64,000 nt of DNA from Candidatus Woesearchaeota archaeon (GTDB lineage Archaea; Nanobdellota; Nanobdellia; Pacearchaeales; GW2011-AR1). This document shows positions 1 to 64,000 of the stretch, one piece after another. A model generated the notes under the pieces. It was not told where the DNA came from, searched no databases, and was given only the letters and a program-made list of their open reading frames with translations. The stretch spans positions 205-64,204 of the forward strand of contig CAZBPV010000004.1 of assembly GCA_964493885.1 (NCBI GenBank). Reading direction: 5' to 3'. Position numbers and translations under genes: made by a program. Every line of letters starts with the position of its first letter. The first letter of the stretch is position 1.

Positions 1-216
1 CTGGCAATTATTTGCATCCTCACATATTCTTTGTATCTTGCCATTAATGCATCCTCCCCAATTAGTGCATTGCCAATCAACATCGCAATAATTACTTGAT
101 TGAGGATAAAAATCAATATTTTCTTGCTGAGGTGATATAAGATGAATATCAACTGCATTAACAAAGCTAATTACTAAAATAAATAATATTGCTGTAAATA
201 TTATTTTGTTTGCCAT
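1..216 (-). CDS. secreted Cys-motif protein, N-terminal part (gene runs off the window start)
   Basis: Own translation from ATG at 214-216 gives MANKIIFTAILFILVISFVNA (signal-like), then CDVDWQCTNWGGCINGKIQRICEDANNC. The frame is open to position 1. It is absent from the ORF track because it is partial. Confidence 0.45.
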   Translation of the reverse strand, partial: MANKIIFTAILFILVISFVNAVDIHLISPQQENIDFYPQSSNYCDVDWQCTNWGGCINGKIQRICEDANNCQ

Positions 217-307
217 AAAAAGCAGAGGTTCATTTTCTTTATAAAAATTATTGCATTACATTGCATAATTCTAAATCCAAATCAACACAGTTATTTGTAT
301 AAAAAAA

Positions 308-1090
308 TTATTGCAGTAAATCCTTATTATCTATTAATTTCCATGTCACTATTTTGGAATCACTATCTCTTAAAAAGAAAGTATCTCCTTGAGGATTTGG
401 GATACTCTCTTCCCAATTAAGTGGATAGTTTGCATTTTCTTCATTAAGCCTAATTACAACACTGTCTTCTATTATTGTTTCAGGAAAGATGAATTTTTTT
501 CTTCCCTCATTTTTTAAAATCCAATTTTTAATATTGCAATCAAATGAGCACGCATTTTTTAAAATAATTGTCTTTTTCTCAAATTTTATTGAAATGCATT
601 CAGCACACTTATCTTCTGATTTCTGGCATAAATTCTTATTTTTAATTAAACAATCTTTCCAAGAATTAGTGAATTGAATGTATTTTGAGTCTTTTCCAGA
701 AGGAAAATAATAATTTGCAAATCCTTCCTCAATAAGCTTTACATTAATGTTTTCTTCCTTAAGAAAAATATAAGCCAGAGTTCTGTTATATTTGTCTTTT
801 CTTTCTTTTCCATACTCTAAAAATACAGTTTTGTTTAAGATTAACTCTTCTAAGAATTTTTTTGCCTCATTATAATATTTTTCTCCTCTTTCAGGAGTAT
901 TTATCCCAAGTAGCCTGATTGAGCTCCCATTTGCTATGATAGTATCCCCATCCACTATTCTTTCAACTATTACTCTATCTTTTTCATTAAAAAAATTATT
1001 AAGAAAACTATCTAAAAATCTATAATTAATAACAAAGAGCAGCAATACAAGAATTATTAAAATCAGGATTTCTCTTTTTCTATTTTTCAT
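308..1090 (-). CDS. membrane-anchored/secreted thermonuclease (SNase family) with a C-terminal lamin-tail-like domain
   Basis: N-terminal TM helix. The block VERIVDGDTI...IRLLGINTPE...NRTLAYIF is typical of staphylococcal nuclease homologues. The C-terminal ~100 aa resemble LTD domains. Confidence 0.7.
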   Translation of the reverse strand: MKNRKREILILIILVLLLFVINYRFLDSFLNNFFNEKDRVIVERIVDGDTIIANGSSIRLLGINTPERGEKYYNEAKKFLEELILNKTVFLEYGKERKDKYNRTLAYIFLKEENINVKLIEEGFANYYFPSGKDSKYIQFTNSWKDCLIKNKNLCQKSEDKCAECISIKFEKKTIILKNACSFDCNIKNWILKNEGRKKFIFPETIIEDSVVIRLNEENANYPLNWEESIPNPQGDTFFLRDSDSKIVTWKLIDNKDLLQ

Positions 1091-1169
1091 TAGAGTCTTA
1101 AGGATTGTTCATTTAAAATAATTATCTCATATTAGAAATATTTAAAAGAAGTGAGAATATTAGGATTTT

Positions 1170-1406
1170 ATGGCTTGGAAAACTTATTTAATTTTGCACT
1201 TTGGAACAAGAGGAAAGAAACCGTCTGAAATAGCCAAGGACTTGGAATCTCTTGGATTTAATGCTGAATTTGGTTCAGTTGATTTTGTCTATGCTTGGGG
1301 CGAAGAAAAACCAACAAAAGAATTAGTTTTAGCACTTGCAGATAAGATTGTTGACATCCTTAAGGATAGCGGTTCTGTCTTTAATATTGATACCAATCAA
1401 GACTAA
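1170..1406 (+). CDS. hypothetical small protein
   Basis: 78-aa ORF in an otherwise empty gap. No recognisable motif. Confidence 0.35.
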   Translation: MAWKTYLILHFGTRGKKPSEIAKDLESLGFNAEFGSVDFVYAWGEEKPTKELVLALADKIVDILKDSGSVFNIDTNQD

Positions 1407-1464
1407 TTCCCATCCAAAGAATTTTTTTGATAATTCTAATAGATACTTCCATGCAGGAATAAAA

Positions 1465-1548
1465 TGCGAGTGAAAGGGTTCGAACCTTCGCAGGCACTAA
1501 GCCACTGGATCTTAAGTCCAGCCCGTTTGACCACTCCGGCACACTCGC
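1465..1548 (-). tRNA. tRNA-Leu (anticodon UAA), class II with long variable arm
   Basis: Minus strand reads GCGAGTG-TG-CCG..CGG-CTGGA-CTTAAGA-TCCAG-variable arm-GAAGG-TTCGAAC-CCTTT-CACTCGC-A. The cloverleaf was folded by hand. Confidence 0.9.
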
Positions 1549-1646
1549 TTATTAATTAGCAAGGGAGTGGTAAACCACTCTAGTTCCTATCTTTAGGGAC
1601 TAGGCTGAGCTTCACTATTTAGTGAGGCCCGGCACACTCGCTTATT
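1536..1646. repeat. 18-nt exact direct repeat (1536-1553 and 1629-1646) duplicating the tRNA-Leu 5' end plus 5 nt of flank, with a 75-nt three-hairpin spacer
   Basis: CCGGCACACTCGCTTATT occurs twice on the + strand. Spacer hairpins lie at 1565-1580, 1581-1602 and 1610-1627. Confidence 0.85.
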
Positions 1647-1689
1647 GATATAGAAATATCAGATATTAACCATATAAAAATCTTTAGAA

Positions 1690-2601
1690 TTATTCTTTTT
1701 TACTGATATAAGAATAAGCATTCTTTGCTGCAATACTTCCCTGTCCTGAAGCAACAACAACCTGTTTTAATTTTTGGTTTGTAATATCTCCTGCTGCAAA
1801 AACTCCTTTAACAGAAGTTTCCATGTCTTCATTAACTTCAATATATCCTTCTTTGTCTAATTTTAAATTAAGGTTCTTTGCAAATTTGTTAAGAGGAATT
1901 GAACCAATCTCAACAAAGATTCCATCAAGTTCTATTTTCTTTTTCTTAGACTTTTCTTCTATCTCTATTGCCTTTACTTTATTATCTCCTATTATTTTTT
2001 TTGGAATAGCATTGTAAACCATTTCCACATTACTTTTTTTCTTTAGCCTTTCGTGGTTGATGTCCTCGCATCTAAGTTTCTGCCCTCTATAAATAATATA
2101 TACTTTTTTTACTAAGTCAGATAAAGCAAGTGCAGAAATTGCAGCACAGTCACTTCCACCTATAACTCCTACTGTTTTCCCTTTAAAAAAGAAAGCATCA
2201 CATGTAACACAATAACTCACCCCTTTTCCAGTAAGTTCCTCTTCACCAGGAATATTTAATTTTTTTCTTTCTGTTCCAGTAGAAAGTATAACTGCTTTTG
2301 CCTCAAAATCATTTTTCTTTGTTTTAATAATAAAAGAATCACCTTGTTTTTTTACATTTTCAACATCACTCATTATAAATTCTACACTTTTATATTCTTT
2401 TAACTGCTCATAGAATTGTTTCATTAAATCTGTGCCTTTTCCATTAAATCCAGGCCAATTTTCAAGTAAGAGTATGGAATTAGTAGTGCCTCCTATGTCT
2501 TTGCTTATTACCCCCACATTTAGCCCGCTTCTTGCAGCATAAATCCCTGCAGTCAATCCAGCAGGCCCAGCACCTATTATGATTAAGTCAAATTTTCTCA
2601 T
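1690..2601 (-). CDS. trxB: thioredoxin-disulfide reductase
   Basis: N-terminal GAGPAG FAD motif, redox-active CVTC, second dinucleotide motif GGSDCA, C-terminal GDIT. Length fits low-Mr TrxR. Confidence 0.85.
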   Translation of the reverse strand: MRKFDLIIIGAGPAGLTAGIYAARSGLNVGVISKDIGGTTNSILLLENWPGFNGKGTDLMKQFYEQLKEYKSVEFIMSDVENVKKQGDSFIIKTKKNDFEAKAVILSTGTERKKLNIPGEEELTGKGVSYCVTCDAFFFKGKTVGVIGGSDCAAISALALSDLVKKVYIIYRGQKLRCEDINHERLKKKSNVEMVYNAIPKKIIGDNKVKAIEIEEKSKKKKIELDGIFVEIGSIPLNKFAKNLNLKLDKEGYIEVNEDMETSVKGVFAAGDITNQKLKQVVVASGQGSIAAKNAYSYISKKE

Positions 2602-2625
2602 CTTTGATTAAGTAAGATTTATAAT

Positions 2626-4338
2626 ATGTATTGGTTTTTATATCTTATGAAAAAACTGGTGGTTGAACTTCTAAGAAAAGCCTTAAAAGAGATGGATGTA
2701 AAACTCTCTGAAGAAGAGATTGAAAAAAGAATCGAAATCCCACAAAATCTTGAATGGGGAGATTACTCTTTTCCAACATTTTTTTTAACAGAGCAGACAA
2801 AAATGCTGCCTAATGAACTCTCAATTAAATTACGAGAGGAAATAGGAAACATTCCGCAAACAGATTTAGACGATGTTCAGAGTGTTGGAGGGTATGTAAA
2901 TTTCTTTGTCGACAGAAAAAACCTTGCTAGGAAAGTTGTATGGGAGGCAATCACTCAAAAAGCAAAGTTTGGAAGAAGCAAGTTAGGAGAAAAGAAAAAA
3001 ATAGTAATAGAATTTTCTTCCCCTAATATTGCAAAACCCTTTGGAATAGGGCATTTAAGATCAACTATTATTGGAAACTCTATCTCAAATATAGTTGAAT
3101 TTGTTGGATACAAGCCAGTGAGAATAAATTATCTTGGGGATTGGGGTACTCAATTTGGAAAATTAATTTTTGCTTTTGAAAAATGGGGAAATGAAGACAA
3201 ATTGCTTAAAGACCCCTTAAATTATCTTCAGAAATTATATGTAAAGGCAAATAAATCAAAAAAATTTGAAGAACCTTCAAGAGAGGCTTTTAAAAGACTT
3301 GAACAAAAAGAAAGAAAATGCCTTATGTTGTGGAAACTTTTTAGAAATTTAAGTCTAAAGGAATTCCAAAAAATTTACAAGACTTTTGATATTAAGTTTG
3401 ATGTTTATTCTGGGGAATCAGAGTCTGTAAAATATACTGATAGAGTTTTTAAGGAATTACAAACCAAAGAATTAATTAAAAAAAGCAAGGGAGCTTGGAT
3501 TGTAGATTTAAAAAAATATAACCTTGATATCTGTTTAATGCAGAAAACCGACGGCACAACTCTTTATGCAACACGAGATTTAGCAGAGGCTATACGAAGA
3601 TATGAAAAATATCCTTTTGAAAAAATGATTTATGAAGTTGGCCAGGAGCAAAAACTTTACTTCCAGCAAATATTTAAAATTCTTGAGCTCATGGGCTATG
3701 AGTGGGCAAAAAATTGCATACATGTTGACCATGGTTTGTATTTGGCTAAGGATGGAAAAAAATTTTCAACAAGAAGGGGAAAGACTGTTCTTATGGAAAA
3801 TATTCTAAAGAAAACAAAATTATTGGCAAAAAAAGAAATTAAAAAAAGATTCCCTAGCTTATCTAAGGACGAACTTGAAAAAAGAGGATTAAAAGTTGCA
3901 ATAGCTTCAATCTTTTACGGGGATCTTAAGAATAATAGAACCAATGATATGGTATTTGACTTGGATAAGTTTACTTCTTTTGAAGGAAATACTGGCCCAT
4001 ATCTTTTATATAGTTATGCTAGGGCAAGTTCTATTATAAAAAAAGCAGAAAATCCTAAAAAATTTGAGATTCTAGAATTAGAACCTAAAGAACTTGAGTT
4101 AGTTAAGGGATTATCTCAGTTTCAAGAGATAATAATAGATGCATTTGAACACTTAAACCCTTCAATAATCGCAAGTTATTCGTATCAAATCTGTCAGAAA
4201 TTTAATGATTTTTATCAAAACTGTCCGGTTATTGGTTCAGAAAACGAACCCTTTAGATTAGCTCTAGTAGAATCTTTCAGGCAGATTTTAAAAAATTCTC
4301 TTCATCTCTTGGGAATAAGTGTAATAGAGGAGATGTAA
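2626..4338 (+). CDS. argS: arginine--tRNA ligase
   Basis: SSPNIAKPFGIGHLRSTIIGN (class I HIGH region) and the overall ArgRS layout. The true start is more likely the ATG at 2647 (MKKLVVELL). Confidence 0.9.
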   Translation: MYWFLYLMKKLVVELLRKALKEMDVKLSEEEIEKRIEIPQNLEWGDYSFPTFFLTEQTKMLPNELSIKLREEIGNIPQTDLDDVQSVGGYVNFFVDRKNLARKVVWEAITQKAKFGRSKLGEKKKIVIEFSSPNIAKPFGIGHLRSTIIGNSISNIVEFVGYKPVRINYLGDWGTQFGKLIFAFEKWGNEDKLLKDPLNYLQKLYVKANKSKKFEEPSREAFKRLEQKERKCLMLWKLFRNLSLKEFQKIYKTFDIKFDVYSGESESVKYTDRVFKELQTKELIKKSKGAWIVDLKKYNLDICLMQKTDGTTLYATRDLAEAIRRYEKYPFEKMIYEVGQEQKLYFQQIFKILELMGYEWAKNCIHVDHGLYLAKDGKKFSTRRGKTVLMENILKKTKLLAKKEIKKRFPSLSKDELEKRGLKVAIASIFYGDLKNNRTNDMVFDLDKFTSFEGNTGPYLLYSYARASSIIKKAENPKKFEILELEPKELELVKGLSQFQEIIIDAFEHLNPSIIASYSYQICQKFNDFYQNCPVIGSENEPFRLALVESFRQILKNSLHLLGISVIEEM

Positions 4339-4396
4339 TTCAATAAATTTATATATGATGTTTTATTTAGATAGATGAAAGGAGGTATGATGAAAA

Positions 4397-4783
4397 ATGG
4401 TTCAATGTAAAAAGATGAATGAAGAATTCTTCGCTAAATTGCATAAAGAGATAACTACAACTGGAGAATTGATAAGAGCTAGACAAGAAGAGAAACAAGG
4501 AATTTTAGATGATTTCACATCAGAGTCAAAAAGATTCTTTTTTGGTAAAATTTCTGAAAAATCTTTAGCAGCTTCAGTTAAAAAGACTAATGTTGAATTA
4601 ATGAGACTAGATGGAAGCATCAAAGCCTCAATCTCAAGGACAAAAAAACTTTGCGATGCAGTTAAGAACTTAGTCCAAAAACAATCTCCAATTCCATTTA
4701 GAGCTACAATCTCAGGAATATCTGGAGGAAGTTCTGGAAAATCTTCAAAGAAGAAATCAAGGAAGAAAAAGAAAAGGAGATAA
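4397..4783 (+). CDS. hypothetical protein with Ser/Lys-rich basic tail
   Basis: GGAGGT Shine-Dalgarno 10 nt upstream. Helical-looking N-terminal part and a KKKSRKKKKRR tail. Confidence 0.4.
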   Translation: MVQCKKMNEEFFAKLHKEITTTGELIRARQEEKQGILDDFTSESKRFFFGKISEKSLAASVKKTNVELMRLDGSIKASISRTKKLCDAVKNLVQKQSPIPFRATISGISGGSSGKSSKKKSRKKKKRR

Positions 4784-4785
4784 AG

Positions 4786-4830
4786 TTTTATTTTTTATTT
4801 TTTATTTTTTAATTAATTTTTATTTTATTT
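4786..4830 (+). terminator. run of oligo-T tracts (archaeal-type termination signals)
   Basis: TTTTATTTTTTATTTTTTATTTTTTAATTAATTTTTATTTTATTT lies directly after the stop codon at 4781-4783. Confidence 0.35.
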
Positions 4831-4892
4831 CTATTAAGCAAAATTATTTAAACTACATTATTATTAATTATTTATTAAAAAGGAGGATAGAA

Positions 4893-5126
4893 ATGGCAAA
4901 AAAAGAAAGCACACTCGGAAAAGTAGTTACTTTTGTTGCTTGGCTAACAGGAGTTATTGTATCATTGTCAGTAGGTTTTGCACTTGTTGATAAGGTTTTA
5001 ACTCTGCCTGCTTGGATGGGAGGCGCAACAGTAATTGGTGCAGGAATAGCTCAGACTGCAGGTTGGATTGTTATCTTAACAACTCTACTTGGGGCAATAC
5101 TGGTTATAGTTCACAAACTGCAATAA
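4893..5126 (+). CDS. small integral membrane protein
   Basis: GGAGGA SD upstream. Two clear hydrophobic helices in 77 aa. Confidence 0.5.
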   Translation: MAKKESTLGKVVTFVAWLTGVIVSLSVGFALVDKVLTLPAWMGGATVIGAGIAQTAGWIVILTTLLGAILVIVHKLQ

Positions 5127-5176
5127 ATATCTTTATTTTTATTTAGATTTTTAAACTTCTTATTTTTAAGTGTATC

Positions 5177-6460
5177 ATGCTAGAAGTATACTTCGAAACT
5201 TATGGTTGCACTGCAAACCAGAACTCTTCAGAGATAATGAAGGGGATTTTAAAGCAAGCAGGATTAAACATTACTTTTAATCCTGATTTTGCAGATTTTA
5301 TTATAATAAATTCTTGCATAGTTAAAGAACCAACTCAGGAAAAGATTAGAAGAAGAATTTCAGACTTGTTATCTAAAGGCAAGAAAATTATTCTAGCAGG
5401 TTGCATGCCAAGGTTAAATAAATTAAAATTAAAAAAGAAAAACCTATTTTTATTAGATTCTAGCCATGTCAAAGATATAGCCAATCTTATAAAAGATATA
5501 AAAGAAGATTCTTATGATTCCAAGAAATATCTAAAAACAAGAAATGAATTAAAATTAAATCTTCCAAAAATCCCAAATGAAAAATTTATTGGAATAACTC
5601 AGATATCAGAGGGATGTTTAGGAGAGTGTTCATATTGTATCATAAGGCTTGCTAAGGGAAAATTATTTTCTTATCCTAAAGAAGAAATTGTTGAATCAGT
5701 AAAAAGCGATATTAAATCTGGATGCAAAGAAATTTGGATTACAAGCCAGGATAATGCCTCTTATGGAAATGAGTATTCAGGTAAGTATCTTCTTCCAGAA
5801 TTGTTAGAAGATATAATCAAAATTCCAGGAAGATTCTTTATTAGAGTCGGGATGATGAACCCAAATAATGTTCTGAAGATTCTGCCCGAATTAATAAAAA
5901 TTTATAAAAATCCAAAAATGTTCAAATTTCTTCATCTCCCAATTCAATCTGGAAGTGATAAGATTCTAAAATCAATGAAAAGAAAATATAAGATTGAAAA
6001 TGTATTAAAGATAGTAAATGAATTTAGAAAGAATATACCAGATATTACTATTGCATCAGATATTATTGTTGGTTTTCCTGGAGAGGATAATGCTGACTTT
6101 GAAAAAACTCTTGATTTAATAAAAAAAATTAAGCCAGAAATACTTCATAGAAGCAATTTTGGAATAAGAAAGGGAACTCCAGCAGAAAAAATGAAACAAG
6201 TGGATTCTCCTCAAATAAAACAAAGAGCAAACAAGTTACAGGAACTTCATCTTAAGATATGTAATGAAATCCAAGATAAATTACTTGGAAAAGAAATCAA
6301 AATATTAATTGATAAAAAGGGTTTTAAAAATACCTGGCTTGGAAGAACAGAAAACTACAAGCTTGCTGTTATTTATTCAGAAAAAAATATACTTGGAAAA
6401 TTATTAAATGTGAGAGTTAAAAAAGTCCTGCCTCATTATTTAATCTGTGAATTAATATGA
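5177..6460 (+). CDS. radical SAM methylthiotransferase, MiaB/MtaB-like (tRNA modification)
   Basis: N-terminal UPF0004 Cys pattern (YGCTAN...NSC...GC), radical SAM CSYC motif (GECSYCII), C-terminal TRAM-like region. Confidence 0.85.
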   Translation: MLEVYFETYGCTANQNSSEIMKGILKQAGLNITFNPDFADFIIINSCIVKEPTQEKIRRRISDLLSKGKKIILAGCMPRLNKLKLKKKNLFLLDSSHVKDIANLIKDIKEDSYDSKKYLKTRNELKLNLPKIPNEKFIGITQISEGCLGECSYCIIRLAKGKLFSYPKEEIVESVKSDIKSGCKEIWITSQDNASYGNEYSGKYLLPELLEDIIKIPGRFFIRVGMMNPNNVLKILPELIKIYKNPKMFKFLHLPIQSGSDKILKSMKRKYKIENVLKIVNEFRKNIPDITIASDIIVGFPGEDNADFEKTLDLIKKIKPEILHRSNFGIRKGTPAEKMKQVDSPQIKQRANKLQELHLKICNEIQDKLLGKEIKILIDKKGFKNTWLGRTENYKLAVIYSEKNILGKLLNVRVKKVLPHYLICELI

Positions 6461-7293
6461 AGATAAGAAGATTAAACCCAAAAAGTAAAATTTTTCTTGC
6501 TCCTATGGAGGAAATAAATGATATAGCATTTAGATTGCTATGCAAAAAAGCAGGAGCTGGGCTTACCTATACATCTATGGTTCATCCAAGAACAAAACAA
6601 AAGATTTTTCTTGATGATAAACCTGCCCTCCAGTTATTCTCTACAAATGAAAAAGGGATTAAGAAATTTATTAAAAAATATGATAAAAAAGTTTCTTTGT
6701 GGGATTTTAATCTTGGATGCCCTGCAAAAACAGCAAAAAAACACGGATTTGGCTGTTTTTTAAGGGATTTGGCTGTTATTGAAAAAATCCTAAAAACCAT
6801 GAGGGTTTCAACTAAAAAACCAGTAACAATAAAAATAAGAAAATCTGAAAACTCTTTTGAACTTTTGAAACTTGCAGAAAAATATTGTGATGCAGTCACG
6901 ATTCATCCAAGGACTCAAAGTCAGGGGTATTCAGGAAAAGCAGACATAGAATTTGCAAAGGAGATTAAATTAAAATCAAAAATTCCAGTAATTTATTCAG
7001 GAGATGTTACTGAAAGAAATTTTAAACAATTGCTTAAGTATTTTGATTTTGTGATGGTTGGGAGAAGAGCAATAGGAAACCCTAATTTTTTTTCAATTAC
7101 TAAAAAAAGGAAAACTAAAATACTTTTTAAGGATTATCTTAAACTTGCAGAGAAATATAATATTCCTTTCAAGCAAATAAAATCTCAAGCAATGAATTTT
7201 ACAAAAGGAAAAAAAGGAGCAAAGAAAATTCGACTTAAACTATATAAAGTAAAAGATATTAAGTCTATCAAGGAAGTTTACAAAAATGAATAA
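6457..7293 (+). CDS. dus: tRNA-dihydrouridine synthase
   Basis: FLAPMEEINDIAFR...NLGCPAKTAKKHGFGCFL...IHPRT are Dus family motifs. A 4-nt overlap with the upstream gene indicates coupling. Confidence 0.8.
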   Translation: MKIRRLNPKSKIFLAPMEEINDIAFRLLCKKAGAGLTYTSMVHPRTKQKIFLDDKPALQLFSTNEKGIKKFIKKYDKKVSLWDFNLGCPAKTAKKHGFGCFLRDLAVIEKILKTMRVSTKKPVTIKIRKSENSFELLKLAEKYCDAVTIHPRTQSQGYSGKADIEFAKEIKLKSKIPVIYSGDVTERNFKQLLKYFDFVMVGRRAIGNPNFFSITKKRKTKILFKDYLKLAEKYNIPFKQIKSQAMNFTKGKKGAKKIRLKLYKVKDIKSIKEVYKNE

Positions 7294-8422
7294 ATCTTCT
7301 ACTAAAGAGTCAAATGTCTGGCTTTTAGGTTCTAGCAGTTTTTTTAATGATTTTGGAAGCGAGATGGTTGCATTAATTCTTCCTTTTTTTGTGACAGCTT
7401 TAGGTGGGGCAGGGTTGGCAATTGGAGCACTTTCAGGTTTAAGAGAAGGACTTGCAAGCATTTTCAAGTTATTAGGTGGGTGGTATTCTGACAGATTAGG
7501 AAAAAGAATGCCTTTTGTTTTCTTTGGTTATTTTGTTTCTGTAATGTTTAGATTTTTATTAGTGCTTTCTAATTCCTGGTATTTTATACTTGCAATAGTT
7601 TCTTTAGAAAGATTTGGAAAATTACGAGATGCTCCTAGGGATGCAATTATATCAGATTCAACTAAAAGAAGAGGGCATGGATTTGGTATTCAACAAATGC
7701 TTGATACTTCTGGAGCAATTTTTGGTTCAATTGCAGTTCTTTTTCTTTTCTGGAAATGGGGATTAAATTTTAAAACGATAATTATATTTGCAGGAGCAAT
7801 TTCCTTTCTTTCTTTATTTCCTTTATTGTTTGTCAAGGAGCCAAAATCTAAAAAAGAGAAAAAAGGATTATTTGAGGGAATAGCAAATATATCTAAAAAT
7901 CTAAAATATTTTATTTTTGTATCTGCGGTTTTTACTCTCGCTAATTTTGGATTGTATATGTTTTTATTGCTTAGAGCAAGGGAAATAACTGGAAGTATTA
8001 TAATTGCATTGGCACTAGGGGTTTTATTTAATTTTATATGGGCTAGTTTTACTGTCCCATTTGGGGATTTGTCAGATAAAATAGGAAAGAAAAAAGTATT
8101 ACTTCTTGGATATTTATTATTCTTTTTTGTAAGTATTGGATTTATTTATCTTGCAGGAATCACGTCCCTCATATTCTTTTTTGTGCTTTATGGTTTAGTT
8201 TATGCAATAACCAATGCAAATCAAAGAGCCCTTGTAGCAGATTTAGCTGACAGCATGAAGGGAACTGCACTTGGATTCTATCAGTTTGCTATAGGTATAG
8301 CCAGCATCTGTGGAGGAATAATTGCAGGATTGCTTTGGGATATAAGTTATCAGACAATGTTTGCATATATATCAGTTATTGCAATTATCTCATTAATACT
8401 TTTAATTTTTGTAAAAGAATAA
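7286..8422 (+). CDS. MFS-type transporter
   Basis: About 10-12 hydrophobic helices and a GxxSDRxGKR loop (GGWYSDRLGKRMP) typical of MFS motif A. Confidence 0.75.
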   Translation: MNKSSTKESNVWLLGSSSFFNDFGSEMVALILPFFVTALGGAGLAIGALSGLREGLASIFKLLGGWYSDRLGKRMPFVFFGYFVSVMFRFLLVLSNSWYFILAIVSLERFGKLRDAPRDAIISDSTKRRGHGFGIQQMLDTSGAIFGSIAVLFLFWKWGLNFKTIIIFAGAISFLSLFPLLFVKEPKSKKEKKGLFEGIANISKNLKYFIFVSAVFTLANFGLYMFLLLRAREITGSIIIALALGVLFNFIWASFTVPFGDLSDKIGKKKVLLLGYLLFFFVSIGFIYLAGITSLIFFFVLYGLVYAITNANQRALVADLADSMKGTALGFYQFAIGIASICGGIIAGLLWDISYQTMFAYISVIAIISLILLIFVKE

Positions 8423-8430
8423 AATTATTT

Positions 8431-9237
8431 TTACTTAACAGGCTTCATATCATTCCAAGCTAATTCAAATAACTGTTCAAGAGCACTTGCAAAGAACTCT
8501 GTATTAATCCAAACACCAATGTCATAGTTTGGATGGAATTTTTCATCATCTAAAAGCATGAACATTAATTGTTTTCCATCTACAATTACAAATCTTGCCT
8601 TTATTTTTTGTAAATTTCTAATTTCTGCAACTTTTTTGAATTCCTTTGCAATCTTTAAATTATTTTTGTCAATTGGAGCAGCAATCCTGATAGTAACTCC
8701 TCTCTTTTTGACTTTTGCAAGACTTGGCAGTAATGCCTCAAGCTTTCTGTTAAGTCCATCAGCAGTAGTAATTATTGTTATAGTATTCTCTGCATCTCTA
8801 ATTAGCATATCTAAATGATTGTAAAGGTTTTGTCTCCCCTTTAGACTTCCAGATAAGTCACTAGGTTCTACAAATTTCACTCCTTGAGTAAATAAACCTG
8901 TAAGTTCACTAAGCACGTCATCACCTTTTAGTTTTTCAAGTCTCTTTGTTTTATCCTGAGCCTCTGCCATCATGTTCTTCTTTACTCTTTCCACCACTTC
9001 TTCAGGTTTAAGCGCAACAAACTTAATTGGCTTGCCAAGTCTCATTACAATAAATCCTTTTTTTTCTAAAGATTCAAGTATATCATAAGTTCTTGATCTA
9101 GGAACATCAGAAATACTACTTAATTCTCCTGCAGTTGAGGTGCCTCTGGATAGCAATGCAGTCCAAACCTTAACTTCATATAGATTCAAATCAAAAATCT
9201 TTCTTAACCGTCCCAAAAATTCTTCTTTGACAATCAT
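8431..9237 (-). CDS. TrmB-family transcriptional regulator
   Basis: N-terminal wHTH (YEVKVWTALLSRGTSTAGELSSISDVPRSRTYDILESLEKKGFI) plus a TrmB C-terminal domain length. Confidence 0.8.
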   Translation of the reverse strand: MIVKEEFLGRLRKIFDLNLYEVKVWTALLSRGTSTAGELSSISDVPRSRTYDILESLEKKGFIVMRLGKPIKFVALKPEEVVERVKKNMMAEAQDKTKRLEKLKGDDVLSELTGLFTQGVKFVEPSDLSGSLKGRQNLYNHLDMLIRDAENTITIITTADGLNRKLEALLPSLAKVKKRGVTIRIAAPIDKNNLKIAKEFKKVAEIRNLQKIKARFVIVDGKQLMFMLLDDEKFHPNYDIGVWINTEFFASALEQLFELAWNDMKPVK

Positions 9238-9318
9238 GTTATTAATTATTTACCTCTCTTTTTAAATATTGTTATATTAAAGGAGTAAACTTGTTGAATT
9301 ACCGCCCAGTAAGTAATT

Positions 9319-12168
9319 TTAGAGGGTAATTGCAATTTCTCCTTTTCTATCTTTAATCTTAAATGCAGTTTTGTTTTTAAATGTTTCCTTACTCCCAGTA
9401 GTAATTTCCAGAGTTTTTGAATTAGTCTTTTCTCCGACGATATTTTTCCACCCATCCAACATATTCTTTAAATCTTTATCAGCGATAATCACTGTTTTTA
9501 CTTCATCTTTTTGCTTTAAGCCAAGCTGTTTTCTGAAAGCCTGGATACTTCTAATTATGTTTCTTGCATACCCTTCTGCTTCAAGCTCAGGGGTCATTTT
9601 TGTGTCAAGTTTGACATCTAATTCCTTTCCACTTTTCCAGTTAATTTTTTTTACATTTAATTGAGCCTTAAGTATCTCTTCTAATTCCTGGCTTAGTTTT
9701 TTATCAGAATATCCAACAATTGCTTTTGCAAGAGGCCACTTTAAACCAATCTGAGCTTTGTCTCTTGCAGCCAAACCTTTTTCAATTAAACTGCTAAGAA
9801 TAATAAAATCTCCCTCAAGTTTTTTATTAATCTTTTTTAAATCTGCTTTTGGCCATTTGCTTAAATGAACTGATTCTTCTTTGACTATTTTTTCTTTTCT
9901 CAGCTGTTGCCAAATATGTTCGCAAAATAATGGACAAACTGTAGAAAACATTTTAAGCACACTTAAAAATGCTTCTTTTAATGCAAAATAAACAACCCCC
10001 GGATTTTCAGAAGCTTTATCACGTGTAATCTTGATATACTCTCTTGATATTATGAGATATAGTTTTTCCAATTCCGTTAGTGTTTCATCAAAATGAAATG
10101 TCTCGAAAAGTTCAGTTGTTTTTTTTATAGAGGAATTTAATTTAGAGAACAAATATTTTTCTTCAATGCCTTTTTTATTTTCTTCTTTACATTTTATTTG
10201 AATTAAATAATTAGCTATATTTGTGAATATCAAAAGATTTCTTTGCTTTTGTTTTACACCTTCCCAGTTAAAATTAATATTTTCTCCTGCTTTGGTTTCG
10301 CAGATATAATATCTTAATATTTCCGAAGAATATTTATCTATAACTTCATAAGGAGAAATTATGTTGCCGAGAGATTTTGACATCTTCATCCCTTGAAAAT
10401 CAAGAATCATCCCATGTCCAAATACAGCATTATAGCATGATTTCTTGAACATTATCGTTGAACAAATCTGTAACATGCTAAACCATAATCGCGCTTGTTC
10501 GCTTGCCTCTAAAATTAAATCTGCTGGGAAAAAATCATTAAAATAATCTTTTCTTTGAGGGTAATAAAGACAATTCCAAGATACAGTTCCAGAATCTATC
10601 CAGACATCGATTACATCAGGAATTCTTTTCATTATTTTTTTGCATTTTTCGCACTTTAATAAAACCGTATCAATCCATGGCTTATGCAAATTTTTAGGAA
10701 TTTCATTTATTGCTTTTTCTTTAAGTTCTTCGAGACTTCCAATAACATCTATATTTTTGCATCCTTCATCTTCACAAATCCATATTGGAGCAGGAGTTCC
10801 CCAGAATCTCTGCCTAGTTATTCCATTATCTTTAAGATTTGATATCCATGCTTCATAACTCTTCTGGACACTTTTTGGGACCCATTTTATTTTTTTATTA
10901 TAATCAAGAATTTTTTTGATTAAATCTTCTGTTTTCAAAAACCATTGTTCGGTGGTTCTGAAAACAACCGGATTATGGCATCTCCAACAGTGTGCATATT
11001 CATGACTTATTTTCTCCTGCGCAACTACTGCTCCTCTATCTTTGAGTTCTTTTATAAATCTCTCATCATCTTTCTTTGCAATTAACCCATTAAACTTACC
11101 TGCATCTTCAAAAATTCCCTTTTCATCGATAGTGTTAAATGCTTCAATGCCGTATGACTTGCATGCCTCATAATCTTCTGGCCCACATCCAGGAGCACTA
11201 TGAACTAATCCTGTTCCTATCTCTAGGGTAACATATGGTTTAGAAATAATTACTGTATGAATTTTTATTGACTTTTTCTTAAGCTCTTTGTAAGGCATTT
11301 CATCTTCAAATGGATGAATATATTTAATTCCTTCAAGTTTTTCCCCCTTTATTTCTTCTAAAATTTGATAGTTCTTTCCAAGAATATCTCGAATAAGATG
11401 GTCTGCTAGTTCTTTTGCAATAATCCATGTTTCATCAATTCCTTCAATTTTTGCTTTGATATAATCAAAATCTGGATGTGCCATTATCGCAAGATTAAAC
11501 GGAATTGTCCAGGGAGTTGTTGTAAAAATTATTAGATATTCATTGTTTTTTGGATTTTTAGTCTTAAATTTAACATAAATGGATTTTTCGGGGATACTTT
11601 CATATTCAAGTTCATGCTTAGCAAGACTTGTTTCACAGGAAGAGCACCATTGCATAACTTTCTTTCCAAGGTAAAGTCTCTTTTGTTCAAATGCTGTTTT
11701 CAATAAAAGCCACTCTGAACTTATGAAATCATTTGTAACTGGAAGATAAGCATTCTCAAAATTCATCCATATTCCCATTCTTTCAAGATCCTTATTCATA
11801 ATCATTGCATTATTCATTGAAAAATCCATACATCTTTTTGAGAATTTATCTAACCCGTAATCTATAATTGCCTTTTTATCAGAAAGTTTTAATTCTTTTT
11901 GAACTGCATTTTCTGTTGGTAACCCATGCATATCATACCCTGCCCTATCCCAGACATTATAACCTTTTAACCTAAAATATCTCATTGCAATATCCTTCAT
12001 ATTATTGTTCCAGGCATGACCAATATGCAACCTTCCAGAAGTATAGGGGGGTCCCTGTAAGAAATAAAATTTCTTGCCTTTTGCATTCTTATTCTGGCTC
12101 TTTTCATAAATTTTGTTCTCTTTCCAGAACTTCAGTATTTCTTCCTCTATCTTTTTAAAGTCATACAT
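9319..12168 (-). CDS. ileS: isoleucine--tRNA ligase
   Basis: GPPYTSGRLHIGHA (HIGH), YDMHGLP, the CP1 editing region, KMSKSLGN (KMSKS). Confidence 0.9.
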   Translation of the reverse strand: MYDFKKIEEEILKFWKENKIYEKSQNKNAKGKKFYFLQGPPYTSGRLHIGHAWNNNMKDIAMRYFRLKGYNVWDRAGYDMHGLPTENAVQKELKLSDKKAIIDYGLDKFSKRCMDFSMNNAMIMNKDLERMGIWMNFENAYLPVTNDFISSEWLLLKTAFEQKRLYLGKKVMQWCSSCETSLAKHELEYESIPEKSIYVKFKTKNPKNNEYLIIFTTTPWTIPFNLAIMAHPDFDYIKAKIEGIDETWIIAKELADHLIRDILGKNYQILEEIKGEKLEGIKYIHPFEDEMPYKELKKKSIKIHTVIISKPYVTLEIGTGLVHSAPGCGPEDYEACKSYGIEAFNTIDEKGIFEDAGKFNGLIAKKDDERFIKELKDRGAVVAQEKISHEYAHCWRCHNPVVFRTTEQWFLKTEDLIKKILDYNKKIKWVPKSVQKSYEAWISNLKDNGITRQRFWGTPAPIWICEDEGCKNIDVIGSLEELKEKAINEIPKNLHKPWIDTVLLKCEKCKKIMKRIPDVIDVWIDSGTVSWNCLYYPQRKDYFNDFFPADLILEASEQARLWFSMLQICSTIMFKKSCYNAVFGHGMILDFQGMKMSKSLGNIISPYEVIDKYSSEILRYYICETKAGENINFNWEGVKQKQRNLLIFTNIANYLIQIKCKEENKKGIEEKYLFSKLNSSIKKTTELFETFHFDETLTELEKLYLIISREYIKITRDKASENPGVVYFALKEAFLSVLKMFSTVCPLFCEHIWQQLRKEKIVKEESVHLSKWPKADLKKINKKLEGDFIILSSLIEKGLAARDKAQIGLKWPLAKAIVGYSDKKLSQELEEILKAQLNVKKINWKSGKELDVKLDTKMTPELEAEGYARNIIRSIQAFRKQLGLKQKDEVKTVIIADKDLKNMLDGWKNIVGEKTNSKTLEITTGSKETFKNKTAFKIKDRKGEIAITL

Positions 12169-12188
12169 ATTACTTTTTACTCTTTTTT

Positions 12189-12905
12189 CTATTTAAATTC
12201 TTCCAAAACTTCTGATTCAATAAAATGCAATTTCCCTGGAATAATTATACAATAAGGTTTCCTGATTCCAGTAAATTCTTTCATCCCATTCATGCTTCTA
12301 TAAAATATTTTTTGATGCTTGGTTCCTAAATTCTGGCATACAAGTATCTTTTTTAAAGTCATTTTGTAATTTTCAGCAGCTTTTTCAAGTTGTATTAATG
12401 CATCTGGAAATTCTAATCCAGGGTCGATTAAGATTAAGGAATGAGCATCTATTGATAAGTTTTCTTGCACACTCTTCATAAAACTATCTGGAGTATAATT
12501 TTCTTGCCAGGTTGGCATGCTTGAAATCTTTCCAAATTTATACAACTGCAAACCTGTTTCTGCAGCAGCATCTAATACTGAAGCATTATGAATAGATTTG
12601 ACTTTTATTCCTAATCTTCTAGCTTCTTGAATAAGTGCTATATGAGTCGTTGCAGCCAAAGGACTTCCATAGATTAACAAGGCAACATCCAATCTTTTTG
12701 CCTCATCAACTATTGACAATCCCTCCACAAACTTTCTATCTGCAGGAAGAATTTTTTTATCAAGAACTTGCGAGAGTTCTCCGATTGAATACGGGAAATC
12801 TACAGTATAACTCTCGAGATACACTCTTTTGCATCTTTTTACTATCTCCGTTCCATACTTTGAAATCCCATCAACATTCAATCCAAGTCCTATAAGGTAT
12901 AACAT
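12189..12905 (-). CDS. dph5: diphthine synthase
   Basis: MLYLIGLGL...VYLESYT...LIYGSPLAATTH is the tetrapyrrole-methylase fold of Dph5. Length is typical. Confidence 0.85.
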   Translation of the reverse strand: MLYLIGLGLNVDGISKYGTEIVKRCKRVYLESYTVDFPYSIGELSQVLDKKILPADRKFVEGLSIVDEAKRLDVALLIYGSPLAATTHIALIQEARRLGIKVKSIHNASVLDAAAETGLQLYKFGKISSMPTWQENYTPDSFMKSVQENLSIDAHSLILIDPGLEFPDALIQLEKAAENYKMTLKKILVCQNLGTKHQKIFYRSMNGMKEFTGIRKPYCIIIPGKLHFIESEVLEEFK

Positions 12906-12936
12906 AAAATATAATTAAAAACAGCGTTTATATTCT

Positions 12937-13173
12937 TTACTTATTTAAGCTTCTAGAAGTAACAATTGCCATAAAAAAGAATGAAAATAATAAGATATCA
13001 TTTCTAATAATCAATGCAATAAACCCACAAATTAATGAGATTATTGCTATTAATTTAAACCACTTTTTTCCTTGCTTTTTTTCATCTTTTGTTAGTTTTG
13101 CAAGAACATCTCCAATTGGGATTCCTAATACTAATACAGCAATTCCTATTATAAGTTTTATTATTTCCTGCAT
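12937..13173 (-). CDS. small membrane protein
   Basis: Two hydrophobic helices in a 78-aa ORF. Confidence 0.4.
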   Translation of the reverse strand: MQEIIKLIIGIAVLVLGIPIGDVLAKLTKDEKKQGKKWFKLIAIISLICGFIALIIRNDILLFSFFFMAIVTSRSLNK

Positions 13174-13222
13174 AATAATATTTAATCCTCTGCATTTTTA
13201 TACCTTCGTCTTGTAAAAAAGG

Positions 13223-13230
13223 TTTATATA
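13223..13230 (+). promoter_or_regulatory. TATA-like box upstream of the 13253 gene
   Basis: TTTATATA lies 23-30 nt upstream of the ATG, consistent with a leaderless or short-leader archaeal promoter. Confidence 0.35.
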
Positions 13231-13252
13231 TGGCTCTTTTACCTTAATCTCT

Positions 13253-13912
13253 ATGAAAACTTTAGATAGAATTGTTAAAATACAATCAAGATTAGATAGA
13301 GATTTATTCAATTTTGACTATTCAAAAGTCCCTGCAAAATATCATGCAGGCCCAGTTTCAAATACAAAATTAGTTCTGTACAAAGGAGCTCCAAAAGGGT
13401 ATGAAAAAACAGGTTTTTTTTCAAGAACCCTCCTAAAAAGAAGATTTAAACATCTTATCAGGGTAAAGGAGATAATTGAGTCAGGAGATTTAAATGCAAT
13501 TCATAAGATAATAGATAGACATACTGATTATTATTTTGCTATGCCATTTTTATCTGCAACTTTTAACCCAGAAGAAGCACAGGTTTTTGCACCTACTGAT
13601 CCACTCAGATTAAAAATCATGGCTGGAAGAGGAGAGCCACAGACTACAATTTACAGATTAAAAGTATCTGCAAACAGATGCATATTAGATGCAGATGATA
13701 TTGGCGGAGCAGGGGCATCAAGAGAAATATTAATTTTTGGATTGATTTCTCCAGAAGAAATCACTGCTGTTAAGATAAATAACTGTCATGAAAATAGTGA
13801 GCTAAGAGAAGCTAGGGATAATCCTATTATTAGATACTATCCAGAAAAAGATTCTACAAATACTCAAGTCAAAAATCCTAGAAATTGGTTAGAATTTTCT
13901 CCCGCACAATAA
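13253..13912 (+). CDS. hypothetical protein with R-S-E ADP-ribosyltransferase-like motif pattern (tentative)
   Basis: LVLYKG (res 41-45), FLSATF (res 99-104) and GASREILIFG (res 154-163) have the spacing of the Y-R-G / S-T-S / E-x-E-hLh motifs of C3/Vip2-type ARTs. The first Arg is replaced by Lys. Confidence 0.45.
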   Translation: MKTLDRIVKIQSRLDRDLFNFDYSKVPAKYHAGPVSNTKLVLYKGAPKGYEKTGFFSRTLLKRRFKHLIRVKEIIESGDLNAIHKIIDRHTDYYFAMPFLSATFNPEEAQVFAPTDPLRLKIMAGRGEPQTTIYRLKVSANRCILDADDIGGAGASREILIFGLISPEEITAVKINNCHENSELREARDNPIIRYYPEKDSTNTQVKNPRNWLEFSPAQ

Positions 13913-13943
13913 TATTTAAGAACACTTCTTTGATATTTTTATT

Positions 13944-14735
13944 ATGTACAAGAACTATCTTATCATTGCATCAAAAAAAGACAAGGCTGGAATAAACATA
14001 ACTACTGCCTTAAGCCAATACGGGAATTTTAATTTTCATTTAGTTGATGGAGAATCAATTTATACAGAAAATCTTGATTTAGATAAAATAAACAGATTTG
14101 ATTTTATTATATTTGCTTCACGTCATCAATCAGAAAAAAAGGAGAAAACTCTTTCTATTCATGCTCCCGGCAATTGGAAAAATGCTGATTTTGGAGGAAA
14201 GCCTGGAATGATTTGCAATACTTCTGCTTTGTTTCAAAAACAATTCTTTGAAAGGCTTCATAAAAATGTTCAAGAATATGACTTAAGAGACTATAAAATA
14301 ACTCTTGAGTGCACTCATCACGGTCCTTTAATTGACAAGCCCTGTGTTTTTGTAGAAATAGGCTCAACTGAAACTGAATGGAATGACAGACGAGCTGCAT
14401 TTATTATGGCTAAAACAATAAAAGAAACAATAGAATCATTTAAGGAAAATCATTACAATGAAATTGCAATTGGAATTGGAGGCCCTCATTACTGCCCTAA
14501 TTTCAATAAAATACAACTTAGTTCTAATGTTGCTATCTCACATATTATCCCAGAATACGCTCTTCCACTAACAGGAGAAATGCTAAAACAAGCAATAACA
14601 AAAACACAAGAAGAAGTTGACTTTGCAATTATAGACTGGAAAGGCATTGGCAAAAAAGAACAAAGAGAGGAAATGATTAAGCTTCTTGACAAGATGTATA
14701 TTCAACATAAAAGAACAAGTGAAATTTCTAAATAA
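13944..14735 (+). CDS. dtdA: D-aminoacyl-tRNA deacylase, archaeal type
   Basis: SRHQSE...IHAPGNW...ECTHHGP...FVEIGSTETEW motifs of the archaeal DtdA family. Confidence 0.8.
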   Translation: MYKNYLIIASKKDKAGINITTALSQYGNFNFHLVDGESIYTENLDLDKINRFDFIIFASRHQSEKKEKTLSIHAPGNWKNADFGGKPGMICNTSALFQKQFFERLHKNVQEYDLRDYKITLECTHHGPLIDKPCVFVEIGSTETEWNDRRAAFIMAKTIKETIESFKENHYNEIAIGIGGPHYCPNFNKIQLSSNVAISHIIPEYALPLTGEMLKQAITKTQEEVDFAIIDWKGIGKKEQREEMIKLLDKMYIQHKRTSEISK

Positions 14736-14768
14736 AAACGCCCTCATTTAGCTTTAGACGAACGAGTA

Positions 14769-14793
14769 GTAAAACCCAAAGAAAGGGTTTTAC
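14769..14793. terminator. 9-bp perfect hairpin between convergent dtdA and tRNA-Ser
   Basis: GTAAAACCC-aaagaaa-GGGTTTTAC. It abuts the tRNA-Ser 3' end and shares position 14793 with the discriminator base. Confidence 0.35.
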
Positions 14794-14873
14794 GCCCACT
14801 GCAGGAATCGAACCTGCGAGCCCCGAAGGGCGCGGATTAGCAATCCGCTGCAATACCACTTTGCGAAGTGGGC
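14793..14873 (-). tRNA. tRNA-Ser (anticodon GCU), class II
   Basis: GCCCACT..GCGGA-TTGCTAA-TCCGC-long variable arm-GCAGG-TTCGATT-CCTGC-AGTGGGC-G, folded by hand. Confidence 0.9.
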
Positions 14874-14894
14874 ATGAAAGAATAGATAGTTTTT

Positions 14895-14906
14895 AGCTTA
14901 TAAGCT
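14895..14906 (-). promoter_or_regulatory. palindromic TATA element for tRNA-Ser
   Basis: AGCTTATAAGCT is centred about 27 nt upstream of the tRNA-Ser 5' end (14873). Confidence 0.4.
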
Positions 14907-14928
14907 TTTTTATATTTTTTAGAAAACC

Positions 14929-14936
14929 TTATATAT
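14929..14936 (+). promoter_or_regulatory. TATA box for initiator tRNA-Met
   Basis: TTATATAT lies 21-28 nt upstream of the tRNA 5' end at 14957. Confidence 0.4.
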
Positions 14937-14956
14937 CGAGCTAAATAGCTAATACT

Positions 14957-15032
14957 AGCGAGGTGGAGCAGCCTGGAGTGCTCGCAGGGCCCATAACCCT
15001 GAGGTCGCGTGGTTCAAATCCCGCCCTCGCTA
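14957..15032 (+). tRNA. tRNA-Met (CAU), initiator-like
   Basis: AGCGAGG acceptor with an A1:U72 pair, anticodon stem CAGGG/CCCTG (three G:C pairs next to the loop), loop CCCATAA. The T-stem 5' strand GCGTGG needs one bulged T to pair with CCCGC. Confidence 0.75.
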
Positions 15033-15040
15033 TTAAAAAG

Positions 15041-15886
15041 ATGGCTGAAAAAGGGGTGATTTACTCAACAGGGCAGTTGGATTGCCTGAGCTATTATTCT
15101 AAAATCTTCTCTAAAATCAAGAATTTTGTAGGAGACAGGGAAATAGCTACAAAAACATATATTCCTGAATCTATTCCTCCATTTATTGTTCATAGGGGAA
15201 GTGATGACTCTGCATTAAGAATCTCAGATTTGCTTGGAATTCCTCAATCTTTTCTCAAATTAAGATATCATAAAAAGCTTCATGAAGTTGAAAAACAATT
15301 AACTGAAAAGCAAAAATTAATTTGGAGATATTTTGTTCCAAGAAAGCTTGTAGAATTGCATTATGCTTGCAATCATGAAGGAGTTGGAAAATCCTTTGAC
15401 AGAATTTTTATTGATATAGATGCAAGCAAAGGAACTTCTGAAGCAGCATATATCAAAGTTGTAAAGCAATTGCTAAAAGAGATACGAGCTGACAAAGAAT
15501 TAAAAAAACTTTCATCTTATAGAATTTATTTATTATGGACAGGCATGAGTATGCATGTCTACCTAATTTTAAACAAAAAACTTCCTCATAGTGCATATGA
15601 CAAATATTTTGCATTCCACAAGGATAGCTTGACAACTAAATGGGCAAATAATATTTCTGAAAAAACAAAAGTAAAGGTCAAGGCAGGGCATGAAAGAAGA
15701 GCAGGAGCAGTTATTCTTGACACTTCTGCAACACCTTCAGGAAAACTTGCACGTTGCCCGTATTCTCTGCATCTAAATCATAAAGGAAAACTCACAGGAG
15801 TTGCAGTTCCATTAAAAGAATCTCAAATCAAGTCAGGATTATTTAAGTTAAGAAATCTCACTCCAGATGAAGCACTGAGATACTAA
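15041..15886 (+). CDS. archaeo-eukaryotic primase (PriS-like) catalytic subunit
   Basis: AEP motifs: I = DRIFIDIDAS, II = WTGMSMHVY, III = ILDTS...KLARCPYSLH. The track ORF (14963) is trimmed to Met27 because its first 26 codons are the tRNA-Met gene. Confidence 0.6.
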   Translation: MAEKGVIYSTGQLDCLSYYSKIFSKIKNFVGDREIATKTYIPESIPPFIVHRGSDDSALRISDLLGIPQSFLKLRYHKKLHEVEKQLTEKQKLIWRYFVPRKLVELHYACNHEGVGKSFDRIFIDIDASKGTSEAAYIKVVKQLLKEIRADKELKKLSSYRIYLLWTGMSMHVYLILNKKLPHSAYDKYFAFHKDSLTTKWANNISEKTKVKVKAGHERRAGAVILDTSATPSGKLARCPYSLHLNHKGKLTGVAVPLKESQIKSGLFKLRNLTPDEALRY

Positions 15887-15934
15887 TTTTCTAATTATAA
15901 TTAACTTTAAATATACATTATTTTTCAGTTTCTT

Positions 15935-16600
15935 ATGTTAATATTAGGCATTGATGATGCAGGCAGAGGCCCTGTTATCGGCCCAATGGTTCTTGTAGGA
16001 TGTTTGATTAATGAAGAAACTGAAAAGGAATTCAAAAAACTTGGAGTAAAAGATTCTAAACAACTTACTTCAAAAAGAAGAGAATTTCTTGTAGAAAAAA
16101 TAAAAGAAATGGCAGAAACTTTTGAAATAGTTCTTGCTCATCCAAATGAAATTGATGGAAAAAATCATGATGGGGTTGACTTAAATAAGTTAGAGGCTAT
16201 TAAGATGGCAGAAGTTATTAATAAAATTAATAAGGGTTTTGATAAAATAAAAGTTATAATTGACTGCCCTTCAGTTGGAATTGCTAAATGGACTGATTTT
16301 CTTAAAACTAAAATCCAAAATCTTTCTAATCTAGAAGTTGTTTGTGAACATAAGGCAGATAAAAATTACATTGCAGTTTCTGCAGCATCTATTATTGCAA
16401 AGAGTGTAAGAGAAAAAGAAATGTCTTTGCTTCATGAAAAATACGGCAAGGGAATAGGCTCTGGATATTGCTCAGACCCATTAACTTGCAAATTTCTTGA
16501 AAAATTTGCTAGAACTCATGAAAACGAAGGAATATTCAGAAAAACTTGGATTACTTGGAAAAGAGCATGTGCAAACCTGGGGCAGAAAAAGCTTTTTTAA
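15935..16600 (+). CDS. rnhB: ribonuclease HII
   Basis: ILGIDDAGRGPVIGPMV and the DSK motif are typical of RNase HII. Confidence 0.9.
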   Translation: MLILGIDDAGRGPVIGPMVLVGCLINEETEKEFKKLGVKDSKQLTSKRREFLVEKIKEMAETFEIVLAHPNEIDGKNHDGVDLNKLEAIKMAEVINKINKGFDKIKVIIDCPSVGIAKWTDFLKTKIQNLSNLEVVCEHKADKNYIAVSAASIIAKSVREKEMSLLHEKYGKGIGSGYCSDPLTCKFLEKFARTHENEGIFRKTWITWKRACANLGQKKLF

Positions 16601-16761
16601 AAGTGTTGAAATTAATGCTCCTATTTATTAATGTAACAAATAGAAAGTGAGGCTAATCTGTTGCAGACATTGTTCAACTTACCTGTTTAATCATACAAAA
16701 AAGAGGTGATAATTATTCTAACAATCTTTAAAAATCTCCTTTAATTCTTTAATTAGTTAAA

Positions 16762-19700
16762 ATGCTCCATATAAAAAAACTGGTGATGCATGGATTCAAG
16801 AGTTTTGTAAGAAAAACTGAGCTTCCTTTTACTCCTGGAATAAATGTTATTCTTGGCCCTAATGGAAGTGGGAAATGCCTTGTAGGGGATTCTATTGTAA
16901 CCTTGGCAGATGGCTCTTCAAAAAGAATTGAAGATATTGTAAACTCAAGATTAGCTAATGCTGTTAAAACCGAAGATGGTTATTTAATGCCTGGTGATGG
17001 AACAGAAATATTAAGCCTTAATCTAGAGAACTTAAAGATAGAAAAAACAAAGATTAAATCTTTTGTAAAAAGAACTTCTCCAGAGAAAATTCTATCAATA
17101 AAAACTCGCTCTGGAAGAGCAGTTAAAACTACTAAGTATCATCCTTTATTTATTCTAAGGGATAATAAAGTAGTTGAAGCAAGAGCAGATGAATTAAAAC
17201 AAGGAATAAGAATTGCTGTCCCAAGAAAATTGAATTTTGAACCAAAATCAAGATATTTTGATGAATTAATAGATGAGATAAAAGAGGAAGATAGAATCTA
17301 TGTTCCTTATAAAGAGGAATATGCTCTCATATTAAATTCAATAAAAGATAATCTTACATGGAAGAAATTATCTGATAAACTTGGCATTTCTCATTATGTA
17401 ATAAAAGGGTTGTTAGATAAACAATCTATTAATTTATATTATCTAATTAAAATACTCAAGTTTGCAGAATTATCCAATTTAGAAATAATAAAACTTATTG
17501 ATGAACTTATCTCTAATGGGAAAAAGATTAAGTTCAATTTTGAGAATTCTCCAGAATTTTCCAGATTTTTTGGTTATCTCTTAGCAGAGGGAAGACTAGC
17601 TGAATCAAGCCAAATCTGGTTTACAAATGGAGATTCTGAAATTGTTCAAGATTATATTTATCTTGTAAAAAAATTGTTCAATAAGGTGCCCTTAGTGAGA
17701 GAATACAAACCAAATTGCTGGGATGTTATAATCTTCTCTGAACCATTAAAAAAAATGCTCGGCAAATTGGGCATGGCATCAAAAACTTTTAATAAAAGAA
17801 TATCTAACATTATTTTAAAGAATTCTTCAAATAAAGAAATATCTGAATTATTAAATGGATTATATTGTGGTGATGGGTATGTTTCAAAATCTTCAATAGA
17901 GATAACAACTAAAAGTCCTGAACTTGCTAGAGGAATTGAAAATTGCTTATTAAGATTAGGTATACTCTTTTCTACTAAACAGCAGTATAAAGACATAAAA
18001 TCAACTGGGTTTATTGGAAAATATTATAATATTATAATCACTGGAGTTAATAACTTCAAGGAATTCAACAAGAATATTAAATTAGTACATATGATAAAAC
18101 AGCAGAGGATATTAAATTATCTAAACAAAAAATCTAATCCTAATATAGATTTAATAAATGTTAATGGGCTGGTAAAAAATATCTCAAAAGAGTTAAATTT
18201 GAACATAAAACAATTAAGAAATGAATTTCCTATTTTAGATTCTTATTGTTATAATCAATGCACTCCCTCAAGAGAGGGACTTCAAATGCTTTGTAAAAGT
18301 TTATTCTTGCAGAAAACTTCTTTAGTTAGCGATTTAATCACTATTTCCAATTCAGATATTTTCTGGGACGAAATAATCCAAATTAATGAAATTCCTGGAG
18401 AAGAGTGGGTATATGATTTATGTATAGAAAAAAATCACAACTTCATAGCTAATAACATCTTTGTCCATAATTCGAATGTCTCTGATGCCTTGTGCTTTGT
18501 TCTTGGAAGACTAAGTATAAAATCAATGAGAGCTGCAAAAGCAGGAAATCTTATATTTTTAGGAACTAAGGAGTTAGCTGCTGCAAAAGAAGCAAGTGTT
18601 GAAATTGTATTTGATAATTCTGATAAGATTTTTTCCATAGACAAGAATGAAATAACAATAAAAAGAATTGTAAGAAAAAATGGGCAGAGTATTTATAGAA
18701 TAGAAGGGGAAACAAAAACACGTCAGGAAGTTCTTTCATTGCTTGCTCAGGCTGGAATAGACCCAAATGGGTTTAATATAATTCTTCAGGGAGAAATCCA
18801 GAATTTTGTAAGAATGCATAATGAGGAAAGAAGAAAGATTATTGAGGAAGTTTCAGGAATTTCAATTTATGAGTCAAGGAAAGAAAAATCCTTGCGAGAG
18901 CTTGAAAAAACTGAAGAAAGACTAAAAGAAATACTTGCTATATTAAGAGAAAGAACTTCTTATTTAAACAATCTTGAAAGAGAAAGGCAGCAGGCATTAA
19001 AATATCAAAAACTCCAAAAAGATGTAGAAAGATACAAGGCAAGCATAATTTATCATGATTTGATGCAAAAGAAAAAGGAAAAGGAGAAGATTGATGCGGA
19101 GATTGAAAAGAAAAATTCAGAAATCTCTAAGGTAAAAAAATCAATGGCTGAACTTGAAGCAACAATCCGAGATTATGAACTTAAAATTGATTCTATAAAC
19201 TCAACAATCCAAAAATCAACAGGATTAGAGCAGGAAAAACTCAACCATGAAATAGCTAATTTAAGAGCTGAACTTGAGGGGCTAAAAGTAAAGTTAGAGA
19301 ACTCTGAGAAGAAATTCTTAGAAAATGAAAACCAAAAAATTGAATTAAGTAATAACATAAGGGAAAATGAGCTTGTAATTAGAGAACTTCAAAAAAATTC
19401 AGTTCCTAGTGGTTCTAAAAAACAAAAAGATATTGAATCTAAGAAAAAAGAGCTTGAAAAATTAGAAGAAGAAAGAAAAAAATTTTATATGATTAAGTCT
19501 GAACTTAAATCAATCAAAGAAAGAATCCAGGATAAAAACACTCTCTTTCATAATTATAAAACAGAATCTGAATTTTTAATTAAGGAAATTGATACCTTCT
19601 CTTCAGAATTGTTTGATAAAAATACAGGCACAAAGAGAATGTCTGAATTAAAAGTTGATTTACAGGGTAAAAAACAAGATTTAGTCTTAATTGAGAGAAA

Positions 19701-21219
19701 AGAAATAGAGCTTGAAAAAAATATCCATACTCACGAATACGAGATAAATAGGCAGAATAAACTTATAGAAAATATAGCAAAGATGGATATTTGTCCTTTA
19801 TGCAAGAGCAAGATAACAGAGGAGCACATAAAAGGAATTCACAAGGAAATTTCTCCTAGAATAACTTCTTTTCAAAATGAAATAAATAATCTCATTAAGG
19901 AACTTAGAGAAATCCAGGAAAAAAGAAAAAAGATTTTACAAGGCATAGAATTTGAATCTGCAGAACTATCAAAAAGAGAGTCAGATTTAATTAAAATATC
20001 AAACATAGAAAGCAAGAAAAACCAGATAAAGGTACTTAATGAAAAGATTCACATGACTGAAAGCGAGATATCTGAACTTGATAAAAGAAGAAAATATCTC
20101 GAACAATCTTCTGATAAGAATTCCAATATAGAGCAAAAATACGAGACTGCAAGAGTTGAAGTGCAGGAGATTTCATTAAGAAGCGAAGAAAATGTAACAT
20201 CTGAAATTTCTTTTAAGCAGCGTGAATTTGAGCGTTCAAAAATTTCTTTAAAGCAATTAGCTCGTGATGAAGAGGATTTAAAGGAAGAGATAGCAATAGT
20301 AAAAAACCACATGAAGCAGAAAGAAGAGCTTCTTGCCAAAAAGAAACTGCAGGATGAAGAATTAGGGAAAAAATTCAAGAAAATGATTTCAGATCGAGAT
20401 TCACTTCAGACACTTATAAGACAAGGAGACTCTAATTTGTCTTTGAAGCAAAACCTTGTGTATAATCTTGAACAGAATTCTAATGAAAGAAAAATTGAAA
20501 AGGCAAGAATAAGCGCTGAAATTGAGAACTTTGATTCAGAGATGGTTCAATTCAAGGGAGTTGAAGTAATCAAAGCCACAAAAGAATCTCTTTTGCATAA
20601 ACTTCATAGAATACAGGATTCTTTATCTGGGATTGGAACAGTTAACTTAAGATCACTGGAAGTTTATGATGAAATCAAAAAAGAGTATGATTCAATAAGC
20701 CAGAAAGTTGAAGTTATTTCAAAAGAAAAAGAAGGAATAATCAAAATAGTTCACGAGATTGATATAAAAAAGAAAAAGACTTTCTTAAAGACACTTGAAG
20801 AGCTTAATGAAATCTTTTCAAGAAACTTCTCCCAGCTTTCAACTAAAGGGCAGGTTTTCCTTGAGCTTGAAAATAAAAAAGAGCCTTTTGAAGGAGGAGT
20901 AGCTATAATTGTCAAGACAGGGCATGGAAAATACTTTGATGTTACATCTCTTTCAGGAGGAGAACAAACCCTAGTTGCTTTGTCATTGATTTTTGCTATA
21001 CAAGAGCTTAATCCTTATTGTTTCTATATACTAGATGAGATTGATGCAGCTCTTGATAAAAGAAACTCAGAAAGGCTTGCAAATCTTCTAACAAAATACA
21101 TGCAAAGAGGACAGTACATAATTATCACACATAATGATGAAATTATCAGCAATGCAACAAACCTTTATGGTGTTAGCATGCATGATGGGATATCTAAAAT
21201 TATAAGCTTGAAGATATAA
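16762..21219 (+). CDS. smc: SMC chromosome segregation ATPase, interrupted by an intein
   Basis: N-terminal Walker A GPNGSGK|(intein)|SNVSDALCFVLG, long coiled coils, hinge, C-terminal LSGGEQTLVALSLIFA signature and Walker B ILDEIDAALD. Confidence 0.9.
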   Translation: MLHIKKLVMHGFKSFVRKTELPFTPGINVILGPNGSGKCLVGDSIVTLADGSSKRIEDIVNSRLANAVKTEDGYLMPGDGTEILSLNLENLKIEKTKIKSFVKRTSPEKILSIKTRSGRAVKTTKYHPLFILRDNKVVEARADELKQGIRIAVPRKLNFEPKSRYFDELIDEIKEEDRIYVPYKEEYALILNSIKDNLTWKKLSDKLGISHYVIKGLLDKQSINLYYLIKILKFAELSNLEIIKLIDELISNGKKIKFNFENSPEFSRFFGYLLAEGRLAESSQIWFTNGDSEIVQDYIYLVKKLFNKVPLVREYKPNCWDVIIFSEPLKKMLGKLGMASKTFNKRISNIILKNSSNKEISELLNGLYCGDGYVSKSSIEITTKSPELARGIENCLLRLGILFSTKQQYKDIKSTGFIGKYYNIIITGVNNFKEFNKNIKLVHMIKQQRILNYLNKKSNPNIDLINVNGLVKNISKELNLNIKQLRNEFPILDSYCYNQCTPSREGLQMLCKSLFLQKTSLVSDLITISNSDIFWDEIIQINEIPGEEWVYDLCIEKNHNFIANNIFVHNSNVSDALCFVLGRLSIKSMRAAKAGNLIFLGTKELAAAKEASVEIVFDNSDKIFSIDKNEITIKRIVRKNGQSIYRIEGETKTRQEVLSLLAQAGIDPNGFNIILQGEIQNFVRMHNEERRKIIEEVSGISIYESRKEKSLRELEKTEERLKEILAILRERTSYLNNLERERQQALKYQKLQKDVERYKASIIYHDLMQKKKEKEKIDAEIEKKNSEISKVKKSMAELEATIRDYELKIDSINSTIQKSTGLEQEKLNHEIANLRAELEGLKVKLENSEKKFLENENQKIELSNNIRENELVIRELQKNSVPSGSKKQKDIESKKKELEKLEEERKKFYMIKSELKSIKERIQDKNTLFHNYKTESEFLIKEIDTFSSELFDKNTGTKRMSELKVDLQGKKQDLVLIERKEIELEKNIHTHEYEINRQNKLIENIAKMDICPLCKSKITEEHIKGIHKEISPRITSFQNEINNLIKELREIQEKRKKILQGIEFESAELSKRESDLIKISNIESKKNQIKVLNEKIHMTESEISELDKRRKYLEQSSDKNSNIEQKYETARVEVQEISLRSEENVTSEISFKQREFERSKISLKQLARDEEDLKEEIAIVKNHMKQKEELLAKKKLQDEELGKKFKKMISDRDSLQTLIRQGDSNLSLKQNLVYNLEQNSNERKIEKARISAEIENFDSEMVQFKGVEVIKATKESLLHKLHRIQDSLSGIGTVNLRSLEVYDEIKKEYDSISQKVEVISKEKEGIIKIVHEIDIKKKKTFLKTLEELNEIFSRNFSQLSTKGQVFLELENKKEPFEGGVAIIVKTGHGKYFDVTSLSGGEQTLVALSLIFAIQELNPYCFYILDEIDAALDKRNSERLANLLTKYMQRGQYIIITHNDEIISNATNLYGVSMHDGISKIISLKI
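16876..18471 (+). mobile_element. intein (532 aa) with LAGLIDADG homing-endonuclease domain, inserted in the SMC P-loop
   Basis: Starts with Cys39 (CLVGDSIV) and has block B TTKYH. LAGLIDADG blocks are FFGYLLAEGRL and LLNGLYCGDGYV. Ends FVHN, followed by +1 Ser. Removing it restores GPNGSGKSN. Confidence 0.85.
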
Positions 21220-21363
21220 TTTTAGCATTTAAAAGGAAGCTTCATAAAAGAAACCTTGGTGTCTTTTATTAAGATAATTTCATTAAAGATTTAGTTCTTA
21301 ATATACTACACCTCTGGCTTGGAAATAAAAAAATAAAGTAAAAAGAAAAATTAAAAATTAAAA

Positions 21364-22506
21364 TTAGTAGTAACTTTCCCCGAATTCTTCAACCTTTTCA
21401 GGCTTCTTTCCGAGTAAGACAATTAATACAACTAGCAATACTAAAAAGATTATTGCTAGAATAACTGTCAATACTACGATTGGGCTTGTAACTGATGTCT
21501 CTTCAACAGCTTGGAAAGTAAAAGAACCTACAAGTTCTCCATCCATAGACATCACATTAACTGTGTAGTCTTCTGAATCAGGAGTTACCTGTACTGTCTT
21601 ACTTGAACCAGCTTCAATTGTAACAAAGCTTTCAGTTGTTGGGAAAACTACTCTATAAACCTTTAACTTTTCAGTTGGGTTCACAATAAGTAAGTCATTT
21701 CCAGCTTTAAGAACAGCATTTGGAAAGTCGTTCTTAACAACTATTTGCTTCATTGCACTAACTTCAAGGTCATCATTTGAAACCTCTAACTTTAGCACAT
21801 ATATTCCTGGTTCAGCGTCATATGGCATTTGAAGGAAGACTCTTCCACTAGCAGTTTCAGTTTCATCTTCATCATCGTCATTTTCCATAGCCACTAAGTC
21901 ACCAAGATAAACAGTTCTTTCGACACCATTTATACCAGATACAGTAGCAGTTACATACAGATCATCTAAGTTATTGTAACCAACATTCTTTAATACAATA
22001 TCAACTGGGAAATTTTCACCAGCTTCAACTGTGTTTGGTGTTACAATTGACATAACATCTGCATTGTATGAAGGTCTTTGAACTCTTAGCTTATACTCTC
22101 TTTCAGTTTTAAGGTTACCATTTTTCTTAATAGTAACAGTAAGAACTAAGTCATCACTAAGTTCATCCTTAAGTTCATAAGGAACTTCAAGGCTCAATGT
22201 CTTAACATATCTTTTTCCTAATTCAATATCAAAAGAACTAGATAAGTCACTTACATCTACTTTATTACCTTCAATTGCTACTTTAACAGTTACATCAGAT
22301 GCATTTACTAAGGCATTGAAAGCAACTTTAAGAGTTACTGTCTCGCCTGCAATAACAGTTAAGTCATTGCTAGATACATCCTCATCGTCTACTTTAACAT
22401 TAACACTTTGTGCAATGTTTGTAGCAGCACTTACAGTAGCAACTAACAAAATTAAGCAAGCCACCGCAAGGAAAGAAACCATAAGTTTCTTTGTATTCAT
22501 TTTCAT
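21364..22506 (-). CDS. acidic cell-surface (S-layer-like) protein with signal peptide and C-terminal TM anchor
   Basis: N-terminal signal-like helix, beta-rich acidic body, C-terminal hydrophobic helix followed by GKKPEK. Confidence 0.5.
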   Translation of the reverse strand: MKMNTKKLMVSFLAVACLILLVATVSAATNIAQSVNVKVDDEDVSSNDLTVIAGETVTLKVAFNALVNASDVTVKVAIEGNKVDVSDLSSSFDIELGKRYVKTLSLEVPYELKDELSDDLVLTVTIKKNGNLKTEREYKLRVQRPSYNADVMSIVTPNTVEAGENFPVDIVLKNVGYNNLDDLYVTATVSGINGVERTVYLGDLVAMENDDDEDETETASGRVFLQMPYDAEPGIYVLKLEVSNDDLEVSAMKQIVVKNDFPNAVLKAGNDLLIVNPTEKLKVYRVVFPTTESFVTIEAGSSKTVQVTPDSEDYTVNVMSMDGELVGSFTFQAVEETSVTSPIVVLTVILAIIFLVLLVVLIVLLGKKPEKVEEFGESYY

Positions 22507-22636
22507 TTTTTATGTTATTTAATTTATGCAGAAAAGGATTGTTTTCCTGCCTTATTAGTATCTTATTTTTCTTTATAAACTTTATGGTGACAACAAATAC
22601 GAGTAATTGCAAAGTTACACCACTTGTAACTGACAC

Positions 22637-23419
22637 TCAGTATTTTTCTGATTTCTTCAAGATTTTTAATGCTAATTGAGTATCTTCTATTGGAGAAGGG
22701 CTTTCATTTATTACTGTGATGCTTTTATCTTCGGGAAGAAAGGAAATTAGTTTTTTAATCTCTTCTTCAGGAGTTTTCTTGTGATATTTTTCTCCTGTTT
22801 GTCCAAATTCGATTCCTGAAAAATGGCAATGCCAGTGCTTTTGTGGAAAGGCTTTTTTTAGTTCCTCAATTTTATACTTTCCATATCTTGCCAATACATG
22901 TGCAAAATCAATGCAAAAACTACAGCCACTTTCTTTAGTTAATCTGGAAATCTCTTCAATGCTTCCAAATACATTTTTTTTCCCTATTATTTCTGGACAT
23001 AGCGTGACATCCCATTTATTTTTCTTTATTATTTCAAGCATTTTAATTATTCCTTGTTTGATATTTTCAAAAGTTTCTTCATGACTCATCTTTCCATAAT
23101 AACCACAATGAAATACCACTCTCTTAACATCTAACCAATCAGCAACTTCACAGCATCTTAGTATTCTTTTCTTGCTTTCCTCAATTTTTTTATTTTCTGC
23201 TGAGTTAAGATTAATCCAGTATGGAGCATGGATTGATAATTCAATATCAAATTCCTGGCTTAATTTTTTTATTTTATTAGCATCTTCTTTGTTTTTAATC
23301 CAGACTTGATAAGTAAATGGAATTTCTGCTGCTTTTATTCCGTATTTATGATACCTTTTTAATATCTCTGGAGCATCTTTTAATCCTCCGATTCCTGCAG
23401 GTCCAAACTTAATTGCCAT
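22637..23419 (-). CDS. AP endonuclease family 2 / endonuclease IV-like TIM-barrel protein
   Basis: IHAPYWINL, VVFHCGYY, CPEIIG, IDFAHV, HCHFSG and INESP match the metal-ligand pattern of Nfo-like enzymes. Confidence 0.65.
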   Translation of the reverse strand: MAIKFGPAGIGGLKDAPEILKRYHKYGIKAAEIPFTYQVWIKNKEDANKIKKLSQEFDIELSIHAPYWINLNSAENKKIEESKKRILRCCEVADWLDVKRVVFHCGYYGKMSHEETFENIKQGIIKMLEIIKKNKWDVTLCPEIIGKKNVFGSIEEISRLTKESGCSFCIDFAHVLARYGKYKIEELKKAFPQKHWHCHFSGIEFGQTGEKYHKKTPEEEIKKLISFLPEDKSITVINESPSPIEDTQLALKILKKSEKY

Positions 23420-23441
23420 TTAGAAATAATCTTAAATTAGG

Positions 23442-23891
23442 TTATATAGCTTTCTCTAATTCTTTCCCTATCTCTCCAAGATTCTCAACTATATATGCAT
23501 GAAGCTTTTGAATAATTATATTCTGCATTTCTTCTTTTAGTTCTCCATGGCATACTGCCAAATCAGACTCTGGTTCAACAATACTTCCTAAGAGAACAGA
23601 GCAATCCATAGCTTTATTCACTAATCTTTGTTTATCTAGTGTACCTTGTTTTATCTTGAGCACTTTAACATTAATTACGCATTTTCCAGAATCCTTACCC
23701 TTTACTAAATACTGCCATGTTGTTTCTACCCCATCACTTATAAACTTAGTTCTTACACAATCTCTTTGATGTGCTCTATAGCACTCCAAGTCATTGCAAG
23801 TATAATAAAAGAAAAATGTGAAATATATTGCTAGCCCAACTACAATTATTAATGCTATAATAAGAAGCGCAATCCAATCACTCTTTCTCAT
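23442..23891 (-). CDS. hypothetical membrane-anchored, Cys-containing protein
   Basis: A single N-terminal TM helix. No recognised family. Confidence 0.4.
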   Translation of the reverse strand: MRKSDWIALLIIALIIVVGLAIYFTFFFYYTCNDLECYRAHQRDCVRTKFISDGVETTWQYLVKGKDSGKCVINVKVLKIKQGTLDKQRLVNKAMDCSVLLGSIVEPESDLAVCHGELKEEMQNIIIQKLHAYIVENLGEIGKELEKAI

Positions 23892-23931
23892 ATATTCAAT
23901 TAAGAATGTAATTATTTAAAGGTTTTTAGAA

Positions 23932-24519
23932 CTAGTAATTCTGCCATAACCAGGGTCTTTCTTGTCTGGCTTGCATGAACATCTTAAAACTAGATTCACT
24001 TCCAGATTCTCTTGGATTAAATGTTGGATATTTTTCAGGACAAAAATCTCTTTCTAATGAAATATTATATGCAAAAAGCTCAGTTAAGTCCTCATCAACA
24101 AGAACATTTATCCCTCTTTCATACGCTCTTTTTGCTAGTCTTTCAACACAATCCCACAAATGAAATCCTGCCACTCTTAATTCCTCTGTTTTTCCAAGCT
24201 GATTTAATATAAAATCCTGATCTGGATAAGGATACTCTCCATTTGCCTGTTGAGTTGTATGTGTTTTAAAATCCAACCCAACTTGAATAATTCTATCAGA
24301 ACTCTTTAAATCAACAACATCTGAAACTGGACTTCCATTAAACACAGCATAATTTATCTCAAAATCTTTTTGTCTGTATCTAAAATCAATGCAATTGTTT
24401 AGTAATGATTTATATTTTTGTCTAAATACTTCAATCCCTCCTTCTTCAGCCCATCCATGATTTTTAATTTCAAAATCAATTATTTCAGGAATTGGATACA
24501 AAAATACAAACTTTTTCAT
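23932..24519 (-). CDS. hypothetical protein (weak isochorismatase/cysteine-hydrolase-like C-terminal motif)
   Basis: VAGFHLWDCVERLAKRAYERGINVLVDEDLT resembles the G..t..CV...A...G..V.vv.D motif. The N-terminal part does not match. Confidence 0.35.
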   Translation of the reverse strand: MKKFVFLYPIPEIIDFEIKNHGWAEEGGIEVFRQKYKSLLNNCIDFRYRQKDFEINYAVFNGSPVSDVVDLKSSDRIIQVGLDFKTHTTQQANGEYPYPDQDFILNQLGKTEELRVAGFHLWDCVERLAKRAYERGINVLVDEDLTELFAYNISLERDFCPEKYPTFNPRESGSESSFKMFMQARQERPWLWQNY

Positions 24520-24567
24520 AAAAATTAATTAATATGTTGTTTTAAAAATCTTTTTAAAAAAATAAAG

Positions 24568-24588
24568 AAAAGGGCCGAAGCCCCTTTT
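24568..24588 (-). terminator. GC hairpin with UUCG tetraloop followed by a T-run, after dnaG
   Basis: Minus strand reads AAAAGGGGC-TTCG-GCCCTTTT, then CTTTATTTTTTT. This is one of the few GC-rich stems in the window. Confidence 0.45.
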
Positions 24589-24590
24589 AA

Positions 24591-25745
24591 TTATAAACTT
24601 AATAATTGAATTTTTGTGTCAGTTGTTGCAAAATTACTCGCAACAATAACTTGAATACCTGAGTCTTCTGCAGCTGATATCATAGAGCTTGTCACAGTGC
24701 CGTCAATTACAATAATTGTTGGTCTGCTTCTCATTCTTCTAAGCAAATTTAAAAGTGTTTTTGTAGGAACACTTTTCATCTCATTTAATGAACTATCTAA
24801 AAGAATAGCTTTTCCGCTTCCTTTATTGCTGTCTGCAATTTCTTTTAATTTAGCTTTTTTTGCTTCATCTATCTCTACTTTTTCAGGCTCTGGCTCTGCT
24901 TCTACTTCAGAATCATAGGAAAATCTTTTGTTTCTATACAAATACTCTTGGACACTTATCTTTTTTCTAAGATTCATTAGAATCTCTTTTCCTGCAAGTT
25001 CCTCGACTTCTTTTCCATCTGGAGCTACTGCAATAGAGTCAACTTTAGCATTGTCAAGAACATTCTGAATAATTAATTTTCCTCCTCTATCTCCATCAAC
25101 AAAAAGAATTATTTTTTTTGTTTTACTTAATTCTTTTATTGCCTGAGGAAGTTTTGTTCCATTCATTGCAATTACATTATTCACTCCATTTCTCAAAAGA
25201 TTGAGAACATCTGCTCTTCCTTCTACTACAATTATTTCTTCACCAGATAAATCTCCACTAGGAAGATGCTCATCACCATATAGTTGAACATCGCTCATTC
25301 TTGCAGATTCTTTAATCTCTTTTGAGATTTCTCTAGAATCTGATGAGCCTTCTATTTCTTTCATGAGTTTTTTAGCTCTTTCTAAGATATAGTCTCTTTT
25401 GCTTCCTCGCACATCTTCGATTTTATCAACTTCTATCTGGGCATCGCTTGGTCCTATTCTCTCTATAGTCTCTACTGCAGCAGCGACAAGAGTAGTTTCA
25501 GACTGGTCTAGAGCAGTAGGAATTTTAATAACTCCAGTAGTTTGTTTCCCTTTTCTTTCCAAATCTACTTCTATTCTTCCTATTTTCCCTTCTTTTTGAA
25601 GTTCCCTCATCTCAAGGTCAGCTCCTAAAAGTCCTTCAGTCTGTCCAAAGATAGCTCCGATTACATCTGGCTTTTCTAAAGCCCCTTCAGCCACAAAATT
25701 CGCATGTATCATGTATTTTATTGATACAGGACTTACTTTTGCCAT
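24591..25745 (-). CDS. dnaG: archaeal DnaG-type primase (Toprim domain)
   Basis: The conserved archaeal DnaG N-terminus KYMIHANFVAEG..EKPDVIGAIFGQTEGLLG, the Toprim segment IVVEGRADV...FVDGDRGG. Confidence 0.85.
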   Translation of the reverse strand: MAKVSPVSIKYMIHANFVAEGALEKPDVIGAIFGQTEGLLGADLEMRELQKEGKIGRIEVDLERKGKQTTGVIKIPTALDQSETTLVAAAVETIERIGPSDAQIEVDKIEDVRGSKRDYILERAKKLMKEIEGSSDSREISKEIKESARMSDVQLYGDEHLPSGDLSGEEIIVVEGRADVLNLLRNGVNNVIAMNGTKLPQAIKELSKTKKIILFVDGDRGGKLIIQNVLDNAKVDSIAVAPDGKEVEELAGKEILMNLRKKISVQEYLYRNKRFSYDSEVEAEPEPEKVEIDEAKKAKLKEIADSNKGSGKAILLDSSLNEMKSVPTKTLLNLLRRMRSRPTIIVIDGTVTSSMISAAEDSGIQVIVASNFATTDTKIQLLSL

Positions 25746-25954
25746 ATTTTATTTTTATTATTTTTATTTAATTTTTAATGAAATCTTATGATTTCAATCA
25801 GAAAAATATCTAAATCAACTATTCGCTAACTCATTCGTTCACTCTAAAAAATAGCCTATTGCTAAGATTAAGCGTGATGTGATTGTGATATAATAATCTA
25901 AATTGATATCTTTCTAATACATAATAAAAACGTGTTTAGTATTTAAAGTTTTGC

Positions 25955-26518
25955 TTACAGCTTTTCAAACTCTCTTTTTAATACCATATACTCTTTTATT
26001 TTTCCTAGATTCTCGTATAATCCTAGAAGTTTTTTCTTAATCTCTTTTCTCTCTACCCCAGAAATATCCATTTCTAGAAGCTTTTCATAAATTTTAACTG
26101 CATTATTTTTCCTCTTTTTGATTATTGAGATTTCTGCTTCTTTTCTATAAAATTCCTTTACTGTTGCATATATCTCTGCTCTTTCAGGAGCATTTGCTTC
26201 TGTCATAGCTTTTTTCATTGCTTCATTTGCTCTCTCTAATTTTCCTTCTTTGATATAGAGTTCAGATTCTTTTAGATGATATCTTTTTTTCTCTGAAAAT
26301 GCTACAGAAATTATAGCAAGATTGTGACACATTTTTGCAGCATCAGTATACATGCCTTTTTTTTCATAAATTTCTGCAATCTTTGAATAAGCAAATCTTC
26401 TCACATCATCTGATGTTCTATGGTTAAGCAGTCTGTTTAAATGATCTAACTGAACAAAATCACCTTTTCCTTCCAGATCTTTTTTTATTTCAAAAACACT
26501 CATATCTCTGTTAATCAT
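25955..26518 (-). CDS. hypothetical helical (TPR-like) protein
   Basis: Repeated helical A/Y/K-rich segments. No catalytic motif. Confidence 0.35.
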   Translation of the reverse strand: MINRDMSVFEIKKDLEGKGDFVQLDHLNRLLNHRTSDDVRRFAYSKIAEIYEKKGMYTDAAKMCHNLAIISVAFSEKKRYHLKESELYIKEGKLERANEAMKKAMTEANAPERAEIYATVKEFYRKEAEISIIKKRKNNAVKIYEKLLEMDISGVERKEIKKKLLGLYENLGKIKEYMVLKREFEKL

Positions 26519-26549
26519 AAAATTCTTATTTAGAATTAGTATTTAAGGA

Positions 26550-26918
26550 TTATTGGGTTTCAGCAACTACTCTTTTTTCTGCAAATTTCTCTTCGATAGT
26601 CTTTCTTAATTTGCTTCCTGGAGTTGGTCTGAAAACTCCCATTAATTCCACATCTAAAAACTCATCTATATGAACATCATCTATATCAACTTGTTCACTC
26701 TCTATTTCCTGCCCGCAATGCTTTAAGCTCGCTTCATACACAGGAATTTGAACAAATGTGTAAGAATCCTCTCTTATTCTATTTATTTTTTTTTCTTCAG
26801 GCATTACAAATGCAATAAATGCATCTCTCCCTCTTCCAACTACATACATCTCTCCTTCTGTTAATTCTCTTATATGAGAAATTCTTTTAGCATGATTTCC
26901 AAGGTATTTAATATTCAT
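26550..26918 (-). CDS. hypothetical protein (occupies the position where rps10 normally follows tuf)
   Basis: 122-aa ORF with no resemblance to uS10. Confidence 0.35.
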   Translation of the reverse strand: MNIKYLGNHAKRISHIRELTEGEMYVVGRGRDAFIAFVMPEEKKINRIREDSYTFVQIPVYEASLKHCGQEIESEQVDIDDVHIDEFLDVELMGVFRPTPGSKLRKTIEEKFAEKRVVAETQ

Positions 26919-26944
26919 TTTAATTTGTTAGATTAAGCACAATC

Positions 26945-28228
26945 TTACTTTTTCTTTACTATCTCAGTGCACATACCAGCAGCAACAGTTGCACCAGCAT
27001 CTCTTACAGCAAACTTTGACATGTATGGATTATCTTTCTGAGTTTCCAAAGCTAGATTTCCCATTGGTTTAATTCTAACCTTTGCAGTGTCACCGTTTTT
27101 CAAAAAGTCTGGATTCTGTTTTATTGCTTGTCCTGTTCTAGGGTCAATTTGTTCAATCAACTCTATAAACTGGCAAGGAACTTGTGCAGTGTGAACATGG
27201 AATACAGGTGTATATCCTTTAGCTAATACTGTTGGATGATTTATTACTGTGATTGTAGCAATGAATTCCTCAACAATTGGGATTGGATTACTTGCATCGC
27301 AAATAACATCTCCTCTTGCAATGTCTTTTTTTCCTACTCCACGTATATTTACACCAACATTATCTCCAGCAGTTGCTTCAGACATAGATTCGTGATGCAT
27401 CTCAATAGTTTTAAGTTCTCCTTCAATTCCAGTTCCAGTTCTTCCTGGAAGTACCTTAACTTTCATACCAGTCTTCATTATTCCAGTTTCAATCTTACCA
27501 ACTGGAACAGTTCCAATACCTGTAATTTCATAAACATCTTGAACAGGCATTCTCATTGCAAGATTAGTAGGAAGTGATGGAATAGGGAATAAATCAAATT
27601 GTTCTAATACTGTTGGTCCTTTGTACCAAGGCGTATTTGTTGATTTCTTTACAACATTATCCCCTTTTAATCCTGAGCATGCAATAAAAGTAGTAGTATC
27701 TGGGTTAATACCAACACCTTTTAGTAATTTTCCAACTTCTTCTTTAGCTTGTTTATATTTTTCTTCTTTATATTCAACAGCATCCATTTTATTAAGAATT
27801 ATTGCAATATTTTTAACACCCATTGTTCTTAACAGCCATAAGTGTTCAGTAGTTTGAGGCTGAACTCCATTTGGAACAGAAATAACTAAGAATGCAGCAT
27901 CTGCTTGTGAAGCTCCAGTAATCATGTTCTTAACAAAGTCTCTGTGTCCAGGTGCATCAATAATTGTGATTTCAAATTTTTGAGTAATTAATTTCCTGTA
28001 AGCTAAGTCAATAGTAACTCCTCTTTCTCTTTCTTCTTTAATCTTATCCATAACATAAGCAAATTCAAAACCTGCTTTTCCATGCTTAACAGCTTCTTCT
28101 TTAAGCTTGGTCATTTCTTGTTCAGTAACAGCACCAGAATCAAACATCATTCTTCCAACTGTAGTTGATTTTCCAGCATCAACATGCCCTACAAATACAA
28201 CATTCATGTTAGGTTTTGTTCTAGCCAT
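26945..28228 (-). CDS. tuf: translation elongation factor 1-alpha
   Basis: GHVDAGKST, DAPGHRDF, NKMD and the full aEF-1alpha domain layout. Confidence 0.95.
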   Translation of the reverse strand: MARTKPNMNVVFVGHVDAGKSTTVGRMMFDSGAVTEQEMTKLKEEAVKHGKAGFEFAYVMDKIKEERERGVTIDLAYRKLITQKFEITIIDAPGHRDFVKNMITGASQADAAFLVISVPNGVQPQTTEHLWLLRTMGVKNIAIILNKMDAVEYKEEKYKQAKEEVGKLLKGVGINPDTTTFIACSGLKGDNVVKKSTNTPWYKGPTVLEQFDLFPIPSLPTNLAMRMPVQDVYEITGIGTVPVGKIETGIMKTGMKVKVLPGRTGTGIEGELKTIEMHHESMSEATAGDNVGVNIRGVGKKDIARGDVICDASNPIPIVEEFIATITVINHPTVLAKGYTPVFHVHTAQVPCQFIELIEQIDPRTGQAIKQNPDFLKNGDTAKVRIKPMGNLALETQKDNPYMSKFAVRDAGATVAAGMCTEIVKKK

Positions 28229-28407
28229 TTTTTCCTTGTAAATGGGTCAGTGAAAATCTTTTGGATTTTCTCTTGCCATATTAAATTTTAACAAAAATTG
28301 TTAATCTTTTTTGTATGTTTATTTATGAAAAAATTAGTTTATAAATCTTTCTATCTTTTCATAAATATTTTTATAATATTTTATCGACGATAAAAATATT
28401 ATCTACA

Positions 28408-30597
28408 CTACTGATTTTCCGCAAGCCCTTTTCTATCTCTGATTTTTCTTATTACATCAGCCTGCAAACTCATTGGAATTGGTTCAAAGAGTTGGTCTTT
28501 TAATGAAGATGTTCCTCGTCCTTCAGTTGCACTTCTTAAGTCATTGCTCCAACCAATCATTTCTGCAACTGGAATCTTTGCCTCTACTGAAGCACTTGCA
28601 CCTTCTTGAGTAACATCAAGCATCTGCCCTCTTTTTCCTCCAACAAGTTTAGTCATTTCGCCTAAGAATGCTTCTGGAACTTCAATCAAATGAATCTGTA
28701 ATGGTTCTAATAGTGTTGCTCCACCTTGCCTCATAGCACCAGTTATTGCTTCTCTTACAGCAGGATAAACTTGAGCAGGACCTCTGTGAATAGCATCTTC
28801 ATGAAGTCTTATATCCATTAATGATACTTTCATTTTTGTGCACGGCTCTCTTGCTAATGGCCCTTGGTCAATAACCATTTCAAAAGCATCCAACACCATA
28901 TCAATAACTTCCCCAATATGAACTTCTCCACGAGTCTCATCCATAAAAATATTTCCTTTATAGATATCCCTTACATTTCTAACACTGTCTCCACTCCAAC
29001 CTAAACCAGATAAAACATTAAATAAGTCTTGGGATTTTTTCTTTACTCTTCCTTCAGAAATCTCTCTTTTTTGTATTGCTTCATAAACAGACTTCTCTAA
29101 AGGTTCAACTTTAATAAAAAAGCTGTTATGTTTGTTTGGGGAACGTCCTTCAACAGAAGGTGATTGTTTACCCACAGTCTCTCGATAAACAACAATTGGA
29201 GGAGATGTCCTTACCTCAAGTCCTTTTTCAGTCTTGATCCTATTCTCAATAATCTCTAAGTGTAATTCTCCCATTCCAGACATTAAATTTTCTCCTGTTT
29301 GTTCATTAATCTCAATTTTTATTGATGGATCTTCTTTGCTAACTTTTCTTAATATCTCTACAAGCTTTGGCAAATCCATTGATTTTACAACTTCAATTGA
29401 TTTTGTAATTACAGGCTCAAACAAGTGTTTTATCTCTTCAAAAGGAGTCTGTTCTTTTACTGTAATTGTGTCCCCAACATTAACATTGAGTCCAGATATT
29501 GCAAGAACATTCCCACAAGGAACTCTCTCCATTTGTTCTGGCTTTATTCCATTATACACAAGAACTTGTTGAATTTTTCCTTTTATTTTAGCCTCATTTG
29601 CATAAACTTCCATTCCATTGACAATTGTCCCAGAATAAAGTCTTCCAGCAGAAATTTCTTTTCCAGAACGAGGATCAATTACTATTTTGGTGATTACAAA
29701 TGCTATTTCCCCCTTTTCATTGCAATTAACCAAATCCTGTCCAAATTGGCTGTCTAATTCCCCTTTCCAAATTTTTGGGATTCTGTATTTTTGAGCCTCA
29801 AGTGGATTTGGAAGATGTTTTACAGCCATATCTAAAATTACCTCATACAATGGAGCATTTTCCCATACCCATTTCATTCTTTCTTTTTCCTCTAAATTAT
29901 AAATATTACATATATCCTTAAAAGAAATTCCTTTCTTTTTCATATACGGAATAGACATTGCCCAGTTATCTCTAGCTGAACCAAAAGCAACACTTCCTTC
30001 TAATACATTAACCTTCCATTTCTCCTTGAATCCAGTTTCTGCAATCTGAGAAAGAAGCATATTAAATTCCTCAATTATTTTCTTGAATCTTTCCTGCATT
30101 TGTTCAGGGGTTAATTTTAATTCCTTGATTAACCTATCAACCTTATTAATAAAAAGAACTGGCTTTACTCTTTCTCTTAGTGCCTGTTTCAAAACAGTTT
30201 CTGTCTGAGGCATAACTCCTTCAACAGCACAAACAAGAACAAAAGTTCCGTCAATAGCTCTCATAGCCCTTGTTACATTTCCTCCAAAGTCCACATGTCC
30301 TGGAGTATCAATAAGATTAATTAGATACTCTTTGTCTTGAAATTTATGAGCCATAGAAACATTCGCAGCATCCACTGTCATTAATCTCTCTTGTTCATCT
30401 GAGTGCTGCCAGGTTGTCATTCCTTCATCTAAATCTCCTGCATTTTTTGTAGCCATTAAACCAGCAGCAGCTAAGAGATTGTCAGTAAAAGCAGTTTTAC
30501 CATGGTGAATATGCGCACTAGTCGCCACATTTCTAATGGTTTCTCTTTTAGTGATTAGTCTTTTAATCTTCTCTAAGCTTGATTCTTTATCTGCCAT
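28408..30597 (-). CDS. fusA: translation elongation factor 2
   Basis: AHIHHGKT, DTPGHVDF, NKVD and the diphthamide-site context HEDAIHRGPAQ. Confidence 0.95.
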   Translation of the reverse strand: MADKESSLEKIKRLITKRETIRNVATSAHIHHGKTAFTDNLLAAAGLMATKNAGDLDEGMTTWQHSDEQERLMTVDAANVSMAHKFQDKEYLINLIDTPGHVDFGGNVTRAMRAIDGTFVLVCAVEGVMPQTETVLKQALRERVKPVLFINKVDRLIKELKLTPEQMQERFKKIIEEFNMLLSQIAETGFKEKWKVNVLEGSVAFGSARDNWAMSIPYMKKKGISFKDICNIYNLEEKERMKWVWENAPLYEVILDMAVKHLPNPLEAQKYRIPKIWKGELDSQFGQDLVNCNEKGEIAFVITKIVIDPRSGKEISAGRLYSGTIVNGMEVYANEAKIKGKIQQVLVYNGIKPEQMERVPCGNVLAISGLNVNVGDTITVKEQTPFEEIKHLFEPVITKSIEVVKSMDLPKLVEILRKVSKEDPSIKIEINEQTGENLMSGMGELHLEIIENRIKTEKGLEVRTSPPIVVYRETVGKQSPSVEGRSPNKHNSFFIKVEPLEKSVYEAIQKREISEGRVKKKSQDLFNVLSGLGWSGDSVRNVRDIYKGNIFMDETRGEVHIGEVIDMVLDAFEMVIDQGPLAREPCTKMKVSLMDIRLHEDAIHRGPAQVYPAVREAITGAMRQGGATLLEPLQIHLIEVPEAFLGEMTKLVGGKRGQMLDVTQEGASASVEAKIPVAEMIGWSNDLRSATEGRGTSSLKDQLFEPIPMSLQADVIRKIRDRKGLAENQ

Positions 30598-30637
30598 GAT
30601 TATTTTATCTTTGAATATTATTCAATTGAAAAATTGG

Positions 30638-30645
30638 TTTATAAA
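30638..30645 (-). promoter_or_regulatory. palindromic TATA box TTTATAAA upstream of fusA
   Basis: Lies 41-48 nt upstream of the fusA ATG. The same octamer recurs upstream of many genes in this window. Confidence 0.4.
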
Positions 30646-30667
30646 TTTTAGTATAACAGAAGCAACT

Positions 30668-31282
30668 TTATCTTGCACTATCTGCCTGTTTTTCACTCTC
30701 ATTCTTTTTTCTGTATGCAAAACTTTCTCCATTCGCTTCAGAAGCTAGCATAATTTCTTCTGCTAATCCCTGAGCAATTGTTTTTTTCTTATTAAATGCC
30801 TTATCAGATGCTCCATGCACGAGATGCTTTAATGTTATATTTACTCTTCTTAATGGAGAAACATCTATTGCTTGAGGATATCTTGCACCACCATATTCAA
30901 TTACAGTGATTTCATCTCTTGGAGAAGAATTTTCAATAGCGTCAACTAATACTTGAACAGGATTTTTTCCTGTTTTTTTTGCAATCATTTCAAAAGCATC
31001 TAGAACAATTCCCATGTTCTTTGAATATTTTCCAGTTGCATTTCCTTTTTCTAATTTATGTTTTTTACCTCTATGCCCGGCAGTAGCAATCTTATTCATG
31101 AGTCTCTCAACAATATTAACCTTAATCTGCCCCATTTTTGAGACGTTTCTTCCTTGGCTTTTCAAAATTAATTTAGGCTTTAGATTTATAACACTCTTTA
31201 ATCCTGGATCTTTGACTTCTACTTCACTAAGGTCATATAAATCAAAAATTTTAAAATCAGGGAGTTGTATTTGTTCTGTCAT
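30668..31282 (-). CDS. rps7: 30S ribosomal protein S7 (uS7)
   Basis: Archaeal uS7 sequence features and its operon position between rps12 and fusA. Confidence 0.9.
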   Translation of the reverse strand: MTEQIQLPDFKIFDLYDLSEVEVKDPGLKSVINLKPKLILKSQGRNVSKMGQIKVNIVERLMNKIATAGHRGKKHKLEKGNATGKYSKNMGIVLDAFEMIAKKTGKNPVQVLVDAIENSSPRDEITVIEYGGARYPQAIDVSPLRRVNITLKHLVHGASDKAFNKKKTIAQGLAEEIMLASEANGESFAYRKKNESEKQADSAR

Positions 31283-31705
31283 TTAACGTCTACCTTTCTC
31301 AATCTGACCTTTCCATAATCTATGCAGAGGTTGATCATTTACTTGAATAACTTGATATCTTACTCCAGGAATATCTCCCTTAGTTCTTCCTTGTTTTCCA
31401 CCAATTCTCTCAATTAGTACTTCATCATGCTCATCAATGAATTTTTGTGCTAGATTCCCAGGGATAAATGCAGTAACACTCTTCCCATTTTTAGTTAATT
31501 GAACTTTGCAGCATTTTCTCATCGCTGAGTTTGGTTGTTTTGCTTCTTTTTGAACTTTAGACAAAACAATTCCTTTTGCTTGGCTTGCTCCTTCTAATGG
31601 ATCAGACTTTGCAAATAAATCTAGAGTTCTAGTCTTATATTTTTTATCGCTCCATCTAAATCTTTTTCTGTCTTTTTTCTTTTTTAAAGCGTTTTTTAAT
31701 CCCAT
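31283..31705 (-). CDS. rps12: 30S ribosomal protein S12 (uS12)
   Basis: The conserved PNSAMRK core (...[25 protein letters not shown]). Confidence 0.9.
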
Positions 31706-31742
31706 TTTAATCCTTGAGAATACTAATCCTTAATAAAGTTGA

Positions 31743-31750
31743 TTTATAAA
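31743..31750 (-). promoter_or_regulatory. TATA box TTTATAAA upstream of rps12
   Basis: Lies 38-45 nt upstream of the ATG at 31705. Confidence 0.4.
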
Positions 31751-31767
31751 GTTTGCTTTATAGCAAA

Positions 31768-32193
31768 TTAAATAATCTTAAACTCTTTTCCAAAGAAATC
31801 CTTAACAATTCTCTGCATTTCAATAAGCCTTCTTTTGTCTCTGCCTAATAATGCAGCCTTGCTGTTTTTTCCAGCAGTTAATATTATTTCATTATCCCTT
31901 ATCTCAAGATTTCTAAATGTAACTGGACTAACAATTGCTTCAATGAAATGTCTTGCATGTTGAATGCCCTGAGGGATTGGAATCACTTTTATTTTTTTCC
32001 CAAGAATTTCACTAATCTGCCTTATGTTCCTTCCTTTTTCTCCAATTGCCATGGGGATAAGTGATCTTGGAACACAGAAAATAATTATATCATTATATTG
32101 AATAACATGCCTCGTAGAGACTCTAGTTATTCTGTTAAATAAATTAAGATGCCTTAAATCCTGCATATTTATTGTCCCAGCCATTAACATCAT
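31768..32193 (-). CDS. nusA: archaeal NusA-like protein (two KH domains)
   Basis: GEKGRNIRQISEILGKKIKV and AALLGRDKRRLIEMQRIV are KH GxxG-type segments. Size and position are as in the archaeal rpo-rps operon. Confidence 0.8.
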   Translation of the reverse strand: MMLMAGTINMQDLRHLNLFNRITRVSTRHVIQYNDIIIFCVPRSLIPMAIGEKGRNIRQISEILGKKIKVIPIPQGIQHARHFIEAIVSPVTFRNLEIRDNEIILTAGKNSKAALLGRDKRRLIEMQRIVKDFFGKEFKII

Positions 32194-32216
32194 ATTAAAC
32201 TTTAATAAAGAATCCT

Positions 32217-32224
32217 TTTATAAA
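32217..32224 (-). promoter_or_regulatory. TATA box TTTATAAA upstream of nusA
   Basis: Lies 24-31 nt upstream of the nusA ATG (leaderless spacing), about 5 nt downstream of the protease stop codon. Confidence 0.4.
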
Positions 32225-32229
32225 TCTTC

Positions 32230-35148
32230 TTATTGCAAATGGAATTTTTTTACAACCCAGTCAGCTCCAACAGCATGTGCTATTGTAGATTCTATTTTTT
32301 TCCTTTTTCTTCTTTTTATTTCTTGACGTGAAATAAGCGCAAAAATAAATATTGTTGAAATTAAAATCCACCAATACCAGCAAATAAAATACCTAAACCA
32401 GCAGATTCCAAATAAACAACAACTTTTATTTACTTTTTTAGAAGGTTCAGAAGGATTAGAATCTTCTTCTAGAATCTCAAGATTACCACTTCCTCTTCCA
32501 CTACCTAATTCAATAAAAGAGCATATCTGTGTTTCATTTGGTTTATCTTCACTTGTTCCACAATCATTTGCATCAACACATGTTCTTTCTTGAAGCCCAT
32601 TAATACAAATATCACTCCAGTTGCCGCAACTCCAATCCTCATCGCAATTTGTTACTGAATCTCCTCCGCCCGGACTTCCCCCGTCTGGAGGTGAAGTAGA
32701 ACTCTCCAATGTAATTGGGGTATCTGTCAGCAAGTTAATATCTTTGCTTTCATTTACTGAGATAGTAAAGTTCCCGCTTCTGTAATTTGTTGTATTTAGT
32801 AATAAATCAGGTTCAACATAACCTTGTGAATTTGTAGTACCCTGCCATACTAGATTGCCGTTGCTGTCTGTAATATTAACCTGCTTGTTTGGATACGGCG
32901 TTGTAGTTCCATGATAATATATGTAGACTGGGTAGTATCTTGTGACATTCCCTGAGCTAACTGAACCTGTTGGCGGCATGTCCACTTCTCCATAAATCTT
33001 CGGAGAATCATAAGTTCTTATTTCATTTGTTAGGTTTGAAATTTCGCCAGTGAAATTAATAACAGAATTATCTTGAAGATAAACAACCCCAATTATACTA
33101 GAATTTTCAATCCCAATTTTAATATTGTTTCTTATATCAAATCTATCTCCGCTAAATATAGAATTCTCTATAGATGATATAGAGTTATCAAGAGAATAAA
33201 ATCTAGAAGTACTTGTAGAATTAATAATCTGACTAGTTGAATTCTCTTTTAAATAAATATAATCCTTTAATGTAGAAGTTATTATCTCATGAGTTTTGTT
33301 ACCATAAATACTTAATTGAGAGTTTTCAAAAGTAGTATTGTAAATATTTCCATAACCATGAATTTCTAAATTAAGGTCATATCCGCCCACATTACTTTTT
33401 ATTGTAGAATTTACTGAGGTAAAATTAGCCTCAGAACTTACATTTATTATATAATTTATTGAGGCATCTACCAAGGTTAGGTTTGTATGATTAAGAATAA
33501 ATTTAGAGTTATCTTTGATATTTATATTACTTTTATTTATTGTAAGATTTTCAACAACACAGCTTGAATAAGCACTTCCAGTAAGATTCCAATCTATATT
33601 ACTTCCAGGATAAGTGCAATTTTCACTTCCATTAACTACTTCAATTACCCCCTGAGTGATAAGTGACTCAAAATTAGAGTCATTGCATTGAACCTCAAAA
33701 TCATATATTGCCGGTGTTGTGAAATTATGTATATGTTGGTACACCTCATTATTATATGTAGTATTATAAATTGAGCCATTTACTCTGATAAGACAGTTTC
33801 CTCCTGAGACTGAATTATTATTTGTCCTGTTAGTATAATTCCCATAAAGGGTTATGTTTCTATTTTTTATTGGGTATGGCGATGCAATATAATCTGCTTC
33901 TAATCTTGCACTTAACACTGCTTCTTCTGCATTTATTCTAGGAAAACTCAATTCATTTTCAGGGTCAGTTATGCTCTTTCCAGTTGTTTTTAATTTATCT
34001 TCTATTTGTTTTGGAGTAATGCTTTGATTTTTTAATTTATAATTTTGATACATCAGTGCAGCAGTTCCAGAAACATGCGGAGCAGCCATTGATGTTCCGT
34101 CTTTTCCTCCAAAATTACTTCCAAGAACAGTTGATTGAATATTTACTCCAGGAGCTAATAAATCTAGATTTTCTCCAGTATTGCTATCATCCCAGACATT
34201 ATCATTTTTATCACTAGCTCCTACAGAAGTTGCATTTGGTGAGCATGATGGAAAAGAAATCCCATTGCTTAAATCAATATTCCCTGAAGAAACAACAATA
34301 ATTATATTATTTGCAATAGCACTATTTATTTCATCATCAAAATCAGTTGGACAATTATCCTCGCTATATTCTCCATTATCTCCTAAACTCATACTAATGA
34401 CACTTATATTATATAATGAGGCATTATTTATACACCAATCAATTCCTGCAAGCACAGCATCTCCATCACATCCTCCTCCAGAATTGCATGCTTTTATTGC
34501 AACAATATTTGCCTCGGGAGCAACCCCCCTATAAGTTGAATCATTTGATGCAATAATTCCTGCAACATGAGTTCCATGTGAATTGTCATCCATTGGGTCA
34601 GAATCATTGTTTACATAATCCCAACCAAGAATAACTCTTCCAGCAAGAGCAGGATGATTATAATTAACTCCTGTATCAATTACACATATGCTTTGATACT
34701 TTCCAGTTAGATTTATATTATTTAATTTTGCCTTATTGACATCATCAGCATTGATTAGTGGAGCACTTTCATCAAGATGGATTTGAAGTTTTTTATTCAG
34801 ATAAATTTTTTCTACTTGTGGATTATCTGCCAAATTCTCAAGAGTTTCTTTGTCTGCTTCTCCTGCAAATGCATTAATAATTGAGTATTGGTATTTAACT
34901 TTAAACTCTGGATTTTCCATTAAAATATCTGATTGAATTTCTCTTCCTTCAGATTCTTTCAGCATAACAATAACCTCTACATTTTCAATTTCATTCAGGG
35001 CTTCTATAATTTGATATTCTATTTTTGGGTTATCTGCTAATTTATCCTCTTCAGTAATCCAGCCTGTGAATATCCCTCCAATGCAGAATAATATACCTAA
35101 GACTATCAAGACCATGATAATTTTATTAGCAATTCTGTGGTGTATCAT
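32230..35148 (-). CDS. subtilisin-like (S8) serine protease with long beta-rich Asn/Ser/Thr-rich extension, Cys-rich module and C-terminal TM anchor
   Basis: Catalytic triad contexts VIDTGVNYNHP (Asp), HGTHVAGIIA (His), GTSMAAPHVSG (Ser). N-terminal TM/signal. C-terminal aromatic TM helix plus KRRKRKK. Confidence 0.85.
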   Translation of the reverse strand: MIHHRIANKIIMVLIVLGILFCIGGIFTGWITEEDKLADNPKIEYQIIEALNEIENVEVIVMLKESEGREIQSDILMENPEFKVKYQYSIINAFAGEADKETLENLADNPQVEKIYLNKKLQIHLDESAPLINADDVNKAKLNNINLTGKYQSICVIDTGVNYNHPALAGRVILGWDYVNNDSDPMDDNSHGTHVAGIIASNDSTYRGVAPEANIVAIKACNSGGGCDGDAVLAGIDWCINNASLYNISVISMSLGDNGEYSEDNCPTDFDDEINSAIANNIIIVVSSGNIDLSNGISFPSCSPNATSVGASDKNDNVWDDSNTGENLDLLAPGVNIQSTVLGSNFGGKDGTSMAAPHVSGTAALMYQNYKLKNQSITPKQIEDKLKTTGKSITDPENELSFPRINAEEAVLSARLEADYIASPYPIKNRNITLYGNYTNRTNNNSVSGGNCLIRVNGSIYNTTYNNEVYQHIHNFTTPAIYDFEVQCNDSNFESLITQGVIEVVNGSENCTYPGSNIDWNLTGSAYSSCVVENLTINKSNINIKDNSKFILNHTNLTLVDASINYIINVSSEANFTSVNSTIKSNVGGYDLNLEIHGYGNIYNTTFENSQLSIYGNKTHEIITSTLKDYIYLKENSTSQIINSTSTSRFYSLDNSISSIENSIFSGDRFDIRNNIKIGIENSSIIGVVYLQDNSVINFTGEISNLTNEIRTYDSPKIYGEVDMPPTGSVSSGNVTRYYPVYIYYHGTTTPYPNKQVNITDSNGNLVWQGTTNSQGYVEPDLLLNTTNYRSGNFTISVNESKDINLLTDTPITLESSTSPPDGGSPGGGDSVTNCDEDWSCGNWSDICINGLQERTCVDANDCGTSEDKPNETQICSFIELGSGRGSGNLEILEEDSNPSEPSKKVNKSCCLFGICWFRYFICWYWWILISTIFIFALISRQEIKRRKRKKIESTIAHAVGADWVVKKFHLQ

Positions 35149-35300
35149 TTTTTCTTTAATAACTTATTAAATTTATTTTTTAGAAAATCATCTAAGATGT
35201 TGTTTAATTCCTCTCCAACTGTGATGTTTTTTAGCTTACAATAAGCAATGAACTTTCTCCAGGTTTCATCATCAACATCCTTGATTAGCTTGTGTGTCAT
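35145..35300 (-). CDS. small ribbon-helix-helix-like protein (51 aa), stop overlapping the protease start (ATGA)
   Basis: Own translation: MTHKLIKDVDDETWRKFIAYCKLKNITVGEELNNILDDFLKNKFNKLLKKK. This is a beta-strand/helix/helix pattern of CopG/Arc type. It is below the ORF-track size cut-off. Confidence 0.5.
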   Translation of the reverse strand: MTHKLIKDVDDETWRKFIAYCKLKNITVGEELNNILDDFLKNKFNKLLKKK

Positions 35301-35322
35301 AGTTAAACAAGATAAACAAGTT

Positions 35323-35339
35323 AAACCTTATAAAGGTTT
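35323..35339 (-). promoter_or_regulatory. palindrome AAACCTT-ATA-AAGGTTT containing a TATA core
   Basis: 7-bp perfect arms lying 23-39 nt upstream of the RHH ATG (leaderless spacing). Candidate combined TATA box and operator. Confidence 0.35.
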
Positions 35340-35369
35340 TGGAAGAAGGAAAGGATCTTTTTAACGATT

Positions 35370-37073
35370 TTAGATAATTCCCCAGTTTTTTAGATAATTT
35401 AAATATTCAGTTAAAATACTTATATATCCTTCTTGAGTTGATGGATAAATTGGTTTAACATATTCTGGTCCACTTCTGCCCTCTATCACGGCATTTAATC
35501 CATTTATTTGGTTTTCTTCCGAATTAGAACTATCCTCACTATGAACATTATTATTTGTAGTCATATATTCATCACCAACTTCCTTAGCATCATTGTATCT
35601 ATCCACATTCAAAAAAACATCTGGAGATGATGCATTTATTGTTCTATTAGTATTATTTATTATATTTAGTCCAAATGATTCATAAATAGGTATTGCAAGA
35701 ATCGCCGCCTCTTCTTCACTTATATAAATAATCACATTAACCTCAGTTGAATTTTCATTTTCACTTTTATCTTTTACTGTTAATTTAGCAATGTAACTTC
35801 CACTTGCATTGTAAGTAAGATTAATAAAACCAGCCCCTCCGCCATATATTTCATAGTCATTATTGTCATCATTTTCCTTATCAACTAAAACTGTAAGTGT
35901 ATCATTCATTCCTTCTGAGATGCTTATTTCATTTGCTCCGACTGTTCCTGGCTGGGCATTATTCCAGGTTAAATAATCAATTGTGATATTCTCTCCTGGC
36001 AATCCACTTGCTGTGTCATCAGCATTTATACCAGGGCTTGTTGTATCTCCCACAACAAAGAAATTTCCAATTTTGTGCCATTTGCTATCATCCCATACAA
36101 CATGTATATCATACTTTCCAAGATTATATCCACAAGGAATTTCAAATTCAAAATTTTTGTATACCTTTTCTTCTGCTGGAATTGTTAATGATTCATCGTC
36201 ATCTAATATACTTCCATTATAAACAGAATCACCATTTGTTCCGTGATTTACAGTGTGGTCTTCAACCATGAAAGTTATTGTTTCATTTTCTTCCCCGTGA
36301 TTTATTCCAAACATTACAAATTTAAGTTTATCTCCGCAAACATATTTATTTCCATTATTTTGCTCGTATTTTCCAGAAAAAAGAATATGCCCTTCTGCAT
36401 TAAAATTATCACTTGCAGTATTTTCATTTAATTCAACATCGTGCTTTAGTGCTCCGTTGCTTGCATTTGCATGAATATTAAAATCTTCTTCCTTGCTTCC
36501 CTGCAAAACCATATGATATATTCCTTCTAGAATTGAAACATTATAATTTCCATTCTCATCAGTAACTGCATCTGGAATTTCCTTAGGAACTAAAGCAGAA
36601 TAATTCCCAGTATCATTAAAAGTATCATAAACCTCACTATCATAAAAAGAAATATTTATTCCTTCAAGAGTATCATTAGTGTCAACATTATAGATTGTTC
36701 CATAAACATTTGCACATCCAATCTCATCTATTTCTCCATCTAAATCATTATCAATAAAATCACAAAACTCGTCAGGAATTACATTATTTGAGTTTCCTCC
36801 GCCCCCTCCTCCGCCTGAACTTTTTGTTTCATTTTCTATAATAGTAATATTTTCCTCTGTGTTATTTACTAAGTCAGTAGAATTATTACTAGAAGAATCT
36901 CCTGAACTAGGCGAACCTCCGCCAAATAACCCGCTTTTACTATAATCAAAAGCAGAATCCTGTGAATCTCCTCCAAAAATACTATGTCCAGTAATGCCCG
37001 CATTAATCGCAATTCCTACAGCAGTTACTACAGCAATCACCCCCAATATCACGAGTATATTGAGTATTTTCAT
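35370..37073 (-). CDS. secreted/surface protein with carboxypeptidase-regulatory-like beta-sandwich segment
   Basis: N-terminal signal/TM, Gly/Ser linkers (SSGGGGGGGN), and VYGTIYNVDTNDTLEGINISFYD...TDENGNYNVSILEGIYHMVL, which resembles CarboxypepD_reg domains. Confidence 0.5.
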   Translation of the reverse strand: MKILNILVILGVIAVVTAVGIAINAGITGHSIFGGDSQDSAFDYSKSGLFGGGSPSSGDSSSNNSTDLVNNTEENITIIENETKSSGGGGGGGNSNNVIPDEFCDFIDNDLDGEIDEIGCANVYGTIYNVDTNDTLEGINISFYDSEVYDTFNDTGNYSALVPKEIPDAVTDENGNYNVSILEGIYHMVLQGSKEEDFNIHANASNGALKHDVELNENTASDNFNAEGHILFSGKYEQNNGNKYVCGDKLKFVMFGINHGEENETITFMVEDHTVNHGTNGDSVYNGSILDDDESLTIPAEEKVYKNFEFEIPCGYNLGKYDIHVVWDDSKWHKIGNFFVVGDTTSPGINADDTASGLPGENITIDYLTWNNAQPGTVGANEISISEGMNDTLTVLVDKENDDNNDYEIYGGGAGFINLTYNASGSYIAKLTVKDKSENENSTEVNVIIYISEEEAAILAIPIYESFGLNIINNTNRTINASSPDVFLNVDRYNDAKEVGDEYMTTNNNVHSEDSSNSEENQINGLNAVIEGRSGPEYVKPIYPSTQEGYISILTEYLNYLKNWGII

Positions 37074-37166
37074 AGATATCTAATAGTCAATTTTTTATTT
37101 AAATCTTTCTAATTCACTGAGTAAGGGGGGCGAAAATGGCTTTATGCCGAGAGCTAAGAGAAAAGA

Positions 37167-37535
37167 CTAAACAGTACAAGTTAATTGAGAATTGGGTATA
37201 TTATTCCCTACTGGTTGGAATATAATTGGTCTATGTTGAATTACCCTATTTCTACTTATAATCTTGAAATCTAAGACAAATCTAAGAATATTATTTTTTA
37301 TTGTAGCTGTAAATTGAAAATGCTTTAAATCTTTTAGGTAATTTTTAGATATACCAAAGATGGTAGAGGCATTAAAAAATTGAATTCCCACAACATAATT
37401 TTCCTCATCAAAATCTATAACTAGATTTTCCAATTCCATGGAATAACTATAATTTCTCTCTTTCACTTTAAAGAAAAGTATGTCATTAACATAATCATAA
37501 TCAAATTGCCCAGGGGCAGTAAGTGACCTATCCAT
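37167..37535 (-). CDS. DUF2283-like protein (putative antitoxin partner)
   Basis: FDYDYVNDILFFKV...LVIDFDEENYVVGIQFFNAS matches the YD.e.D.lyi...vD.d..G.vvGiEi..as pattern. Confidence 0.55.
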   Translation of the reverse strand: MDRSLTAPGQFDYDYVNDILFFKVKERNYSYSMELENLVIDFDEENYVVGIQFFNASTIFGISKNYLKDLKHFQFTATIKNNILRFVLDFKIISRNRVIQHRPIIFQPVGNNIPNSQLTCTV

Positions 37536-37869
37536 TTTTTAATTGTTCTTCCTGTTTAACATTTAATATATAGAAAGTAACTATATAAAGTTTTTTGAGA
37601 GATAATCTTAAGATAATTCTAATTTTCTTATCCCTCAAATAAAAATATATTGCATTATAATTACCATTTGTTTCAATTCCAACAAGTAATGGTTTTTCAT
37701 TCCAAACTATTCTTTTAAGTTCCTCTTCCGTATGAATTTTTCTTTGTTTTTGACTTAATCTAAAGAAGCAATGTTCCGTGGTCTCTATATTATCTAGCCC
37801 ATATGCTTTAACCTTTTGTATAAATTTGATTATTTTAATCTCTTCAATTATTCTATGCTCTTTTTCCAT
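37528..37869 (-). CDS. DUF4258-like protein (putative toxin partner)
   Basis: TEHCFFRLSQKQRKIHTEEELKRIV...LYIVTFY resembles the DUF4258 H..R..eR.i pattern. An 8-nt overlap with the downstream DUF2283-like gene. Confidence 0.4.
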   Translation of the reverse strand: MEKEHRIIEEIKIIKFIQKVKAYGLDNIETTEHCFFRLSQKQRKIHTEEELKRIVWNEKPLLVGIETNGNYNAIYFYLRDKKIRIILRLSLKKLYIVTFYILNVKQEEQLKNG

Positions 37870-38002
37870 CTAATATTAAGAAGTTATGCTTTTTTAAATA
37901 TCGATGTTTTTGACTCCACACCAAAATAGTCCACAATCCTTTTAGAAATATCACTTATTCATCTCTTCCGATAAACGATTAAAAGGCTTTATCGCAGAAA
38001 AC

Positions 38003-41000
38003 CTACTTGTTGGTTTCCTCAACAACTTTCTTATTTGCAGTCTTTTTTTCTGCTTCTTTCTTAACCAAAGGCCCAATAATTTTAACAAGCAATCCAGGAA
38101 GTCCAGTTCCAACAGGTATTGGCTGATTAAGTATAATATTCTCTATAACACTTGTTAGTTTGTCTCCTGTTCCTTTTATCGACGCATTTACAAATTGTTT
38201 GACTGGCGTCTCGAATGTTGCTCTAGCCAAAATCGAAGACTTCTGTGCGATTATTCCCATTCTTGTAACTCCTTTGACAGTTCCTACATTAGTCATAGCA
38301 TCTGCAACAAGCTTCAAGTGCCTCATGTCAATATTTAATCCCTGAGTTGAAAGCGTCTCTGAGATTTCATTGATTATTAAATTTCTTGAAGCTTCAATTC
38401 CAAAAACTTCAGCAACTTCATATAAATCATTTGAAATTGTTTTGTCTTTGTTAACTTCTTTCATCGGCAGTATTTCTCTTAAATTAGTCCCAAGAGTCAT
38501 AACAATATAGTCTCTTGCTTTCTTTACTACAAGAATCTGCTCAATTCCTTTTACTCCAGAGATTACAGTATCTTTTAATTTTTCTTTTAACTTGTATATT
38601 TCTCTGAAATTAAATTCATTAGCATTAAGATTAATTCCTCCTTGGATTTCTCTAGCTTTAAAACCAAGATCATTTAATTTGTCAACAACTTTTTTAATAG
38701 AAGTATGTGTTTGTTTCAACCCCTTTGGATCAACTTTAATTTCTATTTTCTTATCACTAAAGTTTAAGTTAATTTCAGAAGATATTTCTTTTAAAGTTAC
38801 TTTTTTAATTTTTTCTGCAAACACTCTAGCATCATTTTCATTATTATATTCAGTATTAAGGTAGATTTCCATTTTAGGAGAAGAAGGTTTTTTTCTTGCA
38901 TCAAATATTTCAATTAATCTAGGAAGTCCCATAGTAACCTGCATCTCTGCAACTCCAGCCATGTGGAATGTATTAAGAACCATCTGAGTTGAACTCTCAC
39001 CAAAAGATTGAGCTGCAACAATTCCAATAGCTTCTCCAGCTTCTAAATCTCCACTTAGGTGAAGTTTAGTAACGTCTTTACCATCATCTCCGTATACAAA
39101 CTCAATTATATTATTGTTGCTGTCTCTTATAGTTCCATCATATTCTTTTCTAATATCTTGAAGAGCATTTGCAAGTCTTCTATACAAGTAACCTGATTTT
39201 GGAGTTCTTAGTGCTGTATCCATAAGAGAATCTCTTCCAGTTATTGCCTGGAAAAAGAATTCATCAGGTCTTAATCCTTTGATAAATGGACTTTTGATAA
39301 ATCCTCTTGACTTTGGAGATAAATCTCCCTTCTCAAAGAAGGATAGTGTTCTATTATTATATCCAATGTCAATTCTTCCACCCATAAATGCCTGTTGTCC
39401 AACGCAAGATGCCATCTGAGTTATATTTAAGACATTTCCTCCACCACCAGATTTAATCATATGATTTACAGGGTTATCCTTAGGGAATTTTTCTTTTACT
39501 ATTGCACCAATTTTTGTTCTAACTTCATTTAATACTTGAAGAATCTTTATTTCTCTTGACTCTTCTTTTGTTTTTCCTGGAATAATTTCAAGAGTATTAT
39601 TATTATATGCTTCAATCAGCTCATCTGTTCTTTTCTCAGTCTTACTTATTATTTCATCTCCCATTGCAATTGTTTCATCATCTAAATCCAAATCCTCTAC
39701 TGAGATTGTTATTCCTCTATCAGTCAGATAATTAATCCCAAGCTGGAATGCTTTTCTTATTGTATCAAATGCTACAGTTCTTCCAAATTCCTTGTCAATG
39801 ACTTTTACTAATTCTCCCTCTTCATCTCCAAAACTGCTCTTGTCAATCTTCCCCTTTACAACTTTTCCATCTTTTATTGAGAATGAATCATTAGAGAAAG
39901 ATATTTTTGGAAGAAGCTCAGAGAAAACTTCTAAACCCAAAATATTTTTCTTTGAGGTATATTTTTGTATTCCTGACTTATGAAGCAATTGATTTGCATA
40001 CTCCCCAGGAATAGTTTCTTCTAATCCAAGAAGATAGTTTCCAGTAACTGCATCTCCCACACAACCGATTAAATTAGTGTTGTTCTTAGGAGAAATTAAG
40101 TTCCTTTTTACATCAAGAAGTATTTTTGCTTCTGCCCTTGCCTCTTCATTTTGAGGAGAGTGTATATTCATTTCATCTCCATCAAAATCTGCATTGTAAG
40201 GAGCTGCTGCAGCTGGATGAAGCCTGAAAGTCCTTCCAGGAAGAACCTTAACAAAATGAGCCATAAGGCTTCCTCTATGCAAACTAGGATGTCTATTAAA
40301 TAATACTATATCTCCATCTTGAAGATGCCTCTCAACTTTATATCCTACTTCAAGTTCTGTGATTATTTCTTCTTTTAAGTCTTCTGTTATTTTTTTCCTC
40401 TTGCCATCAGGCCTGATTATATAATTTGCTCCAGGATACTCTTCTCCTTTTTTTATTAAACTTTTTAGTTTTTCAATATTCAAATCATTTACTGTCTCTG
40501 AAACAGTAACTACTCTTGCAATTTCATATGGAACCCCAACTTCATTTATTGCAATTGAAGGGTCAGGAGAGACAACAGTTCTTGCAGAATAGTTTACTCT
40601 TTTACCTGCAAGATTTTTTCTTATTCTCCCTTCTTTTCCTTTTATCCTCTCAGTTATTGTTTTTAATGGCTGTCCACTTCTGTGTCTTGCAGGAGGAACT
40701 CTTGCAACAGTATTATCAAAGAAAGTTGTAATATGATATTGCAGCAAGTCCCATAAATCCTCTATAATAACTTCTGGAGCTCCTGCATTAAGGTTCTCCC
40801 AGAGTCTCTGATTAGCTCTAATAATGTCAGAAAGTTTATGAGTTAAATCATCTTCACTCCTCTCCCCTGTTTCAAGAATAATACTTGGTCTTACAGTCAC
40901 TGGAGGAACAAGCAAAGAAGTAAGAACTGCCCATTCAGGCCTGCAATTTGTAGGCTCAACTCCAATCTTTTTTAATTCTTCACTAGGAATTCTACTTAAA

Positions 41001-41494
41001 ATCTCTCTTATTTCTGTAGGGAAAATTCTTTTCTTCCCAATATAAAAACCAGTTGGCTTTTCTACTTTTATTTTTTCATGAACTGCTCCGCAATACGGAC
41101 ATTTTTTCTGGTCTTTTGCTTTTTTTGCTCTCTCACTTGGAGTGTACTTGGCAATTTTAGCTTCTTCAAGAAGAAGCTTTCCGCACTCATGACAGAAACT
41201 TTTCAGACCAACTTCAATTAATGGGACATATTTAAGATGAATTACTGCCCTAGCCAAATCAATGCTTCCTGGATGTCCTAAACACTCTTTTAATCTTCCT
41301 CCACATGTACGACATCTCACTCCGGGGTCAATTGCTCCAAGCCTTAAATCCATCAACCCTCCATCTACTGGATAACCATCAATATCATAAAGTTCTGGAG
41401 TTACTATTTTTGCAGATGAAAGATTTTTAATCTGTTCTGGACTAAGTAAACTGAATTTAATAAGCCCAATTTTCTTTTTAATTAAAGTTTCCAT
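38003..41494 (-). CDS. rpoA: DNA-directed RNA polymerase subunit A, A' and A'' parts fused in one ORF
   Basis: Zn-binding N-terminus, catalytic NADFDGDEMN, bridge-helix region RDSLMDTALRTPKSGYLYRRL. The frame then continues without a stop into the A''-type trigger-loop region GEAIGIVAAQSFGESSTQMVLNTFHMAGV. Confidence 0.9.
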   Translation of the reverse strand: METLIKKKIGLIKFSLLSPEQIKNLSSAKIVTPELYDIDGYPVDGGLMDLRLGAIDPGVRCRTCGGRLKECLGHPGSIDLARAVIHLKYVPLIEVGLKSFCHECGKLLLEEAKIAKYTPSERAKKAKDQKKCPYCGAVHEKIKVEKPTGFYIGKKRIFPTEIREILSRIPSEELKKIGVEPTNCRPEWAVLTSLLVPPVTVRPSIILETGERSEDDLTHKLSDIIRANQRLWENLNAGAPEVIIEDLWDLLQYHITTFFDNTVARVPPARHRSGQPLKTITERIKGKEGRIRKNLAGKRVNYSARTVVSPDPSIAINEVGVPYEIARVVTVSETVNDLNIEKLKSLIKKGEEYPGANYIIRPDGKRKKITEDLKEEIITELEVGYKVERHLQDGDIVLFNRHPSLHRGSLMAHFVKVLPGRTFRLHPAAAAPYNADFDGDEMNIHSPQNEEARAEAKILLDVKRNLISPKNNTNLIGCVGDAVTGNYLLGLEETIPGEYANQLLHKSGIQKYTSKKNILGLEVFSELLPKISFSNDSFSIKDGKVVKGKIDKSSFGDEEGELVKVIDKEFGRTVAFDTIRKAFQLGINYLTDRGITISVEDLDLDDETIAMGDEIISKTEKRTDELIEAYNNNTLEIIPGKTKEESREIKILQVLNEVRTKIGAIVKEKFPKDNPVNHMIKSGGGGNVLNITQMASCVGQQAFMGGRIDIGYNNRTLSFFEKGDLSPKSRGFIKSPFIKGLRPDEFFFQAITGRDSLMDTALRTPKSGYLYRRLANALQDIRKEYDGTIRDSNNNIIEFVYGDDGKDVTKLHLSGDLEAGEAIGIVAAQSFGESSTQMVLNTFHMAGVAEMQVTMGLPRLIEIFDARKKPSSPKMEIYLNTEYNNENDARVFAEKIKKVTLKEISSEINLNFSDKKIEIKVDPKGLKQTHTSIKKVVDKLNDLGFKAREIQGGINLNANEFNFREIYKLKEKLKDTVISGVKGIEQILVVKKARDYIVMTLGTNLREILPMKEVNKDKTISNDLYEVAEVFGIEASRNLIINEISETLSTQGLNIDMRHLKLVADAMTNVGTVKGVTRMGIIAQKSSILARATFETPVKQFVNASIKGTGDKLTSVIENIILNQPIPVGTGLPGLLVKIIGPLVKKEAEKKTANKKVVEETNK

Positions 41495-41495
41495 T

Positions 41496-44400
41496 TTATT
41501 CGTATTTGTTTTTTAATTGGAATGTTGAGTGGATATGCAATCCCTGCAACTCTTCCAATAATAATTTAAATGCATATGAAACTTCAACATGTTCAACTGC
41601 TTCAGTTCCGCAAATTGGGCACAATGTTTTATCTCGTATGTTATCATCAATTCCAATTGCTCCGCACTTAGTGCAGATTGGAAGAATAATTTTATCTGAA
41701 TCATATCTCTCTTTAAGAAGCAAAGATGATCCATGAGCAACTAGTGCTTGCTGCTCCATTTCTCCTAATCTTAATGCTCCTCCTCTAGATCTACCTTCAA
41801 TTGGTTGTCTTGTAAGAAGTGCAATCTTACCAGAAGCCCTTCCATGAAGTTTGTTAGCAACCATATATTTAAGTTTCAAGTAATATAAGTTTCCTACAAA
41901 AATCTTTGAGATAATTCTTTTTCCAGTAATTCCATTATACATAGTCTCTTTTCCATCATATCTAAATCCTAATTCTTCTAATTGATTCTCCAACTCTCTC
42001 TTGCTTGCTCCAGAAAAAGAAGTACCGTCAATTACTTCTCCTTTAAGGCACCCTACTTTTCCTGCAAGTAATTCAAGCAGATAACCAACAGTCATACGGC
42101 TTGGAAGTCCATGAGGATTGAATAGAACGTCTGGCTTGATTCCCTTAGAAGTAAATGGTATATCTTCTTCAGGAATAATTGCCCCGATAACTCCTTTTTG
42201 TCCATGAGCTGTGGCAAATTTATCCCCAATTTCAGGGATTCTTAAATCTCGTGTCTTAACCTGAACAATCTTATTCCCTTCTTCATCTTCTGTTACGAAA
42301 ACAGCATCAACTGTTCCTTTTTCTTCCTGCCTCATTGTCACAGAAGATTCTTTCTTTGTTCTTACTGAGATTTCTCTAGCTTCAGATAAGAATTTTGGAG
42401 GAGACATTTTACCAATAATTACCTCTCCCTCATTTAGCTCTGCTTCAGGATAAATTATTCCATCACCTTCAAGATGTTTATAACTTATTTCTGTTTTGTA
42501 ACCTGAACTATCTTTTTCTGGGATAGCAATCTCGTCTTTTAATCCCCCTGCATAATTCATTTCAACTGCAGAATAAGGTCTGAAATAAAAACTTCTTCCA
42601 ACCCCTCTCTGAATGCTTCCCTTATTAAGGACAAGTGAATCTTCCATATTATATCCTTCATGAGTCATTATTGCTACAACTAAATTCTGTCCTGCTGGAT
42701 AAGTATTAATTGTGTCATAAACAAAACTTCTTACAATTGGTTTTTGAGGATACTGAAGTATACTTACATCAGTATCAAGTCTGCAAAGATAATTAGCAGA
42801 ATACAAACCAAGAGCTTGCTTCTGGGTTTTACTACCTCTATTTAATCTTGAACTTTGATCATGATTTCCATACGGAACAAGACTAGTAACTATCCCAAAT
42901 AAATCTATACTGTCTATTTCTAAATGAGTATGTTTTGGAGTTATTTCTTCTTCATATAATGCCACTAAAGAATTTTCTTCTTCTGCTGCATCAAGATACT
43001 CAATAACTCCTTTTTTAATTAAATCATCCCAACTCATTTGCCCTTGTTCTATCTGTATAAGATACTCGTTCTTCATTCTTGAGACTCCATTTTCAAGTAT
43101 AATAAGAGGCCTTAATGCTCTTCCAGGTTCAGTAGAGATTGTGATATTTTGAAGTTCAGTATCATTTCTTACATTCAACTGTATTGGAAGAATTCCTGCT
43201 CTTCTTTTATCTCTTATCTTAGAAACAAATTCTTCTACATTATTTACTGCTCCGATAAATCTTCCATTAAAGAAAACATCAGTTCCTGCTACTCCTTCAA
43301 GATTTAATCCATCATTTTGTAATTCTTTTAAGAATTTTTCCTCGTCTAAACCAGTTCTTGTTGAAATCTTGCAAAGAATTGCAAGATTTTTTCTAAGTCC
43401 AATTTCTGTTCCTTCAGGAGTTTCAATTGGGCAGAATCTTCCATAATGAGTAGGATGTAATGTTCTTGCAAGGAAATTTTCTTGATCTGATGGAAGCATA
43501 CTCGACACTCTCTGCAATTGAGAGATTGTAGCAAGATAATTTGTTTTATCCATATTTTGAGTAACTCCACTTCTCTCACCAGTCCAGCTTCCAGTAGCAA
43601 TAGCAGATTCAATTCTATGACTAAAAAGAGTTGATTTGGCAATAGTCTTTATTGAGTAAAATTTCTTTCTCTTTGATGATTTTTGAAGAGAATACTGAAT
43701 ATCTCTAAAGAGTATTCCAAGGTTTACTCTAAATAAGCTTGCAAGCAAGTCTCCTGAAAGTCTTACCCTTTTATTTGCATAGTGATCTTTATCAGTCTGT
43801 ATCTTTGGATTTTCCTTAGCAATCAAAAATTGTTTTATTAATTTGCATAGTGTTATAGCTTTTTTAATCCTGTCTTCTTTTTTTCCTCCAATATGTGGAA
43901 ATAAGTAAGAGTCAATTCTTTGTTTTACTCTGTCAAGAATCTCTTTTTTTGTTCCTTGAAGATTAGTCATCTCTGCTATTTTCACCATAGCATCTTCTTG
44001 ACTTGCAATACTTACAAACTCATAGAGATTTACAATAACACTGTCTGTTTCTTTTCCAATATATTTTGCAATGTCTGCTTCTTTTATAAGTCCAAGAGCT
44101 TTTAGAATGATTACTGCAGGAATATCTCTAAAACGAGAAAAAGAAACCTCTAAAATTCCCTCTTTGCTTTCCTTAATTGTAGTAGGGATTCTGTATGTTC
44201 CTCTTAAGGAAAATACCCTTAAAGTAAGTATACCTTTTTTATCTTTTTCAATAAATGGCTGATTTTCTGCAAGGTCTTCTGCCATAACCATAACTCTTTC
44301 ATTACCATTAATCATAAAGTATCCCCCAGGATCCATTGGGTCCAGATAGTTTTTTATCATCTCTTCTTTTGACATTTTGAATGTATTGCATATTTCACTC

Positions 44401-44753
44401 TTAACCATAACTGGTATCCTTCCAATTTCAACAACTTCTGAATCAACTTGGTCATCTTTTTTAACTGTCAATTCCATTGTTATTGGAGCAGAATAAGTAA
44501 GATTTCTTAATCTAGCTTCTGTTGGTGTAATCATAGAAGAACTTCCATCTGCCTCTATTACTTGTGGTCTTCCAACTTCCATCTTTCCAAGAGTAATCTC
44601 AAAATCTTCACTAATCATGCTCTCAGAAATCTCAGTTACTATTTCTTGAAGTCTTTTTTTAATGAAATTATTATAAGAAGTTATATTTGATTCAACTAAT
44701 GAATGTCCTTTAAGATAATTCTTTACAACTAAATGATTTATGTCTTTAACCAT
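41496..44753 (-). CDS. rpoB: DNA-directed RNA polymerase subunit B (unsplit)
   Basis: Conserved RpoB blocks (GYNMEDS, ATAHGQKGV, GEMEQQAL, C-terminal Zn ribbon CTKCG...CPICG). 1-nt gap to rpoA. Confidence 0.95.
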   Translation of the reverse strand: MVKDINHLVVKNYLKGHSLVESNITSYNNFIKKRLQEIVTEISESMISEDFEITLGKMEVGRPQVIEADGSSSMITPTEARLRNLTYSAPITMELTVKKDDQVDSEVVEIGRIPVMVKSEICNTFKMSKEEMIKNYLDPMDPGGYFMINGNERVMVMAEDLAENQPFIEKDKKGILTLRVFSLRGTYRIPTTIKESKEGILEVSFSRFRDIPAVIILKALGLIKEADIAKYIGKETDSVIVNLYEFVSIASQEDAMVKIAEMTNLQGTKKEILDRVKQRIDSYLFPHIGGKKEDRIKKAITLCKLIKQFLIAKENPKIQTDKDHYANKRVRLSGDLLASLFRVNLGILFRDIQYSLQKSSKRKKFYSIKTIAKSTLFSHRIESAIATGSWTGERSGVTQNMDKTNYLATISQLQRVSSMLPSDQENFLARTLHPTHYGRFCPIETPEGTEIGLRKNLAILCKISTRTGLDEEKFLKELQNDGLNLEGVAGTDVFFNGRFIGAVNNVEEFVSKIRDKRRAGILPIQLNVRNDTELQNITISTEPGRALRPLIILENGVSRMKNEYLIQIEQGQMSWDDLIKKGVIEYLDAAEEENSLVALYEEEITPKHTHLEIDSIDLFGIVTSLVPYGNHDQSSRLNRGSKTQKQALGLYSANYLCRLDTDVSILQYPQKPIVRSFVYDTINTYPAGQNLVVAIMTHEGYNMEDSLVLNKGSIQRGVGRSFYFRPYSAVEMNYAGGLKDEIAIPEKDSSGYKTEISYKHLEGDGIIYPEAELNEGEVIIGKMSPPKFLSEAREISVRTKKESSVTMRQEEKGTVDAVFVTEDEEGNKIVQVKTRDLRIPEIGDKFATAHGQKGVIGAIIPEEDIPFTSKGIKPDVLFNPHGLPSRMTVGYLLELLAGKVGCLKGEVIDGTSFSGASKRELENQLEELGFRYDGKETMYNGITGKRIISKIFVGNLYYLKLKYMVANKLHGRASGKIALLTRQPIEGRSRGGALRLGEMEQQALVAHGSSLLLKERYDSDKIILPICTKCGAIGIDDNIRDKTLCPICGTEAVEHVEVSYAFKLLLEELQGLHIHSTFQLKNKYE

Positions 44754-44813
44754 TTTTAATCTCCAATTTAAAATGATTTTTACAAAATTTTCTAAATTTT
44801 AGTTTAACCATAT

Positions 44814-45020
44814 TTAAACAACCACCCTGTAATAGACAAAAGTATTGTCTCCGTCCTTCCTTTCTATCTTTATTATATCTCCAGGGTTACATGCTTCAGG
44901 CAATGCAGCGTCAGTAATTAGTATTTTTGGAATTTGTGACTTAGAAACATTCAATTTTTTTAATAAATTATCAGATTCTTTTTCATTGAGTTTAGAATGT
45001 TTTGGCTGTAGAATGTGCAT
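44814..45020 (-). CDS. rpoH: DNA-directed RNA polymerase subunit H (Rpb5 C-terminal domain)
   Basis: HILQPKH..L...E...LLKKLNV...QIPKI...D...........GDIIKIER motif. Lies upstream of rpoB. Confidence 0.85.
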   Translation of the reverse strand: MHILQPKHSKLNEKESDNLLKKLNVSKSQIPKILITDAALPEACNPGDIIKIERKDGDNTFVYYRVVV

Positions 45021-45190
45021 CTTTAATATTTTGGACCACTAAGAGGCTGTAACACTTAGATTCAGCTTTAGCAACTATCCAATAATAAAAGAAACTAAAA
45101 TTTGCTTTAAAAACCTTTTGTTTTTTAGGGTTTTTAAACTTAAATGGTTTCACAAGGAATTAGCTATAAATTAAACAAGTTTAAATCTAA

Positions 45191-45307
45191 AAAAATGGCC
45201 TCGACGGGATTTGGACTCTCGCTAAAGCTCAGTCTAGTCCATATTCTATGAATCTGAACTAAACCCAAGGGTTCAAATCACTAGAAAAATGGCCTCGACG
45301 GGATTTG
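45191..45307. repeat. 23-nt exact direct repeat (45191-45213 and 45285-45307) duplicating the tRNA-Lys 3' end plus T-run, with a 71-nt spacer resembling a decayed tRNA
   Basis: AAAAATGGCCTCGACGGGATTTG occurs twice on the + strand. The spacer keeps ACTAGACT and TAGTTCAG, echoing the anticodon and D arms of tRNA-Lys. Confidence 0.85.
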
Positions 45308-45363
45308 AACCCGCGACACCTAGATTAAAAGTCTAGTGCTCTACCAGGCTGAGCTACGAAGCC
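45290..45363 (-). tRNA. tRNA-Lys (anticodon UUU)
   Basis: GGCTTCG-TA-GCTC-AGCCTGGTA-GAGC-A-CTAGA-CTTTTAA-TCTAG-GTGTC-GCGGG-TTCAAAT-CCCGT-CGAGGCC-A, folded by hand. Confidence 0.9.
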
Positions 45364-45436
45364 TCATTGACTAGCTTTTTAGATCAGATGGTTTAGCCAG
45401 ATTTTAATCTGAGCCTACCAGGCTGAGCTACGAAGC
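45341..45436. repeat. 22-nt exact direct repeat (45341-45362 and 45415-45436) duplicating the tRNA-Lys 5' acceptor and D arm, with a 52-nt spacer
   Basis: CTACCAGGCTGAGCTACGAAGC occurs twice on the + strand. The distal copy lacks the D-stem return strand, so it cannot be a complete tRNA on its own. Confidence 0.85.
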
Positions 45437-45476
45437 TGTTATAATAGTTAATAGAAATGGTTTAAAAAAGCTTTCT

Positions 45477-45800
45477 TTATATATAGTTTCCTAGCTTTTC
45501 TTCTAAATCATCTTCAGACATCGAGCCAACAAACTGCTCCACTACTTTTCCATTCTTAAATAATACAAAATTAGGAATAGAACTTACATTATGCTTCTGG
45601 GCAAGTTCTTGACTCTCTCCAACATTCACTTTTCCGAATTTTATCTTCCCCTTGAATTTATCACTTAACTCTTCAATTATTGGAGTCATCATCATGCAGG
45701 GCATGCACCACTCTGCAAAAAAATCAATTAATACGACTCCCTTACTCACAAATTTTTCAAATTCTGCATTTGATACATCAGGAACTTTGTCATTTGCCAT
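45477..45800 (-). CDS. trx: thioredoxin (variant active site WCMPC)
   Basis: Thioredoxin-fold length with FFAEWCMPC. Last gene of the nrd cluster. TTTATAAA box at 45831-45838. Confidence 0.85.
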   Translation of the reverse strand: MANDKVPDVSNAEFEKFVSKGVVLIDFFAEWCMPCMMMTPIIEELSDKFKGKIKFGKVNVGESQELAQKHNVSSIPNFVLFKNGKVVEQFVGSMSEDDLEEKLGNYI

Positions 45801-45843
45801 TTTATTCTTAAATGCTTAGAACAAATAGCATTTATAAATTTTT

Positions 45844-46548
45844 TTAAATTCGTATATCCACACTTTCAAAAGAATTATCTATTATCTGCTTTAAATCACA
45901 AAGATACTGTTCTTTTGTATCCTTTACTTTTTTATACTTATTGTTAATAAACTTGCCCTGATTCTTAAAGCCCTGCAAAACAAATTTTTTTGGCTTTCCA
46001 GCACATAATCTATTCAGCCACTTAGCTATATCCTCTATTTCTATTTCATTATGAATATCTTCTATTATTGTTGTTCTAAATTCATAATAATCCAGCAAAG
46101 AGGAAATAATTTTTATGCTCTTTTCAATTTTTTTCAAATCTATTTCTGAATTAGTTATTTCATTGTATTTGTCTTTTCCAGATTTTATATCCATAGCAAC
46201 ATAATCAATTAAACCTTTTTTAATTAATTCCTCTAAAAGTTCTGGGAAACTCCCATTTGTATCCATCTTAATGGAATAACCCAAATCTTTTATATTTTTT
46301 AAGAAGTTAACATCAATAGTTAATAATGGCTCCCCTCCTGTAATACAAACACCTTCTAACTGCCCTTTTCTTTTTTCTAAGAAATCTAAAATCTCTTTTT
46401 CAGTATAATCTTTTCCTAAAGGTGATAGAACTAGTTCAGGATTATGGCAAAATCCGCATTTAAAATTGCAGCCAAACAAAAATATTGTGCATGCAAGTTT
46501 TCCAGGATAATCTATTAGTGTGAATTCTTGTAATCCTTTTATTTTCAT
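45844..46548 (-). CDS. nrdG: anaerobic ribonucleotide reductase activating protein (radical SAM)
   Basis: The FGCNFKCGFCHN CxxxCxxC cluster motif and GGEPL. Lies immediately downstream of nrdD. Confidence 0.85.
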   Translation of the reverse strand: MKIKGLQEFTLIDYPGKLACTIFLFGCNFKCGFCHNPELVLSPLGKDYTEKEILDFLEKRKGQLEGVCITGGEPLLTIDVNFLKNIKDLGYSIKMDTNGSFPELLEELIKKGLIDYVAMDIKSGKDKYNEITNSEIDLKKIEKSIKIISSLLDYYEFRTTIIEDIHNEIEIEDIAKWLNRLCAGKPKKFVLQGFKNQGKFINNKYKKVKDTKEQYLCDLKQIIDNSFESVDIRI

Positions 46549-46556
46549 TTTTCCTC

Positions 46557-46691
46557 CTACTCTGTTGCATTTTGTCCAGCTTTGAATGTCACCCTATCAT
46601 CAAATTCTGCTTGTTTTCCGTCATTCCACTGACTGACTGGACGCAAGTAACCACAAACTCTTGAATAAACCTCACATTCTGTTCTTTTCAT
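46557..46691 (-). CDS. stand-alone NrdD C-terminal glycyl-radical peptide (44 aa)
   Basis: Own translation: MKRTECEVYSRVCGYLRPVSQWNDGKQAEFDDRVTFKAGQNATE. It contains the class III RNR glycyl-radical signature (YSRVxGY.RPV..WN.GK..EF.DR). GGAGGT SD 7 nt upstream. It is below the ORF-track size cut-off. Confidence 0.7.
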   Translation of the reverse strand: MKRTECEVYSRVCGYLRPVSQWNDGKQAEFDDRVTFKAGQNATE

Positions 46692-46704
46692 TTTTTACCT
46701 CCTT

Positions 46705-49700
46705 TTATATTCTAACCGGAGAATCCGGTCTGATTTCTTTTAATTTTAATCCTTGAATAGCATCCATTGTCTGAGCTCTGTCTGCTATATCCATCTTATT
46801 TCCTTCTGCTTCTTGTTCATTTTGCTCACCATTTTCTAAATCACATTTAGGGCAAAATCTATGCTCTCCTGCAAGATACCCGTGTTTAGGGCAGATTGAG
46901 AATGTTGGAGTTATTGTAAAATACGGAAGTCTGTAATTTTCTGCAATTTTTTTAACTAATTTTTTAACTCCTTCTTTTGTGAGTTTCTCCCCGATAAATC
47001 CATGGAAAACTGTTCCCCCTGTATACTGAATCTGGACATCATCCTGCAAATCTAATGCAGCAAAGATATCACTAGTAGAATTAACTGGAAGTTGAGTTGA
47101 ATTTGTATAATAAGGTTTGGCATTTCCTTCTCTAACAGCCCTTTCATTTGCAACAATTATTCTTCCAAATCTCTTTTTATCATTTCTTGCAAATCTGTAA
47201 GTAGTTCCTTCTCCAGGAGTTGCTTCAAGATTATATATATTGCCTGTTTCATTCTGGAATTCTTCAAGTTTTTCTCTCATAAATTTTAATACTTTAAGTG
47301 TGAATTCTTTTCCCTTTGGAGTTGAGATATTTTCTCCAGGCATAAAATTCATTATTGCTTCATTCATCCCAATCAAGCCAATAGTAGCAAAGTGATTCTT
47401 CCAATAATCTCCTACTTTTTGCTTTACAGCCCTGAGATAAAATTTTGAATACGGATATAACCCTCTTTCTGTAAATCTTTCAATAGCTTTTCTCTTTATT
47501 TCTAAACTTTCTTTTGCAATCTCCATTAATCTTGAGAGTCTGTTTAAAAAATCCTCTTCAGTAAGAGAAGTGAATCCAAGTCTTGGCATATTTATTGTTA
47601 CAACTCCTATGCTTCCAGTTAGAGGATTGCTTCCAAATAAACCTCCCCCTCTTTTTCTCAATTCTGTATTATCTATACGCAACCTGCAGCACATGCTTCT
47701 TGCATCTTCAGGTTTCATATCTGAATTTATGAAATTTGAAAAATACGGAATCCCATATTTAGCAGTCATATCCCAAAGAGAATCATATTCTGGATTATCC
47801 CATTCAAAATCTTTGGTTATATTATATGTGGGAATAGGGAAAGTAAATACTCTTCCATCTGCATCACCTTCAATCATTGCTTCTGCAAATGCTCTGTTAA
47901 TCATTTCCATTTCTGGTTTAAATTCTTTATAAGTTTCTTTTTGAGGTTTTCCGCCGATAATTACTGGTTCATCTTTCATATAATTTGGAACCTCTAAATC
48001 CATTGTTATGTTTGTAAATGGGGTTTGAAAACCGACTCGTGTAGGAACTGCAAGATTAAATAAAAATTCCTGCATTGATTGTTTTACTTCCTTATAACTC
48101 ATATTATCATATCTAACAAATGGAGCAAGTAATGTATCAAAATTTGAAAATGCTTGTGCTCCTGCAGTCTCTCCTTGGAGTGTATAAAAGAAATTAACTA
48201 GTTGTCCAAGAGCAGTCCTAAGATGTTTTGGAGGTTTTGAAGCAACTTTTCCAGCAACTCCTTTAAATCCTGTTACAAGCAAATCCTTTAAATCCCAGCC
48301 GACGCAGTTTCCAGAAACTACTACTTTTCCATTCCTCATAACAATTAAAGTGCTGTTTCTAACTGAAAAGTCATAGACCCTGCCAGAATATTTTTTCTTA
48401 ATAACTTTCCCACGATAAATTGGAGTTAAATGATTATTTTCAACAGACACAAGATAAATATTCATACCCTTTCTTCTTGTAATTGTTCCACAAATTCCGA
48501 TTTTTAATAAACATTCAACAACATCTTCAGCTAATTTTTTTGATTTAGTGTAATACTTTAAAAATTCTCCCTTGTTGGAGAACGACCCATCTCCTTTGAA
48601 TAAACTAGTTAAGAACATTTTAATCAACTTGGGATTAAGTTCTTTGATGTTGTCTGGCACATATTTCTCTCCAGAAACCCCAAATTTTTTGAGATAGTAG
48701 AATAAATCTTTTGAATGTAGATGAATATTAAACTCTGAAGAATTATTATGATTTAACTTCATTTTGTTTAACAGTTTTAATATCTCTTCTCTATAGCTCT
48801 TTTTTAATTGTGCGATGCTTATACGATAATCTCCTTTAGACGGTTCATAAACTGACCCTTCAGAAAGATACCATCCCATAAATTCTACATAGTCTTTTAT
48901 ATCAAAACTTCCAATATCTTTCTTGCGATTTCCTCCTTCTATTATAGGAAGGTTAAACTTTTCAGGAGATTTTCCTTCCCAAGAGACTCGCTTATCAAAT
49001 TCCATCCCATATCTAAACTCTGTTGGATTCACAAATTCCCACACTTTTTTATGTTTCTTTTTAACTAAAAGACGATGTTCTGGAGTAACACATAAAGAAA
49101 CTGCTCTTCCTTCAAAAGAATACATCTCTTTATTGTAATTATAAACTTGCTTAGCATAAGGAACTTGAAATTCCAATCTCCCTGTTTTTAGGTTTTTAGT
49201 TGCAACCTTTTCATGAGTTTTAACATCCTTAAATAACTTCCACCCATTTTCAGTTAATATCTTGGTTTTATTATCAAAGCAGTATGCGCCAAGAGTTCCT
49301 AAATCATGAATATGTAAATCACATGCTTCATGAGCTTTTCTTATTGCTTCTGGATAAATTCTTCTTATCCAATAGTTATTAATTATCTTTGTTGCAATAT
49401 AATTATTTAATCCTTGTAAAGAAAACCCCATGTTTGAATTTTCTTTTACCATCCAGTCATTTAATCCAATATAATCATCAACTACCTCAATAGTGTCAAA
49501 GAGTCCTTTAATATTTCTTAATTCTTCATGGCTTTTTCTGTAAAGAATATATGCTTTTGCTACTTTTGCATGCCCTTCTTCTATTAAGAGCTTCTCAACC
49601 ATATCCTGTACTTCTTCAACTTCTGGAATATCATTCTGCCCAAACCTCTCATCAACTTGTTTCACAAGCATATCTGAAAGTTGTTTTGACCTGTCTCTGT

Positions 49701-49803
49701 CTTTTCCTCCAACTGCTTTTGCAGCTTTCCAAATAGCTTCAGTAATTTTTTCTGCATCAAATAGAACTACACTTCCATCCCTCTTTCTTATTTTTTTCAC
49801 CAT
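46705..49803 (-). CDS. nrdD: anaerobic ribonucleoside-triphosphate reductase large chain (with intein, lacking the glycyl-radical motif)
   Basis: N-terminal ATP-cone (KRDGSVVLFDAEKI), HIHDLG..AY|C(intein)|CVGWDL, the C-terminal Zn motif CPKHG...CPKCD. The ORF then ends after a non-conserved acidic tail. Confidence 0.9.
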   Translation of the reverse strand: MVKKIRKRDGSVVLFDAEKITEAIWKAAKAVGGKDRDRSKQLSDMLVKQVDERFGQNDIPEVEEVQDMVEKLLIEEGHAKVAKAYILYRKSHEELRNIKGLFDTIEVVDDYIGLNDWMVKENSNMGFSLQGLNNYIATKIINNYWIRRIYPEAIRKAHEACDLHIHDLGTLGAYCFDNKTKILTENGWKLFKDVKTHEKVATKNLKTGRLEFQVPYAKQVYNYNKEMYSFEGRAVSLCVTPEHRLLVKKKHKKVWEFVNPTEFRYGMEFDKRVSWEGKSPEKFNLPIIEGGNRKKDIGSFDIKDYVEFMGWYLSEGSVYEPSKGDYRISIAQLKKSYREEILKLLNKMKLNHNNSSEFNIHLHSKDLFYYLKKFGVSGEKYVPDNIKELNPKLIKMFLTSLFKGDGSFSNKGEFLKYYTKSKKLAEDVVECLLKIGICGTITRRKGMNIYLVSVENNHLTPIYRGKVIKKKYSGRVYDFSVRNSTLIVMRNGKVVVSGNCVGWDLKDLLVTGFKGVAGKVASKPPKHLRTALGQLVNFFYTLQGETAGAQAFSNFDTLLAPFVRYDNMSYKEVKQSMQEFLFNLAVPTRVGFQTPFTNITMDLEVPNYMKDEPVIIGGKPQKETYKEFKPEMEMINRAFAEAMIEGDADGRVFTFPIPTYNITKDFEWDNPEYDSLWDMTAKYGIPYFSNFINSDMKPEDARSMCCRLRIDNTELRKRGGGLFGSNPLTGSIGVVTINMPRLGFTSLTEEDFLNRLSRLMEIAKESLEIKRKAIERFTERGLYPYSKFYLRAVKQKVGDYWKNHFATIGLIGMNEAIMNFMPGENISTPKGKEFTLKVLKFMREKLEEFQNETGNIYNLEATPGEGTTYRFARNDKKRFGRIIVANERAVREGNAKPYYTNSTQLPVNSTSDIFAALDLQDDVQIQYTGGTVFHGFIGEKLTKEGVKKLVKKIAENYRLPYFTITPTFSICPKHGYLAGEHRFCPKCDLENGEQNEQEAEGNKMDIADRAQTMDAIQGLKLKEIRPDSPVRI
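48307..49281 (-). mobile_element. intein (325 aa) with LAGLIDADG endonuclease domain in NrdD
   Basis: Starts at Cys175 (CFDNKTKIL) and has block B TPEH. LAGLIDADG blocks are FMGWYLSEGSV and FLTSLFKGDGS. Ends VVSGN, followed by +1 Cys. Removing it restores AYCVGWDL. Confidence 0.8.
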
Positions 49804-49821
49804 TTTTTATTAATATTTTAT

Positions 49822-50190
49822 TTATTTAACAATCTTTTTAGCCTGCTCATCACCACTCCACTTAATCATGCTTCCACCTCTTCTTGCATCTTCAATAGTA
49901 AAACCATTAGGGTACCTTTGCCTTAATTTTTCAATATTTTGCTCTAATATTTCTTGCATATCCCACTTAAAAAAATTGCAGATCATAGCAGCATACCAAA
50001 GCATATCCCCAAGATTCTCTTTAATGCCATCTTTCACATCATTTTTATGAGCAAAAGTTTTTTTGATGCAAGAAGCAACATCTCCTGCCTCCCCTGTTAT
50101 CCCTAATCCCCAAGTAGCTATTTCAATCTCAGGGTTTTCAAATTTCTTTGCAGTTAATTTAGCAACCTCTTGATACTCTTTTAAATTCAT
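49822..50190 (-). CDS. MazG-like nucleoside triphosphate pyrophosphohydrolase
   Basis: GLGITGEAGDV...ENLGDMLWY EExxE/D-type helical NTP-PPase motifs. 4-nt overlap with nrdR. Confidence 0.7.
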   Translation of the reverse strand: MNLKEYQEVAKLTAKKFENPEIEIATWGLGITGEAGDVASCIKKTFAHKNDVKDGIKENLGDMLWYAAMICNFFKWDMQEILEQNIEKLRQRYPNGFTIEDARRGGSMIKWSGDEQAKKIVK

Positions 50191-50633
50191 TCTATATTTA
50201 TCTCCTTTAATTCCTTTTTAAAATCTTGTATATCCTGAAAGTCACGATAGACTGATGCAAATCTTATGTAAGCAACATTGTCTATTTTCTTTATTTTTTT
50301 AATAACCATTTCTCCTATTAAGGAACTGTTAATCTCTTTTTTCCCTTTTTTTCTAAGTGCATCTTCAATATCATCTACTATTTTTTCTATTTTTTCTTTA
50401 GATATTGGACGCTTTTCAAATGCTTTTTCAATGCCTTTTTTTAGTTTTTCTCTTTCAAACTTCTCTCTTCTGCCATCTTTTTTTATTACATATAAATCTT
50501 CATGGCTTATTTTTTCATAAGTAGTGTATCTTTTTTTGCAACCCAAGCACTCTCTCCTTCTTCTTATCCCTTCTGGAGAACTTCGTTTATCAGTTACTTT
50601 TGATTCAATGCTTGAGCAAAAAGGACAGTCCAT
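50187..50633 (-). CDS. nrdR: NrdR-type transcriptional repressor (Zn ribbon plus ATP-cone)
   Basis: CPFC...RRRRECLGCKKRYTTYE Zn ribbon, and the ATP-cone with VAYIRFASVYRDF. Confidence 0.85.
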   Translation of the reverse strand: MDCPFCSSIESKVTDKRSSPEGIRRRRECLGCKKRYTTYEKISHEDLYVIKKDGRREKFEREKLKKGIEKAFEKRPISKEKIEKIVDDIEDALRKKGKKEINSSLIGEMVIKKIKKIDNVAYIRFASVYRDFQDIQDFKKELKEINIE

Positions 50634-50670
50634 TTTTGTTTGTTTTTGTAAGGGCCCCTTACCCTTTATT

Positions 50671-50686
50671 ATACAATATGTTGTAT
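50671..50686. promoter_or_regulatory. NrdR-box-like palindrome overlapping the nrdR promoter
   Basis: ATACAATATGTTGTAT matches 13 of 16 positions of the acaCwAtATaTwGtgt consensus. It lies 38-53 nt upstream of the nrdR ATG, adjacent to an AT-rich TATA-like stretch. Confidence 0.5.
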
Positions 50687-50840
50687 ATGGAAACCTTTTA
50701 GGTTACCATTACTTGTAGAATAGAGAATTAAATCACAAGAAGTATTTAAAGGTTTATAACCATCAAAAAGTAACATAACAATAAGTTTTATAAACTATAG
50801 ACACTATACTTATTATAGATAACATAGAGTCTATAGATAC

Positions 50841-50963
50841 ATGGAGAGAACAAGCATACAGATTTCAAGAGAGTTTAGGGACTGGCTTGAGTCAAAAGGC
50901 AAGAAAGGAGAAAGTTTTGAGGATATTATAAAAAGATTATTAGGTGTAAAATGCAAAAAATGA
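50841..50963 (+). CDS. small RHH-like ORF (40 aa)
   Basis: Own translation: MERTSIQISREFRDWLESKGKKGESFEDIIKRLLGVKCKK. TTTATAAA at 50787-50794, and the inverted repeat CTATAGAC/GTCTATAG (50795-50802 / 50829-50836) between TATA and ATG. Confidence 0.4.
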   Translation: MERTSIQISREFRDWLESKGKKGESFEDIIKRLLGVKCKK

Positions 50964-51096
50964 TTTTATATTTTTCAGTAAATAACTTTACTATTAATGC
51001 AGTTTAAGAAATAGGAAATTTACCATAGGAAGCCCATTGGGATTTTTTAACCTGGGCTTTCCCAACATTTTTAAATAAGATTAATTTTATTCTTTT

Positions 51097-51357
51097 ATGG
51101 CATATGACATGTCATCTATTGCAAATCAATTAGGAATAAGTATATGGTTAATGATTCCTATTTTATTTTGGTCTTTAGCTTGGAAACTTGCAGCATTATG
51201 GAAATCAGCTAGAAAAAGTTCTATAATTTGGTTTGTTGTATTAGGAGTAGTTAATACAATGGGAATACTAGAGATACTTTATATCTTTATTTTTTCTGAG
51301 TGGGACAGCAAACCAATGCCAAAAAAAAGTGCTAAGAAAAAGTCTAGGAAAAAATAA
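51097..51357 (+). CDS. small membrane protein (DUF5652-like)
   Basis: WKLAALWKSARK...WFVVLGVVNTMGILEILYIF pattern and a Lys-rich tail. Confidence 0.45.
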   Translation: MAYDMSSIANQLGISIWLMIPILFWSLAWKLAALWKSARKSSIIWFVVLGVVNTMGILEILYIFIFSEWDSKPMPKKSAKKKSRKK

Positions 51358-52170
51358 TTATATCCTCATTAACTGGCATTTCTTGCAGATTTTGTTTCTT
51401 GATGGCTCTCCGCAAATCTCGCAGTAATTAATTCTTGTATCTTTTGTCTTTTGAATCTTATCATCAAGTTCTTCAAAATTCTTTATTATGTTCTTTTTGT
51501 CCTTGTTTGATAAGGTGTTAAGAAATTCTCTAACCTGTATTCTATAAGAATCAATTGCACACGGGCATTTTTCATAAATTACTGGGAGATTCATTTTTTT
51601 TGAGTATTTTCTAACTTCATCTTCAGGAATATAAAATAATGGCTTGATTCTTGGAGTAAATTTTTTTGACATAATGTTTTTGCTTATAGCTCCAACATTA
51701 GCACTCAAGTTCGGAGAGCCCTTGAATATATTCATTAAAAAAGTCTGTGCCTCGTCATCTAAGTTATGCCCTGTTGCAATCTTATCTGCTTTTAATTGCC
51801 TTACTTTATTGTTAATTATCCATTTTTTTATAACTCCGCAAATTGCACAATTCTTGATTACTCCCTTTGCCCTTTCTTGAATTCCGCTTCTTAAATAACA
51901 CATAGAGCTACCCATTTCTTTTTGAATGTCATAAACATGCAATTTTAAATTCAACTGGCTGCATAATTCTTTCACAGCTTCAAGGCATCTGTCGCTATAT
52001 CCTTTAATCTTCAAATTAATATGAAATCCTTCTATATCATATCCATTCTTTTTTAATAGATAAGCAACAACTGTAGAGTCTTTCCCTCCAGACATAGCTA
52101 CAATTATCTTGTCTTTTTTTGATAATTTTATTTTCTTCAGAGTTTCAAGAACTTTTATCTCAATATCCAT
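51358..52170 (-). CDS. PP-loop ATPase, tRNA 2-thiolation enzyme (TtuA/NcsA/TtcA family)
   Basis: SGGKDS PP-loop, CAICG, GHNLDDEAQT, C-terminal CEICG...CKKC Zn finger. Confidence 0.75.
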   Translation of the reverse strand: MDIEIKVLETLKKIKLSKKDKIIVAMSGGKDSTVVAYLLKKNGYDIEGFHINLKIKGYSDRCLEAVKELCSQLNLKLHVYDIQKEMGSSMCYLRSGIQERAKGVIKNCAICGVIKKWIINNKVRQLKADKIATGHNLDDEAQTFLMNIFKGSPNLSANVGAISKNIMSKKFTPRIKPLFYIPEDEVRKYSKKMNLPVIYEKCPCAIDSYRIQVREFLNTLSNKDKKNIIKNFEELDDKIQKTKDTRINYCEICGEPSRNKICKKCQLMRI

Positions 52171-52194
52171 GTAAATAAATAGAATAAGTGTTTT

Positions 52195-52761
52195 TTATCT
52201 CTTTCCTATTGGCAATTTTCTGCAATGTTCATGTATTTTTATCTCTTTTAACAATGCATCATACTTTTCAAACCTAGCTTCCCAGTAAGATTTTTCTCCT
52301 AACCCTGTAAATCTCTCTTTATTATACTCACATCCACTCATTTTTCCTTTTCCAGGCAAATGTCTTGATTCAGTCCATAATTGTTTTGGATTATAAAATA
52401 ATGTAAAATGATAATTTCTAAAGTTCTCTGTTTCAATTCCCCCAACAACAGGAATATTCGAAAAGTCATAAACATCTAATACAGAATCTTTTGGTTTTAA
52501 TAAATTTTCAAGCATTTTTATTCTTTCAGGATTTAAATCTTGAATAAATAACTCTATTTTAGCCCCAATATTTATCCATCTCTGAAACAAATTTTTCCAT
52601 CTGTCCCCAAAAATACCAAAGACAGGAGATTTAGCTAAGTCAAATTCAAGCATACTAATCCTTGAATCCTTTTTTACATCAGCTTCATCCCCAATAGATG
52701 TTGGGGTATATTTTCTAGTGCTTTCTGCAAAACCTTTAACGTCAAATATAGCATTTATCAT
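52195..52761 (-). CDS. hypothetical protein
   Basis: 188-aa ORF with TTTATAAA at 52783-52790. No recognised motif. Confidence 0.4.
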   Translation of the reverse strand: MINAIFDVKGFAESTRKYTPTSIGDEADVKKDSRISMLEFDLAKSPVFGIFGDRWKNLFQRWINIGAKIELFIQDLNPERIKMLENLLKPKDSVLDVYDFSNIPVVGGIETENFRNYHFTLFYNPKQLWTESRHLPGKGKMSGCEYNKERFTGLGEKSYWEARFEKYDALLKEIKIHEHCRKLPIGKR

Positions 52762-52850
52762 TATTAAGAAGAAATAATTTTATTTATAAATCTTATCTTT
52801 TTGTCACTACTAAAAAGAAATAAAGAAAAAAGAAAAGTAAGCCCGAAGGT

Positions 52851-53054
52851 CTACTTTCCGCAGTTACAACTTCCGCCATTAATTGCTCCGCAAGTCTTCA
52901 ATCTGCAATTGCTGTCAGCACTGCATGAATTCCCGCAACTTGAGCAACTAACTATTTTGGGCTCTTCTGCCATGACACTTGTTGCATTCGCAATCACAAC
53001 ACCAGCCACAGCCAATAAACCCAAGGCAATCAATGCTATCATCCATATATTCAT
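52851..53054 (-). CDS. small secreted or membrane-anchored Cys-rich peptide
   Basis: Hydrophobic N-terminus (MNIWMIALIALGLLAVAGVVIANA), then 7 Cys in the last 31 aa (CSSCGNSCSADSNCRLKTCGAINGGSCNCGK). The start is moved to Met5 because GGAGGT lies 4 nt upstream of it. Confidence 0.45.
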   Translation of the reverse strand: MNIWMIALIALGLLAVAGVVIANATSVMAEEPKIVSCSSCGNSCSADSNCRLKTCGAINGGSCNCGK

Positions 53055-53187
53055 ATTAACCTCCATAGTTTAATTAAAAAACCTAAAGTAATCTTTATTA
53101 TATCTGCTTTGGAGAAACTAGTTTCATTATCTATGGAAACTCATAGTTCCCCTGATATGCTTCTCTTTAATTACCTCTGATGATGGT

Positions 53188-53670
53188 TTATCTTAGAACG
53201 ATTATATTATTCATTCCACGTCTTTTCCTCTCAATTAATTGCTTTGCCTCAAGCTTGTCAAGAAGTCTTGTAATTCCTACTTTTCCAACTCCAAGCTTTT
53301 CCATCATTGTCCTCTGAAAAACAGCACCATTTTCATCCTGAAGCATCTTAACAACTTCTTTTTCTTTGCTGTCCAATCCAGACAAATCAATTTTCTTTTT
53401 CTTTTCTTTGATTTTTCTGATAATTAATCTTTCCTTTGGTTTTGCCAGCATAATTATTATTCCAATAGCAAGAATAACTCCTGCAATTGCCAAACTTATC
53501 CAACTCTGCACGGCAATTGTATCATACATAGAACATGTTGGTCCGTGAGTGCAAGTTTCTCCAACGATGTTCTTTAAACCAGTATTAAATATAGATATAA
53601 TAACTCCGATTATGATAGAAATTCCAATAATTATCCAACCAACTAGTTTATTTTCCATTTTTATCTTCAT
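53188..53670 (-). CDS. membrane-anchored winged-HTH (MarR-like) protein with an extracytoplasmic CxxxxxC loop
   Basis: Two TM helices flank ETCTHGPTCSMYD. The C-terminal part, EKEVVKMLQDENGAVFQRTMMEKLGVGKVGITRLLDKLEAKQLIERKRRG, is wHTH-like. Confidence 0.55.
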   Translation of the reverse strand: MKIKMENKLVGWIIIGISIIIGVIISIFNTGLKNIVGETCTHGPTCSMYDTIAVQSWISLAIAGVILAIGIIIMLAKPKERLIIRKIKEKKKKIDLSGLDSKEKEVVKMLQDENGAVFQRTMMEKLGVGKVGITRLLDKLEAKQLIERKRRGMNNIIVLR

Positions 53671-54037
53671 AATCCTTAATTGCTAATCTTAATGCATTAA
53701 TTGCCATGTCAGAGCAATGCATCTTTAACGGAGGCAGTCCTTTTAGAGATTTAGCAATATCTTTCATTGTTAATTTCTCAGCTTCTGAGATTTTCTTTCC
53801 TTTTGCAAGAACAGTAAGCATAGAAGCAGTTGCAATTGCAGCAGCACACCCAAATGTCTTGAATTTTATATCTTTAATTCTTTCATTTTTATCCACATTA
53901 ATATAAATCCACATAATATCCCCACAAATAGGATTCCCTATTTTTCCGATTCCATCTGGATGTTTTATCTCCCCCATATTTTTCGGATGCATAAAATGTT
54001 CCATTACTTCTTTTGAATAAATAATATTGTTTGTCAT
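53648..54037 (-). CDS. iscU: Fe-S cluster scaffold protein IscU/NifU-like
   Basis: NPICGD, FGCAAAIA and HCS conserved Cys motifs. Confidence 0.85.
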   Translation of the reverse strand: MTNNIIYSKEVMEHFMHPKNMGEIKHPDGIGKIGNPICGDIMWIYINVDKNERIKDIKFKTFGCAAAIATASMLTVLAKGKKISEAEKLTMKDIAKSLKGLPPLKMHCSDMAINALRLAIKDYEDKNGK

Positions 54038-54038
54038 T

Positions 54039-54236
54039 TTATTTTTTATTTAACTCCTTGACTATTTTTTTAATTTCTTCTTCACTCATGCCATGAGCTA
54101 AACAACCCTGTTCAATTGTTTCTTGCATTGCCATAGGACATCCAATGCAGTGCATTCCAACTTCAATAAGAAGCCTTGCTGCCTCTGGCTTTTTCATAAG
54201 TATTTCACTCATCTTAGTTTTCTTTGTTATTTTCAT
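54039..54236 (-). CDS. DUF1858-type small redox-disulfide domain protein
   Basis: 65 aa with MHCIGCPMA...ETIEQGCLAHG, typical of the hybrid-cluster-protein-associated redox disulfide domain. Confidence 0.6.
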   Translation of the reverse strand: MKITKKTKMSEILMKKPEAARLLIEVGMHCIGCPMAMQETIEQGCLAHGMSEEEIKKIVKELNKK

Positions 54237-54970
54237 TTTAATGCTTCTATCTTTAAACTCTCAAGTGCAATTCCAGCGTATTGGGTCTTACTAATATTTT
54301 TATCTTCATTAAGTAGGTTAATCTTAAAGCCTGCTTTTTTTATTTTATTAATATAATCTTGTTTTTGTAGTGCTCCTGCAACGCATCCATACAATAATCT
54401 TTCATCTTTTTTTTGTTTTGGGCTAAGCTCTTGTAATAAAACAATATCTGAAACATACATTCTCCCTTGTTTTTTTAAAACCCTGTATGCTTCTGAAAAT
54501 ACTTTATCTTTATTTGGAGCAAGATTGATCACACAATTACTTATTACAACATCTATAGAATTATCTTCTAAATGTAAATCCTCTATATCTCCTAGTTTAA
54601 ATTCTACATTATTATAATTATATTTTATAGCATTTGACTTTGCTTTTTTTATCATTTCTGGAGTCATGTCAACACCAATTACTTTTCCTTTTTTTCCAAC
54701 CTTCTTTGCAGCTAAAAAAGCATCAAATCCAGCACCACTCCCCAAATCCAAAACAACATATCCTGATTTAATTTTTCCAAGCGCAGTAGGATTACCACAC
54801 CCAAGCCCCATATTAGCATCTTCAAACTTTTTTATGTTTTTATTTGAATAACCTATTTGTTTAGCAATTTCTTCCTTAGATGAATTACATCCACATTGAC
54901 AAGAACATTTTTTAATGGCTATCTTTGAATAAGCATCTTTTATAATTTTTTTTATTTCTTGTTTTTTCAT
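54233..54970 (-). CDS. arsM: arsenite methyltransferase-like SAM-dependent methyltransferase
   Basis: GLGCGNPTA, VLDLGSGAGFD, GVDMTPEM, ISNCVINL and an N-terminal Cys cluster (CSCQCGC). Confidence 0.7.
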   Translation of the reverse strand: MKKQEIKKIIKDAYSKIAIKKCSCQCGCNSSKEEIAKQIGYSNKNIKKFEDANMGLGCGNPTALGKIKSGYVVLDLGSGAGFDAFLAAKKVGKKGKVIGVDMTPEMIKKAKSNAIKYNYNNVEFKLGDIEDLHLEDNSIDVVISNCVINLAPNKDKVFSEAYRVLKKQGRMYVSDIVLLQELSPKQKKDERLLYGCVAGALQKQDYINKIKKAGFKINLLNEDKNISKTQYAGIALESLKIEALK

Positions 54971-54975
54971 TTTAA

Positions 54976-56118
54976 TTAAGATAATGGCGAGATTTTCCTG
55001 AGCCTTTCCACTGTTTTTTTAATTTCTTCAAGAGAATAATCAACATTTTCTTTTGTAGTATATTTGCTTATGCTTATTCTTACTGAACTGTTTGTCTTAA
55101 GAGCACTTAATCCTAATGCAATTAAAACATGGCTGGGTTCAAGAGATTTTGATGAGCATGCACTCCCTGTAGATGTATAAATCTCTTTGGCATTTAAAAA
55201 ACTTCCAATTGCTTCCCCTTCTATATTATTAAAAGAGACATTTATATTATTGCACAGTCTATCTTCTCCTTCAGCCCCATTTAGTGTTGTATTTGGGATT
55301 TTCAGAAGCTCATCAATAAAATAATCTCTTAATTTTTTCATGTTTTTAATATCACTCCATGAAGATATCTTAACAGCTTTGGCAAATCCAATAATTCCAG
55401 GAACATTCTCAGTAGAGCTTCTTAATTTGAATTCTTGCCCCCCTCCATGAAGAAGAGGAGTTATTGCTATGCCTTTTCTTATATACAATGCTCCAATTCC
55501 TTTTGGCCCGTGAATTTTATGGGCATTTAGTGTCATCAAATCAATATTGTCTTTATTCACATTTATAGGAACTTTTGTAAAACTCTGACAAGCATCTGTA
55601 TGAAATAAAACATTTTTTTCCCTGCAGATTTTTCCAATCTCTCTTAGGTTTTGAATTGTTCCTATCTCATTATTCCCATGAATAACTGAAACTAAAATAG
55701 TTTGATTAGTAATTGCTCTTTCAATATCTACTGGATTAACAAAACCCTTGTCATCAACATCAAGATAAGTTACTTCAGCACCTTGTGTTTCAAGCCATTT
55801 GCATGCATTTAATACACAATCATGTTCAATTTTAGTAGTAATTATATGATTCTTTTTAGGATAATTGCTGAAAAATAATCCTTTTACTGCAAGATTATTT
55901 GCTTCTGTTCCGCTTCCAGTAAATATTAGTTCATTATATCTAGCCCCAATGCTTTTTGCAATATACGCTCTGGCTTCTTCAAGATTTCTTCTTGCATCTT
56001 CACCTTTTAAATGAACTGAAGAAGCATTCCCATATTTTTGATTATAAAATGGAATCATTGCTTCTATAACCTTGTCATCTACTTTTGTTGTTGCAGCATT
56101 ATCTAGATAGATTTCCAT
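54976..56118 (-). CDS. iscS: cysteine desulfurase (IscS/NifS class)
   Basis: Start set at MEIYLDNAATT (ATG 56116-56118, overlapping the arsR stop by 1 nt), PLP-Lys context LNAHKIHGPKG, SSGSAC-like TGSACS active-site loop. Confidence 0.85.
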   Translation of the reverse strand: MEIYLDNAATTKVDDKVIEAMIPFYNQKYGNASSVHLKGEDARRNLEEARAYIAKSIGARYNELIFTGSGTEANNLAVKGLFFSNYPKKNHIITTKIEHDCVLNACKWLETQGAEVTYLDVDDKGFVNPVDIERAITNQTILVSVIHGNNEIGTIQNLREIGKICREKNVLFHTDACQSFTKVPINVNKDNIDLMTLNAHKIHGPKGIGALYIRKGIAITPLLHGGGQEFKLRSSTENVPGIIGFAKAVKISSWSDIKNMKKLRDYFIDELLKIPNTTLNGAEGEDRLCNNINVSFNNIEGEAIGSFLNAKEIYTSTGSACSSKSLEPSHVLIALGLSALKTNSSVRISISKYTTKENVDYSLEEIKKTVERLRKISPLS

Positions 56119-56423
56119 TATTTCATCCTGCATGCAGTGCACTCTCTGCAATGCACTCTTGCGTGTTTATCTATAATTTTTAAAATTGGAATTATAGTCT
56201 TTTTATTTAAAAAATAAACTCTTTGCTTTCCTTTTTGCTTAACTTCAACTATGTTGCAGCATCGCAAGGATGCTAGAGAATGAGAAATCTTACTCTGTTC
56301 TACTTTAAGTTCCTTTGAAATCTGTGTGACATTTTTTTCTTTATTTTTAAGACTTAAGATTATATTTACTCTTAAGGGATTTGCCAAATTATTAAAGAAG
56401 ATATGATATGTACTATCTTTCAT
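56118..56423 (-). CDS. arsR: ArsR/SmtB-family transcriptional regulator
   Basis: LANPLRVNIILSL...NVTQISKELKVEQSKISHSLASL wHTH. C-terminal Cys-rich tail HCRECTACR. Confidence 0.8.
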   Translation of the reverse strand: MKDSTYHIFFNNLANPLRVNIILSLKNKEKNVTQISKELKVEQSKISHSLASLRCCNIVEVKQKGKQRVYFLNKKTIIPILKIIDKHARVHCRECTACRMK

Positions 56424-56443
56424 ATGAAATATACTTCATATGT

Positions 56444-56451
56444 ATTTATAA
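56444..56451 (-). promoter_or_regulatory. TATA-like box TTTATAAG upstream of arsR
   Basis: Lies 21-28 nt upstream of the ATG at 56423 (leaderless spacing). Confidence 0.35.
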
Positions 56452-56457
56452 GCTTTA

Positions 56458-59268
56458 TTATTTCTTAGAAGCAGTATTTAATCTTGCTGTAACTTTCTTT
56501 ACTAATTTCATTTCCTTTAAGTCATCTCTTTTAAAGTAGACTATCCCTACTAATATTACAAGCATTATTGCTCCAAAGACAATCCAGAATATTATCTTCC
56601 CTGTTTTTCCCAGCTTGTTTATTAACCCAAGGATACTTGCTCCTGTTCCACTTCCTGTTTGATCTTCATTTTCATTAATTTCTGATGCAGTATCATTCCC
56701 AACAGCAGAGGTAGTTTGAATGTCTCTTGTAGGCACTGCTTCACTAATCTCTTTTAAGAATAGTTTTCCAAGAGTGCTTTTGTATTCTTCATATTTTAAT
56801 TCTAAATCATACACATTGTCAGAATCCAAATCTTCTTTTTTTGTCTCCCCAATACTTAATTCTTCAGTTATAACTTTGCTTGAGATAGTTACTTTTATCT
56901 TCTGCTCAGTTAAGCTATCTACTAAAAGAGAGTGAGATTTTCCATTAATATTAAATTTTAAAATATATCCAGCTTTTACAAATTTACCTATTCCTTTTAC
57001 AATATCTGCATCTGAAATCTGCAAGACTGGTTTAGTAGTTAAGTCATCTGTTGTACTCTCCTCCTCCTCATCCTCGTCAGAACTTGAAGAAACACTTAAT
57101 GTTATTTCGCTAGAGGTTCCGTAATTTCCAGCAGAATCATAACATTCTATTTCCCAATCATAATCTCCTGCAGACATTGTTTTTGTTATTGTATTTGTTG
57201 CATTTACTGTTATTGTAGTGTCTGTGCTTTCTATATCTTCATCAAGTATAAGACTGCAGTTTGCTATCGAGCTTCCATCAGTAACTGTAAATTTAAATGC
57301 GACACTTCCTGTATCAACTTCATCCTCATCATCAGGTTCACTCAATGTAATTACAGGAGCAACTGTATCAAATGTAATTGTATTATTTGAATCTGCATAA
57401 AGAATATTTAATTGACTATCATAAGAATAACAATTCCATAAATATTTTCCATTGCTTGAAAGATTGTAAGTGAAATTGCTTTGATTAGATACCCCTGAAA
57501 CACTTTCTGTGCTATTATAAACCAAGGTTCCTAGAGAATTCCAGATTTTTAATGTTGTATTTGTAAGATTAGCTACAGAATTCTGCACTGAACAACTAAA
57601 ACTAGTTAAATTTACTTTTTTGTAAGTATTATTGCTTGGAGAAGAAAGATTAACTGAAGTTGCTCCTATTTTTAAAGTATAATTTGAATCACTTCCATAA
57701 TCATTATTTCCTTTTGAATCATATGAAAGGCAGTTCCATTTGTAAGTCCCATTGCTTAAGCTCACATCTATTTCCCATTCAAGAGAATTATTTGTAGCAT
57801 TTACATTAGTTTCATCTATTAAATAATTACTTGAATTCCACAAATAAAATGTTAAATTTTCTAATTGCAATGCATCTTCAGCAGAGCAGATTAATGTCTG
57901 ATTTCCGCTGGCATTTAAATGATTATCACTAGGAGAAATTATAGTTACTTCAGGAGCAGATTCATCAATCTCTAATAATGTAGTGTAAATATCTATTCTT
58001 GAATAAGTAACCCCGCTTCCAGCATCATAAATTCTAAATCCTGAATCATTTAATGCATCTTCCATTTGGCTTGGAGTATATTCTGAACTGCCTTCTAATG
58101 CTCTGAACTGGCTGATTAATGCAATTGCCCCTGCTGCATGAGGTGTTGCCATTGAAGTTCCACTTAGCAACCCATATCCAGAAGGAATTGTTGAGTTTAT
58201 ATTCACTCCAGGAACAATTAATTGAACTAAAGAATTTCTTCTGTAATCAAAAGTTGAATCATCTTTTTGTATGCTTCCAATAGGAATTGCACTTTCAACA
58301 CATGCAGGTGCAGAGATGTATGTAGTGCTTGCAGGAGTATTTCCAGAAGCAATTACAACTGCAATGCCATTACTAACCGCATTATCTATTTCATCTGCTA
58401 AAGGGTCGCTATTGCAATAATCACTATTCTCACTAGCATCTCCCAGACTCATGCTTATTACAGAGATATTATACACAGATGCATTATCAACACACCAATC
58501 AATTCCTTCCGCTATGTCATCATCCCAAAAAGTACCTGTTGAATTTGAAGCTTTTATAACAACAAGATTTGCTCCAGGAGCAACTCCTTTTATGCTTCCA
58601 TTTGCAGCAGCAATTCCAGAAACATGTGTTCCATGATAATGAGCATCCATTGGATCTGAGTCAGTAGTATTGCACCAAATATTATCTGCGCAATAATCTA
58701 TTCCACCAATAACCTTGCATCCTGTTCCAAAGCATCCTCCTAAACTAGGATGACTATAATTTACCCCAGTATCTATAATACAAATTGTTTGTCCTATTCC
58801 AGTCAGATTTATTCCATTTAACTGCACATTCCATGTTTCATTAGCAGAAATCATGCCAACAGAATCCTGAAGAACAATCTCTCTTGTTCCAACAATATCA
58901 ATTGATTCAATATTAGAGTTGTTTTTTAATTCTTCAAGCTCTTCTTCAGAAACAATAGCAGAAACTTTATCATTAAACTCATGCCTTATATTAATAGATT
59001 CTTCAATTTCTGCCTTGACATCAGAGGCAATTCCTCTCTTACCTACAGCAGAATCCTTAAATTTAATATAAACTCTAACATTATTGCCTTTTTCTATTTC
59101 TTCTGTTACATCTTCACTAACTTGCACTCTAGCATCAGTGCCTTCTTTAATAATATACCCATTAATACTAGAATCATTATCTATTTTTTGAGCTATAAAA
59201 AAAGTCAGCAATAAAATTGCTAAAATGATAAATACACCACTTCTTTTCATGATTAAACTAAATTTCAT
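56458..59268 (-). CDS. second subtilisin-like (S8) serine protease with Ig-like repeats and C-terminal TM anchor
   Basis: IIDTGVNYSHP, HGTHVSGIAA, GTSMATPHAAG. Acidic linker DEDEEEE. C-terminal TM helix. Paralogue of 32230-35148. Confidence 0.85.
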   Translation of the reverse strand: MKFSLIMKRSGVFIILAILLLTFFIAQKIDNDSSINGYIIKEGTDARVQVSEDVTEEIEKGNNVRVYIKFKDSAVGKRGIASDVKAEIEESINIRHEFNDKVSAIVSEEELEELKNNSNIESIDIVGTREIVLQDSVGMISANETWNVQLNGINLTGIGQTICIIDTGVNYSHPSLGGCFGTGCKVIGGIDYCADNIWCNTTDSDPMDAHYHGTHVSGIAAANGSIKGVAPGANLVVIKASNSTGTFWDDDIAEGIDWCVDNASVYNISVISMSLGDASENSDYCNSDPLADEIDNAVSNGIAVVIASGNTPASTTYISAPACVESAIPIGSIQKDDSTFDYRRNSLVQLIVPGVNINSTIPSGYGLLSGTSMATPHAAGAIALISQFRALEGSSEYTPSQMEDALNDSGFRIYDAGSGVTYSRIDIYTTLLEIDESAPEVTIISPSDNHLNASGNQTLICSAEDALQLENLTFYLWNSSNYLIDETNVNATNNSLEWEIDVSLSNGTYKWNCLSYDSKGNNDYGSDSNYTLKIGATSVNLSSPSNNTYKKVNLTSFSCSVQNSVANLTNTTLKIWNSLGTLVYNSTESVSGVSNQSNFTYNLSSNGKYLWNCYSYDSQLNILYADSNNTITFDTVAPVITLSEPDDEDEVDTGSVAFKFTVTDGSSIANCSLILDEDIESTDTTITVNATNTITKTMSAGDYDWEIECYDSAGNYGTSSEITLSVSSSSDEDEEEESTTDDLTTKPVLQISDADIVKGIGKFVKAGYILKFNINGKSHSLLVDSLTEQKIKVTISSKVITEELSIGETKKEDLDSDNVYDLELKYEEYKSTLGKLFLKEISEAVPTRDIQTTSAVGNDTASEINENEDQTGSGTGASILGLINKLGKTGKIIFWIVFGAIMLVILVGIVYFKRDDLKEMKLVKKVTARLNTASKK

Positions 59269-59325
59269 ATCTTCTTAAATATTTTTATTATACATTTATA
59301 TACTAAAAATTGCCTTTTAAGGTTT

Positions 59326-59661
59326 ATGAGAATCAAAATTAAGAACAAAGAAATTGAAATAATTGCCAAAAAGTGCAATTCTCTTCGGAAAATCACTGGA
59401 TTAATGTTTAGAACAAGCAAAACAGAGCCATTATTATTTGAATTTAATAATTCCTGCCAGGCAATTCATTCTTTTTTTGTGTTTTTTCCATTTTATGCAA
59501 TATGGCTGGATAAAGATAATAAACTAATTGAAATAAAAAAAGTAAAACCTTTTACATTCCATGTCAAGCCAAGCAAGCCATTTTCAAAATTATTAGAAAT
59601 TCCTGTAAATGAGAAATATGCTGAGATTATTACAACCCTAAGCAACTCTTATAAGACATAA
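59326..59661 (+). CDS. DUF192-like protein
   Basis: GLMFR...AIHSFFVFFPFYAIWLDKDNKLIEI pattern. Confidence 0.5.
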   Translation: MRIKIKNKEIEIIAKKCNSLRKITGLMFRTSKTEPLLFEFNNSCQAIHSFFVFFPFYAIWLDKDNKLIEIKKVKPFTFHVKPSKPFSKLLEIPVNEKYAEIITTLSNSYKT

Positions 59662-60136
59662 TACTTTTATATTTCCACAAAGCACTTACTTTCGAGATTA
59701 AAAGGTTACTTCCAAAATCCCCTCTTCTTTTTGAATCTTGAATTATAAAGCAAAAATTATTTCCATCAAATTTTGAAAGATACTGGGAGTGCATGGCCAT
59801 GCTTATATCAACATTTTCATCAAAACCTTCTTTAATATTCCCTTTTGTAATAATATAGTCTCTTTGCCATACTCTTTCCCCAGAATCACTATTATAAAAT
59901 CTTAGTAATAATCTTGCATCTTTAGGAAGTTTTTGAATAATTTCATTTCTTGGTATTAAATCTATAAATCTCTGGAAATCTTCTTGTGTTGCAGGTTCAT
60001 ATACAATCGGTTGATATACTGCATTAGTACTACCTGAAGTAAACTGGTTTTTTGGGTGATAATTTGAATAAATAGCAATTGCTATTAAAATAACTATTGT
60101 CAACACCAAGGCAATTTTATATTCTTTATTTTTCAT
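59630..60136 (-). CDS. hypothetical membrane-anchored protein
   Basis: Track ORF trimmed to MKNKEYKIALVL (ATG 60134-60136), because the upstream 42 codons run through tRNA-Trp and its repeat. Confidence 0.45.
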   Translation of the reverse strand: MKNKEYKIALVLTIVILIAIAIYSNYHPKNQFTSGSTNAVYQPIVYEPATQEDFQRFIDLIPRNEIIQKLPKDARLLLRFYNSDSGERVWQRDYIITKGNIKEGFDENVDISMAMHSQYLSKFDGNNFCFIIQDSKRRGDFGSNLLISKVSALWKYKSIMSYKSCLGL

Positions 60137-60202
60137 AAAATGGACGCGGAGTTTTAAAATAAATTCTTCAATCCACGCCTCTCTGCAAAAAATGGACGCG
60201 GA
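60137..60202. repeat. 15-nt exact direct repeat (60137-60151 and 60188-60202) duplicating the tRNA-Trp 3' end plus T-run
   Basis: AAAATGGACGCGGAG occurs twice on the + strand, with a 36-nt spacer. Confidence 0.8.
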
Positions 60203-60264
60203 GGGAATCGAACCCTCTTCTTCTGGGCTGGAGCCAGATATTACTGCCAGTGAACTACGCATCC
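60193..60264 (-). tRNA. tRNA-Trp (anticodon CCA), weak D-stem
   Basis: GGATGCG..TCTGG-CTCCAGC-CCAGA-AGAA-GAGGG-TTCGATT-CCCTC-CGCGTCC-A. The D stem has only 3 pairs. Confidence 0.8.
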
Positions 60265-61317
60265 GTCAATGAATTCACAGATTTTGCCTAATTCTGTTTC
60301 ATCAAGTATAATAATCCTGTTTTTATTAATTAAAAACTTATCTTTTCTGGGTTTATTTCTGCAAATTAACACTCCCAAACAACAACCACTATCCTCAAGA
60401 TATTTGTTTAATTGTTTTATCTGAGAGTTTGAAATATCTTTACTTTGATAATCTTTGATTTCTATTACTGCTTTTTTGCCTTTTCTTTCCAGGATAATAT
60501 CCGCAATCCCCCTTCTTGTTTTAACCAATCTATTTACCTTCCCATAGCTCGTTAATTTAATCGCAATTTCTGATTCAAAATCCTTTGCTCTTTTTCGAAT
60601 CTCTTTTAAACCAACCCCGTATAACTTTAATCTTTCAAAAGGGAAGTTTATTCCTGCTTTTTTATAGGCTTCAAATATCCCTTTTTTAAATAAATCCTGA
60701 ACATGAGTCTTACATGATAAGTTTATTTCTCTTTGAGTTGCTAAAGGATTTTGTTTAATAAAATTTAAGACATCTCTTTGTTTTTTTATTCTCCATTTTT
60801 TGCTTCCATTAATTTTTTCTATTCCAGCCCTTCTATAAATTTCATCTACATTCTTAAAAAATTTATATGGATTAACATGCAATTTTTCCATTATCTCTGG
60901 GATCGTTATAATTGGATTTTCTCTAACCAGTTTTATAATCAAATTTATTTTTTCTTTTTTTGTTCTTTTATCTATCCTTCTAGGATATTTTATTCCAGCT
61001 TTTTCATAAGCCTCCTTTATACTTTTAAAAACATTTGAAGGATTTATTTTAGTCTTTTTAGCAATTGTATGCCCTCCTGCTTTGGGATTTTTTTTAATAT
61101 AATCAATAACTATTTTTCTCCTTTCATCTTTTGTTTTTCTTTCAAAATTTCTTGGACTTTTTATTCCAGCTTCTTCAAATGCTTCTTTAAGCCCTTTTTT
61201 GAAAATCCTTTCTGGGTGCAGTTTAGTCCCTTTTCTAATTTCATTATAGGTTGCTTCTGGATTTTTCCTAAGATAATTAAAAACAATACTTCTTTTATCA
61301 GAATCAGTTTTCTTCAT
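60241..61317 (-). CDS. four tandem ~57-aa HTH-like repeats fused to a C-terminal PD-(D/E)xK (Hjc/Mrr-type) nuclease domain
   Basis: The repeat pattern I..YIKKNP......I.K.TK..P...FK.I.EAY.KAGI occurs four times (nt 60610-61290). The C-terminal FESEI...GIADIIL...AVIEIKD...GVLI is a canonical nuclease core. The last 8 codons overlap the tRNA-Trp 5' end. Confidence 0.55.
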   Translation of the reverse strand: MKKTDSDKRSIVFNYLRKNPEATYNEIRKGTKLHPERIFKKGLKEAFEEAGIKSPRNFERKTKDERRKIVIDYIKKNPKAGGHTIAKKTKINPSNVFKSIKEAYEKAGIKYPRRIDKRTKKEKINLIIKLVRENPIITIPEIMEKLHVNPYKFFKNVDEIYRRAGIEKINGSKKWRIKKQRDVLNFIKQNPLATQREINLSCKTHVQDLFKKGIFEAYKKAGINFPFERLKLYGVGLKEIRKRAKDFESEIAIKLTSYGKVNRLVKTRRGIADIILERKGKKAVIEIKDYQSKDISNSQIKQLNKYLEDSGCCLGVLICRNKPRKDKFLINKNRIIILDETELGKICEFIDGCVVHWQ

Positions 61318-61371
61318 GATAAATAGAAATAACGGGTATATTTATACTTTTCCGTTAAACAGTAAAACCAA

Positions 61372-62055
61372 CTATTTTATTGCCTTTATCTCTCTGATTT
61401 CATCTTCAGATATAGCGCATCCCTTGAATTTTAAGGCATATAAAAGAGCATCAAGAACTGTCTTACCATCTTTAACTTCTATTAATCCCTTTTTCCATGC
61501 AACATACATTAACTCAGTTGAACGAATAAATCTGAATCCCCTAAAATACTTAAAATCCTTTTTTTCAATCTTTACTGATGTACTTAATTTTTTTGTAAGA
61601 AGGTCTTTTAAATTCTCAGGTTTTTCACCTAGCATCCTTGTAGTTCTTTCATCAATTGCAATTACATGAGGCACTTTTTTATTTAATAGTAGTCTGCTCA
61701 GTGCCAGGCAAGAAGCTTCTCCATCATGTATTATTGTTATATGTTCTCCATTGCCTTTAAACATAGTATTTGCAATGTTACTCATAGAATTCTTTTCAAT
61801 ACTTATCTCACTCTCTTGTATTCCCAAAGAATCTGGCATTTCCAAAACCTTCATATCAAGTAATCTCTTTATTCTTAATGCTTCAAGTTCAAACCTTTTT
61901 ACAGTTAATGGCTTGTCAATTACTTCATATTTTACTTCTTTTGTTACAATAAATTTTTCATCAAAAACTTTTTTTAATTTTTCAAGTTCTTCCACAAGCC
62001 CGTTCATAGACAAACTAATTAGTGTGCTTGAATCAAATAAAATTGCGCCTTCCAT
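61372..62055 (-). CDS. PIN-domain protein (DUF3368-like) with C-terminal extension
   Basis: Acidic PIN positions in ILFDSSTLISL, KEVKYEV, HDGEASCLA, AIDERT. The start overlaps the upstream stop (TAATG). Confidence 0.55.
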   Translation of the reverse strand: MEGAILFDSSTLISLSMNGLVEELEKLKKVFDEKFIVTKEVKYEVIDKPLTVKRFELEALRIKRLLDMKVLEMPDSLGIQESEISIEKNSMSNIANTMFKGNGEHITIIHDGEASCLALSRLLLNKKVPHVIAIDERTTRMLGEKPENLKDLLTKKLSTSVKIEKKDFKYFRGFRFIRSTELMYVAWKKGLIEVKDGKTVLDALLYALKFKGCAISEDEIREIKAIK

Positions 62056-62498
62056 TATATCCTCTTTTGAACTGATTTTAGATATTCTTTATTTTTAGTT
62101 CGCAAATATTTAAACATAAAGTCTGTTACCATCTGGCACTCTCTTTTTATTTTTTCTTGATGATTGTATTTGTCCTTGGCAAAATGTCCAGGAGAATTAA
62201 AACTTTTTTCAATACCCTCATTATATCCTCCTGAGATTATCTTAACATTCTTAGAGGCCTTGATTTCCCTGCCTTTTTCATATTTGTAATAATAAATAGT
62301 AATCAAGACAATTTTTTTATTAACTAAAACTATTTCATAATATGCTTTTTTTAATTTATCAGAATAAACCTCAATATCAATGTCAGAAAAATTCTTAAGT
62401 GGTTTAGTTGCAGTTGAACCTCTGATTAATATTACTTTTCCTTTCCCGATTTTTTTGATGTATTCTAAAACCTGCTCTTTATTTTTGAAAGTTTTCAT
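62055..62498 (-). CDS. minimal nucleotidyltransferase (Pol-beta superfamily)
   Basis: IRGSTATKPLKNFSDIDIEV matches the hG[GS]x9-13DhDh motif. 4-nt overlap (ATGA) with the upstream gene. Confidence 0.6.
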   Translation of the reverse strand: MKTFKNKEQVLEYIKKIGKGKVILIRGSTATKPLKNFSDIDIEVYSDKLKKAYYEIVLVNKKIVLITIYYYKYEKGREIKASKNVKIISGGYNEGIEKSFNSPGHFAKDKYNHQEKIKRECQMVTDFMFKYLRTKNKEYLKSVQKRI

Positions 62499-63055
62499 TC
62501 AAACATCTCCATTGCCAGTTTAACTCTTGCCTTGGCGTCCATTGTCTGCGATACTGGAACATCACTAATTCCTGTCTTTCCCGCATAATCTGCTAATTCA
62601 TACATTGTAATCCCAAGAAGCTTGGCAGTCTGTTCCATAGAAATACCGTGTTCATAAATTCTTGAAGCCTTGTTAATCTCTGCGCTTCTAAAAACTTCTT
62701 GAATATACTTTTTTAATTTTCCAGAAATTTTGTTTATTGCTTTCCTTACCATCTCAAAATCACTTCTAAATGATTTTTCATCATTTTTTTTAATATCTTC
62801 AATTGCTCTATCAAGCGAAGTTAAAACAAGTCTGTAAAAACTACTCCAGCCATTAAGTTCTCTGTAATCTTTTCTCTCCATTATTTTACTAAGAGAGTAT
62901 ACAATTACTGCAACAGTAATATTGTCTGGGTCTTGAGTAAGTGAAGCAGTATTAGTTGTCTGGTTACTCAACAATTTTATTCTAGAAGAATCGTCATTTT
63001 TTATTGCTTCCTTTGTTTCTTCAAGAATTCTTAATATGTTTTCTCTTTCCTTCAT
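62495..63055 (-). CDS. helical protein with C-terminal UPF0175-like HTH (putative antitoxin/regulator)
   Basis: The C-terminal GISMEQTAKLLGITMYELADYAGKTGI resembles UPF0175 antitoxin HTH. First gene of the coupled operon. Confidence 0.4.
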   Translation of the reverse strand: MKERENILRILEETKEAIKNDDSSRIKLLSNQTTNTASLTQDPDNITVAVIVYSLSKIMERKDYRELNGWSSFYRLVLTSLDRAIEDIKKNDEKSFRSDFEMVRKAINKISGKLKKYIQEVFRSAEINKASRIYEHGISMEQTAKLLGITMYELADYAGKTGISDVPVSQTMDAKARVKLAMEMFE

Positions 63056-63169
63056 TTGGATTCCTTTAGGAAGACGAATGAGCTAAAAATCTCGCAAGAG
63101 ATGTTTTTTGTCTCATCTGATTCCTATTTTTATTAAGAAAAAAGATTATTTAAAGGTTAATATTGTAAT

Positions 63170-63550
63170 ATGATAATGACAAAGAATGTTTTACTTGATA
63201 CAAGTTTTATTCTAATGGCAATTAGGAGTAATATTGATTTTATAGAGGAGATAAAATTCTTAGGACTTACTATGTTAGTTCCAACTCAAGTCATTGATGA
63301 AATAAAGGGAATTGTAAAATCAAAAAAGAAACTTAAATTTAGAGATGAAGCAGCTCTTGCATTAAGGATAGTTGATATCCCAAGTTTGTCTAAAGTCCAT
63401 CTTAAAAGTAAAAATGTTGATAATGGAATTGTACTTTTTGCTAAGGAGAATAAGGATGTGATTGTTGCGACTATGGATAAGGAACTTAAATCTAGGATTA
63501 AAAATCAGAAACTTATTGTCAGGGCTGGGAAAAAACTGGAGATTTTATAA
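63170..63550 (+). CDS. PIN-domain protein, Fcf1/VapC-like
   Basis: LLDTSFIL, VPTQVIDEI, DNGIVLFA, VATMDKELK are the acidic PIN positions. Confidence 0.6.
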   Translation: MIMTKNVLLDTSFILMAIRSNIDFIEEIKFLGLTMLVPTQVIDEIKGIVKSKKKLKFRDEAALALRIVDIPSLSKVHLKSKNVDNGIVLFAKENKDVIVATMDKELKSRIKNQKLIVRAGKKLEIL

Positions 63551-63587
63551 CAATAATCTTTATATATTTGCTAAATGAGTTTTCTTT

Positions 63588-64000
63588 ATGGGAGATCTTG
63601 GAAATCTTTTGAAGAGGACTACAATCCCCTTCGAAAAACCTTTAACAGAAGAAGGAATAAAAAAACTGTTTAATTATCTTGCTGATAAAAATCAGGGAAC
63701 TATAAGATATATAATTGAAAAAAAAGCAATAATTTCTTTTGAACCTGAACTTACTGAAAAACAAGAATATATTACTGAACTTCGTGGTTCAATTTGTTCA
63801 AACAAAAATCCTATGAGAAGTGCTTTTACAACTATTAGAGAGCCATTAAGAGAAGAACATAATTGTTTTATAGATAATTTTAATTTTTTTTATGGATTAA
63901 GATTTGATGCAGCAGGATATGATCGTGAAGAAGAAGTTCCAAGGCATGATTTAGAAATGATTAATGAAGTAAGGCAAACAACTAAAGAATTCTTTGAATT
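63588..64000 (+). CDS. hypothetical protein, N-terminal part (runs off the window end)
   Basis: Own translation from the ATG at 63588 stays open to the window edge (MGDLGNLLKRTTIPFEKPLTEEG...). No family recognised. Confidence 0.3.
   Translation, partial: MGDLGNLLKRTTIPFEKPLTEEGIKKLFNYLADKNQGTIRYIIEKKAIISFEPELTEKQEYITELRGSICSNKNPMRSAFTTIREPLREEHNCFIDNFNFFYGLRFDAAGYDREEEVPRHDLEMINEVRQTTKEFFE

Follow-up and report, generated by a model that had tools for sequence, protein, structure and literature searches.

A probable two-polypeptide class III ribonucleotide reductase with a 44-residue glycyl-radical subunit in a Candidatus Woesearchaeota archaeon

Glycyl-radical enzymes are thought to hold the radical and the active site on one chain, with GrcA, a repair protein of pyruvate formate-lyase, as the one known exception. 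The closest described systems to the locus analysed here are the canonical single-chain class III ribonucleotide reductases (RNR) of phage T4, E. coli, Thermotoga maritima, and Prevotella copri, which together with their activase NrdG belong to the same Pfam/NCBIfam families as the genes described below. The Zn site of T. maritima NrdD has the form CxxxHx6CxxC (PMC4493059). Small spare-part proteins are known for formate lyases only, according to a review of June 2026 (PMC13450708). In class I, the RNR of Aeromonas phage Aeh1 is encoded by two genes, NrdA-a and NrdA-b, with new C- and N-terminal tails at the break (PMC3045599). The literature search revealed no paper on an NrdD with a separate glycyl-radical peptide; this, together with the review, agrees with the remark in the initial annotation that such an arrangement was not known for class III RNR.

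Gene organisation of the nrdD locus

The window is a stretch of 64 kb from contig CAZBPV010000004.1 of Candidatus Woesearchaeota archaeon, and all coordinates are window positions. The minus strand encodes every gene of a cluster reaching from nrdR to thioredoxin. Its first gene is nrdR, encoding a transcriptional repressor of RNR genes (50187..50633; Pfam Zn_ribbon_NrdR, E 6e-16, and ATP-cone, E 2.3e-24). A gene for a MazG-like nucleotide pyrophosphohydrolase (49822..50190; Pfam MazG, E 7.8e-10) lies between nrdR and nrdD in the window, and nrdR is directly upstream of nrdD in the loci L001-L004 and L239.

The large subunit gene of nrdD (46705..49803) encodes a chain of 1032 aa (prior to intein splicing), NrdD-L, without a glycyl-radical loop. 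NrdD-L matches Pfam NRDD (E 2e-177) over profile positions 55-529 of 562, with 591.7 bits against PF13597 (cut-off 26.2), as in a class III RNR barrel, and reaches 1029.8 bits against NF006126 (cut-off 548). The ATP-cone occupies aa 4-94 (Pfam, E 5.4e-22). The predicted finger loop SMCCRLR (aa 703-709, 47677..47697) carries the expected cysteines, one of which would become the thiyl radical, and the pair C381/C382 is invariant in 97 homologues. The last conserved element of NrdD-L is the zinc-ribbon ligand motif CPKH...CPKC (Cys/His/Cys/Cys; aa 971-987, 46843..46893), with the sequence CPKHGYLAGEHRFCPKC, which was identified from the sequence and the alignment with T. maritima NrdD. The NRDD match ends at aa 989, and the stop codon TAA (46705..46707) follows 45 residues past the zinc ribbon. 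Pfam and the sequence thus bear out the earlier reading that the large ORF holds ATP-cone, barrel, and Zn motif, stops at 46705, and is followed by a gap of 13 nt.

NrdD-L also possesses a LAGLIDADG intein of 325 aa, which the initial annotation did not mention (aa 175-499, 48307..49281; Pfam LAGLIDADG_3, E 8.3e-14, and LAGLIDADG_WhiA, E 1.2e-8). The boundaries of the intein were set by comparison with intein-free homologues, giving the insertion site LGAY|C...SGN|CVGWDL, about 490 codons upstream of the break between NrdD-L and NrdD-S.

Behind the zinc ribbon, NrdD-L carries a C-terminal tail (46708..46842) that had been described as acidic, of about 46 aa, and non-conserved. The tail is acidic, with a pI of 4.4; its length is 45 aa, and the motifs DLENG (46822..46842), ADRAQTMDAI (46756..46785), and PDSP (46717..46728) correspond to D-x-E-N-G-Y/F, ANRAQxMDA, and DSP, which the tails of close relatives have in common, so that the term non-conserved does not hold. 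The Pfam search of the tail detected no domain, including no Hint/intein match. In a single-chain AlphaFold2 model of the split-type homologue P0122, most of the tail had pLDDT <50, and a single short helix covered the ANRAQ motif. The length of the tail ranges from 8 to 94 aa across split-type homologues, and many relatives have a tail of just 8-11 aa; the tail is therefore dispensable there, and no specific assembly domain was identified. A small hairpin, ACCGGAUUCUCCGGU, is located upstream of the stop codon.

The intercistronic spacer of 13 nt (46692..46704), AAGGAGGTAAAAA, contains the Shine-Dalgarno sequence GGAGG (46698..46702). The small subunit gene (46557..46691) encodes NrdD-S, a peptide of 44 aa with the sequence MKRTECEVYSRVCGYLRPVSQWNDGKQAEFDDRVTFKAGQNATE and the glycyl-radical loop RVCGY, in which the codon of Gly14 is GGT (46650..46652). 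The frames of NrdD-L and NrdD-S differ, with an offset of 16 nt. The profile search proposed for the peptide placed it at the C-terminus of NrdD, at NRDD positions 531-562 of 562 (E 1.2e-11) and at positions 549-580 of 581 in TIGR02487. NrdD-L and NrdD-S together cover the NRDD profile with neither overlap nor gap, as a split RNR should; a zinc ribbon and an RVxGY motif on the same chain are absent from NrdD-L, and are provided by the two ORFs jointly. The ORFs, the GGAGG, and the profile match agree with the central claim of the initial annotation, a split nrdD whose glycyl-radical motif sits on a separate ORF with its own Shine-Dalgarno sequence.

The residues C6, E7, S10, R11, G14, Y15, W22, N23, K26, E29, and R33 of NrdD-S are invariant, and all conserved positions of the glycine loop are kept. 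Selection on the peptide is purifying, with dN of 0.11-0.31 against a dS that is saturated or at least 0.74. Neither Pfam nor NCBIfam holds a dedicated family model for NrdD-S, and no second glycine motif was found in the 64-kb window. An exact copy of NrdD-S is present in NCBI (record HJX50098.1), and a 98%-identical one on an ENA contig. A role of Cys6 as a fourth ligand of the zinc, shared between the subunits, was considered. It is unlikely, as NrdD-L already contains a Cys/His/Cys/Cys set as in T. maritima; the idea is also weakened by some relatives, split as well as fused, in which the His is kept and this position is Ala or Thr.

As had been noted from the sequence, the stop codon of NrdD-S (TAG, 46557..46559) abuts the Shine-Dalgarno sequence GGAGG (46552..46556) of nrdG, whose ATG lies at 46548, 8 nt past the NrdD-S ORF. 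The nrdG gene (45844..46548) encodes a radical-SAM activase of the cognate type (TIGR02495 NrdG2, E 5.5e-59, 198.8 bits with a cut-off of 131.15; Radical_SAM, E 2.9e-21). The last gene of the cluster encodes a thioredoxin with the motif WCMPC (45477..45800; Pfam Thioredoxin, E 1.2e-28), which from its position is probably the reductant of NrdD here. A thioredoxin gene is found at the same position in the fused relative L239.

Split and fused forms in cells and phages

The NrdD chain stops after the zinc ribbon in 114 out of the 120 nearest relatives of NrdD-L, and is fused in the other six. Split nrdD genes are present at about 40 of 80 GTDB species loci, in DPANN, Patescibacteria, Thermotogae/Acetothermia MAGs, and cultured Halanaerobium. 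The split is thus conserved in related genomes, and the situation which the initial annotation had named as a refutation, a unique break among uninterrupted homologues, does not apply. The same succession of stop and start, which had been suggested as a feature to look for in relatives, recurs, and GGAGG precedes the small ORF in many DPANN loci and is absent from most CPR loci. The order nrdD-L, small ORF, nrdG was also found on Patescibacteria and Aenigmarchaeota contigs, and in Halanaerobium saccharolyticum and a Bacillota MAG nrdG lies between the large and the small gene. Across loci, the two genes are found in all three relative frames, with spacings that run from an overlap to a gap of 187 nt. 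In the NrdD tree, split and fused forms are intermingled. Two splits, in Syntrophomonas palmitatica (L047) and Saccharicrinis (L071), are isolated and resemble errors.

The search with NrdD-S among 1.84 billion representatives revealed 5122 matches, and 149 of the best 150 are 48-149 aa long. Stand-alone NrdD-S homologues of 39-75 aa form at least 255 clusters; some short database entries are possibly fragments or assembly artefacts, such as P0242, P0243, and P0247 with duplicated motifs. Short peptides were left out of the homologue alignment, as MAFFT put them mid-protein. An RNR survey has used a length filter of 400-1100 aa (PMC9531940). Filters of this kind drop the small subunit, and a survey may count a split NrdD as a truncated one.

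Split and fused nrdD genes coexist among close relatives. The fused relative L239 shares 88% identity and the same synteny with the window, and the pairwise DNA alignment differs by one clean indel of 151 nt. The NrdG proteins of the two loci are colinear over 234 aa, with 77% identity and no gaps. Judged from the alignment, the split state is one 151-nt insertion relative to the fused close relative. The segment missing from the fused gene (46687..46837, boundaries alignment-dependent to within a few nt) contains the tail codons, TAA, the Shine-Dalgarno sequence, and ATG AAA, and the break falls exactly at the boundary of zinc ribbon and glycine loop. No mobile element was found at the break, with its spacer of 13 nt and a tail without Pfam domain. 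An origin of the 151-nt segment from such an element is not supported, as no second copy is present in the 64-kb window, which is a weak test, and no Pfam domain was detected.

The peptide gene is also present in phages. In 72 out of the 80 best viral loci, neither NrdD nor NrdG was found within 10 kb of it, and terminase, portal, tape-measure, or head genes were nearby in seven of the 13 viral loci whose neighbouring ORFs were scanned. The phage peptides match the cellular split subtypes. Phages carrying the peptide gene alone may exploit supply in trans. The gene is a probable new phage auxiliary gene, which pipelines annotate as an NrdD fragment or a hypothetical protein.

Interpretation and alternative explanations

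The locus very probably encodes a genuine two-polypeptide class III RNR, with the radical predicted on an obligate small subunit. As NrdD-L lacks the glycine loop, NrdD-S would be an obligate subunit and not a spare. The ATP-cone, the zinc ribbon, and a ten-stranded barrel whose finger loop carries the Cys-Cys pair would come from NrdD-L, and NrdD-S, translated separately from its own Shine-Dalgarno sequence and ATG, would supply the C-terminal glycine loop. By homology with the structures of fused NrdD, NrdD-S would bind non-covalently and its glycine loop would enter the barrel facing the finger-loop cysteine. NrdG and SAM would then abstract a hydrogen from Gly14, the radical would move to the finger-loop cysteine, the NTP would be reduced, and the adjacent thioredoxin would re-reduce the active site, likewise by homology. 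The gene structure, its conservation and distribution, and the selection on the peptide are observed; from them we infer complex formation, activation, and exchange of NrdD-S.

In described structures, the last barrel strand is followed by the zinc ribbon and then by the glycine loop (PMC4493059), and the glycyl-radical domain is highly mobile and, in the dATP-bound form, fully disordered (PMC11226230). This placement and this mobility make a two-piece enzyme structurally plausible. AlphaFold2 modelling of the fused long-linker homologue P0152 as a single chain, from an alignment of 92 sequences, gave a confident barrel and a glycyl-radical domain (aa 671-734) mostly with pLDDT <50.

The piece that bears the radical and can be cleaved by oxygen is a separate, cheap peptide, so that exchange or supply in trans would be possible in principle. 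We tentatively suggest that NrdD-S may be a free, exchangeable radical cofactor, charged by NrdG and replaced after oxygen cleavage at the glycine, and that tailed phages with the lone gene may supply it to the host. If so, it would for the first time extend the autonomous glycyl-radical cofactors beyond the formate lyases; a cleaved peptide would be discarded without re-making an enzyme of about 700-1000 aa, and a phage-injected peptide would keep the anaerobic dNTP synthesis of the host running during infection. For the minimal-genome DPANN and CPR organisms, this would point to an inexpensive way of repairing an essential enzyme that is sensitive to oxygen.

A selectively neutral split is also conceivable, though less likely than not: a glycine-loop peptide held tightly in the barrel would have let a cassette of stop, Shine-Dalgarno sequence, and start be tolerated, and the pair would work as the fused enzyme does, with no benefit in exchange, repair, or regulation. 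This explanation departs from the two-polypeptide reading only in why the split exists. Given that split and fused forms coexist among very close relatives (six of 120 fused; 88% identity for L239), a nearly neutral change fits as well as an adaptive one. The interleaving of both forms in the tree, the poorly constrained length and sequence of the tail across the family, and the unchanged NrdG between split and fused loci point the same way. The split forms here are also mostly found in small-genome DPANN and CPR lineages, which experience strong genetic drift. Nevertheless, the split is the majority state in the clade of the window, and unrelated lineages with other gene orders have acquired it as well. 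The lone phage peptide genes, often in the packaging/head region, are hard to explain unless supply in trans is useful.

That NrdD-S acts as a regulator or decoy, for example by titrating NrdG, with NrdD-L inactive or using another radical source, is very improbable. The phage copies could in principle inhibit; however, NrdD-S keeps every conserved position of the NrdD glycine loop, NrdD-L keeps the catalytic core and finger loop without a glycine loop, nrdG is retained alongside, and the two pieces together amount to one fused enzyme. Programmed recoding (frameshift, read-through, or bypass) or trans-splicing could join the adjacent, tightly spaced ORFs into a full-length NrdD, and the hairpin ahead of the stop codon, the Cys after five N-terminal residues of NrdD-S, and weak, non-significant matches of the peptide to DnaE split inteins in the PDB (E 0.2-0.4) would be in line with this. 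The varied frames (offsets 0, 1, and 2), spacing, and gene order across loci, including the intervening nrdG of Halanaerobium and the Bacillota MAG, nonetheless exclude recoding, and the phage genomes carry the peptide gene alone. A split intein was likewise rejected, as the tail varies from 8 to 94 aa, begins with Asp and not with Cys or Ser, and has no Hint match, the PDB matches have E values of at least 0.2, and NrdD-S has just MKRTE before the Cys and no terminal His-Asn. A joining of the two products by recoding or trans-splicing is very improbable. A sequencing or assembly frameshift, or a decaying pseudogene of one continuous nrdD, would be suggested by two ORFs in different frames 13 nt apart in a MAG and by the error-like cases L047 and L071, yet it is hardly credible: the difference from the fused relative is a 151-nt insertion and not a 1-nt indel, hundreds of independent assemblies show the arrangement, and spacing and frames vary among them, the peptide recurs in NCBI and ENA records, and the small ORF is under purifying selection.

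Comparison with known systems

Similar to canonical NrdD, the two-polypeptide enzyme proposed here has the domain order ATP-cone, barrel, zinc ribbon, glycine loop, and an activase of the NrdG2 type. It shares with T. maritima NrdD the Cys/His/Cys/Cys zinc motif and the double-Cys finger loop. In contrast to the canonical enzymes, the chain ends after the zinc ribbon, the glycine loop is a separate 44-aa product, and the large chain has an extra tail of 45 aa. If the two-polypeptide reading is true, the loop could be added, labelled, or mutated in trans, and this would offer a means to study an old question, the access of the activase to a glycine enclosed in the barrel.

The initial annotation had compared the peptide with GrcA/YfiD, the spare part of pyruvate formate-lyase (PFL), and this comparison stands as a functional analogy: in both cases a small separate protein would carry the glycyl-radical loop for a large barrel partner in trans, be activated by the activase of the parent enzyme, and have a phage-encoded counterpart. 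T4 Y06I is, like GrcA/YfiD, an autonomous glycyl-radical spare part of PFL. Membership in that family and a spare role do not apply to NrdD-S. GrcA, a protein of about 127 aa, is a member of the PFL-type Gly_radical family, whereas NrdD-S has 44 aa and is of the NRDD type, with NRDD as its sole Pfam match and no homology to Gly_radical (PF01228). GrcA coexists with a glycine-bearing PFL and replaces its glycine only after oxygen cleavage, whereas NrdD-L has no glycine loop of its own, and NrdD-S would be obligate.

The locus resembles the Aeh1 system in that two genes encode one RNR catalytic subunit and new tails flank the break. In Aeh1, the insertion of the homing endonuclease gene mobE, which the phage still has, caused the split, and the break runs through the active site. 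In the locus analysed here there is no endonuclease gene, only 13 nt separate the ORFs, the chain is divided between two domains, and the arrangement is common among cellular genomes. The class II NrdJa/NrdJb of Pseudomonas aeruginosa, other gamma-proteobacteria, and Thermus phage phiYS40 are similar in having consecutive ORFs that separate the barrel from a C-terminal module and are conserved across a clade. Unlike NrdJa/NrdJb, the zinc ribbon here stays with the barrel, and the detached piece would be the radical cofactor itself. If the two-polypeptide reading is true, the set of split RNRs would be complete, with classes I, II, and now III.

Gene cluster and division of NrdD

The RNR locus of the window is situated on the minus strand of an archaeal contig with a low GC content (31.6%). 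ORF analysis together with domain and profile searches identified nrdR (50187..50633), a mazG-like gene (49822..50190), the large nrdD ORF encoding NrdD-L (46705..49803, 1032 aa), the 44-aa ORF encoding NrdD-S (46557..46691), nrdG (45844..46548), and a thioredoxin gene (45477..45800). Downstream of the cluster, on the same strand (41496..45020), are the gene for archaeal RNA polymerase subunit B (1085 aa) and an ORF of 68 aa resembling RpoH/Rpb5, both identified by eye. Since an RNA_pol_Rpb5_C gene has a similar position in L239, the locus of a relative with a fused, single-chain nrdD, synteny is conserved between both loci.

NrdD-L possesses an ATP-cone (aa 4-94), the NRDD barrel, the finger loop SMCC, the zinc motif CPKH...CPKC (aa 971-987), and an acidic tail of 45 aa followed by TAA. 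A LAGLIDADG intein of 325 aa (aa 175-499; 48307..49281, minus strand) is inserted within the barrel at LGAY/C...SGN/CVGWDL, and has Gly as its penultimate residue, where His is usual. Relatives harbour no, one or more nrdD inteins, with large ORFs of 985-1655 aa (loci L003, L004, and L006).

The match of NrdD-L to the Pfam NRDD profile ends at position 529 of 562, and NrdD-S matches positions 531-562 (E 1.2e-11), in agreement with the initial annotation, which had placed the glycyl-radical motif of a split NrdD on its own ORF. Both nrdD genes share the orientation of nrdG and the thioredoxin gene and lie close to them, each is conserved, and their sum is one NrdD. As also described there, a new ATG follows the NrdD-L stop after a 13-nt spacer, AAGGAGGTAAAAA, and opens MKRTECEVYSRVCGYLRPVSQWNDGKQAEFDDRVTFKAGQNATE. 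The stop codon of this peptide, TAG, directly adjoins the GGAGG of nrdG. The observation was confirmed in every detail that matters.

An identical 44-aa peptide at NCBI (HJX50098.1, from a Candidatus Nanoarchaeia MAG) is named just 'anaerobic ribonucleoside-triphosphate reductase', and Pfam and NCBIfam contain no model for the small subunit. Cys6 (CEVYSR; codon 46674..46676 in the window) was present in thirty out of thirty aligned small subunits and in most fused relatives, with Ala or Thr replacing it in some; a role as zinc ligand is improbable.

The tails of NrdD-L in the clade of the window share the motifs D-x-E-N-G-Y/F, ANRAQxMDA, and DSP, and the shortest tails outside this clade have 8 residues. 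For the tail of a split-type homologue, AlphaFold2 predicted mostly disorder and a single short helix of low confidence. In Aeh1 NrdA, tails at the break are required for assembly (PMC3045599). A perfect small hairpin, ACCGGAUUCUCCGGU (46711..46725, minus strand), is located directly before the NrdD-L stop codon, over the conserved PDSP codons.

Recurrence of the split and relation to fused forms

The search with the peptide matched 255 clusters, with lengths of 39-75 aa in all 120 matches listed, and many of the stand-alone matches are carried by contigs of 50-265 kb. When 1.84 billion representatives were searched exhaustively with a profile, 5122 matched; 149 out of the 150 best had 48-149 aa. 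The initial annotation had proposed to search related MAGs for the same arrangement, and of the 120 sequences most closely related to the NrdD of the window, 114 stop 8-94 residues past the zinc ribbon and only six are fused. The order nrdD, small ORF, nrdG is also present on contigs of Patescibacteria and Aenigmarchaeota. About half of 80 GTDB species-representative loci are split, including Woese-, Pace-, Nano-, Micr-, and Aenigmarchaeota, many Patescibacteria, and MAGs of Hippea, Spirochaetia, Anaerolineae, Thermotogae, and Acetothermia. Halanaerobium saccharolyticum is also among these split loci and, being cultured, is tractable for experiments. The core of the small ORF has a dN of 0.11-0.31, against a dS that is either saturated or ≥0.74. 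This low dN, together with the recurrence across many contigs and species, led us to reject an artefact as explanation of the split. In Syntrophomonas palmitatica JCM 14374 (L047, 4779..5114) and Saccharicrinis (L071), the nrdD break lies inside the zinc ribbon or upstream of it, in lineages with fused relatives. These breaks look like frameshifts or sequencing errors, unlike the conserved split, and serve as a model of a true artefact.

Fused relatives read CPxC-G-x-x-CEVYSRVVGY, so that 3-8 residues separate the zinc ribbon from the Gly-loop strand. T. maritima NrdD has its zinc ribbon (CxxxHx6CxxC) after the last barrel strand and ahead of the C-terminal glycine loop (PMC4493059). The break therefore corresponds to a domain boundary and leaves the zinc site whole in NrdD-L. 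The fused protein P0137 has 88% identity to a split relative and the same synteny, nrdR-nrdD-nrdG-trx; compared with the window, it differs by a single clean 151-nt indel comprising the tail codons, TAA, SD, and ATG AAA. The NrdG proteins of split and fused loci are colinear. Split and fused forms are interleaved in a rough neighbour-joining tree, and fused forms with long linkers exist (e.g. L014 and P0152); splitting or re-fusion therefore occurred repeatedly.

Probable separate translation and orphan copies

Among split loci all three frame relations between NrdD-L and the small ORF occur, the spacing of their ends varies from an overlap to 187 nt, and many of the small ORFs are equipped with a GGAGG and an ATG of their own. 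In Halanaerobium and one Bacillota MAG, nrdG lies between nrdD and the small ORF; in H. saccharolyticum MA284_T2 (L039, 2099..5129) and L062, the gene following nrdG encodes a 52-aa peptide. Neither frameshift, bypass nor trans-splicing fits every arrangement of frames, spacing, and intervening nrdG, and the domain search found no Hint domain in the NrdD-L tail; these alternatives were rejected. The sequences point to translation of the small ORF as a separate protein. In loci of the Thermotogae/Acetothermia type (L042, L070, L080, and L083; ~4930..5130), the small ORF overlaps the end of the large ORF in a different frame, and its peptide has Ala, not Cys, before EVYSR and a conserved N-terminal extension, DGNLILEDGxxIPAExRQ. 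Back-translation of the overlapping protein frames suggests that it could start at a candidate TTG inside the large-ORF tail, with the GGAGG putatively supplied by conserved Gly-Gly codons.

Unexpectedly, relatives of the peptide are also encoded by viruses, in 225 stretches of IMG/VR. Seventy-two out of the best 80 viral loci lack NrdD-L and NrdG homologues within 10 kb, with the locus spanning >95% of the contig in 24 of the 72. The orphan open frames on tailed-phage contigs (L085-L238) have 39-128 aa. In L102 (4001..4120) the gene has the gene of the terminase large subunit on one side and the portal gene on the other, and it is flanked by terminase, portal, tape-measure or head-protein genes in L091, L166, L169, L185, L203, and L216; no PHROG match was detected among neighbouring ORFs in six of 13 viral loci scanned. 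The phage KAEVYSR form with the DGNLILEDG extension corresponds to the Thermotogae/Acetothermia split type, and the LSPVSEWN form to the Halanaerobium/Bacillota type. Of the indirect evidence for action of the peptide in trans, with host large subunit and host activase, this correspondence is the strongest. The phage genes are probably unrecognised auxiliary metabolic genes. A Thermodesulfobacteriota MAG (JBFLWU010000005.1; L063, 4749..5111) encodes a 120-aa orphan, CEVYSRVVGYLRPVSQWNEGKQAEF, in which two CxxC pairs precede the NrdD glycine loop, with no nrdD, nrdG or other RNR genes nearby; L072 and viral L097 resemble it. Such a protein might serve NrdD as a spare part, comparable to GrcA, with its own zinc ribbon.

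Proposed mechanism and known systems

By analogy with fused NrdD structures, the NrdD-S loop would insert into the NrdD-L barrel, NrdG and SAM would generate the radical at Gly14, the radical would be transferred to the finger-loop cysteine, and thioredoxin would recycle the enzyme. In P. copri NrdD the glycyl-radical domain is highly mobile, and in the dATP-bound enzyme it is fully disordered (PMC11226230); with such mobility, a non-covalent loop entering and leaving the barrel is plausible. The interpretation in the initial annotation, a trans-acting radical-bearing peptide, is supported, its functional steps being predicted by homology. Replacement of an oxygen-cleaved peptide by a fresh one is speculative; the main alternative is that the split is neutral, without such exchange.

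A full-text literature search found no description of NrdD with the glycine loop as a separate gene, as the initial annotation had supposed. In reviews, split variants are recorded for class I (Aeh1) and class II (NrdJa/b) only (PMC3267527), interruption of phage nrdD by introns or inteins is known (PMC3653736), and a large RNR phylogeny dropped sequences <400 aa (PMC9531940). According to a June 2026 review, among glycyl-radical enzyme classes only formate lyases have small spare-part proteins (PMC13450708). The arrangement is a widespread, apparently undescribed class III split RNR in which the detached piece is the predicted radical cofactor.

What the first reader, a model, noticed from the sequence alone, without database searches (positions are those of the whole stretch)
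60241..63055. Coupled HTH / minimal-NTase / PIN operon followed by a 4x HTH-repeat Hjc/Mrr-like nuclease, abutting tRNA-Trp: candidate novel TA or defence module
Three genes are translationally coupled: 62495-63055 to 62055-62498 by ATGA, and 62055-62498 to 61372-62055 by TAATG. They combine a UPF0175-like HTH protein, a Pol-beta-type minimal nucleotidyltransferase and a DUF3368-like PIN nuclease. That merges the partners of two different classical TA types (UPF0175-PIN and MNT-HEPN) into a three-gene unit with no HEPN gene. Fifty-four nt downstream lies a 358-aa protein with four tandem HTH-like repeats and a canonical PD-(D/E)xK core (E...D...EIK). Its last 8 codons are the first 24 nt of tRNA-Trp. 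A further PIN gene follows at 63170. The architecture and the tRNA-adjacent position are typical of accessory defence islands. I do not recognise the combination.
Basis: partly seen in the sequence, partly recalled or inferred. Interest (0 to 1): 0.65.

Follow-up and report, generated by a model that had tools for sequence, protein, structure and literature searches.

The report
Conserved DPANN HTH–PIN pair with passengers
The proposed three-gene toxin/defence module is really an old, vertically inherited HTH–PIN gene pair next to tRNA-Trp in Pacearchaeota/Woesearchaeota archaea, with the nucleotidyltransferase as a one-off passenger and the nuclease as a gene that is often lost.

Summary
All sequence facts in the finding are correct: the ORFs, the ATGA and TAATG overlaps, the 54-nt spacer, the four HTH repeats, the E…D…ExK core and the 24-nt overlap with tRNA-Trp. 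The interpretation as a three-gene TA/defence unit in an accessory island does not hold.

Across about 170 related loci from DPANN archaea the conserved backbone is: PIN_9 (Fcf1-like, beside Rpb7–Spt4–S24e–S27ae) ⇠⇢ 186-aa HTH protein – [slot A] – 227-aa PIN protein – [slot B] – tRNA-Trp.

- **The pair.** The 186-aa and 227-aa proteins co-occur, co-diverge (r = 0.66) and are single-copy within this window. They abut or overlap in 43 of 78 loci.
- **Slot A.** It holds unrelated genes in the other 35 loci (GNAT, small membrane protein, His-phosphatase, methyltransferase, NUDIX and others). The window's NTase occurs there in no other locus and belongs to a tiny family of 32 clusters.
- **The nuclease.** The 358-aa 4×HTH/Mrr-like nuclease fills slot B in a minority of genomes. 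It co-diverges with the PIN protein (r = 0.73) and abuts tRNA-Trp in at least 82 % of its occurrences.

The most likely reading is a lineage-fixed, VapBC-like regulated RNase pair, with the NTase and the nuclease acting independently of it. Interest is modest.

The parts
63170..63550 (+). PIN_9 (COG1412, archaeal Fcf1/Utp24-like PIN protein, 126 aa). It is divergently transcribed from the pair. It is a housekeeping-type neighbour and not part of a TA module.
   Evidence: Pfam PIN_9 E=5.9e-10, above the cut-off. A homologue lies divergently upstream of the 186-aa gene in nearly all related loci, followed there by Rpb7, Spt4, S24e and S27ae. Classified as archaea-specific Fcf1-like in PMC5499597.
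63056..63169 (.). 114-nt divergent intergenic region between PIN_9 and the 186-aa gene. It presumably holds both promoters (A/T-rich TATA-like stretches). This is an inference.
   Evidence: Sequence. The divergent arrangement is conserved in relatives.
62495..63055 (-). 186-aa partner protein ('HTH186'). It has an N-terminal six-helix bundle (residues 1-125) carrying the invariant motif LSNQTxNTASxTQDPDNI, and a C-terminal UPF0175/HTH_7-like helix-turn-helix.
   Evidence: 1,810 homologues, almost all exactly 186 aa and 65-85 % identical among the 120 listed. Alignment A2. Model pLDDT 82.8. Sub-threshold UPF0175 in 21/31 and HTH_7 in 22/31 members. No informative PDB relative by sequence or fold.
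62055..62498 (-). 147-aa minimal Pol-beta-type nucleotidyltransferase ('NT147'). It is a passenger gene in variable slot A between the pair.
   Evidence: NTP_transf_2 22.9 bits, Polbeta 22.3 bits. The motif RGS..x..SDIDIE is kept in most members of the family alignment. 11/16 members hit Polbeta/NTP_transf_2. Only 32 representative clusters in 1.84 billion. Absent from slot A in all other loci. The homologue in L038 is coupled to gyrA. None in viral contigs.
61372..62055 (-). 227-aa PIN-fold nuclease ('PIN227') with an extra C-terminal helical module (about residues 160-227). Invariant acidic residues are D8, E44, D47, E58, E113, D135, E136 and D202.
   Evidence: 2,536 homologues; the 120 listed are 59-84 % identical and about 227 aa. 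Alignment A1. Model pLDDT 85.8. Foldseek best matches are archaeal PIN proteins 1ye5/1y82 and VapC toxins.
61318..61371 (-). 54-nt spacer with a TATA-like GTATAAATA about 30 nt upstream of the nuclease ATG. It is probably the nuclease's own promoter, giving a leaderless mRNA. This is an inference.
   Evidence: Sequence. The same 54-nt spacing occurs in L088 and L089.
60241..61317 (-). 358-aa nuclease ('NUC358'): four tandem ~57-aa winged-HTH-like repeats followed by a PD-(D/E)xK (Mrr_cat-like) domain. It occupies variable slot B.
   Evidence: HTH_24 E=1.9e-10; PDDEXK_3, Hjc and NA-iREase1 below threshold. Relatives carry precomputed PF13412 and PF04471. Invariant E248/D273/E286-x-K288. Repeats aligned. 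Weak matches to PADLOC PDC-M36A (1.4e-6) and to PHROG Holliday-junction resolvase families.
60193..60264 (-). tRNA-Trp(CCA), intron-less here. It is the conserved 3' anchor of the block. Its first 24 nt are the last 24 nt of the nuclease ORF.
   Evidence: ARAGORN, Rfam tRNA 52.8 bits. tRNA-Trp starts within about 20 nt of the nuclease stop in 55/67 related loci. It follows the PIN gene on the same strand in 53/63 PIN-anchored loci.

Best explanation
**What the region is.** It is a stretch of vertically inherited backbone shared by Pacearchaeota and Woesearchaeota (DPANN). The order is PIN_9 ⇠⇢ HTH186 – [slot A] – PIN227 – [slot B] – tRNA-Trp.

**The functional unit.** The unit is the two-gene HTH186/PIN227 pair. 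PIN227 is a metal-dependent PIN endoribonuclease with an intact acidic centre. HTH186 is its obligate partner, built like a UPF0175-type antitoxin with an added conserved helical domain. The layout is that of a VapBC-like (COG2886/COG2405-type) type II module. However, the pair is fixed at one syntenic locus, its two partners are equally conserved, and it tolerates unrelated genes between them. I therefore infer a domesticated, partner-regulated RNase of cellular RNA metabolism, not a mobile addiction or defence cassette.

**The NTase.** The 147-aa NTase is a rare accessory gene that landed in slot A in this genome only. Nothing links it functionally to the pair.

**The nuclease.** The 358-aa 4xHTH/Mrr-like protein is an ancestral gene in slot B that has often been lost. 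It probably has its own promoter, is tied to the 5' end of tRNA-Trp, and most likely cuts DNA independently of the pair.

**Shown versus inferred.** Shown: the folds, motifs, synteny, linkage statistics and co-divergence. Inferred: the RNase activity, the physical interaction of the pair, the domestication, and the nuclease's DNA target.
For: - **Pair linkage.** 78 of 85 PIN-anchored loci carry HTH186 upstream on the same strand. 43 of them have no gene between the two.
- **Co-divergence of the pair.** r = 0.66 over 106 loci, Mantel p = 0.001, with mean identities of 54.5 % and 55.5 %.
- **Distribution and copy number.** 276 matches in the species-genome scan encode a relative; the 80 kept are all DPANN. 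There is no paralogue in the 64-kb window.
- **Synteny.** The pair sits beside PIN_9, Rpb7, Spt4, S24e and S27ae on one side, and in the closer relatives DUF192 and the S8 peptidase on the other.
- **Slot A is heterogeneous.** GNAT 11, ~90-aa membrane protein 10, His_Phos_1 8, SAM methyltransferase 5, plus single NUDIX, GT2, deacetylase and beta-helix genes. These inserts are also coupled by 4-nt overlaps (L005).
- **The NTase is not linked.** It is in slot A in no other locus, its family has 32 clusters, and its one homologue is coupled to gyrA.
- **PIN fold and active site.**
- **Nuclease linkage.** PIN227 lies within 1.6 kb upstream in 34 of 52 nuclease-anchored loci. tRNA-Trp is at the nuclease's 3' end in 55 of 67. 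Co-divergence with PIN227 gives r = 0.73.
- **No island signature.** Composition is flat and no tRNA-derived (att-like) repeat or other convincing repeat pair brackets the block.
- **Literature.** A module of 51 mostly uncharacterised families shared by Pacearchaeota and Woesearchaeota is reported in PMC8204110.
Against: - No experiment or transcript data exist for any of these proteins.
- Neither partner reaches a Pfam threshold for UPF0175 or DUF3368, so TA ancestry rests on fold, layout and weak matches.
- The interaction between HTH186 and PIN227 was not modelled.
- A chromosomally fixed but still toxic TA module would also be inherited vertically.
- My loci were found through conserved peptide patterns, so the true prevalence in the lineage, and the absence elsewhere, are not measured.
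- Slot A cargo is enriched for small modifying enzymes, so some functional association cannot be excluded.
Confidence: 0.62

Rival explanations
1. One reading: HTH, NTase and PIN form one three-component TA or anti-phage module. The NTase would act as a second antitoxin or a modifier (MNT-like), and the whole would sit in a tRNA-linked defence island together with the nuclease.
For: The three genes are translationally coupled in the window. The NTase keeps a G-S...D-x-D/E motif. Its weakest-but-best PDB sequence match is the MNT protein HI0073. PIN families with extended three-component layouts are known (PMC5499597).
Against: The NTase is absent from the slot in all ~105 other loci with the pair. 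The slot is empty in 43/78 loci or filled by unrelated genes. The NTase homologue in L038 is coupled to gyrA with no PIN or HTH nearby. There is no HEPN. NCBIfam MntA scores 14.8 bits against a cut-off of 60. PADLOC finds nothing for the three proteins. Gene overlaps are routine in this genome. Synteny is conserved and there is no island signature.
Confidence: 0.05
2. HTH186/PIN227 is still a true type II toxin-antitoxin (addiction or stress) module. PIN227 would be growth-inhibitory, HTH186 would neutralise it and autoregulate the operon, and the module would persist vertically because its loss is lethal.
For: The antitoxin-like HTH gene is upstream and overlaps the PIN gene in many loci. There are UPF0175-like matches. 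The fold is VapC-like and the acidic residues are intact. UPF0175 is reported only with COG2405 PIN toxins (PMC5499597).
Against: The pair has one fixed locus and long-term co-divergence. Classical TA modules, by my own knowledge, tend to be multi-copy, patchy and mobile; I did not test that contrast here. The putative antitoxin is as conserved as the toxin and has a constant length. 45 % of loci carry 1-3 foreign genes between the partners, which would disturb the stoichiometric coupling. Both proteins carry extra, strongly conserved domains that are not part of the ~75-position UPF0175 Pfam profile or of the ~130-150-aa PIN structures they match.
Confidence: 0.22
3. The 358-aa nuclease is a selfish or defence-type free-standing endonuclease (Mrr-like type IV restriction enzyme or homing-type nuclease). 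It would occupy a hot spot just 5' of tRNA-Trp and would not be an ancestral cellular gene.
For: It is present in only about 4 of 63 PIN-anchored species genomes. Relatives carry Mrr_cat and there is a PADLOC PDC-M36A match at 1.4e-6. Multiple HTH modules would suit recognition of a long DNA target. The same slot holds an HTH-HNH endonuclease (PHROG 2e-23) in 5 other loci. The nuclease plus tRNA-Trp unit also occurs away from the pair in 10-14 of 52 loci. att-like scars at tRNA-Trp occur in 7/123 loci.
Against: Pairwise divergence tracks that of PIN227 (r = 0.73, Mantel p = 0.001). The protein is more conserved than PIN227 (59 % against 51 % mean identity). There is no methyltransferase partner and there are no flanking repeats. 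I did not scan the viral collection for it.
Confidence: 0.3
4. The pair acts on tRNA-Trp itself, either processing the co-transcribed precursor or cleaving the tRNA in a regulated way. This would explain why the tRNA gene follows the PIN gene so closely.
For: tRNA-Trp lies on the same strand within 60 nt of the PIN stop codon in 20 of 63 loci and within 4 kb in 53 of 63. Many VapC toxins cleave specific tRNAs (PMC5499597). Repurposing of TA PIN RNases for tRNA processing has been proposed for HARP, which is absent from DPANN (PMC6380272).
Against: The evidence is adjacency only. RNase P protein genes are present in related genomes. Slot B can hold several kb of unrelated genes. The nuclease-tRNA unit exists without the pair.
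Confidence: 0.1

Closest known systems
UPF0175 (COG2886) / DUF3368 (COG2405) VapBC-like type II toxin-antitoxin pairs
   Same: An HTH-protein gene lies directly upstream of, and often overlaps, a PIN-fold nuclease gene. The C-terminal HTH resembles UPF0175. The PIN fold is VapC-like with conserved acidic residues.
   Different: Neither protein reaches the Pfam thresholds. HTH186 has an extra 125-residue conserved helical bundle, and PIN227 has an extra ~65-residue C-terminal module. There is a single fixed syntenic locus with vertical co-divergence across a whole lineage. Unrelated genes are often inserted between the partners.
MNT-HEPN (type VII MntA/HepT) modules
   Same: NT147 is a minimal Pol-beta-type NTase of similar size with a G-S...D-x-D/E motif. 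It has a weak sequence match to the MNT protein HI0073.
   Different: There is no HEPN partner here or in L038. The NCBIfam MntA score is far below its cut-off. NT147 is not linked to any fixed neighbour.
Mrr-type (type IV) restriction endonucleases and archaeal Hjc-like PD-(D/E)xK nucleases
   Same: N-terminal winged-helix DNA-binding module(s) are followed by a C-terminal Mrr_cat/PD-(D/E)xK domain with an E...D...ExK core.
   Different: There are four tandem HTH repeats instead of one. The 3' end conservedly overlaps or abuts tRNA-Trp. The protein co-diverges with neighbouring cellular genes. Matches to Hjc, PDDEXK_3 and Mrr_cat are below threshold for the window protein itself.
Archaeal Fcf1-like PIN_9 (COG1412) in the RpoE/Spt4/S24e/S27ae cluster
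   Same: The 126-aa ORF at 63170 matches PIN_9 above threshold. In relatives it lies next to Rpb7, Spt4, S24e and S27ae.
   Different: Nothing notable. It is an ordinary member and not a TA toxin. Within the window the contig ends before Rpb7 is reached.

Membership tests
UPF0175/DUF3368 (COG2886/COG2405) type II TA | The toxin belongs to Pfam DUF3368 (PF11848) above threshold | tested here: not met
   No DUF3368 hit at E<=1 for the window protein or any of 29 family members. The only DUF3368 marks are precomputed: listed for most relatives, and shown as faint in four of the five look-ups that list them, unmarked once at L088.
UPF0175/DUF3368 (COG2886/COG2405) type II TA | The toxin has a PIN fold with the conserved acidic catalytic residues | tested here: met
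   The AF2 model (pLDDT 85.8) matches PIN proteins and VapC toxins. D8, E44/E58, E113 and D135 are invariant.
UPF0175/DUF3368 (COG2886/COG2405) type II TA | The antitoxin belongs to UPF0175 (PF03683) above threshold | tested here: not met
   13.5 bits against a cut-off of 27.9 for the window protein. 21/31 members match below threshold, best E = 0.0036.
UPF0175/DUF3368 (COG2886/COG2405) type II TA | The antitoxin gene lies immediately upstream of, and is coupled to, the toxin gene | tested here: inconclusive
   Met in 43/78 related loci. Not met in the window or in 35/78 loci, where 1-3 other genes intervene.
UPF0175/DUF3368 (COG2886/COG2405) type II TA | The toxin arrests growth and the antitoxin neutralises it | not testable with these tools
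   This needs expression assays.
MNT-HEPN (type VII) TA | A minimal NTase with the G-S...D-x-D/E motif | tested here: met
   NTP_transf_2 22.9 bits (cut-off 21). The motif is kept in most members of the family alignment.
MNT-HEPN (type VII) TA | An adjacent HEPN toxin gene (Rx4-6H) | tested here: not met
   No HEPN Pfam hit in any neighbouring protein. The neighbour in L038 is gyrA. NCBIfam MntA scores 14.8 bits against 60.
Mrr-like type IV restriction endonuclease | A PD-(D/E)xK / Mrr_cat catalytic domain | tested here: inconclusive
   The E248...D273...E286-x-K288 motif is invariant and relatives carry precomputed PF04471. The window protein itself reaches only sub-threshold PDDEXK_3, Hjc and NA-iREase1.
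Mrr-like type IV restriction endonuclease | An N-terminal winged-helix DNA-binding domain | tested here: met
   HTH_24 E = 1.9e-10, present as four tandem repeats.
Mrr-like type IV restriction endonuclease | Modification-dependent DNA cleavage | not testable with these tools
   This needs biochemical assays.
Accessory defence island at a tRNA | The block is variably present between relatives, is flanked by att repeats or an integrase, and its neighbours are known defence genes | tested here: not met
   The pair is conserved and syntenic. No copy of the tRNA 3' end lies elsewhere in the window at up to 3 mismatches, and the only short partial copy lies on the tRNA's other, 3' side. PADLOC gives one weak hit only. 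GC content is flat. Only the NTase and the nuclease are variable.
Archaeal Fcf1-like PIN_9 (COG1412) | A Pfam PIN_9 match above threshold and a neighbourhood with RpoE(Rpb7)/Spt4/S24e/S27ae | tested here: met
   39.8 bits against a cut-off of 26.3. The synteny is seen in L001-L005, L088 and L089.

The most novel reading that the evidence does not exclude
The HTH186/PIN227 pair is a TA-derived RNase system that became a fixed, possibly essential, RNA-processing or RNA-surveillance device of a whole DPANN lineage. It would be co-transcribed with tRNA-Trp and act on it or on other stable RNAs. Slot A would serve as a docking site for interchangeable RNA-end-modifying enzymes (NTase, GNAT, methyltransferase, NUDIX, His-phosphatase) that tune the system.
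Probability: 0.12. Interest if true: 0.7.

Novelty: new variant of a known kind. Interest (0 to 1): 0.33.

Why it matters
If the pair is a domesticated toxin-antitoxin descendant, it would be a lineage-wide example of a selfish RNase module turned into a cellular function in genome-reduced DPANN archaea. That parallels the origin proposed for HARP-type RNase P.

It also gives names and anatomy to three uncharacterised families of Pacearchaeota/Woesearchaeota that have no family-level Pfam model: the 186-aa helical-bundle+HTH protein, the 227-aa PIN protein, and the 4xHTH-Mrr-like nuclease.

Practically, it warns that tight gene overlaps in compact genomes do not by themselves indicate functional modules.

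Tried and rejected
**Searches that found nothing useful**
- Sequence searches of all four families against the PDB, both single sequences and profiles, gave nothing informative.
- The fold search of the 186-aa model against the PDB returned only generic and designed helical bundles.
- The viral-library fold search was lost by the server and the model was then gone.
- PADLOC and NCBIfam gave no support for a defence or TA assignment.
- PHROGs gave only weak matches for the window proteins.
- The viral-contig scan for the NTase found no relative.
- The bacterial-type promoter/terminator scan was uninformative: promoter-like sites were below shuffle expectation and there were no terminators.
- Literature searches found no paper on this pair.

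**Ideas rejected**
- **An element integrated at tRNA-Trp that carries the block.** The only tRNA-derived repeat lies 41 nt downstream of the tRNA's 3' end, which is the wrong side.
- **PIN227 as a HARP/PIN_5 RNase P.** There is no PIN_5 Pfam hit, and RNase P protein genes are present in relatives.
- **The HTH186 N-terminal domain as a cryptic HEPN.** There is no Rx4-6H motif and no HEPN hit.

Full report
**1. Observation**

- Four minus-strand ORFs lie at 62495-63055 (186 aa), 62055-62498 (147 aa), 61372-62055 (227 aa) and 60241-61317 (358 aa). A plus-strand 126-aa ORF lies at 63170-63550.
- The junctions are ATGA (4-nt overlap) and TAATG (1-nt overlap), and the spacer before the 358-aa gene is 54 nt.
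- tRNA-Trp(CCA) lies at 60193-60264 on the minus strand. Its first 24 nt encode the last residues of the nuclease (…IDGCVVHWQ*).
- The four ~57-aa HTH-like repeats align well, and E248…D273…E286-x-K288 is invariant in 31 homologues.

- The NTase barely passes Pfam (22.9 bits against 21).
- The HTH matches UPF0175 and HTH_7 only below threshold.
- The 'PIN' has no Pfam hit at all.
- An AlphaFold model built on 29 homologues (pLDDT 85.8) does match archaeal PIN proteins (1ye5, 1y82) and VapC toxins. The acidic residues D8, E44, E58, E113, D135 and E136 are invariant. So it is a PIN-fold protein with an added C-terminal helical module.

**2. The organism and the neighbourhood**

Homologues of the 227-aa, 186-aa and 358-aa proteins come from Pacearchaeota, Woesearchaeota and Nanoarchaeota MAGs. 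The first three neighbourhoods I looked at already showed the pattern. S27ae–S24e–Spt4–Rpb7–PIN_9 sits on one strand. Diverging from it is the 186-aa gene, then a variable gene or none, then the 227-aa gene.

The 'further PIN gene' at 63170 is therefore the archaeal Fcf1-like PIN_9/COG1412 protein (Pfam 5.9e-10; PMC5499597). The partial ORF after it in the window is the homologue of a 144-aa ORF that lies between PIN_9 and Rpb7 in L001.

**3. The pair is the unit and the NTase is a passenger**

A scan of one genome per species found 276 matches encoding a PIN227 relative. I fetched 80 loci, all DPANN.
- In 78 loci that carry both genes, the 186-aa gene is upstream of the 227-aa gene on the same strand.
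- In 43 of these nothing lies between them (gaps from about −7 to 104 nt).
- In 35 there are one to three extra genes, in all but one locus (L017, where only short ORFs were found) on the same strand.

These extra genes are a miscellany: GNAT acetyltransferase (11), a ~90-aa membrane protein (10), histidine phosphatase (8), SAM methyltransferase (5), and single cases of NUDIX, GT2 glycosyltransferase, polysaccharide deacetylase and a 658-aa beta-helix protein. They are spliced in with the same 4-nt overlaps as in the window, for example in L005.

A homologue of the window's NTase occupies the slot in no other locus, in either the PIN-anchored or the nuclease-anchored set.
- The NTase family is tiny: 32 representative clusters among 1.84 billion.
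- It is absent from viral contigs.
- Its only homologue in my loci is translationally coupled to gyrA.
- There is no HEPN gene, and the NCBIfam MntA model scores far below its cut-off.

Overlapping genes are routine here. In the window 9 of 44 same-strand junctions overlap and 5 more are within 20 nt. The 'three-gene unit that merges two TA types' is thus an accident of this genome.

**4. The pair looks fixed, not mobile**

- Both proteins are strongly conserved. Among the 120 best homologues listed, HTH186 is 186 aa in almost all and 65-85 % identical; PIN227 is about 227 aa and 59-84 % identical.
- Their pairwise identities co-vary across 106 loci (r = 0.66, Mantel p = 0.001), with the same mean identity of about 55 %.
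- There is one copy in the window.
- GC content is flat across the region.
- PADLOC finds nothing for the pair.

HTH186 has a confident six-helix N-terminal domain carrying the invariant motif LSNQTxNTASxTQDPDNI, followed by the HTH. This domain has no informative relative in the PDB by sequence or fold.

The layout (HTH gene upstream of an overlapping PIN gene) and the weak UPF0175 signal point to descent from the COG2886/COG2405 TA type. In that type UPF0175 is reported exclusively with COG2405 PINs (PMC5499597). However, several features fit a domesticated, partner-regulated RNase better than an addiction module: the fixed locus, the equal conservation of both partners, the added domains, and the frequent insertion of foreign genes between them. 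This step is inference.

A set of 51 mostly uncharacterised families shared specifically by Pacearchaeota and Woesearchaeota has been described (PMC8204110). These proteins fit that picture.

**5. tRNA-Trp and the nuclease**

In PIN-anchored loci with enough downstream sequence, tRNA-Trp follows the PIN gene on the same strand in 53 of 63. It lies within 60 nt in 20 of them. So tRNA-Trp is the 3' anchor of the backbone, and the space before it is a second variable slot. Besides the 358-aa nuclease, that slot holds an HTH–HNH endonuclease (5 loci; PHROG 2e-23), membrane proteins, a flavodoxin-like protein, another NTase, a NUDIX, a SpoU-type methyltransferase and others.

The 358-aa nuclease is itself a conserved family of about 355 aa, 55-79 % identical among the 120 homologues listed, and many of these relatives carry HTH_24 and/or Mrr_cat. 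I anchored a metagenome scan on it.
- Of 52 assessable loci, PIN227 lay directly upstream (<200 nt) in 25 and within 1.6 kb in 9 more.
- In 4 loci PIN_9 lay directly upstream with no pair present.
- In 10 loci the context was different.
- tRNA-Trp starts within about 20 nt of the nuclease's end, often overlapping it, in 55 of 67 loci. It carries an intron in 23 of those. Another 8 loci gave odd intron calls at the same place.

Nuclease and PIN227 divergences are correlated (r = 0.73, Mantel p = 0.001), and the nuclease is the more conserved of the two. Yet only about 4 of 63 PIN-anchored species genomes have it. The simplest reading is an ancestral gene at this site that has been lost many times.

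A selfish or defence-type nuclease that exploits a hot spot 5' of tRNA-Trp remains a serious alternative. In its favour are the HNH occupants of the same slot, the Mrr_cat domain, and a PADLOC PDC-M36A match at 1.4e-6.

A TATA-like GTATAAATA about 30 nt upstream of its ATG suggests its own promoter and a leaderless mRNA. This is inference.

**6. Is it an island?**

- No copy of the tRNA 3' end occurs elsewhere in the window at up to 3 mismatches, and no convincing repeat pair brackets the block.
- The only tRNA-derived repeat is an 18-nt duplicate of the tRNA's 3' end, 41 nt downstream of the tRNA. That is on the other side from the block. Similar scars occur in 7 of 123 related loci.
- The genes beyond it (a membrane protein, DUF192 and an S8 peptidase) are syntenic in the closest relatives.

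**7. Verdict**

- **Right:** the domain calls, a linked TA-like HTH–PIN pair, and a nuclease linked to the pair and to the tRNA.
- **Wrong:** the three-gene module, the 'merged TA types', the extra PIN as a toxin, and the defence-island setting.

What remains of interest is moderate. There is a lineage-fixed VapBC-like pair with new domains, co-oriented with tRNA-Trp, with two insertion slots. There is also an unusual 4×HTH–Mrr-like nuclease whose 3' end is welded to tRNA-Trp. No function has been tested for any of them.

Noticed in passing
window 60134-60151 and 60186-60203: An 18-nt direct repeat with 1 mismatch. The last 11 nt of tRNA-Trp plus a T-run are duplicated 41 nt downstream of the tRNA, ending at the ATG (60136) of the next gene. 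Similar duplicates lie 29-101 nt downstream in 7 of 123 related tRNA-Trp loci. They look like att-type scars of integration and excision at the tRNA's 3' end.
   Followed up: partly
L005:6719-7213, L008:7722-8216, L021:6759-7235, L039:4784-5260, L074:3355-3663: In five related genomes the slot between the PIN gene and tRNA-Trp holds a 158-164-aa HTH + HNH endonuclease (PHROG HNH families, E = 2e-23) instead of the 358-aa nuclease. The position 5' of tRNA-Trp therefore repeatedly hosts free-standing nuclease genes.
   Followed up: partly
window 59630-60262 (-): The mechanical 210-aa ORF overlaps tRNA-Trp. The real gene most likely starts at ATG 60136 (MKNKEYKIALV…, a ~168-aa membrane protein). 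Homologues aligning from about residue 40-60 onward precede DUF192 in relatives.
   Followed up: partly
L090-L169 (tRNA-Trp next to the nuclease gene): tRNA-Trp carries an intron in 23 of the 55 related loci where it was called. The window's copy is intron-less. Default ARAGORN missed or mis-named the intron-containing copies.
   Followed up: partly
L038:10218-10700 (-) and L038:7786-10221 (-): The only homologue of the window's NTase among the fetched loci (42 % identity) overlaps the start of a gyrA gene by 4 nt, so this small NTase family has no fixed partner.
   Followed up: no
L086:3961-4860 (-), L047:7686-8162 (+): Other, unrelated Pol-beta-type NTase genes (299 aa and 158 aa) sit in slot B of two related loci. 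Small NTases recur as cargo around this backbone without being homologous to one another.
   Followed up: no
window 56458-59268 (-) and 32230-35148 (-): There are two large secreted S8 (subtilisin-like) peptidase paralogues in the window, 39 % identical over about 440 residues. The one at 56458 is syntenic with the block in close relatives.
   Followed up: no
alignment A1 (PIN227 family): 8 of 29 family members give weak matches (best E = 0.035) to Pfam DUF7523, a family of unknown function. This may be the nearest described sequence family.
   Followed up: no
L059:3437-6866 (slot B): One related locus has a 3.5-kb insertion between the PIN gene and tRNA-Trp holding several genes, most on the opposite strand and none annotated here. 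It also has a tRNA 3'-end duplicate downstream. It may be a small integrated element.
   Followed up: no
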